DNA of 64,000 bases, taken from contig CBFFRP010000463.1 in NCBI GenBank assembly GCA_965644295.1, positions 1 through 64,000 of the forward strand. Reading direction: 5' to 3'. Numbering within the stretch: position 1 is the stretch's first letter; each line of letters opens with the position of its first letter. The translations under genes were made by a program, and so were the position numbers. The DNA comes from Paraphysomonas bandaiensis (Eukaryota; Protista; Chrysophyceae). The notes under the pieces were generated by a model, which saw nothing but the letters and a program-made list of their open reading frames with translations, did not search any database and was not told where the DNA came from. Positions 1 through 64,000 of the stretch are shown in pieces.

Positions 1-310
1 TAGTTGCTACCACGAACAGTCGCTTTCCCTCATCACTATCTTGGCATTGACTAATGTATCATCCAGTGGATCGTTCGCGAATCTTCCCCAACAGGATGTT
101 GCCTCCTTCGCATCCACATATGCCCCTCGCTCCTCTTCCCTTCCATGACACATAATCCGTATCCTCTGATGCTCTCCTCTGTTCTGCTTCTTCCGCAGAC
201 CATCGCTCGCCGTCATATTCACATATTATTCCATCTTCTCTTATCTCTTTTGTTGCGAAAAGGCCCCTTCCTGCTCCTCTCAACGTCGACGGCATGACAG
301 TCACCCTATT
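1..310 (-). CDS. SET domain (lysine methyltransferase) within the retrotransposon polyprotein, broken by two small frameshifts and truncated by the window edge
   Basis: Main frame: VTVMPSTLRGAGRGLFATKEIREDGIICEYDGE...DTDYV. Second frame (ORF 7..222): YVDAKEATSCWGRFANDPLDDTLVNAKIV. After another shift at ~nt 25 the reading is RLFVVAT. These match SET motifs GxGLFA, EYxGE, DA...RFxN and the strand before GEEL. Confidence 0.85.
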
Positions 311-3300
311 GTACCCGGTAGCTTTCTTGTCTCGCAGAGCCCATAAATCTCTATCCAATTCGACTTCCTTCCAGTCATCCCTATGAGGCACCTCTCTCGC
401 TGGTCTCATCTGCTGCTTTGGCTTTTCCCTCAGTGTCCTATCCGACCGTCCATATTTGCTCACATGCCTCCTCCTCTCTTCCTCTGTCATCTGAACTCCT
501 TCATGCCACCCTCTCACTACGTTAGCTCTCCTGATCTCTCTATTCTCTTGGGCCTGTTCCTTATACTGCTTCCTCACCTCCTCTGCCTCCCTTACTTCTG
601 CCCTTCGTTTCTCAGCGCGTGCTATCCTCTTGGCTCTCTTCCTCTCCATGTCTTGTGCCAGCAAGATGTCCTCTTCCGTCACTACCCCTTTGTCCCACTC
701 CAGGTCGTCTGCCGTTAAATATTGTGGCTCTTCTCCCTTTCTCAACAGCCTCGATACCGCATCCGCGTCCATATGCTTCGTCCCTTGCTTATAATGGAGG
801 TGGAAGCTCATTCCCATCAGATCCAGCAGATATCTCATGAGCCTCCCATTATTAGACGCGGTCTGACCCTTATACATATATACTAGTGCATTATGGTCCG
901 TGTACACATCCACTTCATTTGCACATCGTAGGTACAGATCCCAATACATCATACAGTCATGCAATGCTTTACACTCAATCTCCGTCGGCGAATATTCCCT
1001 TTCCGTAGCATTCAAAATCTTGCTCCAATATGCTACTGGATGCCACTCCTCCTCATCATCCTGCTGAAGTAATATAGCTCCTATCCCTCGACCCTTCCGG
1101 CATGCATCTACCCTCACCTGGAATGGCTTGGTATTGTCCACCAGACGCAAGCATGGATGAGCCATCAGTTCCTCTTTTAGTCTATCAACGGCTTCCTCGT
1201 GTTCCTCATTCCATGCCTCCGCTACGTTTACTCCTTTCCTTGTTAGGTCATGCAATGGTGCCACAATACTCGCATAGTCCTTGATGAAATGTCGGTAATA
1301 TAAGGTCAGCCCTATAAACGCTCTTACAGCTGATACATCCTTCTTTGGATATTCCAATTCGTCTATGGCTTTGACCTTCTCTGGGTTGGGGTATTTCCCC
1401 TTTTCATCCACCATGAACCCCAAAAATGCCATACTCGGGTAGTTCAGATGCACCTTCGTCACCTTGAACACCAAGTCCTTGCTCTCAAGTTGTTGGAACA
1501 CCTTCCCTATGGATCCATAGTGCTCCCAGAACTCCCTCGAATGTACCATGACATCATCCTGATATACTAACGCCTCCTCCTGACTAATGCATTGGAATGT
1601 CTCCGCCACGATCCTCGCCCATTCGTTGGCACTGTTCCTTCCTCCTTGCACCATCCTTGTTGGCTGAAGGTACTCGTCATGTGTTCTATATGCAAACTTT
1701 GCTCTGCTCCCCTTCTCCAGGTCTACCACCCAAAACGCATCCTTGATATCCCCAACCGAGAAGTGCTTCGTTCCCTTTTTCACTTGGTCCAACAAATCAT
1801 CAATCCTCGGCAATGGAAATACATCCGGTAACGTCTTTGCGTTCACTTCTCTGCAATCTATGGTTTGTCGGTAGAAGGTAGCCACCTCTTGCTCATTCCT
1901 CGGGTCCCACATAGCCTCCCTGGCATGCTCCCCCCATTTTTCCTTGAATTTTTCAATTCTATCCCTATATGGTATTAGTACCAATGCTGATGCCCACGCC
2001 CCTGGCTCCGCTGGTTCCACCTTTCGTTCTCTCTTCCCTATCCTCGCTTTTGCCTTCATGAATGCTTTCTCTACATCATTGTACCTCCTCGGTCGACACA
2101 ACACTGGTTTGTCATCCATGGTTCTGATTCCTGTCTGATAATTTCTTAATTTTTTCGGGTTGTCGGGATCCGGATGCACCAGCACATTCGCCCACGCTAC
2201 ACATCGAGCCAGTAAAATCGCTCGCTGGGTTGGTTGTCCATCTTTCACGCATATTCTCCACTTCCCTTCTCGCCCTCTAACCCTTTTCTTCCACTCCTGT
2301 CTCTTCTTCTCCGCTACTGGGTCCTCATCCTCACAACTTTCCTCCCCCAAATCTAGGACCTGACTAGGTCTCCATGGTGTCTCCACTGGATGATATCCCG
2401 CTCCCCCTGGATCCCATATCTCCGTTGACCATAGTAAGGTCATAGCTATATTGTCCCTGGCAATATCCAGATAGTCTATGATTTCCCAGATTACGTCTGC
2501 GCGCCGCTCCTCCGGGTATTCCTCTCGGATTGCTACATAGTGCGCTTGATCATCTGGACTCATCCAGTGCCATAGAGCCGTCCACGGATACTTGAATTCT
2601 GGCGGACATTCAGTGGATTGTGGAGTCGCTTCTACTACTCGCGTGGTGTGTGCCCGTACCTCTTCCTGGTCCTCTTGCTCATCCAGATCCTCATTCGTAT
2701 ATCGCGGCATCTGATATACCGGCTGTATTTCGACGCTGATTGCCGACCGATGTAACTTAACGGGCTCGGATGACCAATTTTCCACCCACACCCCATGAGT
2801 TCCTGTGCAGGACGTCACGTCCGGAATACGTACTACCTCTCTCCACTTTCCCGCTATGATCCCTTTCGGCACATCCTGTCTTACTACCGTTACAATTGAC
2901 GACGCGAGAGGTGAGGTCTCCATCTTGTGAACTGGTACAAATTGGACTGAATTTGCCGGGATGGTGGCTCGCTGTAGACACGCTCTGTGTGCCCTCCGTA
3001 CGCCATTGGCCCGACGAACCCCCTCCATAAACTGATATATCCTGGCCTCCTGAATAGGACTTCTTTGTTTTCCAATCCATTCACATGACCCTGCGTATGA
3101 TCGTCCACTCATCACCACATCAATACCTGACTCCGTGGTAACCACGAACGCTCGATGTTTCTTAAGCTCAATCGCATCCGATCCTCCCCACAGTGCTGAG
3201 ATCGTCAGCCCTGGTACTAGGTCAAACCTTCTCTCCCATATCCCTTTGACCGGCGGCCCGGTTTGCAACCGTCCATGCATTTCCCCATAATATTGTACGC

Positions 3301-6300
3301 CTTCCACCTCCATTCTCAAGGTGGTATATGACGTGACCTCCTCTGGCTGGCCATCACCCCCCGTGGCTCCCATAATACGATAGCGTTGGTGCTGTGGTAA
3401 CACTGTGATTGGCAAGCCCATCTCCTTAGCCAATCCTTCATGCATAAACTTCCAATCAGATCCTGGATCCACATGTAATACCATAGGCATCCGATTTCCC
3501 TCGACTTGGGCAACCCCACACCACATGGTTAGAGAGTCTGGCTTCCCATTCATTCCTGCCTCTGTTACCGACGTATGAGCTAGGCTGACCCTAACTGGTT
3601 TGTCCTCCTGTCCCTGCCCTCTCTCTTCCCCGTCCTCCTCGTACCAGTCCTCATCCCACTCCTCTTCCGCTTCAGACATCTCTACCCTGGCGTGATTCAT
3701 TCTGACAAACGCTTGCAAATTCTTCTCCTTCTGGCGCGAGACTTCGGCATGGAAAGCTTTCTTCTCCTCCTCTGTGAATGTACTCCATGCTGACCGAGAC
3801 TCCTCCATTTTCCTTACAATTTCTTGGTACGCCCGAATTTCAAACCGCGTGAATTTCTCTGGTTGATACCCCTTCCACTTGCCAGATGTATCCCTCAATC
3901 TGTAGAAACACTCTCCCCGCTTGGAATGCTCAAATCCACACCAGTTGCACAGCACCCACCCATTCTTCCCTCGTGATGCCGTGTAGCCTCCTCCGCTCCC
4001 AGTGCCTGTCTCTCTCCTCCCTTCAGGCTTATCCGTCTCTGCCCCCTGATCTCTTTCTCCTCCTTCTTGGTAAGCTCCATGCGCCTTTACTGTCTTCTTG
4101 TGCGATCCGGTGACTCCTGGTATCTGTCCATTGGGATATGTATCCATCAGCTTCCCAACCACTTTCTGCACACAATTCACAATATACTCCTCGCTCTTCA
4201 TGTCCACCAGGCCTATCCTCCGATCCATCTCAATCTCTGCATCAACTCCTTGTCTCACCAAATTCCCTAATGGCCGTCCTGCGGTCTTCATTCTAAACCG
4301 TCTATACAGTTGCTCCGCTATATTGTCGTCGCCCACCTGTATGATCTTGTGTCTTAATTCTGCGAAGCTTTCGTCGAACTTCTCTAACGATGTTTCGTCC
4401 ATCTGGAATTCTTCCACTTCTCTCTGCAGCACCTCCTTCCCTACTTGTATGCCGAAAATGGAGGTGAACCTAATCATAAACTTAAACACCTCCACCCCCC
4501 ACGTCACCACATCGGTCTCCACCGCTGAACAGGTCGACTTGAAACCACTCTCCCCATGCTGTACTCTCGTAGCATACTTCCTTCCCAACTCCCCTTTAAA
4601 CGGAGCCCCCGTCATCAGGTGTAGACATAACTTCATTGGCGACCACTGAGCCATGTGGGCCGTAGATACTATTCCACTGAATATCATAATACAGTCTAAC
4701 CTGGTGCTCCCTGTGGGGAAGTCTACTTGGGGATATCCAATGTGAGCAGCTGGCTTTCCCGACTGTACCCAGTGCGGTATGGGTAGCTTCCTCAAGTGTT
4801 CCCTCATTTCCGGCAATACTTTGGCCATCTCCACCTGCTCCTCACACCTCTGCCGCAGCTCCGCGGTGATCTTCTCCACCACCCCTGGCGTCCTCATGCA
4901 CCATTGACAGAACTCCCCATAGCTCTTAGACCTCGCCTTCTCCACCTGCTGACTAGGGTCGTCCTCTTCCTTGGCCTCTGCTTCCCTCCCCCTTCTCATG
5001 CTAGTGCGAGCCTCTTCCTCTCTTCCTGTCATACTCTCCTTCTCTACGGTCAACCAAGTCTCCTCATCGCTGCTCACCTCGTCTGGATACTTTTCTCCCC
5101 ATCGATCCATGTTCGGTCTTCCTTCCCCTCTCATCCACCTACCCTGATCTCTATAGCTTTTCAGAGGCGGTCCTATCTCCCTGAGCTCTCTCAATGCTAC
5201 CTGAATGACCTCCTTCTGCTCCTCCAGATACATCAACCTCTCTGCCAACCTATTGCTGGTCGTGAGATAGTCCAGCAGCTCCGGTATCTTGTCCCTCTCC
5301 TGGCTCAGTAACTCGAAATCCATGTCTCGGCGCCCCCTGGTCCTTGCATGTTGGATGATCCCCAGCCACGACACATAGAACTCTCTTTGTATATCTGGTA
5401 CTCCCTCCTTCACTGCAGCCATCTTCAGCTCCTCCATCAATCTATCCAATACCCCTCTGTACGTGTTTTCCGTCATCCTCTCTCTCACATTCTGTATCTC
5501 TCTCCTCACCAGCCTCTCACTCTGCCATACATACTTGTCTTGATGTTCTGGTTCCACCGGCTTCACCAGATGTAGCAGCATATTTCTCTGAAGCATGTTC
5601 CGGGTCTCCTGTGATAGTCCCACGGGTTTCGAGGCTACATGAATGTCCTCCTGCATCCATCCTCCATCTCGTCTGCTCTCCTCCTCATCTGTCCTCCGTC
5701 TACCACTGGACCTACTTCCCAAACTCCACTCATCCTGTGACAACATCTCCTCCCCTCGTCTTCTTCTTCCGCCCCCTACTCCCATCGCAGCCAACTCTTC
5801 CATTACTGGTGTACTTCGATACTCGTCCCCTATATCCCTTCTGGCTGGTGTCTTCGGATAGTCGTCCCCTCTTTCTCCCCTATGAGACTGCCAATGCTCT
5901 GCTCCTGTGGCCTCCCTCCTACTCGTCGGTGTCTGCCCCTCTTCCCTCATTATCTTCCCTTCTCTCCGACCTCCTCTATACCAGCATACCCAACACTGTG
6001 TAGCATACTTCGGCGCTGATCCTGCCTTCAGTACTGCCTGGCAGCTCTTACACTTACGATCAAATATGAGAGTCTCTGTCCGTGGATTCCCTCTCATCTC
6101 TATCACAGGCTGATCTCTCGCTTTCTCTGTCGCATACTTCTGTCGCACCCACACCCATGATGGAATATCTGCAGGCCTGCTCTCCCTCTCTTCCTGCTCC
6201 AATTCCCCTAGCCACATCTTCTCACTAAACAATTTCCTGGTGGTTTCCATACCCCTCGCTCCGGTCTCTCTCGCTCGTACAGGCCTTCCTGTTAGTGGGT

Positions 6301-6718
6301 CTCCCTCGTCTGACTCTTGATAGTCTGGTGCTCCACTCCAATCTCTGTACAGTCTCTCCCCTGTGGCCCCCATCCCTGGCCTGCCCTTGTTGCTGGGTCT
6401 ACTCCCGTCCCCACAGTTGTAGACTGGTTCTTCCACTGGGGCCGTCCCTTGGCCGGTCCCGGTATCCCCCCATGCCTCAGAGAGTGATATGTCCCGTGCA
6501 CAGTCCACATCGTCCTCCCATCGCTCTGCCCTTCGCTCTTCCCCACTTTGGGATCGTTGCCATGAAATTCCGCTGCCCCCTCTTCTCCGTGGCTGATCAA
6601 TTCCACTGGGTCGCGAGGGCAGCCCACGTTGTCCACCACATGAGACGATCGGAGATGTGGGGGTCCTTGGCAGAGGGCTTTGCCTTGTTGATGCATCAGT
6701 TGGGTACCTTATGCTCAT
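59..6718 (-). CDS. Gag-Pol polyprotein (gag, Zn knuckle, aspartic protease, RT, RNase H) fused to the N-terminal half of a SET domain
   Basis: Knuckle CNWCGFEHSKRGEC (~3908-3949). Protease LHVDPGS (~3446-3478). RT motifs WASALVLI, FPLPRIDDLL, DIKDAFW, RMVQG, YQDD (1553-1564), FLGFMV. RNase H motifs VRVDACRKGRGIGAILLQ, TEIECKAL, VYTDHNAL, DADAVSR. Ends in GAGRGLFATKEI..ICEYDGE. Confidence 0.93.
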   Translation of the reverse strand: MSIRYPTDASTRQSPLPRTPTSPIVSCGGQRGLPSRPSGIDQPRRRGGSGISWQRSQSGEERRAERWEDDVDCARDISLSEAWGDTGTGQGTAPVEEPVYNCGDGSRPSNKGRPGMGATGERLYRDWSGAPDYQESDEGDPLTGRPVRARETGARGMETTRKLFSEKMWLGELEQEERESRPADIPSWVWVRQKYATEKARDQPVIEMRGNPRTETLIFDRKCKSCQAVLKAGSAPKYATQCWVCWYRGGRREGKIMREEGQTPTSRREATGAEHWQSHRGERGDDYPKTPARRDIGDEYRSTPVMEELAAMGVGGGRRRRGEEMLSQDEWSLGSRSSGRRRTDEEESRRDGGWMQEDIHVASKPVGLSQETRNMLQRNMLLHLVKPVEPEHQDKYVWQSERLVRREIQNVRERMTENTYRGVLDRLMEELKMAAVKEGVPDIQREFYVSWLGIIQHARTRGRRDMDFELLSQERDKIPELLDYLTTSNRLAERLMYLEEQKEVIQVALRELREIGPPLKSYRDQGRWMRGEGRPNMDRWGEKYPDEVSSDEETWLTVEKESMTGREEEARTSMRRGREAEAKEEDDPSQQVEKARSKSYGEFCQWCMRTPGVVEKITAELRQRCEEQVEMAKVLPEMREHLRKLPIPHWVQSGKPAAHIGYPQVDFPTGSTRLDCIMIFSGIVSTAHMAQWSPMKLCLHLMTGAPFKGELGRKYATRVQHGESGFKSTCSAVETDVVTWGVEVFKFMIRFTSIFGIQVGKEVLQREVEEFQMDETSLEKFDESFAELRHKIIQVGDDNIAEQLYRRFRMKTAGRPLGNLVRQGVDAEIEMDRRIGLVDMKSEEYIVNCVQKVVGKLMDTYPNGQIPGVTGSHKKTVKAHGAYQEGGERDQGAETDKPEGRRETGTGSGGGYTASRGKNGWVLCNWCGFEHSKRGECFYRLRDTSGKWKGYQPEKFTRFEIRAYQEIVRKMEESRSAWSTFTEEEKKAFHAEVSRQKEKNLQAFVRMNHARVEMSEAEEEWDEDWYEEDGEERGQGQEDKPVRVSLAHTSVTEAGMNGKPDSLTMWCGVAQVEGNRMPMVLHVDPGSDWKFMHEGLAKEMGLPITVLPQHQRYRIMGATGGDGQPEEVTSYTTLRMEVEGVQYYGEMHGRLQTGPPVKGIWERRFDLVPGLTISALWGGSDAIELKKHRAFVVTTESGIDVVMSGRSYAGSCEWIGKQRSPIQEARIYQFMEGVRRANGVRRAHRACLQRATIPANSVQFVPVHKMETSPLASSIVTVVRQDVPKGIIAGKWREVVRIPDVTSCTGTHGVWVENWSSEPVKLHRSAISVEIQPVYQMPRYTNEDLDEQEDQEEVRAHTTRVVEATPQSTECPPEFKYPWTALWHWMSPDDQAHYVAIREEYPEERRADVIWEIIDYLDIARDNIAMTLLWSTEIWDPGGAGYHPVETPWRPSQVLDLGEESCEDEDPVAEKKRQEWKKRVRGREGKWRICVKDGQPTQRAILLARCVAWANVLVHPDPDNPKKLRNYQTGIRTMDDKPVLCRPRRYNDVEKAFMKAKARIGKRERKVEPAEPGAWASALVLIPYRDRIEKFKEKWGEHAREAMWDPRNEQEVATFYRQTIDCREVNAKTLPDVFPLPRIDDLLDQVKKGTKHFSVGDIKDAFWVVDLEKGSRAKFAYRTHDEYLQPTRMVQGGRNSANEWARIVAETFQCISQEEALVYQDDVMVHSREFWEHYGSIGKVFQQLESKDLVFKVTKVHLNYPSMAFLGFMVDEKGKYPNPEKVKAIDELEYPKKDVSAVRAFIGLTLYYRHFIKDYASIVAPLHDLTRKGVNVAEAWNEEHEEAVDRLKEELMAHPCLRLVDNTKPFQVRVDACRKGRGIGAILLQQDDEEEWHPVAYWSKILNATEREYSPTEIECKALHDCMMYWDLYLRCANEVDVYTDHNALVYMYKGQTASNNGRLMRYLLDLMGMSFHLHYKQGTKHMDADAVSRLLRKGEEPQYLTADDLEWDKGVVTEEDILLAQDMERKRAKRIARAEKRRAEVREAEEVRKQYKEQAQENREIRRANVVRGWHEGVQMTEEERRRHVSKYGRSDRTLREKPKQQMRPAREVPHRDDWKEVELDRDLWALRDKKATGYNRVTVMPSTLRGAGRGLFATKEIREDGIICEYDGERWSAEEAEQRRASEDTDYVSWKGRGARGICGCEGGNILLGKIRERSTG

Positions 6719-6797
6719 ACCCGCGGATAACTTCTTACTACGTGCAATGACGTCTGATCTTACTAGGTGCCTGTTAGATGCTATTAAACAGACCCTT

Positions 6798-6810
6798 AAG
6801 CTCTGATAAT
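6798..6810 (-). promoter_or_regulatory. Candidate primer-binding site (tRNA-iMet-like)
   Basis: Minus strand reads ATTATCAGAGCTT. TATCAGAGC matches the classic TGGTATCAGAGC PBS except for the TGG. It lies ~80 nt upstream of the gag ATG. Confidence 0.4.
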
Positions 6811-7187
6811 CGTATAACTATCAATTATTAGAACTATCCTTACTTATGCTCTCATAACCTTAAAGAGTGACTCACATAGCAATCTTGCACTTACAAGCTG
6901 GCTCTACACTTAAACACCCATATCATACTTATCACCATCGTATCTCTACAGTTATCGTAATGCTGTCCCTGTAGTCGTACTCCTCTACTACTCATCGTAC
7001 CTATCTACTACTCATCGTACCTATCTACTACTCATCGTACCTCATACCCAATTACATACGTACTCACGTACCCAAGTACATATGCACACACATACCTCCA
7101 CCCAACAGCTACCCTACCACCGTATACTCACTGTAGTCAGGATACACTCACCCCACGATATATGGGACTACATGCGGATTTGTCACA
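6811..7187 (-). repeat. Putative 5' LTR
   Basis: Minus strand begins TGTGACA at 7187 and ends ...GTTATACG at 6811, next to the PBS-like site. The C-rich plus-strand bias fades near 7190. No second LTR is available to confirm, and the 3' end lacks the canonical CA. Confidence 0.45.
6985..7042. repeat. 20-bp tandem repeat (~3 copies) inside the putative LTR
   Basis: ctactactcatcgtacctat repeated head to tail. Confidence 0.9.
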
Positions 7188-7409
7188 AATTACATATATA
7201 TCTTTCGATCCTTGCATCTCACATAATACTGCACTCAATTGCAAGCATATAGAATCTTCAGATCTCAACATGGTGTAGTAGAGATAAATCGAGTTGGTGA
7301 ATGACAATGAATGATGAATGACATCTCTTATAATTTATAATTTTCTACTTAAAGTGTTTATCTAAGCTTTCTTACCAAGTTCAACTACTAATTATGTCGT
7401 TTTCTAACA

Positions 7410-7738
7410 TTGACGAATAAACAGGCATCGGACTAGGCCCACCTCAAGGGCATCCCTACTGAAGTCAAGTATCCAGGCTATTTCACATTAAGAACTGAGA
7501 GAGAAAGTGGTCACCTTGGTGCTTGCGGTTTCGCACAAGCAGCCTCCGTAGCGTCAAATAGTAGGATATCAGAGTTAAGCACTAGTTAGTTAAATTGTTT
7601 TGCTACAATAGTTCTGACTCTTACACGCCTATTGCTAATAATCAGACATATCAGAGTTAAGCACTAGTTAGTTAAATTGTTTTGCTACAATAGTTCTGAC
7701 TCTTACACGCCTATTGTTATTAATCAGACATTCACTAC
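7410..7738 (+). mobile_element. SINE-like dispersed repeat, copy A, with an internal 82-bp tandem duplication (7566-7647 / 7648-7729)
   Basis: Shares gaaagtggt..ccttggtgcttgcgg..cgcacaagcagc..tagtaggatatcagagttaagcactag..tctgactcttacacgcctattgctaataatcagacattcactac with copies at ~35.7, 58.2, 58.5, 58.9 and 59.6 kb. Confidence 0.8.
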
Positions 7739-8000
7739 AGATATAATATATTCGTTACAAACCCACAATACTGGCTCCCACAATACATTGTCAATACAAC
7801 GCTAATGAGCATTCAGGACTGCAGCTCGAATTCGCTTTCGCGCTTGGTTTAGCTTATATTGCACAGTCGTCTTCGGTTTTATGGAACTGTGGGGGGATCA
7901 TGACATCTGGCAACACAACATTATGATACTCGGGTATACTTATTAATCATATCTGCAATCAAAACAAACCCAAAAACTTTCGTTGAATTCCTGGCACAAA

Positions 8001-11000
8001 TTAACTTCTAGCTATACCAGTGTTTCCAGTCGAACTAATATCAGTGGAAGGAAAAAGGGTTTGAAGTAGATCTGGACATCGGTCTAGATTTCCAGTTGCT
8101 TGTCGAGTCACAACCCACAGCTTTCCTTTTCGCGTCGCAGCCGAAAAGTAACCGCCATTGTCTACTGCTTTGATAACTTGGTTGAGAATTTCTATTGCCT
8201 CGCGTACCGCATTCGTAAGTTCCGGACAAACTTTACATAGCTTAGAATCGAACCCCGCTCCCAGTGGCGGGGGCGCATCAAGGTAAAATGCGTACACATT
8301 CAGTAAACTCTTCCACAATTCCTCAATTTGGGGTTGCTCCACCAGAGATGCCATTTGAGCAACAAACACCTATGGAATATATAAGATGACGGAGTTCTAC
8401 ATAAGCAGTTATACCGTAGCGAGAGTGTGATGAATTCTACTTGTTATAGATATTCTCGACGACGAAATGATTGAACTATCTTCACTGTTTGCAGCTGCAA
8501 ATTCACTCGGCTGTTCGTCCTGACTACTGGACCACGTGCCATCCCTCACCGACTGTACAAGGTCTTGTCCCAACCACTTTGCAGCCGGGATTACGAGGTT
8601 AAGAAGAATATTCGCTAGCACTTCAGCAGGTACCGCAGACGCATGTCTATCAGTTATCGCGATACACAACGCGTCTACTGCACAGCTTCTTACATCTCGT
8701 CTTCCATCTCTCACTCCCTCGCACACAGCCCGGAGAATAGGAACCCAGCAACTCTGATTTCAAAGAATGGTAAGACAATTGGAGCATGTCTACAACTCAC
8801 TTACTTCCCAGAGAGCAGGGGTATCTTCACAATCTGATCCAGCAGGAGGATCGCGACCATCCTTCACAAGTACCTGTCCATACATTACGAACGAACAAAC
8901 AGGATACTATAGGTATACATCAAGTCTACTGTGTAAGTGTAATAACAGTCTGATGGCCCCGGTCGCTACTGTGCGCGGAGCGTTCTGATTGCTTAACAGT
9001 GGTCGCACTGCTTGTACGCAGAATACAGGAACTTCTGCTCTCAGACTGGGCTCGTGAATCAGCCACGCCATGCACTGCAGTACAAAGGCATCAGTACATT
9101 TCTGAGTCAGCCACACAAACCTCGAAAGACTTCATTGCAGCAAATGCACCTCCTCGAGCAGCCACTGCTATCACGTCGAATAACCCTTGCCATTGATCTA
9201 AGTGTAGATTCGGTAGAACCAACACATTCTGTGTCAACATGACCCACATCCCAGAAGCAATCTAAAAAAAATTAAAAAATACATCTCAACACATATTTTT
9301 GCGAAGTACCTGCCCACTTATTTCCATTAGAATCATGTCTCTCGTACTTCTGACTGCATTAGCGGTATTACAGGTACTTGACTTCAGCTCTTGACCAGAG
9401 TTCGCTCTCTCCCCAAACAACGTGGACAAAAGATTGATAATCCGACCACAGAGCTGAGGTCTTGAAAGCATTCTTGTCGCGATTTTAAATATTCCTAAAA
9501 CTCGCCTAATTACAACATTAGAGCGTACATAAATAAAACTTCAAATTCAACCTATCTATTGAGTGAACCAGTATTACTTGTTTCTCTCCGTCAGAGGAAT
9601 TAGAATCGGAGGTATTAAGGCCGCACATTTCTTCATCCATAGAAAAAGCGCGTACGTAATGCTGTGCTATAATGTTCCATATTGCTGTCATACGGTCTCG
9701 ATTTCGCAGAGCAGCTTCAACTAAAACCATCTCCAACCATGCAGAACTCGCCTCAGTAGGGGGCGGAAAAGATCCCAACACTTGTTGGACAAATCCTTCC
9801 AAGTCTTTTATACCTCTAGCACCATCACTGATAACAAGATCTTTCTCCTGGTCATTATTCTCAGACGAAGCTGACGCATCACGTTTCCTCGTACTGTCAT
9901 GCTGGGTTAAATCAATGCTACCTCGCTCACCAGAAACAACTGTGCGTTCAGCCGCTGTGCACAACTCTTTGAAGAATAGAACTACACAATTTTCTGTCAA
10001 AAACTTCGAATCCGAAATTATTTGTTCAATATTGACTTCAACCATTAGTTTTCTACACACATAATACCATTACAAATAGTAAATATGCACTCTATCGGTT
10101 ACCTCAATTGCAGTATAGTCAACCTTCCGAGATGTTGAATATAGTCATCATATCCTTCTTCTTCCACCACATCAACGGGAATAGGAGGCGGACAGAATTC
10201 AATATAGTTCACATTGTTGATAAAATCCTGTGCAGATTCACTATCGTGAGGATATCCTGCATTCCACCTGCCAGATTCCATTGATTGTACACCCTCATGT
10301 GTGGTTTTCATCTTTAACTCTCTTCGTAAAAGAATTTCAGTCTCTGACATAGCCCCAGAACTTTCGGATGAGCCGAATAGTGCTTCTCCTATTCCTTGAA
10401 ATGAAAGCACAGAACTTTTCGTCAATAACTTTAGTTGGGCCAACAAACTAGCTTCTCTTTGATTTGCCAGCTCTTGCGCACGTGACATGGCCATACGGTA
10501 CTCAAACTCTTCTCGAGCCTTCGGGTGCAGTAAATCCCCTGCCATATCTTCACCACAAACCATACCAGCAGGTAGAGCAGTCACATCCCGCATTATTCCC
10601 AGTGCATGCCACACGGTAGACCAACCGGTTGCGTCTAAATAGTGAGGCGAGCGCACAGCAATACGCATCAGGCACTGCAACGCAGTCATTGCCGGGGGGA
10701 AAGTCATGAGTCCAGTCAAAAACTCTGTGCTCACTCTGTACGTCAAGGAATCGTGAGACGAGTCCACTTTTTTCTCTAATACCATATTGTTCGGAATTTT
10801 TTCAACGAGAGGGATGCCCTCATGAAGATGTGCTATGCCAGCATTCAGTTCAATAGAAAGTGGACCAAGAGGCATCAGCGTTTTTACCATTGCATCAATC
10901 ATGTCTCCCTGTGCAGTGATATTAAGAGAAGAGCAGAAGTAGCACACGTACTAACCTTTGCAAGACCGGCAAAATCCGATAATAGCATTACCACAGCATT

Positions 11001-14000
11001 GACAACTGTGGACAAGTTATGAGAATGACATATCTTTGCTGCTAAAAGAAATAAGTCTCTTCCAGTATCGATATCAGCTTTGGAGGCACAAGGGCGTAAC
11101 AGTCGAGGCTGCTTTCGATCGGGACTGCTCGACGGTGGGGTCGGTAGCTCCTGTCTAATGAAAGGACTCATTGCCGCAGATATTATTGGCATCCACAAAC
11201 AGTCAACTAGTCCTGCATCCACTACCCAATGAGACTCATATATACAACCGGAAATATCAAGTGGGTTCTTATGGGATTCCGAGGTCAGCAAGTAATACGT
11301 ATTTTCATAAGCATTGACTAAAGAGGGGCGACGATTTTGAGCAGAACTTTTCGATTTACGAGACCCATTGGCAGCGGCCAGATCAACAGTTTCACCGGAG
11401 TCCGGAAGTGGAGAATCTGGATTACTATCAAGAGATGTGCACGTTCTAAAATGCTGCAAAAAGCATGAATATCTAACAGCGTAACACAAGAAATGTCTCA
11501 TATAATCCTTACGTGCAACACTTCTGGAGGAAATGACGTTGTTATCAGGAAGCCGTGAGAATTGTTAATATGCGTTTGAAGCTGTAAATCCATCCACATT
11601 TCAACTGTTAAGGTACCAGAAACATCATTCTTTTCCGTACGGAGGGGGTGGTCAGAAATCTGTGAATATATAGACTCCAAGAAATCCCTGCAAACAGCGG
11701 AAGTTAGCTTGGTGGAGTTAATAGTAGGTGTACAACACCGTGGCAAGTCTCTTGTTTGATTAACATCGCTTCCATAGTTGGTATTGTATCTAATAAATTG
11801 CTCTAGAGTCATTTTGCGATCAGCTCGAACATTCGGGTTGTGGCGATCAGTATTCAGCATGATGATAGAGAAAGTAAGTAAATACGTAACTTCTGCATTC
11901 TCCAATAGCCCGGATTGACCCTGTAACGCATATTACGCGCTGTGAGTGTACCGCATTGAGCACCTTACCTCTAAACATTGTGCGTGACAGTGCTCTGAAA
12001 ATGAAACCTGCAGAGAACGCTTAAATGAACAAAAGGATAACTTAACACAACTACTCACCAGAATTCTGTCAATTTGCTGGGCCTCACCGGGAAGCCTGAA
12101 AGCGGACAGGAATATCCTCATACAGTTTAATATGCCCTTACCACGGCGCACTGTTAGCACGAAATACTTAATAACGATGCTACTGAAGTACCTGGTTCGC
12201 AAGCTCAAAGCTTTTCACGTAGTGTCGAAGTACGTCCTTGTGAAAATCCTTCCTTTCCCACTCAAAAGTCGGTTTGTCTCGTCCTTCATCGCCGAGAAAT
12301 GAGCCAACTACATCTTTAGGGAGACCAGGACAAATGCGTAAAAATTTTGCAACAGAAAATGCCGTGAGTGGGTTATCGAGTGCTCCTATAACCAGGTTAA
12401 ATCTTTACAAGAGAACCATGCAAAATCATACCGTGTGATTGTAAAAATTGAAACGCCAGTTTCGGCTTTTCCACAAACCTAAATCATAGTCAGGACAACA
12501 ATTCGGGGGTCATACAGGCAGCTCACTTTGTTGCAGCTTCTCTTAGAAGCATTTTCGTCATTATATCAGCTCGGAGTTGGGCAGACACCGCATCTGGTGA
12601 ATACTTGTCGGCGCACATCAAAATGTCAGCATACTTGGAGCGATGTGTATGCCACATATTGACCCGAGCAGTGCTCGCAGATAAGTCTGCGCATCTACAC
12701 CCTATAGTTTCTGCTACCTGTAACAAGCACTGTACAACAATACCGGCAGCATTTTTCAGTGGTCCCAAAGCATGACGATTAGAAGTACGTCCGTCGTCAG
12801 GTGTGCTCAAGGCATAGCTTCAAAATACAACAATATGATCATAAAAGCGTGATGTCATTGGAACGCATGTACCTAGAACACTTTCCCAGGTATTGAAAGA
12901 GTGGCTTCACAACATCAGGCTTCCCAGCATCACAGTCAAATGACGCGTAGAGTGATGGAAGAAAGCCCGGCATGGCAACGAAGTCAAGAAGGAAGTCAAA
13001 TATCATCTCGAGCTCCTCAATGGAATACTTCGTTCTACCTGACGGTCCTGCAGTCAGTCCACCAGGTGGAGGTGTTGCACGATTCTCACGTACTCCACTT
13101 TGAATTTCATCCTAATCGATAGTGTGAAATATATAGAGTTGAAAATCCACGAGATACCATTTTTTCAAGTTGCGTGTTGAGCTGATGCAAGCTCTTCAAG
13201 AACACGTGCAGTGAGAAGCACTCCATTAGCACTTTCAATACGGGGCCAAATGAGGCATACAGGGTAGAAAAAAGTCCCAATATGTATTGGATAACAGCTG
13301 GAGAATAAGTATGTTTTGTGGTTAACAGAACTAAACATCGTCCGAGGTCATCTCGCACAAATGATGCCATAGGAGGACACCTATATTGAATAGATAAGAT
13401 CAATACAAACACATATTTCATCAACCTAAGTATGATATCCCGAGAATTTCCAATGTTTCCATCAGACCACAAAATTGCATGCAGTGTTTTGAGTGAAATT
13501 ATAAGCTCTTGCTCACTCTGCTCTATTTGCAGCAACGATGGTCTACCCTTTCCATCAGGAGTGGACTTCGAAGCGACACGGGATCCCGCGTTCGACGTGT
13601 CATCCGACACAAATTTCTCCAACACATTAACGAAATGTCCCATTATTTTCATGGCGCAAGGCATGCCAAAGCAAGCGTGCTCAACTGTACCCTCGCCTTC
13701 ACATGGCGGGGGTGATGACGGGGAAGACCCATTCTCTATCGGGCGGTGCGGTACAGCGAAAACAAACCTTACAGTGTCCAACAGGGTTTGCTCGGTCAAT
13801 TGGTAAAGCGCCGACTTCATCTTTTTACTTCCTACGATTGCAATATATTACGGAGAGTTTACACAATGTACACGACATGGCACCTAGATGTAGCAGTAAA
13901 GTGAAGCTTGCGTCAACTATATCCCACGCTGACTCGTCGGAAAGGTAATACCGCAGCGGACTACGAATAATATCCTGTAGAACCTGAACAATTTTAAGTT

Positions 14001-14542
14001 GCACCAGCTGATCTCCAGTTGCGTCAGTATGAACAAATCGACATCTACATTAAAAATGAACACACGATCAACATGCAACAGGCATAAATCTTGCCTGGCA
14101 ACAGCATCCACAACATCTCCAAGTGTATCAATTTTTCTATCACAACATCTTCCAATGATGTTACAACTGATAAAAGTGTGAATAGCATCCAATGCTAAAG
14201 TAATAAAAGGACCAGAAAGTTGAGGTACTCTTAATACGGATAAAAAAGGAGATAACACCCTTGCTGCATCAGTACACTCTGTACAGTAGAGAATAAGATA
14301 AAAAATAAATATGGCATAAATGAAATCACCTTCGCATCCTCTCAGCTCCGAGCGTAGAGTGTCCAATGAAGTTAAAATGGAGTTACCCTAAAACAAATTG
14401 ATATAAGGTCAGAGTATATCCTTAGCCAGAGAGAATAAAAAGATCTAACCTCTTTGAAGGATTCCAACCAAACACGAGATTTGCGAAAGAGACACAGAGT
14501 TATTCGTATCTTTTCCAATACTACGTGTTTGGTACTCGACAT
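8001..14542 (-). CDS. GBF1: Large Sec7-domain ARF guanine-nucleotide exchange factor (GBF1/GNOM type), multi-exon
   Basis: Sec7 motifs FRLPGEAQQIDRI and YLLTFSIIMLNTDRHNPNVRADRKMTLEQF. N-terminal DCB (LSPFLSVLRVPQLSGPFIT.AL). HDS-like LEMVLVEAALRNRDR and DGRRDVRSCAVDAL. The 3' end is uncertain and may extend to ~7854. Confidence 0.9.
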
Positions 14543-14833
14543 AGCAAACAGAACAATATTTCCCGAATTGTTAATCCTGTGATATCGCCCAAGTGTCGGG
14601 TGTTGGGACTATGAATTTAAACTGAGATATGTCGTTTAACTCTTTGACTAATTCGCACTGTATGAACTGAAGCAATTTCGACTACGGATATAGAGGCTCT
14701 ATTCCAAGGGGGTTGATATGGAGAATAGATTAAGACAGACCAAAACCTGAGATCTATCTCACATTGTAATTAATTGGCATGACGAAAGATGAAAGTGGAA
14801 TGACTGTGTATTCTTGTAGTATACCAATATACC

Positions 14834-15328
14834 ACATACATACATACATACATACATACAGCAGTACATACATACATACATAACTGCATACATACATACA
14901 TACATACATACATACATACATACATACATACATACATACATACATACATACATACATACATACATACATACATACATACATACATACATACAGCAGTACA
15001 TACATACATACATAACTGCATGCACACATACATACATACATACATACATACAACATACATACATACATACATACATACATACATACATACATACATACAT
15101 ACATACATACATACATACATACATACATACATACATACATACATACATACATACATACATACATACATACATACATACATACATACATACGTACATACAT
15201 ACGTACATACATACATACATACAAACATACATACATAATACATACATACATACATACATACATACATACATACATACATACATACATACATACATACATA
15301 CATACATAGATACATACATACATACATA
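14834..15328. repeat. (TACA)n microsatellite, ~0.5 kb, between the divergent GBF1 and CCDC57 starts
   Basis: Direct sequence. The interruption block cagcagtaca..taactgcat occurs twice (~14859 and ~14991). Confidence 0.98.
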
Positions 15329-15708
15329 TACTACGGATCGTGTATATCTCACTCCATTTCAAAAATCAAATGCCACTATGATCTAATTGGATAACTGAAT
15401 ATGCAGCAGCATACAGTGATGCATATAATAATTGTTATATTGAGTCCACCAATGTCTGTGTAGTGCATTACATGCGTTGCCCTGCTCCATATATCACACT
15501 ATATATGTAGTAGTAGTAGCGCTGAGTGTCCACAGTCGAGTGTTCTGCCGTGCGCTATCTAGTGTATCATTTATCTCTGTTGAACTCTTTTTTCGCAGTG
15601 GACTAATAGCCTTTAGAATCTCGAACATATCTCATATCTCCATCCTGAGAATTCACAATCTTTATGTTACTCGAAAGGTGTTAAGTGTCTCAAAATCCTT
15701 GTGTTAGG

Positions 15709-18672
15709 ATGTCATCAGACATTACCTTTCGAGATATCACAGAAATGGTGCGGGAAAAGGAACGTGAATTACACGAGGCTCACGAAATGAGATGTCTTCA
15801 GCTTGAGAGCGTAAGATTCTTGACGCATTCTTTTGAGCTTGTAATCTATATGTAGATTATTGAGGACCGCGAGAAACTACTCAGTGAAGCCACAAGAAAG
15901 TTTGGGTTGTTGAAAGATGATTTCCAGTACAATCTCACCCTTTTGGAGGCCAGGGATTCGGAAATATCAAGATTGACTCAAAGTGAAATAGCATTGAAGA
16001 ACGAACTTGACTCCAAAGAAGCAGAATGCACGGCATTATCGAAACGGTTGGAATCCATGCAAGCCAAAGAAATTGATAGAATCGAGCAATCCAACGAGTA
16101 CAAGGCCCGAACCAAGGTAACATGATTATAACAGAAAGTGTCCTCAATTTATAATACTTTCAGCAAATGCTCCACGAACTTCAGGAGGAAATAGAAGCCA
16201 TACGATGGTCAACTGCAGATGACATAGGAAGCAAGACAAGGGAGGTGGAGCACCTCAAGAGCGAGGTTCGTAGATTGCAACGGGAACGTGATGATGCCCT
16301 AGAAGAGCAGCGAGTCGAGCTCACCAATACTTATGAAGATATACTTCAGTCTCGTGAACAATCATTTTTAGGAAAAGAGTCCGAAATCGCGGAGCAAGTG
16401 AGTACACTGGAAAAACGTTTCACTGCTCTTACCACAGAGAACACCCGACTCAAAAGCGAGCTCGCTAATGCCAATCGTAGTTGTGAAAAGGCAGTTGCCA
16501 CTATTGCTGCTAAAGAAGAGCGGTGCGTTCAACTGGAATGGGCTTTGACAGACGCTGATAGAGAAAGGCGAGAATCAGAGGATGACCTACACCGTCGTCT
16601 ACAGAAGGCACGCTGCTATGTGTTTAAGTCTTTCTGTAATATTATTTCGACCAGATGCAGTCTGAGTTAAGTTCTAGCGAAAGTTCCGTGGAACAGATAA
16701 CTGCGGACTACAGGAGAGACATTGAAAAGGTAAGAGTAGGACCTATGTAGTAGGTTGGTTGACTTCAGCTTCAGGTGAAAAGCGAATTGAAGCGCGACAA
16801 GGAATACGCTGCACTTAAGATCCGCCACTGGGAGGACTTACATCGGCGTAGTGAGGAGGAGACGCTGAGACTGGAGGGAGAGGTATCAGAACTGGAGGGT
16901 CGGGAAGCCGCCTTACGGAGGGATCTCGCAACTGCAGAGAGTACAGTCACGAGATTGACTGCGAGGGAGACGGAACTTATCGGTCAACTCAAGGATGTCG
17001 TTTCTCGTGAGGAGCAATTCCGTGGACGTGCGGAGACATTGCAGATTGAGTTGAATAGCGCCCAAACAGAGATTAGTAGGTTACAGGAACAACTCAATAA
17101 TGCCGAACAAGCTGTCAGCGAGGCCCGAGCAAATACAGCTGAACAGTTGAAAGTCACAGCTGCGCATAACCAAGAGTTAGCAAAACACCAGGAAGATATG
17201 CGGGCCGCGGAAGTGGAGATGATGCGAGCACAGATAGAGGCTGAGTTTATTACTCGTCAGGATCAATTCGAGTCGAAGTTACACGCCGATCTAGATACTG
17301 CAAGAGCTCGATTGCAGGAAAGTGAAGAAGCGAGAGAACAGTTACAGCAAGAGTTGGACAAGCAGAGAAAGATTGCCGACGATGAGAGAGCAGAAGGAGA
17401 TGCTTTAAGACTACGACTACGACTGCAGGGTGAAAATCCGGGACAAGGTACATTCGGACATTCTGGAGCCCATCAGGTGATGCATGGCGTTGCTGCTGCT
17501 TCTCCTATGTTTTCTGAAGACATGGGACCTGTGTCAGTACCGGTCTCACCGGGGTCACCACTTACACAACATGGAAGAGTGATGTCTAATAACCGTCAGG
17601 TGTTCTATATGCTGTTTAGTTAATGCCACATATTAGACCGAGTGATTTCTTTTTATAGTTCTCATCTTGGTCCCCGCAGCCACAAAACTCTCATGGAATG
17701 CAGACTAGCGATGACCTCCCTTACAAGTTTCCAGATGGGTCCTACATGCGAAAGCCACAGAGACACGACGATGGCCATGCGAGTGCTGATAGTGCTTTCG
17801 AAATGGAATCTTTTGAGCGGGAAAACAAACGACTCAAAGCTGCCATTCGCGAGGTTAGTGAACCTCGTCAACTGAAAGTATTAAAGCTATGTTACTTGTC
17901 AGATGCGTCGCGATGCAGAATCACTTCAGTTTGAAACCGAAAGAGCTCTGGCGGAGGTAGCTAAAGTTTAATATCGGTATTGTCACTGCTAACCTATTAT
18001 AATCTACCTTACAGAAAGCCGTCGCTGATACAAGGGTTTCGGAACTTGAGGTAGGTTATCAGTGAGCTACAACAACTGAAGCAGCTGTCCACCTTATTAG
18101 TGGCTTTGACAGGGGCGATTGCAGCACGCAGCGGCGGAAGTAAACCGCTTGCGTCAAGAGCGTCGTCGTCTCATGGACGTCAGCAATGAGTTACGGGCAG
18201 CATTGCACAAGGTAACAATTTTGTTTTTCGGCTTGATATTTTTATCAGTATTCGTAGTGCAAAATGGAAATGGCTGCTTCTAGTAAGGAGTCCAATGTGG
18301 ATACGGGGTCAGGGCGCCCTCATTCCAGTGCTGAAGAGTAAGTTAGGCGCGATATGAAGTTTCTCATAACAATGATAATTTAGGCGGACTCAAAATGATG
18401 ACAATACCACACAGGGAGAAGATAGAGTGGAAAACGATAGTAATTATACCTCTACAGCCGTGCCACTTGGAGGATATGGTCTGTACACGAGGCCGCTGAA
18501 AGGGCGCGCCACTGATCGTGAAACACCAAGTCAACAAGCGGCTCTACAGAAATTGAAGGAAAAATCGACGAGACCATCAACGACATGTTCTATACCCAAA
18601 CACGGTCGCTCCGCGGGACCACCCAGAAAGGTTGTAAATTACTCAAGTGAAAATAATTTTGAATCTTTATAA
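15709..18672 (+). CDS. CCDC57: Coiled-coil centriolar protein CCDC57-like, multi-exon
   Basis: N-terminal KFGLLKDDFQYNLTLLEARDSEISR resembles the conserved CCDC57 L.EDF.YNL..L.ERD.EL motif. Long coiled coil, ENKRLKAAIREM and LRQERRRLMDVSNELRA motifs. Confidence 0.75.
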
Positions 18673-19149
18673 CTGTAGCTTTAAACTTTTGTTGGTTCTT
18701 TATTTGTCTTCAATAACTTAGCACTTCGTGGTTTATAATATTTAATTCCGTTAGAAATCTAACTCATTGTGTCATATTCGCTGTCATCACTCATTTTACA
18801 GTTGTTGGACAATATCATTATTTAAAGAGGGTCACTTATGACACGCACAGTTGTGTTCCCTCCAAAAACTTAATTTAAATATCACATGACGGTGCTTATC
18901 TATATTAGCATGCAATTAGTCATGCTGATCGGGTAGTAAATTCCTAACTCAGACAGTAGAAAGTGGTACATACAAGGTTACGTAAAGAGAGTTCAATAAT
19001 AGTAATATCGAAGTGCAAATCTGGAAATAAAAAATATACCAGGAATAGGAAACCATATATTGTATTGATCGACAGGTTAGAAAAGCTATAGCAATATTGT
19101 GGATTGTGGGATGCTGGCTAACACTTAACAGTACGCTGCAATAATAGCG

Positions 19150-20143
19150 CATACTCCTGACATGGGACAAAACCCGGTCTAAACCTGAACAATGCCACAT
19201 GCTCCGACTGTGGCTTTCGACTTGACTCTCTCAAACATATGTGTCTTGATATTGTTCACATGACTCCATCTCACAGATACGAGAATCCGCCTTTCAGAAA
19301 CACAAGGAGAGACCCCGGGAACTTCAACGAGACCCGACCCTACCAACTTGGAGTGCCGTCATTCTCAAGAGGCTCTCCAGGAGAGAATGGAATACCTAAA
19401 TACCGCAATTTGAGCGATTCTGGAGGAGGACTATTTTTGAGGCCCAGCTGGAGATTGTGCTTTGAGTACTATAGTGCCGAATGTGCTTTAAAAACTCGCA
19501 AGGACTTTGTACTCTAGAAATAGCCAGCCACTTTATGCTGCCACCAAACAAATGATTCAAGTCCACAGTCGCCACTAAATTACCACACCCAAAGGGCCAC
19601 ATAGACTCCCCCAGTACACTTCGGAAAAGTAGCAACACACGACGGAAACCGCGGGCACTTCGCTTACTGAGTGTAACCAGAAAACCTACTACACTAATAG
19701 TCTCTCACCCACAGCCCCTGCGCCGCCTCTTCCAGCTATTCCTTTGCCCCAGGCCCAACTCACCATCTCCAGACACGTTGGAGCCCCAATTCACCCTCTC
19801 GCCCATGTATCTCAGTCTAGGAACACTCGACTTATTAATTCAGAATCCTATACCCCCCAAGCCCTGCAAAGCCCTACACTAAAGGACGCCCCTCTGACTA
19901 ACCCCATCTGCACTTCAAGAGCTAGTCCATAGAGAGAGCTTCTCCCTCACATACAAGAGCGGAAGTGGTCGCACCTTGGTGCTTGCGGCGACGCATAAGC
20001 AGCTTTTGTAGCGTTATATAGTAGGGTATATGAGAATTTGTACAAGTTAGTTACAGGTAGACGTCTATCTAGCTAGACTAGTTTCATCTGGCTGCTATTC
20101 TGGTGCATATTCTTATCGCCTATTGCTAATGATAAGACTTTCT
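19150..20143 (+). mobile_element. Decayed 5'-truncated non-LTR retrotransposon (LINE) 3' end
   Basis: Reading through stops and one frameshift gives HGTKPGLNLNNATCSDCGFRLDSLKHMCLD/CSH, a CCHC finger typical of LINE ORF2 C-termini, then FERFWRRT. The 3' UTR (19960-20143) carries the same stem-loop and cgcctattgctaat end as the SINE-like family. Confidence 0.65.
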
Positions 20144-21151
20144 TATATACTGCAATATATTGCAAATTGTAAACAATATGAACTGGTATCTGTATGTAAA
20201 TACGCAATGTATTGCTGAAATGGGTGTGGAAAGTCTCGATTTCCTATTTTATCTTGCTATTTTACTTTCCTTTCTTCTTGAATATCGTAACATAACTGCT
20301 TCCTTTAAAGACAGGGTATATGGAGGCAATACATGTCAGCTGAAGTATGATGATAATCGATATCAATAATTCACGTTATTATGTACCTGTAAGTCAGCAC
20401 TACTCCTTCCATTACTGCCCTGCAGTGTACTGTAGGTAGACATTATCTTATTTAACGTTATGGTATACCAACGACAATAATAACAAATTAATTCTCAGTG
20501 GTAATAATTAGTGGTCGGAACTCCTTTGCATGAAGACATTGAATGGAGCCATTGCAGGTATCGCATTGTGCCTCGCTTGATGGCGGTATATGAGATTTGT
20601 TGAGTTCTGCAGTATGATGCGAAATTATTGTGGAATTGAAGTGGCTTAACAGTGTGCAATAGGTGAAATCAACTCATGCGTGTAACGAGTGAAAATAGTT
20701 ACAAGGAAAAAACTCAGTTAATGATGTGTGACTATGTCAGTGTTTAGATTAATAATTATAATTTCTTACTTGAAAGTGCATTGTCATCAACAAAGCAAGG
20801 TTAAAGTTTAAGTGTAGAGCAAGATAACTTCAGTGAAATGTTCAATTCTAACAAGATTATTTCACCATATATTTTATCGGGAATGTTAAGCACGTTTCTT
20901 CATTCGGTATCAACTTGGTTGAAGTTATAGCCCTAATTCGTGTAGCATTTACTGTAGACAACCGAGGATCTTAGAGCTGCACTTTTTACCAAGCACAAAG
21001 TTACTTGCATTGGGAGATGAATATGAATATACATTGATAGGTATTCAACATCATTCTCTTCTATTCCAACATAGCCACTCATTATATAGCGAACCACACA
21101 GTACTAATTGATATCACACATAATCATATATAATTATTTATAGTAACCGCA

Positions 21152-21769
21152 TCACCGCATGTAGAAATAGACAACTACGAATATGATAAGAGTTACTACC
21201 ATTCCACCATACACTAACAACTTATCATAATAATCTCGCTGTTCTACTGATCTCATTATTGTGTTTGATATTCCTAAAAGGTTTAATATATCGAAGACCT
21301 TGGTTTGAACTCCTTTCAAGCGTTCTTTCTGCGATATCAACTCGGATAAGGTTTCTCTACCGCTCTGAATATATTCGTTCATCATCGCACCAGAACGCCC
21401 AAGTGAAGAGTTCTCTGCCATTTCAAGATCAACTAGTTCTGGATCTCTTGTAGTTTTATTTCCAAACAATTCCTGTTTCTGTAGGTCAATATTCTTGTGC
21501 AGCTGTCTCCGCTCAAAGTTCTCAAAAGATGATTTAATGTGGTAATAAGTCTTCCTCAAATGATCCACACGACGAAGCATGTCAGCACGAAAAGACTTTG
21601 ATTCCTTGGCAGCCATTTTCTCTAAAGCATCAAGTCGTGGAGCCATTTCTTGTATACCTATCTTGACATCAGAGGTGTATATAGTGGTTATGCCTCTCTC
21701 TATCTCAGATAACTGCAATTCCAAGTCGTGCAGTCGTCTTTTTTCTTCTTGCAGTAACTCGGATAGCAT
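21152..21769 (-). CDS. GOSR2: Golgi Qb-SNARE membrin / GOSR2 (Bos1)
   Basis: Intronless. SNARE motif ENSSLGRSGAMMNEYIQSGRETLSELISQKERLKGVQTKVFDILNLLGISNTIMRSVEQRDYYDK followed by a C-terminal TM helix. Confidence 0.9.
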   Translation of the reverse strand: MLSELLQEEKRRLHDLELQLSEIERGITTIYTSDVKIGIQEMAPRLDALEKMAAKESKSFRADMLRRVDHLRKTYYHIKSSFENFERRQLHKNIDLQKQELFGNKTTRDPELVDLEMAENSSLGRSGAMMNEYIQSGRETLSELISQKERLKGVQTKVFDILNLLGISNTIMRSVEQRDYYDKLLVYGGMVVTLIIFVVVYFYMR

Positions 21770-22201
21770 ATCTCCTTGATACGTTTCTTGAAATATAACT
21801 CGTTGCTGTGATGTTACCCTCCCAGGTGATCTGAATGCATTGGGCTTTCCACACACTCTATACGTCGTATCACCTACTCTGTATCTACACGGTATACCAC
21901 ATTGTGCAGGTCAAGACCAAGCAAGGTACACAATGGATAACACGCACCGTATACAGTGTATTCTCTACATCCTTCATATACAGCAGGAGCTGACCAGTGT
22001 TTGTATACCATATACAGCAGTAGGCATACTGTTCCATAATGGGGTGTACTATACTATGCCCCCATGGTGGCATGATATATCAATCAGCACTGTGTAAGCA
22101 TCAACAAATACATATCCCAATACATTCCTTCACCTTATATATATTCCTGCCACAAACCCCGCCATATCTATGTTTATATATTAAAAGCAGTAGTTTATAG
22201 A

Positions 22202-24990
22202 ATGGAAGTTCCTATTTTATGGCCCCGGCATGAGGTCCTGCAGCTAATTAATCCTTGCTTTCCTCAGTCCGGGAGACAACTCACTAACTCCTTGGCAGTG
22301 GAAGCGTCGAGGCATTTAGCCAAAATGCAATCACCGGATAAGAGTATCAGGTTTTTGTTTGTATTAATGGAATGGTTAGAGATGTGATAACGTTCTTGTG
22401 TAGCTTTGAACAGTGGCATACCGTTGCGAGTGACTTCTTAAAATGGAATGATTATTGCATCCGCCTGTAAGTGAATGAATTAAAGTATATCAACTATCAC
22501 GACTGTTTATAGGTTTTGGGATATGCTTCATATTGCTACTTGGTATAAGCAGGGGCGGGAGTGGTCTCAACACTCGGACTATGTGCATATCGGCTATTTA
22601 GTTGTGTTTCTCGTGATGCACACCTCAACGTCAACTCGGCCCACATCACCGACCCGCCATTCTGCGTATGAATCGGTGTGGCCGTCAGAGGGTGGATCAC
22701 CGCTGGCATCACCTCCAACAGTGTACCCCTCTGTCCCGACTCCTACCTCTCCACCCACATCTCCCTCGAAGGTTCCCCTTCGGAAAACTTACGGTACTGG
22801 GCCAGGATCCCATTCCGCAACCCCGCTTTCACCTCGTGGTAGCCCACGGCAATCACCCAAACGATCTCCTCTGAAGACTCCTACCTATTATAAGTCTGCG
22901 ACACAACACCTGAGTTTTGTTCGCGAGAAGCTACCTACACTTGTGCATGCCCTTTCTGTTCTAGAGGGTGTTGCTGTCGAGCATGAAGCGCCAGGGGATG
23001 GGCAGGATATCCGCAGATTATCTGATGATAGCACCACCTCTGATAAAATGGCGTCGATATTTGTGTCCTCTCTGGTATCACCAGCGGGTGTGGAGGCTTT
23101 GGTACTTGTGTTGGGCGCGGGACCAGATGACAGGACAGAGGTGCATAATGCTTTGTCTACACGCATAGTGTTGAAATATGATGTGTATTGTCCAGGCGAA
23201 GAGTATTATATCACTCTACCCAGGGTCACAGGGAAGTTTTGATGAAGGTAGGTCTGGTACACCCCATGCCTCGTGCAGTAATAAGAGCGCTGCAGTTGAC
23301 GGCGGTGTGTGTGGAGATGAGGACATTACCCGCAGTGGGATTTCTTGCAGTGATATCATCGAGTGGATTGACTCCCATCTGCATTTAAACGAGTATCTAT
23401 ATCCTCCCTGCCCGATATCTTCCACCAATGCCTTTGCTAGCTGTCATTCATGCCCACCTCCGAGCAGTCCTCGGAGCAATCCCGATAACACTGACGCGGT
23501 CATGTCTGATCCCGACTCTGAAGTCCCTGGCTCCCCTGACCTTCGGGTACACGCACTACACTCAACACGTCCCATTCGCCGAACTATTGACCTTTCCTCT
23601 TCTGTTGCCAAAGAGCCTACAGTTGTGCATGGCTCTTGCACTACTGCAATCCATGTGCTGACAGTGAACTCAGGCTCAGGTGACCCTGGGGCACCTGTCC
23701 CTATACCAAGTCATCTCAGGAGCATCTCCAGTGAAACTGCTGCGAGTGGGTCCGTTAGTGGAATGAACACAGAGAACTCTGATGACGAATTAGCTGATGC
23801 TGGAAAAGGAGGAGCGGAGGGCGGGATAGGGAGCGCATCCGCTGATCCCTCTTCCTCGGGTTATTCCCTGGGCCCGGCGCTCTTACACGGTTGCTCCAGA
23901 ATGACGATATATCTTCTTGGTGCGTATTCATTTGTATCAGTCTCATCCTGTACAGACTGTGAAGTGGTGATCGGGGCGGTAGCGGGAGCGCTGCTTGTGA
24001 GTGGTTGTGAACGAGTGACTATTACTGCCTCCTGCAGAAAACTTGTGCTGTGGAACTGCCACGACTGTGAGCTACGAATTGCTACCCTAACTCCCACTAT
24101 CACATCGGGTGACTGCCGTGGACTAGTTGTCGGTACTATATCACCTTTTCCTTTGATTTTTAACCTTTAATTCACCTTTTTGCAGGGCCCTTCAACACAG
24201 CATATCGGCTTTTGAGAGTTCATATGAGGCTTGCCCATTTAGATAACTTGATTTCTTCATCACATGTGGCTGTGAGCAGTAACTGCTGGCGAGAGATTTA
24301 CGACGTCGCTACTTGTCTGGACACTCCTGCGCCTTCTCCTCCCACTAGCGCACCACCGTCACCGCGCAGTAAGTTCTTGGCGGCAAGTGGACAGTCCGCT
24401 CACTTTAGTATGGAGTGTCGGGGTATAGACTTAACCAGCGGTCTCTCTTCTCTTCCGAAACCACCGGATAGTGTAGTAACGCTACAGAACCCTGAAAAAT
24501 ATGCATTTCTCTCTATTCCTTACCAGTCTGAGTATCAACCGCAAGAGGTACTTAGCCGTTGCTTCACACATATACTGATAAATGTGTACAGATGTCCCCA
24601 ATTCTCACACCTGAGAGATACGCTGAGGCATTCATGAGAAGAAAACAAGTTCACAGTGATATGGAAAGGCATATCAACGCGACACTTGGTAAGGCAACTG
24701 GGCAAGACTGTGCTGCTCTCTTTGGGAAACTAGTATCGCAAAGTTTTCTAGTAAGTAGTAGTCAATACGGAATGCTTGTTCATGACGGTGCTCTAGGAAT
24801 GGGTTGCAAAGAGTGGAAAGTCGCAGCAGCTCATGGACCTTGTTAGGTATATGGGCTAAGTGTATGCTATGGTGTTGATTGATTTACATTTTCTAGGCTT
24901 GACTCTGAAGAAACCAACAATACAGGCAGGAATAGTGCGAAGTCAAATCGAGATTCCGCAGAGAAAACAGTATTGTCGAATAATTGGTGA
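22202..24990 (+). CDS. TBCCD1: TBCC-domain protein (TBCCD1-like), multi-exon
   Basis: C-CAP/cofactor-C beta-helix LHGCSRMTIYLLG..CTDCEVVIGAVAG..CERVTITASCRKL..CHDC..TPTITSGDCRGLVVGPFNTAY. N-terminal ILWPRHE and FDMLH segments. Confidence 0.8.
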
Positions 24991-26256
24991 TCATTTTGTT
25001 CTGAATACTCACTGATGAGTTTCACCATGAAAATTAGTGGCAGTATTAGTATTAGTTTGTGGTGTTGTAGCGTGTTACGCCGATATAACGTTCAATCATA
25101 TAAGTATAGTTGTTGTTATTGACACCAGACACTTGATTGATTAGCAGAGTATAGCAAACTAACCTGTACTTATTGTGCAGATGCTTACTCCATTCTAGCT
25201 TGTATGGCAAACTAGTGTCGGAGGCATACAAAGTGATTCACTAATAATGCAATACTATTGGCAAAATTATAGCTGAAAACGCCATTAAAATCTGTTAAGC
25301 CTTTTTATAGGCTACTGTTTCAATAATGTCGGGGTACATAGTACATATAACCAGTACCGTAAAACATTCTAATAAATGCCCAGCCACAACACTCAGGAAA
25401 GTGATCTTTGCTAGAGATAAGTAGCAATTACGTAAATGGTTAAACTTAATCGCTATTAAACTGTATATACAGAATTACATTCAAACCAGATGTATTAGTA
25501 CAAAGTACAAAGCATATAGGTGCAGTTCTGTTCTGATATTGCAGTGGTTTGGTCTAGCTAATGATTCGTCTTGGAGGGTTACTAGATTATATATAATAGT
25601 AGAAGACTAACATTGCGCATTATGGTCATTTACATTCAGATTTTCGTCGTCTGTAGTATTTATTACTTTTTACTGCAGTGATAGATGGAAATGCATCAGT
25701 TCTTTGTAGCATGAATACATGCAGCAATTTTCGGATCAAGTTACGCCTCAGAGACAACGTCCAGCCCAATGCTGATGGTATCCACAGCACCAGAGCGATA
25801 TACTATCACGACCTCGTTCATGCAATTGAATGTACCTAATATGTACAAAACAACACATCGAGATACAATTGTTCAACATACCACTCCCATATTCGTATTG
25901 CTCAAATATTTCTACCAATATTGCTGGTTATTTTATTAAATATCTTGATTTTCTTGAATATACACTGTAGTCCTTCTTTAACATACATAAATACACTCTT
26001 TTTTAAGCCGTTTTACCCTCTTATGTAGGTATCCGTATATCGCGGTGTAAGTGAAGTACAGTAAAGTACAAAGAGTGTACGTGATGCATATATATAACAA
26101 TTCACAACATCCCTTCCTTTCCTTGATAGATGTATCATCTCATTTGCATTTGATTGCCACTGCGCTGTGATTTAATAACGGTTTATTCGTAATATTTCAA
26201 CAGTTCGACTGTATTTATATTACCTGTTAAACACCTGATTATTGACTCTAATTACA

Positions 26257-29200
26257 ATGGCGGATAGCTTAAATATTCGGAGTGGAAGCCCTGCGAAAGT
26301 TCGGATTGAAGAAATGAGGAAGAGTGATGATCCTGTGGTCCGCAGTGCTATGAGTAAACTGGCTGAGGGCTGTGTCAGGTTTTCGAAAGAGAGAGATGGG
26401 ATGCTTCTGAGTGTAATATTTATATTGGATCTATTGATGTCTGTTAATATGAAATGCAGGCCTTTGAGGGCAATGCGATGGACAAAGAAGTATTTCGTGA
26501 TATGCTTAGACGAGGACTCAACTGCAAACTTACACCTAAAGAAATGGACGCTGCTATGACCTTATTTGATAGAGACGGGAATGGATATTGCGATGGCGAG
26601 GAGTTTATTCTGACCTTTTATCGGTTTCGATATGAACATAGCCAGAGGCTGTTAACAGAGCGTATTGCAGCAGAGCGTAGAATAATGGAGGCTGCACGAC
26701 AGAGAAGTCAGAAGAGGAAAGAGGAATTCGAGTCAAAGAGTGTCGTAGAAGTTGATTTTGATTATTCTGAAGAGGAAAGAAAAAATGCACTGGACAAAAT
26801 AAGGGTGGCTGCATTTAAGTATGATAGACTAATGCCGGGAACAGTACAGCTAAATGCATTCGACGGCGCAATTATGAGTCCGAAAGTGTTCAAGGAGCAA
26901 TTGAAACTTGTATTCAACATTAAGTTAAACCCCAAGGAACTTGGCGCCCTAATGAATTACTTTGATAGAAATGGAGATGGCTTCATAAACTGTGCCGAAT
27001 TTTTAGTTGCATTCTTTCGTATTGGATTTGAAGAGCGATCAAAGTGTATGCGAAAAGAAAGGGAGAAAAAAAGAATGATTGATGAAGAGAAGAGAAAACG
27101 ACAACAGGAAGAAGCCGAGGCTCTTGCACTGAAAAATAAAATGAAAGTTAGCTATTCGTATACCGATGCGGACAAAGACTCTGCGTTTGCCAAGTTGAGA
27201 AATGCTGCTCGTTTGTATGATAAGAATAGTCCCTCCTCAGCCAGCATGAAAGCCTTTGAAGGAGCATTCATGGAGCCGCATGTGTTTAAGGAGCAGCTGC
27301 GACGAGTATTTAACTTAAAATTAACTCCACCGGAACTCGGAGCTCTAATGCATGCGTTCGATGATGATGGAGATGGCACTATAAATTGCGCCGAGTTTAC
27401 GAAAAACTTTGCGAAAATAGGATTCGCAGAACGAGAACTGGAACTGAAAGAGCAATTTGAAAAACAGCAACGTGCCAATGAGAAACGTCTCGAAGAGGAA
27501 CGCCGCAAGAAGGCCGAACAGGATGCCAAGAATGCCATGCAAGTAGCATATGATTTTACGGAGGCGGACTTTGACTCGGCTATACAAAAGCTGACGGACG
27601 CTGCTTGGAAGTACGACAAGAATATGCCCGGGGCGGTTTCGCTTGCCGCGTTTCAAGGTCGTGAGATGGAACCGCACGTATTCAAGGAGCAGCTCAAGCG
27701 CGTACTTAATATTGTGTTGACCCCACATGAGCTTGGGGCATTGATGTCCTATTTTGACAAGAATGGTGATGGGAAAATTAGTTGCGCTGAATTTCTTATT
27801 CAGTTTATCAAAGTGGGGTTCGAAGAAAGGAGTAGAAGGCGTCAATACTGGAGGCGCTACGAAGAAGAAAAAGCCGCAGCTCGGAAAAGGGAAGCGATTC
27901 GAAAACAGATTGAAGCCGAGCAGAAGAATGCATTGAAAGTGACATATGATTTTAGAGACGAAGATTTTCAGTCAGCTATTGCGAAGCTCACCGAAGCGGC
28001 TACGAAGTATGATAGGAGCACTGCTGGTGCAGTTGGTCTGGATGCTTTCGAAGGAGAGGCAATGTTACCTCACGTTTTTAAAGAGCAGCTGAAGAGAGTG
28101 TTTAATATTCGTCTAACTCCGCCTGAGCTTGGAGCTTTAATGTCATATTTTGATAAAAATCGTGATGGCTCTGTAAATTGTGCTGAGTTTCTCATCCAAT
28201 TCTTCCGCACAGGATTCGAAGAAAGGAGCAGAATTCGTGCACATTGGAGAGAACTTAAAAAGCAAAAAATTGAAAAGGATCTCAAGTATGAGGAAGAGAG
28301 GAGAAAGGAGAATGAAAGGCGTGCAATGGCCGCAGTTGATTTTGATTTTACCGAAGAAGATTTTGATTCAGCACTTGTTAAGGTTGTGACAATGTGCCAT
28401 CGGTTTGATCACAGACAGCTTGGTCCAGCTGGACTCAAGGCTTTTCAGGCTGATACCGTAACTCCAAGTGAATTCAGAGAAATGCTCAAGCGTTCTTTTG
28501 ATTTGATAGTTAATCCTCAAGAACTAGGAGCGCTGGTAACGTACTGGGACCCTGCGATGAAAGGAGTTGTTAGCTGTCAAGCTTTTTTAAATTCATTCAC
28601 GCAAATGAGAGTGAAGTGTGAAACCTTCAAGGTCATTTTATAGTACGACTGCGTATTTATGGTTATTTTTTGCATGCAGAATAAACCTCACGAGCTTCAG
28701 AAGCTGCAGGAATATCACGCACAGTTAAAAGAAGCATATAAAATTCGCATCCAAAAACAAATGAAAGCTAATGATGACACGAAACTACGACCGTGGAGGA
28801 TGTATGTGTGAAATATTAACATTATGTTATATAATCTGTGCCGCAGAAATGCAGTGTCAGAGTTTACTGGGAGACCTGCCCCAAAGAAACCGTATCCGTC
28901 GACTCCCGCGCAGAAAGTACGCCGTCGACTTGGAGTTGCGAGGAAAACTGGCCGATTAGATTTATCTACGGAGATGTCCTCTCGTGAAGAAGTTAAAGAG
29001 GATGAAGGAAGTGTGGATGTCAGCACTTTAACTGAAAACAAGAAAATTAATATATGGGCTGAACCTGAAGCACCAAAAGCATCAGATATGAAGTCAGAAA
29101 AAAAACAAACTGTGGAATTCTTTCTTGAGGAGATTCCAAAAGAAGCTTTCGACATTAAAGGTATTGGAAGATTTTTGATATTTATGCACTAATCATTTGT

Positions 29201-29789
29201 GGTTCTAGGGTTAAATGAGCTATGGTTGTGCAATAATCGACTGCGAGTTGTATCTCCTCAGTTGGCAGATATTCATACCCTTCAAGTGTTGTCATTGGCC
29301 AATGTCGGACTGGATCATATTCCCCTAGAAATAAGTGCTCTTATACAGCTGAAAAGACTCTACCTGCAAAACAACAAAATTTCAGCGGTTCCAGAGGAGC
29401 TTCGTTCCCTTACGTCACTGACTGACATCAATTTGAGATGCAACCAGCTCGAAGGCGAGTTTCCTGCTGTCATACTTACCCTTTATCAGCTTGCGTACAT
29501 CAACATTAGTGGAAATGACATAACGGAAATTCCCAATGACATTATACGCTTGAATACGCTGACGGTACTTGATGTAAGTAATAGCAGAATCGAATCAGTT
29601 AAGCCAGAAATAATCCGCCGTATGCCGGAGTTGATAATTGTTGGAGCGAGCGGGAGTAGACGTAGAACAATATGGTCTCCGGATTTGTATGGGATCAGTG
29701 CTGAGGATGAAATGGAGCTGGTGTCATTTATTAAAGGTCGTGCCAAAAAACTTTCCACTGGTTCCATTGAAAAGCAAAAAACGACGTAG
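26257..29789 (+). CDS. Protein with six tandem 132-aa EF-hand/charged-helix repeats and C-terminal leucine-rich repeats
   Basis: EF loops DRDGNGYCDGEEF, DRNGDGFINCAEF, DDDGDGTINCAEF, DKNGDGKISCAEF, DKNRDGSVNCAEF plus one degenerate loop. C-terminal LxxLxLxNNxI LRRs at 29199-29789. Exons are joined by short GT-AG introns. Confidence 0.85.
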
Positions 29790-31368
29790 ATGTTTCCCTG
29801 TATTGAATTTCTGGCGTAGTTATATATATGGGACGCTTTACGTTTTTGTATATGTAGTGTTGACTGTGGGAAAGTTGTAATTAATACTGTAAACATGAAA
29901 ACTTTCAAGTAGTACTCATTCCTTGAAGTGTATTTTCACTATTCTGACATAGGCAACAAATAACATTTCGTTGAATTCTTATGATACCACATACAACAGC
30001 CACTACGCCCCCCCCCTTTTAATTTCCCCACTTCCTCTACCATTCTGCTCCGCTTCATATGATGCCCTAAGTAAACAGGACATTTATAAGTTCCTTAATA
30101 CGTATTATTGTATTTTTATCGCCAAAGGTTAAATTCGAATACCTCAAAAACTACGACTTTTATGTTACTTCTTCTCTAAGTGTTAACAAGACAAGAGGAT
30201 ATTGACAATTGACCATTTTCAGATGATTAAGATCGTTGTAAGAGAAGTTTAAGTTAGTCAAACTAGATAGATTACTTTATTATGATTGTATACACAATTG
30301 TGTGTGTTGTCATGTAACACATGTCAACAACATGATAAATTATTTCGTTCATGTCAACCACTGCTCAACTTCCGTATCTTGAATCGTCATGATATAATAC
30401 TTCAGTTTCACAGTTATAGCTATATAGCACCTTTGACTATTGACTACGTATTACTGTTTTTCACATTGTATTTAACGTATTCTACAGTACTATCTTAGAG
30501 AACCATACGTATTCCAACAGAGGAAAATAAATGTCCTATACTCCTAACTCCTATCTCCTATTTACTGTTTACAGAAGCAATGCACACTAAACACTGGAGT
30601 ATAATGTGTAATGTGGACATGATTAAATGCTTCAACGAACAGAATGACAGAAAATGACATCACTGAACAAGCAACAATACTATCACTCTATGCTGAGATT
30701 ATTATAAATTAGAAACTAGAAAGATATAGTAACATATAATAAACTTAAAATTGATATTACTTGTCATTGACTGTCAATCGCCAAATTCATGTTGTCTCAA
30801 CTACCAATCATGTCCATACAATCTTCGATATCACGATCTTATACGGTCAATATATTTCAGTTCACTATGATTACTATCATGACGTTAGTTATCATATTAC
30901 AGTTAACCACGTCTGCATTCTTTCATTAACAGTCATAATTCAAATATCTTCGAACTACATCTTTTAATTCCTCTCAAACAGCAAAACCCAACATAGAAGC
31001 CCCGCTAAAATTGTTATTAAATAGGTATTGGTAATAGATAATACGAATTCTAATCAACTCTAAAAGTAGATATCTCAGTGCTTTAATTTATTATATAAAT
31101 CATGGTATGGTCTGTGCCATGATCAAGCATCAGCGTCCTTTCCAAGAATTTCGATTGTCAAATATTGTTGGTATACCATACCAAACTGTTAATTTCTGGT
31201 GTCAGAATTAGAACTATGTCTGGTGAAATTTCAATATCTGAGTAGACTTCAGACAGGTGACAGGGCAACCGGATATAAGGAGTATAGCTGAAATATATTT
31301 GCATGAGCTAAACTTATGAGAAATAACGACCTGTTCTAGGTGATATTTTGGCGTATATACACTATACA

Positions 31369-32319
31369 TTAAAATATTCTCTCCAATACCATGTCACTAA
31401 CGGAACTGATTACAAAATCAGGTTTGTGCTCTTCTCGAACTTTTGATACTTCTTCCAAAGATGTTACGCCGGAAAGAGTTAAAAACGTTTTCAGTTCTCT
31501 ACTTTTGCCAAAGCATATATCGGTGTCAATGCGATCTCCAACCATACATACACGAGTGGGGTCAAGATGAAACTCTTCGATAATATGATCGATCAACAGA
31601 GGAGATGGCTTACCGACCAATGTAGGTTCGATACCAGTGCAACCTCTCACTGCTCCTGCCATGGCACCGCCACAGGGCCAGTGTTGCTGTGTAGTATATG
31701 GGCTGACAGCATCTAAATTGGTGGCTATAAATTCCGCTCCTAATGTATTAATACAAAGCTGGGCATAGTGTAGCTTATAGTAATTAATATTCGTATCCAT
31801 TCCCACGACAACTGCTTCAACATTAGGATCTATAGTTATTCTACCAATCGAGAAATCGACAGCTTTATCAGTGTCACAAGGGCCTCCAATCCAGTTGATG
31901 CCGAAATTCTCCAACTCTTCCAATAAACCATACTCGCCAATCACATAAACCTTTTTGTCGGAAGCAATTTTTCTTCTCGCACAGTATAAAGCAGCAGCAT
32001 AGCTTGAAGAATAAAAGGTACAGTCTTCGAAAGGCAATCCAAGATCAACAAACTTTTGTTTAGTTGTTTTTCGACTTTTTACAGAATTATTCGTGACAAA
32101 AAATAATTTTATACCATTTTTCTGTAACTTACGAAGCGCTATATTGACCCCTGGGATAACTTCACTGCCTTTCCAAATTACACCATCGCAATCAAACACA
32201 ATGGCGTCAATATCGGAAGCTAAATGTAAATAGCGAGATGGCTGGAACTGGGGTGTATACGTTAAGATTCGTCCATATTTCTTGAAGGAATACAGACGAG
32301 TACATTGGAGGAAGCGCAT
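31369..32319 (-). CDS. PGP: Phosphoglycolate / 4-nitrophenyl phosphatase (HAD class IIA), with probable N-terminal organelle transit peptide
   Basis: VFDCDGVIW, FVTNNS, FIATNLD, LVGKPSP, MVGDRIDTDI..G..LTLSGVT. Basic, acid-free N-terminal extension. Confidence 0.92.
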   Translation of the reverse strand: MRFLQCTRLYSFKKYGRILTYTPQFQPSRYLHLASDIDAIVFDCDGVIWKGSEVIPGVNIALRKLQKNGIKLFFVTNNSVKSRKTTKQKFVDLGLPFEDCTFYSSSYAAALYCARRKIASDKKVYVIGEYGLLEELENFGINWIGGPCDTDKAVDFSIGRITIDPNVEAVVVGMDTNINYYKLHYAQLCINTLGAEFIATNLDAVSPYTTQQHWPCGGAMAGAVRGCTGIEPTLVGKPSPLLIDHIIEEFHLDPTRVCMVGDRIDTDICFGKSRELKTFLTLSGVTSLEEVSKVREEHKPDFVISSVSDMVLERIF

Positions 32320-32811
32320 AAGATGTAGTCCTTTAATATGGTAGCAATGTATATGACATACAGAGTATCTTGATGTGGTTATGTGTGTCGGATGTAGGAT
32401 ATGCATCTGCCTGTTGTATATATGTATGGGGAGGAATTCCTACGTAGCTGAAATATTCCATTACCGTAGTACAAAAAACTAGAGATAAATGCAAAACTAA
32501 CGATTTTTCGGTTTTGGAGGTTTAGAAACTGGGACAGGAATTGGGATCCGTTTCAAACAACTTCAAAATACATATATTCAAAAAACAGGGTGAGCTTCTT
32601 ATGAAAAAGCGTGCAGAAGAGTGACTTGTATGGAATTATACAGCAGGAATGAAAAAGTGAGTTGTATAACCTCATAATGCATGCATGGCACATATATTAT
32701 ATAGATAGTCAGGTACATCACATCTAGAGGTATTTCACGCCTCATATCATCAAATAAATAACTCGCAACCCCTTGAATATATCCCCCCCCCTTTGTTTGT
32801 AATACACAGTC

Positions 32812-35226
32812 ATGGATAAGATTTCTTTTATTGTAGAGCGTCTGAATCAGCCCCCATTTAATATGGGACTGTCCACTATGACTGAACTCGATTCAAAGTC
32901 CCCTTCTGAACTATTGCATATTATATGCAATATAATTATTTCCATTGATACTGATATGGAGAACCTGAAAGCTGAAAATACAGAGAATAAAATTCAACGC
33001 ATTATGCAGTTTTTGGGTGTAATGAAGTTTATCGGTGAAGATCAAATGGAAAACTTTCATAATTTTATGCTTGAAGGTGATAAGGAAACGATGTTTAGTG
33101 TAATGCATTGGTGTTTACACCGTTTTGAGCACTTGAAAAAGCGTGCATATCTTGCGAAATATTTGATGCCACTTGAGATTCCACCGGAGTTTCAGAGTGA
33201 AGATCTCGTCTACGAGCTCTCTGAGCGTCTGAAAGAAATGCAGGCGGAGTTCAAAAATGTTCACAAAGTTGCAGATCAAAATCGCAGCTCTGGAATGAAA
33301 CCTGCTGAATATAAAGCTGAAATTGCGCAATTGGAGCAAGAAAGGTCTCAATTGTCCCAGAAAATACAACGCTTGAAACGTGAGACTGAAACGGACGAAC
33401 CCTATTTTAAAGATATGCTCAAGGTAAAAATATATACCTTGGCAACATGTTTTGATGAGCCTATACTAGGTTACTAGTGCTCTGCGCAAGGAACAGGAAG
33501 AAGAGGCACGTATTCATGAGAGGTTACGTGAATCTCGGAATGCGCTACATGAAGCTGATGCACGTTTCAATGATGCTACCAGGTTTGTACTTCCGTTATG
33601 TCGTGTGCGTATTTGATAACCCGATATTATTAGGCGCCTAAACGACACGAAGAATCAGGGTATATTTTCTCAGTCAGCAGAGGAGTTGCTCTCCAAGCTC
33701 AGTCAGGAAGTGAAGGAACTAAATGCCCGCAAGGATGCCATCGACTCGTCCGTGGCTCAGCGATCAGCCTACCTTGAGAAGATGCAGGGATGGGACAATT
33801 CTGATCGTGCTGCCACAGAGGTGTGGTGGTCAATTTTGTGGTTATATCTCACCAATGAAAATTTTAGGATGATGTGCGAGACAAACGCGCTCAACTTCGT
33901 GAGATTGAGGAGGATATCGCCTCAATCCAAGAGCGCCTTGACGCTGCATTGGAGCGCAACAATAACCTGGCTGTGTTCAGACAAGCATCCATGATGGCCT
34001 TCACGAAACTGCGTGAAAAGGAGACTGAGGTGGAGAAGCTGACGGAAGAAAAGAATAAGATTGTGAAGCAGACTGAAGAGAAAGAAGCTGAACTGGAGGC
34101 CCAGGGTAAATCTGGGAACCGGGCTCCAAAGAGGGACCTCAAGAAGTACGGTGCACAGGTGCGAGAAAAGATAGAAACATACAAGCGCATGAGGGAAGAG
34201 ATCTCATCCCTACGGGCGGAGCTTGTTGTACTTCAGCGCACGGAGCAGATTCTTCGCAGTCGGGACAAGAACCTGGACGATTTCTTGCGTGAACTGGAGC
34301 GGAAGAAAGGAGTTGAGGTGAGCTGACGTCTTTATACTGTTCCACACCATTCATCCTTGTATAGGGATATCGTGACACACAACGGCAGCTTATTGAAATG
34401 TCCGAGAAAACCGCTGCTGTCGACCAGATGAAGGGGGCCACCTTGGAAGAAATATCTGCTTTTGTTGAACAGATCGGTCGTGAGTTCAAAAGCAAGCAGA
34501 TTCAACTGCAGCCACTTATGGCTGATCTGAAGGTAACATAAAAGTAGGCATATATATATATATATAAACTTGTTACCCAAGGCTTTGAGGCAAGAATATA
34601 TGGAAGTTGAAACGAAACACCAAGAGGCGAAGAATAACTACGACAAGGTTGCTATCACATTGGACATGGATAAACAAGCGTTAGAAAAGGAGTGCGATGC
34701 GTTCCAGGTTTGATGTTGTAATCACTGTCTTTTCTGAATGGACTAATGGGCTGTGACTGTAGGAGGAATGTCTACGAGAAGAATCAAGATACCATACATT
34801 GAACTGTTTAGTCTCCATGGCACGAATCAAGCTTCAGCGAGCTGAACAGGAGAAGAAGTGGAATGAAGGGAATGGTAGAATGCTGAGGGATTTCGCGTCA
34901 TTCAAGGAGTTGTACGCTGTAAGTGTTTGCGACTGCGAGTTGTCTGGCATTGACCTCTTTGCAGCATAAAATTGCACAACAAGAGCAATTGACAAAGCAA
35001 CTGCGGAAGCAGCAGAAAGAACTGAAGGAAAATGCTGTAGTGATGACGAATCAGAAGTCTAATTTCAATGTACGTTGTGTTTGTGTTGTAATTTGGCGTT
35101 GCCTTAATATTTTATTAGAACTTGCAGCGGCTTTTGTCTGCGAAAATGAAAAGTCTGCAAGGCGACAACGGGGATGGTCCAACGGTGTATTTGGGAAGCT
35201 CGAACGTGATGTCGATGGATAATTAA
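32812..35226 (+). CDS. IFT81: Intraflagellar transport protein 81, multi-exon
   Basis: FIVERLNQPPFN CH-like N-terminus, LKKRAYLAKYLMPLEIPPEF, LRAELVVLQRTEQILRSR, KGATLEEISAFV. As written the last exon stops at ~35209; a +1 base near 35172 would give ...GSSNVMSMDN* at 35226. Confidence 0.93.
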
Positions 35227-35694
35227 ACGCGTATTTGCATAGTGTTGTTGTGCATTTATATGAGCACTCAATGTACACTGTAACAGAAAGATGTAGTTGT
35301 GAAAAGCATGTTGCATATGGAAGAAAGTAAAATTCGATTAGAGTTGCTTGTTGCTTTTTATGTGTGAAATGATCGCCAACATGTATTGCACAAGAGTACA
35401 GTTCGCAATTGAAGCTGTTGTTTTGTGACGGCAGTTGAAGTGGAGAATAGTAGCGCACTATTATTTTCAAGCGCATGAATTGCATTATAGATTTACTTCG
35501 TTCCTAGTTCCTACATATATACTATTCTCAAATATAGCAAACGTTGATTCTTGGAAGAAACCAGCTGCTTGGTTCTTGTCGATAGAAATCGGTTAGACTT
35601 TGTCTAAATCTGAAATTTCGATTAGAATGGTGTAACTTAAATAGCTGTAAGAGTACACTCACTCAGTACATACTATAATTCTGTTTAAGAGCTA

Positions 35695-35860
35695 AAAATG
35701 ATGGTTGCACCTTGATACTTGTGGTTACACGCAAGCAGCATTCGTGGCACTAAATAGTAGGATATTATAGTTAAGCACTAGTTAGTTAAATTGCGATGTT
35801 AAATAAGTTCTGACTCTTACACGCCTATTGCTAATAATAATCAGATATTCACTACTACTA
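35695..35860 (+). mobile_element. SINE-like family, 3' module (copy C)
   Basis: Same stem-loop and tail as copy A, ending attcactactacta. Confidence 0.8.
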
Positions 35861-36074
35861 TTTAACTAAGCTACAGGTGTAATGTATAAAACCTGGTGAA
35901 ATTTTTGATAATGGTCGTAAAAGAGCATAACTATGCACAATATGCAACTATGTAACTATTGTGGAGATATTGTTAACAGTGTGAAAGTATTATTTATAAC
36001 TTCATCGCACATCATAATGCCGTATTCTTCAAGTAACGACATATAAGTCATAACATTAAAAATGCTTCTGTTAT

Positions 36075-36750
36075 TTGCTTCCTTCAACAAACTCGAACTC
36101 TCACCTTTTTGTGGTGTTCTGGGGGATTCGTATCGGAGAGATTTTCTGTGGAAAACTAACCGGAGCCCCATTTCGTAGAGAGCAGATAATATTCTGCCTA
36201 TTCATATCCCAATGCTTTGGTGTGTTGTAAGGGACACAAACAAGTATCACTTGTGTAGACGTCTTTGGGCCTTGTTGATGAATAAATAGGTATCCGGGAA
36301 TAGGTCCATCTCAAGGCTACCCGGGGTTTTTGGACTGCATGCGGAAGCACAACATTCGGATGAGTTCACCTAAAGGACTCGAAACCCTGAAACAGGTATA
36401 TCAACATTCTGCTTGATTTATAGCAAGGATGACTGGTTTTGCACAGTGGAGCCCCTCAAAAAAGTCGGACAAGCATTTTTTCGTGGTGTTCTGACCCCAT
36501 AAATATTATATAAGAGTAGATACTATTCTGCTTACTCATATACCCCAATGCTAGTAGTGTAGTACAAGGGACACTAATAAGTATACTGTCACTTGTTGTG
36601 GAGGCGTCTTTTGGCCTCTTGACAAATAAACAGTTAAACAGGCATCCGGGAAAATGGGGCCACCGTAAGTGTCACTTATGTAGACGTCGTGGTCCTTGAC
36701 GAATAAACATGCATCCGGGAATGAGCCCACCGCAAGGTCTCAAGTGCATC
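36075..36750 (+). repeat. Three tandem degenerate copies of the upstream module of the SINE-like family
   Basis: ..aagggacac..tcacttg..gacgtctttgggcctt..gaataaa..atccgggaat.gg.ccac.tcaagg recurs at ~36180-36325, ~36520-36670 and ~36670-36750. It matches 59410-59550 and 58560-58745 (minus). Confidence 0.7.
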
Positions 36751-36789
36751 CGAAATATCTTACCCAATGAAGTCTTCTTTATATTTAAT

Positions 36790-37030
36790 TTCTTCTCACC
36801 GAAATTAAATGGATAATTTTTCTCGACAATCCACTCCACCAATTCATAATTTAGTTTTGCCTTGTCTGAAGGTTGAAGAACGAAAGCATCCATGGGACCA
36901 GAGCCCGTAAATACCTCTTAATTGACTCTTCCCGCAATCACCATGTGTTAATGTGTGGTTCTTCAAATTGTAGTAACCATTCTGAATCTTCTGCTGTCGT
37001 TTACGTTCACAGACTTTGCACTCGTGCTTG
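36790..37030 (-). pseudogene. hAT-type transposase N-terminal fragment (BED zinc finger)
   Basis: Minus frame KHECKVCERKRQQKIQNGYYNLKNHTLTH, followed by SDKAKLNYELVEWIVEKNYPF. This resembles the start of oomycete-type hAT transposases. Confidence 0.65.
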
Positions 37031-37810
37031 TTTGGTTGACCTTCGTCCGGACATCAAACACAGCTGTAAATATCCCTACTTTTGTATGCATTCATCGTTT
37101 AGCAGGGCTGCCTCGTAACAATTCATTTAATAGCAATTAATTGTAATTGCAATTATTATTGCTCGCTGGAAAAGGTTGCACTTAATTACTATACCGTATA
37201 AGGACATAATAATAATATATTAGAATTAGAACTTGGAAAACATTAAAGACGATGACCATTCATACTAACCACCACCTTGGTGCGGATGCGGACATAATTA
37301 TGAATCAGACCTTCGAAACTGCTGTTGTGAAAGCCCAAAAAGCAGAAGCAAAAATAGTATTGTCAGTTGTACTGACTGTATGAAACGATATATATATAAT
37401 GCAATCGAAGTGAGAAAATAGTGTGCAATAATTAAAATAGATATTTGTGACAAGTGAATATGGTTAACAATGACGTAATTTAGTTCTGAGGCATAACTAT
37501 ATAATATATAGGATTCACTAGTGACCATATGATAGACATAGGAAATGCTTGATGTGTAAAAGCGTATTTCATGCAAAATACATTGCTGCAACGTGTTCAA
37601 GCTCAGTAGAATGTGCAATGTTGTACAGTTACAGTACTCTACACATCTACAAATGGGTAACTGATATAAATCCACGCTGCGAGTACAGGCTTAGTGATAA
37701 TAATATTACGCTATTGACATAATTGCATAACTTTCAATACGCACTCAATATTTAAAAACAACAACAGGCACTGAGCATTACAGAAGAAAGTGAGAAATCA
37801 ACAGACGAGC

Positions 37811-40800
37811 CTATCCACGCTGAGAACGGTCCTGTCTTAATTTAGCACGTTCCATCCTTCCCAATTGAGACTGTCGGCTGAACTCAAATGCTCTTTTAAA
37901 GTCTTTCAAAACACTGAACACTTTTGTGGTTTCACAAGTTGCTATATCTTCTCCGAAATACTCCACTACTATTACAATTTTTCGGTCCATTAACTCTCTC
38001 ATTTTCGTTAACTCTGCCATACGATCGCGCGAAATGTCAAGGAATTTTTGGGCTTTGTCAACAAAAACAGGTGTGTGTTGCTGTACCAATTCCGACGAAC
38101 TCTCATTGGCTCTTGCGTCAGAACACACTTCATTAATATAAGAAATACTCTTCGAAAGATGGTCGATTTCACGCCCCGTATCTTTTCCAGATATTCTCGC
38201 AGTTTCATCATCAAACGAAAGGTCATCGGTGACAGCTAATACACTCTGCTCCCCACGATCGATAAGACTCTTAATCACATAGTCCAGCACAGAGGTCTTT
38301 TTATCCACGCCTACATTGGCGTTGTATAACCAAAGAGCACTGCTGAAATACACTATATGGTGCTTACCTTTCGTATGAACCATTTTCAACAAAGAGTCAA
38401 GAGAAAATCCTGACGCCCCACCTCTAAAAGTTCCGGCATTCATAAGATTTCCTACTGTTAACATTTTCTGTAATACCCGGGCCAAGTTATCACTGGATAT
38501 AATCTGTCGGCAGTAATAAGTACTAAATAGCGCTTTCACGATAGTAAACATACCTCATTGCATGCATCAATAACCTTCTTCATCTTCGATGATATCGCTA
38601 CAGCGGACTCTTCGAATGTAAGAATCGTAATAAAACATGCTAGCCGCTTCGGCAATTCCGGATAAAATTTAGCGGCAAGAAGGAAAAACACTTCCGCTGG
38701 GTGTTCAGATCCTTCCGCATCGCTAATTCGCTTAACCTCAGGTAAAGAAGGTAGCAGCTGCGACAAATTTTCGAGGCGGTCTGCAGACAGTTGATTATTC
38801 AAGCTGTCTAAGCAGCACACAGCCCCCAACAAAATTTCATGAGACGCCATATTTTTAAAGTGAGCCAATCCAATTACGACATTCTGCGCTCGTTTGGAAT
38901 CGAGAGCGTGAAGACGCATACGATTATCCGGCACAGGAGCTTTTTCAACACTGTTCTTCACAGCAGCTTGTGCGCCGAATAACTTTTCCAACTCCTCGAA
39001 CTCCTCATCCTGCATGCTGTCATCTTGCCCATTGGCAAAAATACTGTTCTCCAACTTCTCCGCAGGCAGTGGATTCCAGTGCACTTTCAGTAACGGAACA
39101 CTCGCCTTTCTACCACCTGATGATCGCGTAGACTCGCTCTTTACATTTGACTGGGTATTGCTGGAGAATTCCTCACTCCTCGCGCCAATTGCCACCATCA
39201 ATCTGTTCACATCCTCAGAACTGCACCCATCCATCTTCATCTTCTGGTCAATATTGCCAGCCGGAACACCCATTTTGTGCATTTTCACATACTTTCCGAT
39301 CTTTGGGTCATCTTTAAGTACAGAAAGATCTTCTACGACATTGTTGATTCTAGATGATTGATCCGGGCGAACTTGGTCCTCAGCTGATGTCCGAACAATA
39401 TCGGTGTCAGTCGATATATGTAGCATATCTGCCGTTTCGAGCATTAGCTTTACTAACTCACGAGTCTCCCCTGCTCGAGCCATGCTGTTTTTCACCGTTA
39501 AGAGTGGAGCTCCTTGTTTGAGCATATCTATATATGGTGTAACTCGTTTTTGTAGCTCTTCTTCTGTCATGAACGCACCCCGAGGCCGTGGAGATTCCCC
39601 ACCATATCTGACAGATAACTTTTCAATTTTTTCATCGAGATTCTTCTTTGTACTTTCTTCCGAGGTAAGAATATTACCGCCATTGCCATAGCTTCCATCT
39701 TCAGTAGAGAATATTTTGCTCTTCTTTAACTTTTCGTTATCAAGAATAGCCGATGGTTTCACAGACTGTGGTTTCTTACGGTTTGAATGTTGTGATGCAC
39801 GGCCACTGCATCTAAGCGACAAAGTAGTATCTGGGGCAGGCTTATCATCGACTTCACTGTCTGCGTCCCAATCAGAAGAATCCGCACTGCCAGATTCATC
39901 TCCATCACTGTACAGCGTTGCACTTCTATTTATCACATTGTCACTTTCATCGCTGTCACTATTTACACCTTTCCGTTCTGACTTGAGGTTCTCCCCGACC
40001 CCTTTTGTTTTCGATACACGCTTCGATGACTCTTTTCTGGAGAATTTCTTCGATCGATTTATCGATTTATCACTTGAGCTAGGAGATCCCTTAACAGATA
40101 TGGGAGGGGTTAAGGACCTTTGCAATACCGCTGCCCTTTGAAGGGACTCTCTATCAGGAGAAAAGCAATTTGTTCGTACTGGTTCATCAACGGGACACGA
40201 AGACTCTTCAGGATTGGATAAGAGGAATTGAGGGTCACCAACATCGGAAAAATTCCCAGAATTTATGGGTAACCGTGCATTGCGCTCGTTACGACTTCCA
40301 TTTTTTCTAAACATATCCCCAGACATCATTTTCTCCGTGTGAATATCATCGTCAAATACCTCACTCCTGTTGTCAATATGCACCCCTCGTCGGATTTGCG
40401 AGCCAGCTACTTCATCAGAACCCCTCTCATCTTGAAGTATATCTTTATCAATTTCATTGTCCAAGTGTGCACCGCGGCCACCGGCTAAACGATCACGCCT
40501 GCTGCGAAAATCACTCTTACTGCGACTACGTCGACTGCCTTTGGCATCAAAATCATCATCAGAATCAGCGCCGCTATCGCGAGATACTTCTCTTAAATTG
40601 CCATTTCTACGGCTAAAAGACCACTCAAGCACGTTGCTTCCATCATCATCGCTGCTGAAAACGCCTGTATCAGAGCCTTTTACTTTAACAGGTTTCGACT
40701 TATTACTACGTCTCTTATTCGAAGAGTCTACTTTTCGTGGATTCTTAAATTCCGTTTGTAAAGTAGGCAAACTGTCCGCCTTATATTCTGCTGAGTTTCC

Positions 40801-43800
40801 CCCCAATATCCCCGATGCATGTGTCTCTGCTACGTATTCTCCAGTTACTTCGTCGTACTTCAGAATGCCATGAGTGCGTGGATCATCCCATTGACTGTGC
40901 TGTGTAGCACTGTCTAAGTAGTATTTGTATCCTTCATCACTGAGATACACCTGCCACTTCGTGCCGAAGAGATTGAATTCTTCCAGTGGATGGGCTGTGT
41001 GAATTTCTTCTGGTTCCGCCTCTACCGCAGCTTGATGCTGCTGTTCATGAGAGTACTCTTTAGTAGAGGTACCATGGAAGGGTTGGGAACTACATTCCTG
41101 TACAACGGGACTGTGTAGGGCTTGGAAGTGGGACACTCGCGGGTTTCCTTGTCTATTTTGACTATGAAATTCGTTGTCTCCATGTCGTGCAGTGAGTGGA
41201 TTATTAAGCTGCAGTCCTGAAGGCATGAATCATATCATCAGGTACACTTCCAAAAGACGCAAATAAAACATGTGTTACATACCTTGAAAGAGTGGGGTAG
41301 GTCTATCTCTCGCAGTGAAAGGTCCTTGTTGCAAATACTCCTGACTACATATAGAGCGGTGATTATTGTAGGCAGACAAAGGAGTGTAGAACTTATCTCA
41401 CCTTGTATTTATCAGACGTGCGGAAAGAGGCTGCTCTTGATAAGAGTTCCGTGCTCCACTGCGTGCTTGATTGAGAGAAAAGTCAACATATTGTGCATGC
41501 TGGTGTGACACACCGGCATGCGGGGCCTGAGAGGAGGGGAGCGTGATGGGAGAGTTCGAGTAACTACCATTGGAAGTCGATCGTCCAGCATTGTGAGGTC
41601 TTGGCAGAAAAAAAACCTGCTGGTTGGGTTGCGGGTATGTTGTATTGCGCTCTAATGAAGTCACTGGGGGACTGTAATTTCCAGAGAGATCTTCGGAACT
41701 AGAATATCTCCGACCCATGTGGGAATCGTTGCTACTAGAACTTATTGCTCGTCGGGGAAGTGGAGGGGGCACGTTATACTCCATCAATAAGTCACAAATC
41801 TGCTGATGACCTCGTTCACTTGAGAGGTTATACGGCGTCTTTCCTCTATTGTTTCTCGCCACAGGATTTGCAGCTGTCTCCAGTAATAACCGAGCGCAAG
41901 CTAAGTGGCCATTAGCAGCAGCGTAATGCAAAGCAGTGTTTCCTTCTCCATCTACGCTATCCAAATAGCTATCCCCACCGTGGTCTAGAAGAAACGAAAG
42001 ACATATTTTATGTCCACAGGCAGCGCATAGGTGAATTGCACTTTTCTGGTGTTTGTCTCGTAGAGACAAATCGGCACCATGCGACAGCAACAACCGACTC
42101 ATTTTCGTGTCACCGTAACCAGCAGATATGTGGAGAGGGGTTTTCTCATCCGAATCCCGCAAATTAGCGATAATTACATCCGACTGCGATGGAGCGGCAG
42201 CCTCCAGAAGGACTCTCGCACACTTATGAGATTTGCTTTCTACCGCACAGTGCAATGCAGTCTGGCCAAAATCAGGATGGGGATCGTTGCGACCACCGTA
42301 ATGGAGACAAAGTCGAGTGATGTCCTCCATTCCCCTACGACACGCTATCATCAACGGAGTGTCTTTGTCTTCTGGTTCCATCAGATTGACGGATATATTG
42401 GTGCGAAGTATGTTGTGCAGAACATCATATTTCCCGCTTCTAGTTGCGGCGAACATTTGATCCTTCAGAGACGGTGTTCTGGTAGCGATGACTGCAGAAT
42501 TTGCGGCTTCTAAATACGCGAGGTCTTGTCTTGAGTCTCTTTCCTCATCAACAATTACTCCATCTGCGTCCGACCCCCTTCTCTGTCTATAGTCTGTGGG
42601 AGGACTCTCAAGTTCCTGATGTCGCCAAGTTGGCTTCTTCCTCTTCAGATTATCGATAGCCCAGTCCGCATTAGAAGACATTATTACTAACAACGTGTGT
42701 ACAGCATTTTTCCACGCGAGGGCTTCCTGTACGCTCTCAGCTGCAAGATCCAAGCTACGGCTACTGGTCACTATAGAAAAGCACAGCTGCTCTGGGGGCA
42801 ATGGGTTACCTGTGAAGCGTATAAGAATGAGCTCAAGCGTACGATGATTAACTATACCTCGACTTTTACATTTCCAAAACGCCGGCGATTGATGTCCCTC
42901 AACAACATGTGCACCTTCATAAAGTGTCAGCTCTCTTGCATTTCCAAGATCATCTTTCTTGTCTGGGTTGGCCCATATGATGGTCGGCGGGTGGACGATG
43001 TACCCCAGAGGTGATTTATTGGCACCCATTTCATCCCCTGAGAGGATCGATACTGGTTTGGCTCTGGGGCCGGGATGCGATGCTCGTTTAATCATTACCA
43101 GTCGCCGCTCTGGGAGTCCACGACCGTTATAGGGAATTTTCCACAGGATGGCGCCCTTCCATAGCAACAACGGTAGACCAGAATGACTCTGGTCTCCCAA
43201 GAGCTTGGGTTGGACCGCTGTTGTTACTCTTTCACCAACATGATGCATTCTATCGCCTTCTTGGTGTGGTGTGGAAAAAGATCTAGAATCAGAGCGGGGT
43301 AGCTGCAGACGTGGAACACTTCCTTGTGGCACACTTCGTGGTCTGCTGTTATTCGATGTACTGGACTTGATATTTTCAGCCGCATCATTCTGACCACCTT
43401 CACTAGCCGGAGAGGTCTCATTAGTTGAAAGCGACTCCTGCCCCCTCTGTGAATCAGACCGTTGAAGTGAGAGCGGATGAAGCTGCGCCTCTCTTGCCAG
43501 TTCTTTCTGCTTCGCTATATTAGCTTGAGTATCCTTGTAGAGTCGTCTCAGTTCTTCATTTTCGGCTCGTAAACGCTGTGCATCCGCTTTCCACTTCTGT
43601 GTGTCGTCGTCCTTTACAATCTTTTCTACTACGCGCTCAACAACTACTGGATCTGAATGAACCACACTAGCTGCACTTAACTTCGATCGAAGAGTTTCGT
43701 TTTCATTCCGCAGAGAGGCATACTCGCTATCCATCGCTTGGCGCTCCTTAATCATAAACTGAACCGCATCTTCTGTCGATAGCGACTCTCCGTGCTTGCC

Positions 43801-44211
43801 TTTCCTTGTGTGGGTTTTCTCCGCACGTGCTGGTTTATGTTTTACAAACTTATTAATCTCTGAGTTCTCAATATCGAGTACAGCGGGGGCTACAGTGCTG
43901 CTTCTCATTGACTTAACGTGTAACACCTCTTCTTTTTCCTCGACATCGTCAAAGGATTCTCGTATTGTTACTCTCGGTTTCATTTCCGTTGGCATACCAC
44001 AGTATGTGTTCCCCACCGAGTCTCTTTCGGAGGAATCAGAAGCAGAACCCTTCTCATCACTGTAGCTGTCACAGTCACTGTGAGCCCTATATTTGGCCCC
44101 ACTAGAGTACTTTGAAAATGGTTCTCTGAGACTGCCATGAAGAACGACATCGTCATCAGACATTTCCGGTACATTGTCTTCATTGAGCGAAGAAAACGTT
44201 CCCCTACTCAT
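37811..44211 (-). CDS. Multidomain formin: coiled coil - PH - ankyrin repeats - WW - FH2, multi-exon
   Basis: PH (WKGAILWKIP..CFSIVTSSRSLDLAAES...AWK). Ankyrin repeats (DTPLMIAC, QTALHCAV, KTPLHISA, NTALHYAAANGH). WW (WQVYLSDEGYKYYLDSATQHSQWDDP). FH2 (LLKVHWNPL, LDSKRAQNVVIGL, LTVGNLMNAGTFRGGASGFSLDSLLKM, YFGED). Short introns at ~41.25-41.4 kb join the ORFs. A possible extra upstream exon reaches ~44359. Confidence 0.82.
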
Positions 44212-44808
44212 GTAAGCGACGGCAGTAGACTCATACACTAAATATATATAAAAGTAAACATAACTATCTCTTAATGGGCTTCGAATCATACACTATCACT
44301 TACCTGCTATGGAGACAGCGTTTAGTTGAACGCGTATTTAATTTCCATCTATGCGACATGATGTATATCAACCATATAGTCAAGTAGGGGACTGATTGTG
44401 TTACGTTAAGTTTATGTTTGGGAATGTGTATGTGGGATATATCAAGCCAGGGTTAAGTGATAAACCACATACATACTCACACATACAGCTGTATATACGT
44501 ACAGCAGTCATAGTCTCTGTACGATGTTGTACGTATTTCCTACTAGAGATACATATTCGAAAAATAGTGAAGTAAAGTATACCCATGGTATACCGGTATA
44601 CCGTATACACAACAATGGAATACAATTCTAGATGAGGTGTAGTACCTGCTGCTGATGAGTGGAGAATGACCGTTGGCTCGGTATGGGAATGTTACTCCAG
44701 CAGAGCAGCTATACACCTGTCATGGTGTTAGAGTGATACTTATAGACCCTGAACAACTCCACTGCAATTATTTTATATATTCATCACAGTTTAGTAGCAC
44801 AGATAGCA

Positions 44809-45575
44809 ATGGATACGTGTACGTCAAGCGTTATTAATTTGAGAGGGTCAACTGATATTGTGACGGAGTTTTTTGAGTACAGTGTGAACAATATCCTTTA
44901 CCAGCGTGGTATATACCCCCCCGAAACATTTAAAAGAGTGCCGAAATATGGGTTAGCAATGATGGTTACGACTGATGACGCATTGTCTTCTTATATTTCC
45001 AACATTATGCGTCAGCTTCATGGTTAGAAACGTAGTTGTTTTGGTGTATATTTAACAAGTTGCAACAGAGTGGCTGGTGAATGACGGTGTAAGGAAGTTG
45101 GTTCTGGTTGTCAAAGGTGCCGAGTCTAAGGAAACCTTAGAGCGTTGGGTATTTAATTGTGAAAACACTGCTAGCACCGACGGCAGTGACGTAAGGTAAT
45201 AATTGTTACGTGGTAAGTATTTGAACAGTAACTGTAAGCACATGTAGCCAAGTAACATCCACGAAGTCTCAAAAGGAGATTACGCAAGAGATTCAGGCTG
45301 TCATACGCCAAATAACTGCAAGTGTTACTTTTCTTCCGCTATTGAACGAGCCTTGTTTCTTTGACCTTTTGGTTTACGCCGATCAAAATGCAACTGTACC
45401 TATGACCTGGGAAGACTCAGACCCTTGTTACATAGCTAATTCAGAAAACGTACGTCTTCGTTCGTTCGACACAAAGGTAGAAGTACTTATGCTCGTTTAA
45501 AATCTTTTTAATTTTGTTTTTCAGATACATAAAGTTGACGCCTCTGTGTCCTACAGAGTAGATGACGAGTTGTAA
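44809..45575 (+). CDS. MAD2: Spindle checkpoint HORMA protein MAD2, multi-exon
   Basis: INLRGSTDIVTEFFEYSVNNILYQRGIYPPETF, ETLERWVF, EIQAVIRQITASVTFLP, WEDSDP, VRLRSFDTKIHKVDASVSY. Confidence 0.97.
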
Positions 45576-46569
45576 AATGTCATTTCTTGCTATGAGACTT
45601 CAACTTCATGATTTTCGATTTATACACCATGTAAAAAATATAAATTGCTAAGTTAAGGAAATATTTAAATTTTATACGTTCACTGTTCTATTTCTAGTTT
45701 TTCAACAATACTTCTCAATGAATGAAGATTTAATAGTAATAATAGTAATAAGAACGTTGTGATGATTAGAATGCAGAGTAATGAACACAGCAATGTAAGA
45801 AGCGAATAATGATGTAAAATATAACTACCACGCGCAACGGAATAGTTAGATATGTAACTGAAAATGACGCTCGTTGGAATGACGGCCATGAATCCTCAAT
45901 AAATTCAGGATTTTCTCAATCGACATATAATAGTTTTATAATGTGAAGATATATCCTAGGTTAACTATATTATAGTAACTACTTTGACTAGATATTCTTT
46001 ATTCTAGACAAACCCTTGGTATACTTTTACCTTGGTATATTTCTGTTGCACACTCCAACATTCCTCAATCAGATGTTGCCTCTCTTGTTCCATCACACTT
46101 CCTCTCGACTCCCTGTTGCTGGATACGCCGGAGAACTCTTGTATCCCACTGGTGTCCAAACACACACTCTCTTCCATGAGTTCTCTGCTACTGGCTAAGA
46201 CAGCAAAAGAGTCGATTACGATGCTTCTACACAGTAGATCAACACCTTTTGCTAGGCCTTCATCCGCATACCTCCAAGCCACTTGGCACAATACGTAAGG
46301 GAAGACCACCAGATCGCCAAAACTCAAAAGGGCATATTGCTGCTTCTCCTCTGGTTGCCGTGAGTCACATAATCTTACTTCAAGGGTCAGAATAGCACTT
46401 TCTAATATCTGAACATCTCTCGTTGCAGGCTTGCGTAACAATTAATTGGCAATTAATTGGTGACAGGTGTCCAACAATAATAATTGCATATATTAATCAA
46501 GCATCCAATTATTGGCAATGCAATTAATTGCCTTTAATTCTATTGATCGATTTTAAAATAACTTTCTGA

Positions 46570-47045
46570 ACTATAATCTCATCCCAAAAAACATTAACAT
46601 TTTCACGCAAATAATTCAACATTTTAAGGTGTCTAGGTGTCATTCGCATGCGAAAATCTAGTCATAACAATCTTAGCTCTGCTAAACAACCTCTCACAAA
46701 CATTGGTATTGCGATACTAATATCATGCAACCATATCGTGTTGAAAGTTTGATGCGTGTTTTCTGGCGCTTCCGGTTGTGTTTAAGTAAACGAATGGCCT
46801 CGTCCTTCTCTCCTCCTCCTTATCTTTCTCTTCATTAAGTTCACCTTGTTGGTGTGCAGGTACATCATTTATCATAAAACGTCGCACCTGCGCTTTTTCA
46901 GCGCGGTTCAGTTTTTCTTCCCTACCGCGCTGAATTTTGACTACTGCTCTCTCGAAATCTGCATTTTGAACAATTTCGGCGTCTGCATCCAGAAGAAATT
47001 TCATCCCAGGGTACTGACGAATTAAATCATCAAATTTGTTCATTC
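46570..47045 (-). pseudogene. hAT transposase C-terminal remnant including the dimerization domain
   Basis: FDDLIRQYP..AEIVQNADFERAVVKIQRG..LNRAEK, then frameshifted NTNVCERLFSRAKIVMT / RMRMTPRHLKML..LREN. Confidence 0.8.
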
Positions 47046-47750
47046 AATGCCATCCTGTTGAAGAAATAAGAATGATAAGTATGGCTATCCAATGCTTCTA
47101 GTCCATTATTGTTGTACACACACACTACTACGGATCCTTTGTACTAAGGTATTCTTGCACACACACATACTTCTCTTCCTCTGATAGTGGTACCCAACGG
47201 ATACACTTATATATAACGTCATTTACATTACTACTATACTTGAAAATTTCGACGCAGTTGAATATGCTATCACATAATATATATACTATGTATCTAGACA
47301 ATCGATATGGAGGTGCTCGGTTTGTTCTTTGCCAACGAGCTTTGAACATGATATATTACTCTTTCATGCTGAGGTTAAAGTGTACACTAAACCCTCAATA
47401 CGATTAATAAATTGATAACGTGACTGTGCACATACATACATACATACATACATACTACTATGCTAACGTATAATGGGTGTGTACCAAACATGAAACATTA
47501 TATGTCATCAGCAAATTTAATTAAGTTCTAATATTGATGCTGAGACCAGCCATATATTTACTCTAAAGGCCTCGCATCTAAAGGCCACATAAACTAGATG
47601 AGCCCACATTGTCCAGCAGTATAGAAGATGTTGGAATCATCCACCTTGGGTCGCGTTCAAGTGTATCACCAGCGTACATTCATACTCGGGAGCAATCCCT
47701 ACCACCTGAATAGCGTCTAATCTATAAGGTATATTCGCGAGGACAACTTA

Positions 47751-47865
47751 TGATATTCTTAATCCCTGATAATATCTTATTATCACCTTATTAACTCATA
47801 ACACAGTAGAAGTGACTCATTATAGAAATATATAAGATATATATTATCAGGGATTAAAAATATCA
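47751..47865. repeat. Inverted repeat with 25-bp arms (24/25 identity) nested in the hAT element; possible small MITE
   Basis: tgatattcttaatccctgataatat (47751-47775) versus atattatcagggattaaaaatatca (47841-47865). Confidence 0.8.
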
Positions 47866-48315
47866 GGCAAATTTTAAACAACTCATGATATGTAGACCTG
47901 ATACTGGAAATGAATCGCCATGCTCAAATGTATATAAGCAATAAGGCAATATATATCCTACGTATATTGCCAATAAATTGAAAACCAATTAATTGTTACG
48001 CAAGCCTGTCTCGCTGATATTGGATGTAAAGACTACTCTAGTTGATTATCTGTGTTGATTTCTGTCCTGCCTTTCATACGTTGCTGAGTTGAATCAAGGC
48101 ATATTTATTGTAGGGGATGCAACAAAAATAGTTAACAGCTGAGAGGTATTACTGTGCTGAGTTCGCATGTAGCAGTACGTTGATGTTTTTTGATGACTAG
48201 CCTTTACATATTACCAAAATGTCTACAATGGTTTATCTGCACATATGTATGAATATGAGTATCACTGCTATCTGCTACCACTTAATCTGGATATGAAAAC
48301 GAAGAACAATACGAT

Positions 48316-51300
48316 CTATAAACATTCGCTGGTCGACATTGATCGTTGGCGGCATTTGTCAGACAGTTGCTTTTGAGCAATTCTCAGTTTATCAACAATA
48401 GCACCATTGTCGCTCTCACCTGTGGGCGAGTTACGTGCTGCTGTTGCAACCACTTCGCTTTGTTCTGTATTGCCACCAAGAGAATAGCGGCGAGGTTTAG
48501 GAGGTTTGGCAGGAGGTACAATCTTCTCTACTTCACTGCTAACTGGTTCTACTGTATTTTCCGTACATATATCGATGGTACTGCTCGATGAAATCGGGTT
48601 ATCATCTGAGATTTCACCGTGAATTAGTTGCTCTCTACTGGCATGCGAGTCTGCTGGTAGTGGCTCGTAGTCTGAACCAATTGTATCTGAAGCATAACTT
48701 TCTGTGTCACCTATTATAGAGTCGCCTGTTTGTGAAGGGGTTTTCTCTTCAATACTATTCGCACGGGCAAACACCGAGGAGTTCCTCACGAACACGCCAT
48801 CATACTCCGCGAACTCATCACTGCTATCTGAACAACCACCGTCGCAGTCGCCACCCTCATGAGATGGATCATACCTACCAAATACCTTCGAGAGCCCAGG
48901 AGAATTCTTCGGTTGCGATAATGGTGTTACTGATCTTGGTATCATGGACAAGTCCAAGCGTGCAGAACCACGACGTTCCGGCACAACAAGTATAGGTTTC
49001 CTAAACGTGGAATCCGTATACATTGGAGGACGAAGACTTGCATGTAACTCCTCGAAAGAGAGGCCATATAAATCCACAAAGGGGCGGTTGCTATCAAAGT
49101 TGTAGTCTCCTGTAGAATTCTTTTCCGAATCAACATTATCCAGAACAGATATGTTGGCGATAGCGGTGTCCAGGTCAACACTATTGAGCCGCTCACGATG
49201 AGTAAAGCCAGACAGGGCATCGGTCGCACTCAGCCTACGCGACATTTCTGGTGGATGTGAGGAAAGCTTTAAGTGGTCCGGATCTAGTAGCTGCCAACTG
49301 CCGAATTTATCTGGCGACGACTCAGAGGCGTTTCCAGAGGCAAGACTAGTCACAGAGGAGCTAGACTGCAGCTGAGGGAGATGTTCAGAACCAGCAGTGT
49401 CAACATATCCTGCACGCCGCAATCGGGCTACATTACATGCATCGGTCACCAGGTTTGCTATCTCCAGCGTGATTGAGCCGTCTGTGTCCTGTAGTTTTTC
49501 ATACGACCACTTCTTGCCGGTACAGTGCTGGATGCCTGCAAGAGGACACAGCTCCTGTAGTATGTCGGGACCAGATAGCCTGGGGTGGGGGTGAGACAGT
49601 GGGCCAAAAGGTTCTGCAGTCGAAGCATTCAACTGTTCGATGTAGCAGCCGAATGACGCCAGTGTAGTCAAACGAACCTTTTTCGGTAAGTCGCTTCTAA
49701 TCTTCATAGCAAGGCGTGCTAAGTCGTAAAGGTGAGGAGCACTGGGCATTCCAAAATGTTGTATGGACTCCACAAAACACAGCATTAGATTCGAGTCATC
49801 GGCAGTAATGAAGAGCCTGAGGTTTCGAATGAGCATCGTAATATCGTTGGACCCCGTGTAGCTGCCGCGATCCTCAATGTAAGGTGGGATCAGCCTTTCG
49901 TTCTGTTCCTGGACCCACCTTCCAATCACTTGCAGGTCAGAAGCTACTTGCGTCTCCCCACGCTCAGACAACTTAAATCGCTTGTTAAGTCGGTACTTGT
50001 CTATTGTGTTTCGTATGTACATCACAACCACTAAGCGAATGGTTTCACGACGAATAATACGATGGAATTCACAGGGTTTTGACGCAGCACGATGACAAAA
50101 ACCGTCCATCCAACTGGTCACCCTATCTAAATACACTCTACAGACCTTGCCACCTAACCACGAACCACTTTCGACCAAAAACAAAGACATAATATCCCCT
50201 AAAGTCTGGGACATATTCTGTACAGCTGCAGTAGCAGCCTGATTAGCTGATCTTAAAAATATAGTTCCAATCTGTTCGATGCAAGACCGTGAAAGAGCCA
50301 TAACCCACTTCTTTTTCCCCTCATCTACCTCCTCGCCCTCTGCTTGAGCCTGCGGATATATACGCAGCGTAGAGAAGTACTTGACACATTCTTGACATGC
50401 CAGTATGTGACTAAGCAAGGCTTCTTCGCCGTAGTCAGCGAATGATGTCTTGTCGACATGTCGGGCCAAGGTAATTGCAAGAGTATCTACAACCAGCAAT
50501 AGCAGCGATTGCTTCGTCTTCACATCATAACTATCAGCCACATAAAAGGTATCGTGAATCTTCTGAATCTGAAAATTTACGATCTTGTAATACTCGGCCA
50601 GTTTGTGACCTCGTTGTCGCGGCTGCAGTTCATTCAGCTCGGCATACCACGTGTCATTTCGCTTCACCAAAATATCTAGCAGAGTCTTCATCAGCTGCTC
50701 TGCTCCACACAAATTTTCGCGAAATGAATTGAAAAAATTTCTAGGTAAAAATTTGTGTTTCCTCAAAGTATCTAATGTCTGGAACAATCTGATAGCCTCC
50801 ACGATAACTTCGTCAGAGAGGTTCTCAACAGAGTTTACGCCGTGTGAGAGACCCAAAAATGGTGACAATTCCAATGTGAGGCGACTGCGAAAGTGATCGG
50901 AATATCTGTGCATATAATCCCTGTATGATAACACAGGTCAATCTCGTGTATATGCACGAATGTAAACTACATACTACACAGGAAGAGGTGTACCTGCATT
51001 GAGCCACTATCTGTGGGGCTCTGGAAGTCATCTCGAGGGCACATTCATCGCATGTCAAAGAAAACTCATCCAAGCAAGTCTTACAAGCTGCAAGCACAGC
51101 TCGTGGATTTCCAGTACTATCAGGATTGCGCGATTCATCGTCATACACACATTCAAATGCATCGTTCAAAAAATCATTTATCCAGCGATCCTGCAATATA
51201 TTAAAGCTTATGGTGATCAAGTAATTTAAGTTTACCTGCTCCGCAACTGGAAGTTTTAAAAGCGCAGAAAAAGTTTGAGTTTTAAAATCATTTCCCAAAT

Positions 51301-51658
51301 CAGAACTCAAAAGTTTATTCGCTGAATGAAGAAGCTGCTTTGCCTTGATAAAATCTGCCCATTCTGCACATTGTTCATCTGATATCGCACGTAGGTCCAA
51401 TTTAAACTTGTCGTTCATGAATTGGATATACAAATGTCGGTCACCAGTCGCTTCAACGACCCGTATTTCTCTCATGTCATAAGAACTGGAGGGTTCAGCT
51501 TGGGCAGCGTGTTCTTGTGATGATGTCCAATACTGCAGATACGGGCCTTGGGTCCTGAAATAACGATTTTGATATATCCCATTCCTGTTCTTCTTTTGCA
51601 ATACACCATGCAATTCCAACTCACAGCTCTGACGAACTTCTCGCTCACCAAACTTCAT
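48316..51658 (-). CDS. N-terminal PH-domain protein with a long helical region (possibly CATCHR/exocyst Sec6- or MUN-like) and a disordered tail
   Basis: PH: LHGVLQKKNRNGIYQNRYFRTQGPYLQYW...LDLRAISDEQCAEWADFI. Helical middle with VVVMYIRN..GETQVASDLQVI. Two short introns near 50.9 and 51.2 kb. Confidence 0.7.
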
Positions 51659-52475
51659 TTCAATATAATTTGTTATTTAACAAGTGGCATATATGTAAAC
51701 GAGCGCTGATCGTACAGTAGTTATATAATATAATTCATTTTAATTCAAATGAATGTTTTAATCTTTGACAGATAAGAAGTGTGTTATCTCCTTTCCATAT
51801 TCATGAAAACAATGCAACCATAGCACATAGTGATCTAATGAAGTCAATTAATCCACATGACAAAGAAATTACTCCCTCATGCTATATGATACACTGTGGT
51901 ATACATATACTCATTGATCATTGACCGTAGCAGCTAACACAACATCACACTAATAGACTCTTTTTTTTTCGTTCTATATAAAAAATCATTGACATCAAAA
52001 AACCTCAACACTGTTGGCAATGCTGTGTATCGTATTGTAAAAAAGAGTTAAGAGTTCTAGATTTCCTAGATTTTCGTTCTATAAAAACCTAAAGAGCATA
52101 TACCGTATTTTGAGCGATAAGTAAACCGCTTTTTTTGAATCATATCGTATGTGACAGAACTGAGTGTGTGTATGTACGGTATATGAGTATGTATAGTATT
52201 GTGGATATATAGCAGCTGCATACATCTGTAGTTTGTATAGCAACTTATCGGCCGATCGTTAACAACATTAGCTAGACATTGACATGTACCACACCGCCCC
52301 TACTCACAGTTAAACACTACCGCATCATAAGACATATTATTGTCTACATAATCCATCTAATGAAAGACGAATTGAGCGGTAGCAAGCGCTCATATATTAT
52401 GTATTTCCCACTCATTTAGTTCCACAATTTGCAGTAGAAATGTACTTATAAAACTTAATACAGTGTGTTCGTAAT

Positions 52476-55400
52476 ATGTCCGATAATAAGTGGGAAAACT
52501 ATCTAATGGATGCAGATGATGGGGAGGATGGAGAGGATGAGGCGCCAATGTCTTCTCTCCGACTCCCAAGTGCAGATACGGCATCTGTAAAATCAAATGG
52601 AATGGATTTACCAAAGGCCCCACAACCACCAGCTGAGAGTAAGCCTCGTGTGGAAACATTAGAAGAAAAGATTGCTAGAGTAATGGCAGGGATTAATATG
52701 CCAGCTAAACCTAGTCAGCAGAAGTCAGTACCTGCATCCACGTCGATTACAGATCAAACGAAGTGGGAACGCCCTGCAACTGCACCTAAAAGCAAGATGC
52801 AAATGCCCGCTCCTGTAGATGCAAAAGAAGATAATACTCCAGAAATATCGTCGCAGACATCTGAGGCGAGTGTGAAGAAGAAGGGGGGAGCCCGAATTGT
52901 GAAACCCAACAGTAACAGCTCACTCTCCTCCCTTTCTGTGGCTGAAGATCGCAATGAGACAATCCCTAAGCCTCGAACGGTCTCCCCTGTGGTTGTTACT
53001 CCTCTTGTACCGAATTCTGCTCCGAGTTCATCAGATCCATCACAATTACAACCTGCTGCTGACGAACGCAAGACCGATATCAGCCCTGCTGATATTACCT
53101 CTACACGGTCCCCTTCTCCTGGTACCAAACCTGTGAAGTTGCAGCCGGAGACTGAAGAGTCAGAGAATTCGCAGCCTGAGAATTCACATCCAGAGAAAAA
53201 AGTGCCAGTGGTATCCCAAACGGACCTTAATCCGAAAGACTCTGTGCAAGACACTGAAGTGGAGCTTGTGGGCTCAACCGTCAATGGTGCTGATGGCCCT
53301 GAGGAGAGTGGGAGTAGCAGTCACGTCACGCCATTACCTGACTGGAGTAATAATGCTTCCCCCGCCTTGCCGTCTTCTACCATAAGTAATGCTGCTCCGA
53401 AATCATCACCTGTGAAACAGTCGGATAATCTCTCTACGCCACCCCCTACAGATAGTGCTAGGGGTCGCACCCATGAGAGTGTGAAAGCTAACGAAAAGAG
53501 ATCTAAGTCACATGAGGGAATACGAGTTGGTAACAAGCCCGGGGCCGTAATCTCAAAACCTCCCACCTTAGGAAATGGTACTGTTTCTAGTGCCAAGGGA
53601 GGCCCTGCATTTACCCCTCAGCAGCGACGAATACCTGACATGCCGTCTGCTTTGTCGGCAGTCGGTTATACTGGCACTCTGACCACCCCCGACTCAGCGC
53701 ACCCTAGCAGGAGTAAAAGTGGCAGAGAACTTTGGTCTGTTACCAAGCGATCTCTGAATGAGAGCTTCGCGTCGCCTAGCAGGGCTCTGACTGTGTCTAA
53801 AGTTGGGTCTACAGAAGAAAATCACTCCGTCAGAGTAGCTGTCAGGATTCGTCCTTTCACGGTAGGGGAAATCCAGTCAGGGCCGAGAAGAGTGGTGTCT
53901 GTGAACGGAGACAAACTTATTCTTGTAAACCCTAACGCTTTTGACGCCGACCCGGACACAATTGCTGCCGCAGCTGCTGCTGTATCACTAGAAAACATGC
54001 GTTGCAATGATTGGGCCAAGGTTTTCTGCTTTGACCACTGCTTCTGGTCATACGACCCAACAGATGAAGAAGACACGTACGTGGATCAAAAAGGAGTGTA
54101 TGATGCAATAGGGGCCGGGATGGCAGAGGATGTTGTACGAGGCATTTCCACTTGCTGCTTTGCATACGGACATACGAGTACTGGGAAGACATACACTATG
54201 TTCGGGGGAGATGATCTGATTCACTCTGGTGAGGGAGGGAGCTTCATTAAGTCGGAAGATGCTACAGGTGTACAACTCCATGAGAGCGCGGGGTTTATTC
54301 CTCGTGTATTCATGGATATTGTCAACAAGGTGTTTGGGGACAATGACTTGGTCAAAGACACTAAGATTACACTGTCATTCCTGGAGATATATCAGGAGAA
54401 AATACGTGACTGTCTCGCACCGGCCACGGCAGCCACTGACCTGAGGGTTAGAGAGCACCCCGCTTTGGGCCCGTATGTCGAAAACCTTACTAAGGTTGAG
54501 GTAGAGTCCATTTCTGATGTATTGGAGTTGTTGTATCGTGGATATGAAGAACGGAGCACAGCATCTACTTCGAGAAACCGTCATTCATCACGTTCCCACG
54601 CTATAGCCACTCTTGAGCTGTCCCCTGCTGATGCCCCGGATCCTTTTGCTCCGTCCTCGAAATCTACGCGGTCGTCAACTGCATCCTCCATCCCTGCCAC
54701 TGTAACTGTGCAAAAGCAGGAGCATGTGAGGGCCCAAATGATAGATCTCGCTGGTTCAGAGAAGGAAAGCACGCGAGAAGATGTGGATGAGTACGGAACA
54801 CGCAAAAGGGGTACCGCTTCACAACGAAGTGAAAGCAATGTTGAAAGGCTAGAACTGAAAATGATCAGACGCTCATTGTCAACTTTAGGGTATATTATTA
54901 AAGCATTAGGTCAAGGAAATTCTGCGAAAGGGTTGCCGTTCAGAGATTCTGTTCTAACATGGCTTCTAAAGGACGCGCTGAGTGGTCGAAGCAAGACAAC
55001 TATGATGGCCACTGTATCTCCATCGCACACCTGCTTTGACGAAACTCTCCATACCCTTAAATACGCGGAAAGACTCTGTCAATTGAATGTGTCGTCACTG
55101 CCCGGAATGGAGTCATCTGGGCGCATTGGAATCAATGATACTATTGATCCTGACTTAACATATGCTCTCGCCACCGAATATTCTAAGTTGAAAGGGGAGT
55201 TGGGTGGGAATAAGCCCGGTTCTCAAGCTGCGAGGCATCTCCTTCAGCAAACGATTGCAGATCCACAGCAAAGGCTTGCACGCCTGGATCCTTACAAGGC
55301 CAGCAACCTAGAGGATGACGCAAGATACCCAGTGCCGCGTGCTGGTTCCCGTAGTCGTCCCAGCTCTGCTGGAAAGACTGGAAGGGGTTATTCGAATGCT

Positions 55401-57733
55401 CTTACCGTGAGGAATGATTCAGGAAGTGTGGACTTTATGGACCAGGATCTGAAGGAGGCATATCGTCAGTTGCACGGGAAGTATGTTGAGCTCCAGATAG
55501 AGCTTGAAAATGCCCGGACTGACAGAGACGGAATGAAGCTAGAGCTGCAGAATGCTCAAGAGTGTTTACAACGGGCTCAGTCAGAGCGGTTCATGGGTTC
55601 GAAATCAGCAGTATCGGATATTAATATTGCACTTCGAACTGCAGAAGAAGAAGTTGCTGAGTTAAGGGGTATCGTCCTGCGTAAAGAGGAGACTGCGGAC
55701 AGGTTGCTGAGTGAACTCGCCGATGAGCGACAAGCGCGCGCTACTGTCGAAAAAACTGCAAGGGCACAAGTAACAGAGCTCATAGGCCGTCTTGAAGCAT
55801 TGCATAAGCAAGGGCAAGCTGCGGCAAGAGAGAGTCAAAAATGGCAACAGGAGTGTCAAATCCTGCAACAAGAAAAAGAAGTTGTCGAAAATGAAGTCTT
55901 AGATCTCAAGAATCTGATGGCTGAAAAAGAGGAGGAAGCCGACAATAAAATGTCATCACTCGAAGATGAACTCAGGCTTGCAATGGATCATGTTACTACT
56001 GCAGTGAAAGAGCGTGACCGAACGAATGCGGAAATCACTTCTGTGCTTAAAGAGAAAGCGGATATGGCTGCCAGAGAAGTTGTGCTGACGCAAAGAATTC
56101 AGGAGCTTCAATTAGACGTCGAAAAAGCGAACAACGAATCTAAAGTGAAATCTGAATTGGAAATAGTGAAGTTGCAACGGGACTCACTCTTTGAAGTTAT
56201 CAAGCAACAAGAACAAGCTTTGCATATGCAGCAGCAGCAGTCCGAGGCGTCGTTGAAAATGTTGCATCAGAGACAAGCCGCTTTGGACAGATATGAGCAG
56301 CGCAGTGAAGGAGAACATGATGAGCTTTCTCACCTTCAAGAAAACTTACAGCAGCTGTTGGCTCAAGAAGGACAGACCCTGTATTCAGAACTAATTGATG
56401 CAAAAAAACTTATTAGTGTTATATCATCAGTTCGGGAAAAAGTTGTGGAGTGTGGAGTTTTGAAGGAAGACATCGCCCGACTCGAAGAAGAGAAAGAAGA
56501 GGTAGAGAACCGCATGAAAAAGTTAGAGCAGGAGCATACTGAGTGGAAAGTAGAACATGAAAAAATTGTGGAGCAATTGGAACTCTTCAAGAAACATGCT
56601 ATCGACTGGGAAGCGCGTGCTCATTACTGGCAGCAAGTTGCGAAAAAGAATAGCACAACTTCATCCGAATCTCGAGCGTTGAATGAATCCCAAGATATAT
56701 CTAGCTTCGCGTCGATGTCTGTTACGAAATCTGTGGAGTATCTCGATTTACGATCTGAAAATGCGACTTTACAAGAACAGCTTAACAAGTCTCAAGAAGA
56801 GCTTGAGAAATCCAGGAAAGAGTTGAGCTCTTCGAAGGATGATATGCAGAAAGAGTTCGCGTCTCTTTGGATGGCTGTTGAACAACTTAATAAGTTAGAC
56901 GCCTCCAAAGATAAGGCCTTGGCCGAGATGACAGCAGCGAGAGACACAGCAGTGCGCGAGAAAAGAGAGATTGAGCGCAGTTTTATTTCTATGAAAAAAG
57001 AATACGAGAGTTTGCAAAGCGAGTTACAGGTAAAATGAGAAGTAGTATTTATTTTTTGCTTACTCTGATGTAGTCCATTGATTTGGATTTGCTGGACGTG
57101 GCTGACAATGAAGGGATCGAAGTTGGAGATATTTTACATGTCGTGCACGACAACCACCCACATGTTCCGCATGTATGTTTACTGATGCATGTCTGGCTGT
57201 CATTGCGTGACATGTTTTGTTACAGGACTTAAGTGACGGGTACTTTGCAAAGCATTCATCCTCTTCTAATCGGTCGAATCGGTCATCGAGGTCGGCATCG
57301 CCACTGCAACGCGGTGGTAGGACATCGCCGAAGTCTCGGCCATCCAGGTACAACAGTCGGGGGCGGAATTACGACAGCGATGCGGTATCTGAACCTGGCT
57401 ACTATCGCAGTTCTATGCCGATTCGAAGTAGCCATTCAGTTTCGTCAGCTCGAGAAGCTATTTCAAGTAGGAGGTCGTCACCAACTTCTGGAAGGCGATT
57501 TGAACGCTCTCCAAGCGCGAACAGCAGACGGTATGTACATCTCGATAATGATGTTACTGAAAAGGTAAGTTTTCAACACACGATGGAGTTTCTGATATAC
57601 TGTTCAGGGACTTGAGATGCAAATAGAAGAGCTCTCACAGTTTCTTAGCAAAGATTCTAATCGCCAACAAAAGCAACACTCTAGTCGAACGCGATTAAGA
57701 TCCAGTGGTCATTCAGTGTCTCGTGATTACTAG
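52476..57733 (+). CDS. Kinesin-3-like motor (KIF14/KIF13-like) with long disordered N-terminus and coiled-coil tail
   Basis: SVRVAVRIRP, FCFDHCFWS, AYGHTSTGKTYTM, LRVREHPALGPYVENL, SSRSHAI, IDLAGSE, SLSTLG, PFRDSVLTWLLKDALSGRSKTTMMATVSP. Confidence 0.92.
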
Positions 57734-58177
57734 GTGGAAAGTTATATCGAGTTTTCTTGATGTAAATGAGCTTATCTAGGCAGTCGATGACGTAGCATAA
57801 TGCAGTATTATATTTTGTGTGATAAAATTAAGTACGTACTACTGCTATTCAAAATTTCCAAGAGTCACAAACCTCTGTACTTAGTCAACATTACTAATAC
57901 TACATGCATTTATTATTAGTAAGTTGGAAACGTTTCAATTTCAAGTTGGGTGGGTTTCAGTGTCAGAGGTACATACCTTAGATTATTCAGGACAGTCTAG
58001 CGACGATTGAACCAAATAAAAGTCCCACATATTGATGCAGCTCCATTTTGATTTAAAAGGCGCAGTGGGACCCAACACCCCTGATATGTAATGGAAGAAG
58101 CGGAGGCGAAAAGTTGTCGAAAGAGAAAGCTCATTGGGAGAATCACTCATAGCCGCTGATTGCTACAAAATTCCTGA

Positions 58178-58370
58178 AGTAGTGAATTCATTATTACTAA
58201 CAATAGGTGTTTAAGAGTCAGAACTAATGTAGCATTGCAATTTAAATAACTAGTGTTTAACTCTGATATCCTACTATTTAGCGCTACGAAAGCTGCTTGT
58301 GCGTCACCACAAGCACCAAGGTGCAACTAATTTGCTCTATCACTCAAAGCACACGCAGTGAGAAAGCAAA
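58178..58370 (-). mobile_element. SINE-like family, copy D (inverted)
   Basis: Reverse complement of the stem-loop and tail: gtagtgaat..aataggtgtttaagagtcagaact..ctctgatatcctactattt..tgcttgtgcgtcaccacaagcaccaagg. Confidence 0.85.
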
Positions 58371-58469
58371 ATGTTGATATACCTGACATCTGCTGACTTC
58401 AGGATTTTGGAGTTATAATGGCCGCATTCCCGGAAGCTTGACTTCAGCAGGGTGCCAAAACCTTTGAAT

Positions 58470-58945
58470 GATAAGAGAAAGTGATTGCACTTTTGTGCTT
58501 GTGGTAACGCACAAGCAGCTTTCGTAGCGTTAGATAGTAGCTATTAGATGAAGTTCTGATTCCTATTCGTGAGTGCCTGTTTATTCGCCAAGACTCAAAG
58601 ACATCTATGCACAAGTGATATTTATATTAGTGTCCCTTTTGTACCACACAAGCATTCGGCTATGAATGGGCAGAATATTATATATCTCCGGTACTTTTCC
58701 CCCAGTACACGACAAAAGGTGCGAGTCCGACTTTGTTGAGGGCTACTTTTTCTGAAAAGTAAAGTTGTTATGACTTTCCAACTAGAGTTAATATTATTTA
58801 CAAACAACTATGAATGATTATCCAAAGTCCCTTATTTTCGACAAGTCATTGTACCTGTTGCACCTTGATAACAGAATTAGTTAAGTATCAGAGTTAAGCA
58901 CTGACACTTAAACGCCTGTTGCTAGTAATAAAACATTCACTACTC
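58470..58945. repeat. Cluster of SINE-like fragments: stem-loop module (58470-58540 +), upstream module (58560-58745 -), tail (58855-58945 +)
   Basis: Each segment aligns by eye to part of the 59325-59790 copy. Confidence 0.7.
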
Positions 58946-59324
58946 TCTGGGGTCACCTCATTTTTGGAGTAATGCAATGTTAAAGACATTGAGATATCAT
59001 GGCATCTTGCCCAATCTCATGGCACCTATACACCTTGCCCAGAGTATTATCCATTATTCTTAGGCTGTAGTTCTAATAATATAATCATATTCTTCAATAT
59101 TTTCTTGACTCTATCAACCAAATTCTTCATTCATAATAATAAAAATAAGGACAGCACCATTTCCAGCTGAATTACAACCTTACATCGTACTAGCTGCTAG
59201 CTGCTACCTACAATATCACGGCATTCAGGAAGGCAGTCATTCATAATCAACACAAAAAATATCTATTGACTATTATATGAAACCTCATTATCAAAATTTC
59301 ATCGACGATGTGTTTAATATCTGA

Positions 59325-59790
59325 TTCCCTCAACAAAGTCAGACTAGCACGTTTTCGTGGGGATATCACCAGAGATATTTCTCTAGGAAACTAACGTGAA
59401 TCGCATATGTAGACGGCAGATATTGTTCTTCTCACTCATAGACAAATACTTGTGTGGTACAAGGGACGCTAAATAGTGTCACTTGTATAGAAGTCCTTGG
59501 GCCTTGACTAATAACAGATCCGGGAATGGGCCCACCCCAAGGGCACCAGGGATGCAAGTTGGGCGTTGGGCTGCCTGCTGCTGAAGTCAAGCATCCGGGC
59601 TGTTCACGTTAAGGACAGAGAGCGAAAGTGGTTGCCCTTTGGTGCTTGCGGTGACGTACAAGCAGCTTTCGTAGCGCTAAATAGTAGGATATCAGAGGTA
59701 AGCACTAGTTATTAGTTAAATTCTTTTGCTACATCAGTTCTGACTCTTACACGCCTATTGCTAATAATCAGACATTCACTATTCACTACT
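59325..59790 (+). mobile_element. SINE-like family, longest copy (upstream module + stem-loop + tail)
   Basis: Contains every module seen in the other copies and ends cagacattcactattcactact. No ORF. Confidence 0.8.
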
Positions 59791-60045
59791 TAATATCTAG
59801 TTCAAATGAAGTATATAATACGCTATAATATACGCTATTCATGTGCATATAAATAGCACCACTTTGGCGAATATGTAGAATTCTCCATGCTCCTATGTAG
59901 TTAATGATATGTAAGAAAGCACTACATACTACAGTCTACAGTGATAGCAAGTGGAATTTGATTCAACTACCCTGTTTATTAGTACTGCGTAGCAAACCTT
60001 TTGAAAGACTATTAGGAAAGCTACTGAATCTCTCCGATATCATGA

Positions 60046-62762
60046 CTACGAAATTGGGGAGTTTTTGGCAGTTGAAACAAAGCATCTTCCTGCGGCCGTC
60101 AACAGTGGAAAGCCATTCCATGTAGCAACACATTCTGTGTCCGAGCGTAATTGTGGGGCAAAAACATTCTCCCAAACCTTGAACTTTTTAACACGAGAAG
60201 ATGTGTATGGATCAACATTGATAACACCTTCAATGAAAATTCTCTCGCCCACAACAGCATCATCCGGGGGACTCACCAGCTCCACTTTACCATCTTCAGA
60301 TTTAGCCGCTAACACCATGCCCTCAGAAACAAAGCCTACAAGTTTAGCGGCCTTCAAGTTGCATACCACAATAACTTTTCTTTCGTGCATTTCTTCCAAA
60401 GAATAATGCCCCCGTAAGCCCGATGCGATCTGTCGAGGTGTAGATTCACCAATATCAATTTCCTCACAAAAAAGCCTGCACATAGTCAGTTCACAGAAGC
60501 AGTATGCTTGTATATCTCACCTCTCTGCACTCTCGTGGTTCCAAACTCGCACTATCTTACCAACACGAAGCTCGATTTTCGTAAAGTCATGTTGATCGCT
60601 TACTGACTCAGACACGGCAGCTTTGGGCGTTGCCTTGGATGTCTTATCCTTAGCTGCTTTGTCTGAGCTTTTGTCTTTCTTGGGAGCAGGTTCACTTTTC
60701 TTAACCTTTTTCGAATTATCTTTCACTTTACTTTGAATTTGTGCAGCCTTCTTGTCGGTCTCATCTTCTATCTTAGAGAACAAAATGCTTCCCAGGGTAA
60801 CAGGAGTTCCAGGTGTCAAATTGTAAAAATCTTTCTTGAGCGCAGTTGTGGGCCTGGCAGATGTGCCTAAACGAGTAAAAATAGTCTCGGCAGCGAGCGG
60901 GATAACAGCAGCCAGGTAATGGGTAAAAATGTATATCGCCTCCAAAGTTGTGCGCACAACAGCCTGCCTTCTAGGTGCGTCACCCTCAGCTTTCATCTTC
61001 CATGGTTCAGCAGTCGTCAGATAGCGATTAGTGGCGCGAACAGCCTCCATTGTGCGAAAAGTAGCGGAGTTTATCGCGGACCTCTTAAGATCATCACGAA
61101 TCTCGGCATCTAGCTGCTCAAAGTCGAAAGGCAGCGTGAAAGCAGGGTCGTGGCGTGAATCTGGGATAACGCCGCCACAGAATTTGATACACAGGTTAAT
61201 GCCTCTGTGAACGAGATTGCCTAAGGTGTCAGCTAACTCTGAGTTGTGCATCATCTCCAGCGCTGGCTCAGAAAAGTTCAAGTCAGCACCATAGGAGGTC
61301 GCCATCACAGAGTAATAACGAACAGTATCTAGTGCGTACTTATCGAGAACCTGTTAACACAACCTTTACTTCCCGCAATGCACACATCATATACTCACAT
61401 CCAGAGGATCAATGGTGTTGTTGTAAGATTTGCTCATCTTGCGGCCATCAGCCGCATTGACAAACCCATGGCAAAAAACCGTTGCTATACGTGAGCTAAA
61501 TTAGAGTTTGACAGAGGAACAAAACACCATGTATACCTGGTAAGGGAATTCCTGCGGAGTGTAGCATGATGGGCCATATGACAGAGTGGAACCAGACAAT
61601 GTCCTTTCCTATTACATGCGTCTGTGCCGGCCAATACTTGGCATTCTCTCCTTGAGGCTCAGCGAGATACCCGAGTCCAGAGATGTAATTAGATAATGCG
61701 TCAAACCATACGTACATAACGTGCTTCTGGTCAAATCCTTCGGGCACGCGAATACCCCAGTCAAAGGTAGTACGCGATACAGAGAGATCCTTTAAAGGAT
61801 CCTTCCGCAGGCGAGCTAAAATATTGTTTCGAAACTGTTCCGGTTGTATGAAATCGGGGTTGGACTCGATGTGATTGATAAGCCAATCCGCATACTTGCT
61901 CATACGAAAAAAGTAGCTCTCTTCCTTGACGCGCTTCAGTGGTAGACCGGACCCAGGGTCCATGAATTGTGTCGCTTCAGCCTCCGAGTCAGTCACAAAC
62001 AACTCCTCACGCTCATTGTACCAACCCTCATAAATTCCAAGGTATATATCATCAGAGGCTGCACACATCTTCCAAAGTCGCTACAAAATAGGAATAAGAA
62101 ACAACTGGGCCTACTATATTAAACTAACCTGGGCACTTGCTTTGTGAGAATCTGAAGTTGTGCGTACGTAAGACGATATCGACACCGCAAGTCGTTGCTT
62201 CAGGGCTTTAAACGCGTCCACAAATATATTACAATGTTCAATAGGAGATCGGCCAGCAGCAGCAGCAGACGCAGCAACCTTTTGACCATGTTCATCGGAA
62301 CTGCAAATACGTCAAGAATAGGGATGTGGTCTATAACCAAATACATACCCGCTCAAAAAATATGTGTCGTAGCCTAAAACTCTATAGAATCGAACTAAAA
62401 CATCTGCCGTAAGGAACTAACAAAGCGTTAAAACTATCGATCTAGACTATTCACCACTGTACCTCATAGGCGTGTCCCATATGGGGATATCCGTTCGTAT
62501 AAGCAATAGCGGTACTTAGATAATACTTGTCGCTTCCGTGTCCATCCAGGTTCCTGCATGCAGCTCCATAGGAAACACTCCCATTATCAACAGGTATATA
62601 TCTGGAGCTCTGATCGACTTTTTTATCGACTGATGAGGATGTAGAAGCATCTGTATGAGAGGAGAGAGGGGATTGTTCACTCTCTGGTTCAATGATCACA
62701 TTATCGCATAATACAGTGCATGATAGGGCTGTGCCGCACTCGTCTGATGTCAAGTAGTCCAT
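60046..62762 (-). CDS. MARS: Methionyl-tRNA synthetase with C-terminal EMAPII/Trbp111-like tRNA-binding domain, multi-exon
   Basis: YYLSTAIAYTNGYPHMGHAYE (HIGH), DEHGQK, MYVWFDALSNY, IGKDIVWFH, HGFV..GRKMSKS, ELADTLGNL, then IELRVGKI..PRQIASGL..VVCNLKAAKLVGFVSEGMVL. Confidence 0.95.
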
Positions 62763-63359
62763 GGATGAGTACACTCAATTGTTTGGCACGGAGAGTTTAT
62801 CTGCTGAGTGTAAATGCGTTCTATACAACTCAATATCCTCTATGTATAAACACTCTTATATATGGTGTACGTATATATACTGTACCTCCACACATCCATT
62901 TGTACACCACTAGGCCTACACACACAGCTGCTGTATACATCATACCATACTCTGTTGTACATACTCCAGCCTACAACCACAACCTTTTTTATACGACGAC
63001 GACCAGAAATACCAGAGAAAAACTCTTGTGGACAATCCGCAACTGCATGATGTATACAGTGTATTCCATTTTATCATGATATGTAGAAGCTAGACTATCC
63101 TGATCGTACGTACTGTACCAAAAATAATCTAAATATACGAGAAAATATGAACGCGAAAGTTGCTAAATCTAGAAATGTATTATTTTCTATAGATTTCATA
63201 TATTTCGAGCATATTTATTATAGAAAATTCACACATCAAACGCAGAATACCTACACTACAAGTACTTCGTAATTGGAGAAGACTGTACGTATGACGATAT
63301 TTAAATAGAGGATAGATTGCTTTCATTAAAATTCGATACGAACTGAAATCTAGTATAAA

Positions 63360-64000
63360 ATGAATACTCCCCCACCGAAGAGTGCGTCGTCATCAGCACA
63401 ATCAACACCATCACGTACCCAAACTCAATCAGGAGGATCTAAACACAGCACTCCGGGACGCTCCAGTAATGATAGAGCTGAAGGTGAACCATTGGAGAGA
63501 CTTTACTCTGAGAAATCAGATGCCGCACTGAAGAAATTGGATGAGCAGGATGGATATTTTCATTCTTTTGCAAATCGAGTCGAGAACATAGAGCGATCCC
63601 TGGATATGCGAAATCCCGCGACTCTGGTACATGCAAAACACGAGCTTGCGCAAATTATTGGTGACCTTGAAAAGCTACAGTTTAATGAGGTTCATATTTT
63701 TATGTGTGGTTATCTGCTGTAACGCCAAGGTTGTAGGTGGACAGTGTCGAAACCCATGGTCTCGACAGCGGTAAGAGCGAAGCCAGTGCACACAGAAAGG
63801 ACTTAAATGCTAAAATTAATGAAATGATGGAACAAACACAACTTCTCTACCAACAGATCGACTCTACACTTACGAAGATTAATCAAACACGTAAGGAGGA
63901 AAGTAAGGAAGAAGAGCCATTACGGAGAGATGAGATCGCGAAGCTCCTATTGCTGTCTGCGCGTGCCCACACTATCCAACAGATATCTGTGGAACAATGG
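63360..64000 (+). CDS. BAG-domain-like protein, 5' part (runs off the right edge)
   Basis: ELAQIIGDLEKLQFNE|VDSVETHGLDSGKSEASAHRKDLNAKI across an intron resembles the BAG L..LD.V......R..RK pattern. Confidence 0.5.

Follow-up and report, generated by a model that had tools for sequence, protein, structure and literature searches.

Chromatin readers and DNA methyltransferases are familiar cargo of retrotransposons, and in the chromoviruses, a group of Ty3/Gypsy elements, the reader is a chromodomain at the C-terminus of integrase. Captured writers of DNA methylation have been described in DNMT-bearing retrotransposons, according to the accessible part of PMC5890265, and in the LTR elements DAM-LTR and EpiLTR. 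In one DAM-LTR clade the writer sits between reverse transcriptase (RT) and integrase and the cargo is derived from other retroelements (DIRS), as stated in the accessible text of bioRxiv 10.64898/2026.05.21.726589. The term SET does not occur in the main text of that preprint, and histones go unmentioned in the accessible part of PMC6338049. SET domains have been reported from mobile elements of other kinds. Dualen-1_GCr, a non-LTR element of the Dualen/RandI type from the cryptophyte Geminigera cryophila, encodes a polyprotein with SET, a C48 peptidase and an AP-like endonuclease, as given in the accessible part of PMC5029228. A Helitron-Helentron intermediate of Phytophthora contains a SET ORF with conserved cofactor sites that was compared to Clr4, as given in the accessible part of PMC4067079.

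The element described here lies at the edge of the window, the whole 64,000-nt stretch of DNA that was analysed. Like DAM-LTR, EpiLTR and the DNMT elements it belongs to a Gypsy-type lineage with a captured epigenetic writer, here a putative one, but those elements methylate DNA. A SET domain inside a retrotransposon polyprotein is shared with Dualen-1_GCr which, compared by description only, is a LINE without LTRs or integrase in whose polyprotein SET is listed first. The Phytophthora Helentron also has a transposon-borne SET, encoded however by a separate ORF in a rolling-circle DNA transposon. With the chromoviruses the lineage has in common the Gypsy order and a chromatin module tied to integrase, whereas the chromodomain is absent from the SET-bearing sequences listed. 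The initial annotation knew of no well-described Gypsy lineage of this architecture. That held for LTR elements, in that no SET-bearing LTR retrotransposon was found in the accessible literature, searched without subscription journals, Repbase or preprint supplements, so that an earlier description is possible; for mobile elements at large the SET domain has the two precedents named above. Retroelement-borne epigenetic writers are thus already known, and what appears to be new is a putative SET writer in an LTR element, conserved and widespread.

On the minus strand of the window a single stop-free gag-pol frame spans positions 62..6817 (2252 aa, first ATG at 6718), its early end being due to the first of two frameshifts. 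The order is that of Gypsy elements, gag-PR-RT-RNase H, and integrase would fall past the window edge, as expected from relatives. The gag region, which matches the gag-like part of P0002 (E 4e-7), holds a zinc-knuckle-like Cys/His motif, CxxC-x3-H-x5-C, read from the sequence at 3908..3949. The aspartic protease-like motif VDPGS at 3458..3472 was likewise read from the sequence and is taken to be the protease; Pfam found a protease only in the sister sequences P0080 and P0081. RT was identified at 1412..1873 (PF00078, E 1.7e-15), with YQDD at 1564-1553, and RNase H at 743..1213 (PF17919, E 4e-27; PF17917, E 2e-25), where the Pfam span covers 1213-815 and DADAVSRLL at 769-743 marks the end. 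The charged linker that follows at 308..742 is the least conserved part of Pol across the lineage. Its length had been given in the initial annotation as about 140 aa, and 147 aa with 38 K/R and 33 D/E were counted on the relative P0006.

The SET motifs that had been noticed behind RNase H in this frame were recovered in two halves. The N-terminal half at 146..307 is in the Pol frame and carries RVTVMPST (307-284), GAGRGLF (277-257), CEYDG (223-209) and DYV (157-149). The C-terminal part at 28..120 is in a second frame (YVDAK..GRFANDP..NAKIV) and matches P0006, and the continuation RLFVVAT at 1..25, back in the first frame, reaches nt 2. Against a SET profile that excluded sequences of the window's family, the N- and C-terminal parts reached 29.6 and 45.6 bits, respectively, and a translation joined by X across the breaks reached 103.6 bits (E 3e-33); this profile found no other match in six frames of the 64-kb window. 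By Pfam the window piece reached 18-19 bits (18.1 at residues 2183-2221, covering the first 37 positions of PF00856, E 0.004), which is below the cutoff of 22.4. SET exits the window at nt 1 ahead of its last motif (GEE..YG.YW); going by the relatives P0006, P0016 and P0001, that motif, a pre-integrase region and integrase would be expected beyond nt 1.

At least 20 listed public runs from 15 studies contain the stretch or part of it, and eight of these were aligned. At the second break (26..27) the window has one base fewer than the public contigs, an extra base behind position 26 being present in all eight. At the first break (121..147), where the window is five single bases short of a spanning contig, extra bases behind 124, 131 and 147 were found in five runs (X1, X2, X4, X11 and X14). 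As for the remaining runs, a contig of X8 spans 91-169 with five gaps, X6 is without cover at this break and the contigs of X7 diverge from the window at 121 and 148. The contig from X11 covers 1-709 and extends 1367 nt beyond nt 1; single bases are added in it at six places (behind 26, 124, 131, 136, 141 and 147), by which the frame is restored. The two small shifts described initially are present in the window, but they are missing wherever public contigs align across them. Consensus errors or damage private to this copy are their most likely cause, and the family as a whole does not have them. The frame is otherwise open over 6.7 kb, and six losses of single bases, all within 125 nt of the window edge, resemble consensus errors; alternatively the copy may be privately damaged. 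Programmed frameshifting was rejected since the relatives are in frame. No RNA run was seen among the at least 20 listed runs with the window stretch, and that X11 is one is only a guess.

A frameshifted copy near nt 1, together with the fact that no single listed contig covers the whole element, might suggest that the fusion arose by chimeric assembly or by insertion of the element into a host SET gene. This reading is refuted to near certainty: two ENA proteins represent an intact family copy, a contig at 270-1105 joins RNase H to the SET start while the X11 contig covers 1-709, and the same domain order recurs in 61 clusters. None of the outcomes that the initial annotation had named as speaking against its interpretation was observed. 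Over its first 805 aa the intact relative P0006 agrees with the window at all but 4 positions. Its SET domain is whole and in frame at residues 765-870, and past SET the protein enters what in relatives is the pre-integrase region. The expectation of a Pfam SET match, which the window piece falls short of, was borne out in P0006 (PF00856, 52.5 bits) as well as in P0005 (53.2) and P0001 (43.8), all against the cutoff of 22.4, and the SET domains of P0036 and P0062 scored just under it. P0006 also passes the PR domain model PF21549 (30.6 against a cutoff of 27). A C2H2 zinc-finger array was not found in P0006 by Pfam; by sequence its domain is PR-like, yet in the absence of such an array it is no PRDM member.

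A candidate 5' LTR of 499 nt was located on the minus strand at 6772..7270. It begins with TG and finishes with CA, and its ends, TGTTGAGAT and ATCTAACA, form a terminal inverted repeat that is nearly perfect. In three of four runs the contigs stop at 7270 and depth roughly doubles or more over 6605-7112, and 7270-6772 is likely the 5' LTR. No TGG-type primer site was found after the candidate, and the second LTR lies beyond the window edge. The genes flanking the element look eukaryotic by eye, and an exact look-up of two host proteins of the window found neither in the protein collection.

The spread of the architecture was evaluated with the RT-RNase H region of P0011 as query, which retrieved 188 proteins with E<=1e-40 from a pool of 7992 candidates that were scored; the analysis used the best 120 of the 188. 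SET was present in 66 of these best 120 of 188 relatives according to profiles built here, and in 61 of the 66 the order was RNase H, SET, integrase. Four of the other five end ahead of integrase and the fifth, P0002, is a gene model without integrase. Pfam upheld the order in the sequences scanned. The RH-SET-IN architecture is thus spread over at least 61 protein clusters, and the conserved open frame that the initial annotation had proposed as a test is found in the family. Within the same best 120 of 188, YxDD of RT is retained in 60 of 61 complete sequences and both HHCC and D,D,E of integrase in 58 of 58, so the elements look functional. For the GPY/F-type C-terminal region of integrase, SH3_Tf2-1 and Integrase_p58_C gave weak matches under cutoff in relatives. 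The chromodomain PF00385 was found among the best 120 of 188 only in two distant sequences, P0127 and P0128, and in no SET-bearing sequence scanned or listed. Judged by this comparison, the element in the window is a member of a large, old Gypsy-type family with SET between RNase H and integrase, and the hosts of the family are likely single-celled eukaryotes.

RT trees were built from search matches only. By FastTree (116 sequences) the SET-bearing sequences, the SET-less P0024 and four truncated sequences formed one group of 71 with support 88. IQ-TREE on 44 chosen sequences returned two supported SET clades, P0024 and a SET-less clade of 19, with the branching order of these four unsettled, and the SET label required two changes. 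A single gain of SET followed by later losses is likely on these trees. The 19-member sister clade and P0024 are without SET, yet RT is kept and mostly integrase as well, so that SET is dispensable for transposition.

Conservation along Pol was uneven. Mean identity over 58 complete sequences was 70% for RT-RNase H, 67% for integrase, 50% for SET, 38% for the region behind SET and 29% for the linker, whose length varies from 113 to 462 aa across the lineage. SET hence diverges faster than RT and integrase and is more conserved than both of its flanks. Pairwise SET identity followed RT identity (Mantel 0.85, with kin not independent), and the SET domain of the lineage follows the RT tree. At short range, the comparison of the window with the X11 contig, in which six differences inside a gapped stretch were left out, gave, for the N-terminal half of SET, 9 changes that are synonymous and 2 that replace an amino acid (pN/pS 0.06), and two scored changes in the C-terminal half, both synonymous. 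The purifying selection anticipated in the initial annotation is in line with these counts. In the linker, however, 14 changes were synonymous and 1 was a replacement, and as pN/pS is low there too, the short-range test is without SET-specific signal.

It could be argued that SET is neutral cargo in a tolerant gap between RNase H and integrase, kept only by the need for an open frame. A low linker pN/pS would fit this, as would the long gap found throughout the wider lineage, which measures 290-1034 aa in the SET-less sisters and takes other cargo, for example OTU in P0100. At pairwise identities down to 31%, though, the catalytic-type positions of SET are invariant, whereas its flanks vary in both length and sequence, by which the neutral reading is largely refuted and must be considered very improbable. 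On this comparison we regard SET as being under purifying selection.

The fold was evaluated on a structure model computed from 91 sequences (pLDDT 93.1; 3 sequences gave pLDDT 45). Foldseek placed SETD8 and PRDM9 on top (E about 1e-9), with MLL, G9a and others scoring close to them, and SET proteins filled every row shown of the 372 PDB matches at E<=0.001. The modelled domain accordingly has a SET fold. TMq values of 0.5-0.6 were alike for SETD8, PRDM9, G9a and MLL, meaning that the structure scores indicate no substrate. Medusavirus and phaeovirus SETs were among the best viral structural matches, and PBCV-1 vSET was matched by sequence at E 1e-4. With SETD8/PR-Set7, PRDM9 and vSET the lineage domain shares the fold and the minimal SET core; zinc sites of the pre- and post-SET type are lacking in it. 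It is about 25% identical to them, reads RxxND/QD where they have RxxNHS, has no array of zinc fingers and is embedded in Pol. The PDB searches returned no characterised enzyme of the ND subfamily, the best identities being about 25%.

Motifs were counted in 65 lineage SET sequences taken from the relatives listed. GxL[FY], YxG, the D of YVDA, the D after RxxN/Q, the N of VNAK, the E of GEE, the catalytic-position Y and W were each present in 65/65, the Arg of the RxxN/Q motif in 64/65, the motif I G-x-G glycines in 64/65 and 65/65, and both active-site tyrosines in 65/65. In an alignment to G9a the invariant lineage positions correspond to GWGV, EYVG, DSYLF, RFINH and GEELGFDYG..FW. The canonical H/RxxNHxC is not matched, with Asp replacing His in 65/65, RxxND in 31/65 and R/AxxQD in 34/65; the column of the expected NHxC Cys is not conserved and there is no Cys two residues on. 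According to the accessible part of PMC4146578 the H/RxxNHxC motif is thought important for SET activity, several PR domains without it are reported active, one PR domain binds no cofactor, and a reader role is considered for PR/SET domains that lack activity. A search of a 1.84-billion-protein set gave 6342 SET matches at E<=0.001, and among the 150 listed the ND motif was common in SETs outside the lineage, some of them fused to PRMT5 or DOT1 domains. ND therefore looks like a subfamily trait and not decay. The Phe/Tyr switch position is aliphatic in 61/65. A non-tyrosine residue at this position goes with di- or tri-methylation, which predicts that the lineage SET, if an enzyme, would di- or tri-methylate. 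Altogether the residues point to an active SAM-dependent protein-lysine methyltransferase as quite probable, and if the domain is active, a chromatin substrate tied to insertion or to the element's own expression would be somewhat favoured.

Gypsy Pol is packaged, and the element's own protease cuts it. Lying between RNase H and integrase, SET would enter the nucleus with the cDNA as part of Pol, accompanying the pre-integration complex as a free domain or attached to integrase at its N-terminus. Its simplest use there would be the methylation of histones at the new insertion. Our main reading, that the Pol-borne SET methylates histones at or near new insertions, is given a probability of roughly 0.47 on the sequence data. 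If dozens of families keep a histone-type writer in frame next to integrase, an element could itself determine the chromatin state at the site where it inserts. Being small, predicted to fold alone and available in natural variants (ND against QD, with and without SET), the domain makes histone-mark writing by a retroelement directly testable.

The substrate might also lie elsewhere, an active methyltransferase being directed at the element's own Gag, RT or integrase, at host silencing or defence proteins, or at bulk histones as in the case of viral SET. The SET conservation data serve this reading equally, the minimal SET without pre- or post-SET zinc has giant-virus SETs as its best viral structural matches, and the adjoining linker is rich in Lys/Arg. 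The fixed place beside integrase in 61/61 complete sequences suits delivery with the integration complex better, and a different target is considered unlikely, if still a serious contender. More doubtful is the proposal that a dead or weak SET acts as a histone-tail reader or tether steering integration in place of the chromovirus chromodomain. NHxC is altered in 65/65, with Asn changed to Gln in 34, no chromodomain family occurs in any listed SET-bearing sequence, SET is on the integrase side of Pol, and a possible reading role of this kind has been discussed for inactive PR/SET domains (PMC4146578, accessible part). The glycines, Arg and Trp on the cofactor side are, however, as invariant as the lysine-channel tyrosines although a pure reader need not keep them, and ND is shared with many stand-alone SETs.

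The origin of the domain was investigated in a SET tree of 143 sequences (FastTree, 126 columns). All 36 element-linked SETs fell in a group of 46 with support 87 that also has 10 sequences without element flanks, and the tree names no donor. The nearest SETs outside the lineage are found in some cases before APE-like sequence (P0182 and P0183) and in others behind C48-like proteases (P0191 and P0160), neighbours that recall the Dualen LINEs. The donor may, on these sequence neighbourhoods, have been another retroelement, exchange of SET among retroelements is a lead, and a host or giant-virus donor is also conceivable. The data in this way point to an uncharacterised SET subfamily common to mobile elements. 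The main reading can be extended to a wider account, in which an old Gypsy lineage of microbial eukaryotes would carry a histone-lysine writer in Pol that is delivered together with integrase and places a chromatin mark wherever a copy newly inserts. A large subclade would in addition have an exonuclease III/AP-endonuclease between protease and RT, and the SET subfamily would move among LINEs, LTR elements and possibly tyrosine-recombinase elements as a shared retroelement tool. As a whole this account is held tentatively, at somewhat less than even odds. That P0250 is a DIRS-like element is only a weakly supported lead, its RNase H match having E 0.003 and a probability of 10% against E 0.04 for the best of 10 shuffles.

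Further members were sought in other collections. The SET alignment gave 87 pattern matches in metagenome contigs and 19 in viral contigs, with no locus confirmed in the former and none in the latter, and the Atlas held no match of at least 0.9 for the pre-integrase region. A search with P0029 returned two loci, one of which is P0029's own Pol; no LTR pair was found at this Pol locus (L001). A search with P0018 returned one contig of 1060 nt in a bacterial MAG, which was read as eukaryotic DNA in a bacterial bin.

A second enzyme-like domain accompanies SET in much of the lineage. Among the best 120 of the 188 relatives retrieved with RT-RNase H, 45 of the 66 SET-bearing proteins carry a domain resembling exonuclease III/AP-endonuclease (PF03372, up to 58 bits), located after the protease region and before the RT. 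It was seen in the P0025-P0075 group and at the genomic locus L001 (617-8170), which was recovered in the search with the SET-bearing relative P0029. Judged by eye, P0029 and P0025 appear to retain intact motifs in this domain, and those of P0064 look worn. We know of no LTR element with an exonuclease III/AP-endonuclease-like domain, and a literature search for one in LTR elements found no case.

Other cargo was observed in the SET-less sisters: P0100 carries an OTU protease (831-960) after RNase H and before integrase, and P0108 a NUDIX domain (112-231) close to its N-terminus. Directly ahead of the integrase zinc finger, SET-bearing elements and many SET-less sisters share a conserved region (approximately 885-1040 in the SET-bearing P0001; beyond nt 1 for the window) that gave no match in Pfam or, at 0.9, in the Atlas and looks like a small beta-rich domain.

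Related SETs were also found in other architectures. Those of P0250 and P0213 are nested among the LTR-element SETs and are followed C-terminally by a region in which YVDD and RNase H-like motifs occur; this order suggests, with weak statistical support, that they may belong to a DIRS-like element. In P0182, P0183, P0191 and P0160, related SETs lie ahead of an APE-like region (a weak PF03372 match in P0182, E 0.06) or after a C48/Ulp1-like protease, layouts that are expected of Dualen-like LINEs. Several ND-type SETs, with RxxND in place of the canonical RxxNH, are fused with PRMT5 and/or DOT1-like methyltransferase domains in the large unnamed proteins P0175, P0188 and P0192.

Only two eukaryote names occur in the lineage among the matches listed: P0002, a gene model with SET that is recorded under Amoebophrya sp. 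AT5.2 and whose SET is identical to that of P0001, and P0096, a sister without SET whose source is the chrysophyte Spumella vulgaris. DNA nearly identical to that of the window occurs in runs with four different organism codes, and the labels may therefore reflect a co-cultured flagellate.

A short high-copy interspersed repeat occurs in both orientations in the window (7496-7738, 19956-20142, 35692-35847, 58179-58550 and 59619-59781). In several contigs the LTR edge at 7270 is joined to differing points of this repeat, which is a weak hint of a target preference. Between protease and RT, a beta-rich stretch (approximately 2730-2968, minus strand) bears a resemblance to a degenerate dUTPase-like domain; a Pfam search of the gag-pol frame gave no match there. 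Positions 14737-15383 are taken up by a long (ACAT)n tandem array.
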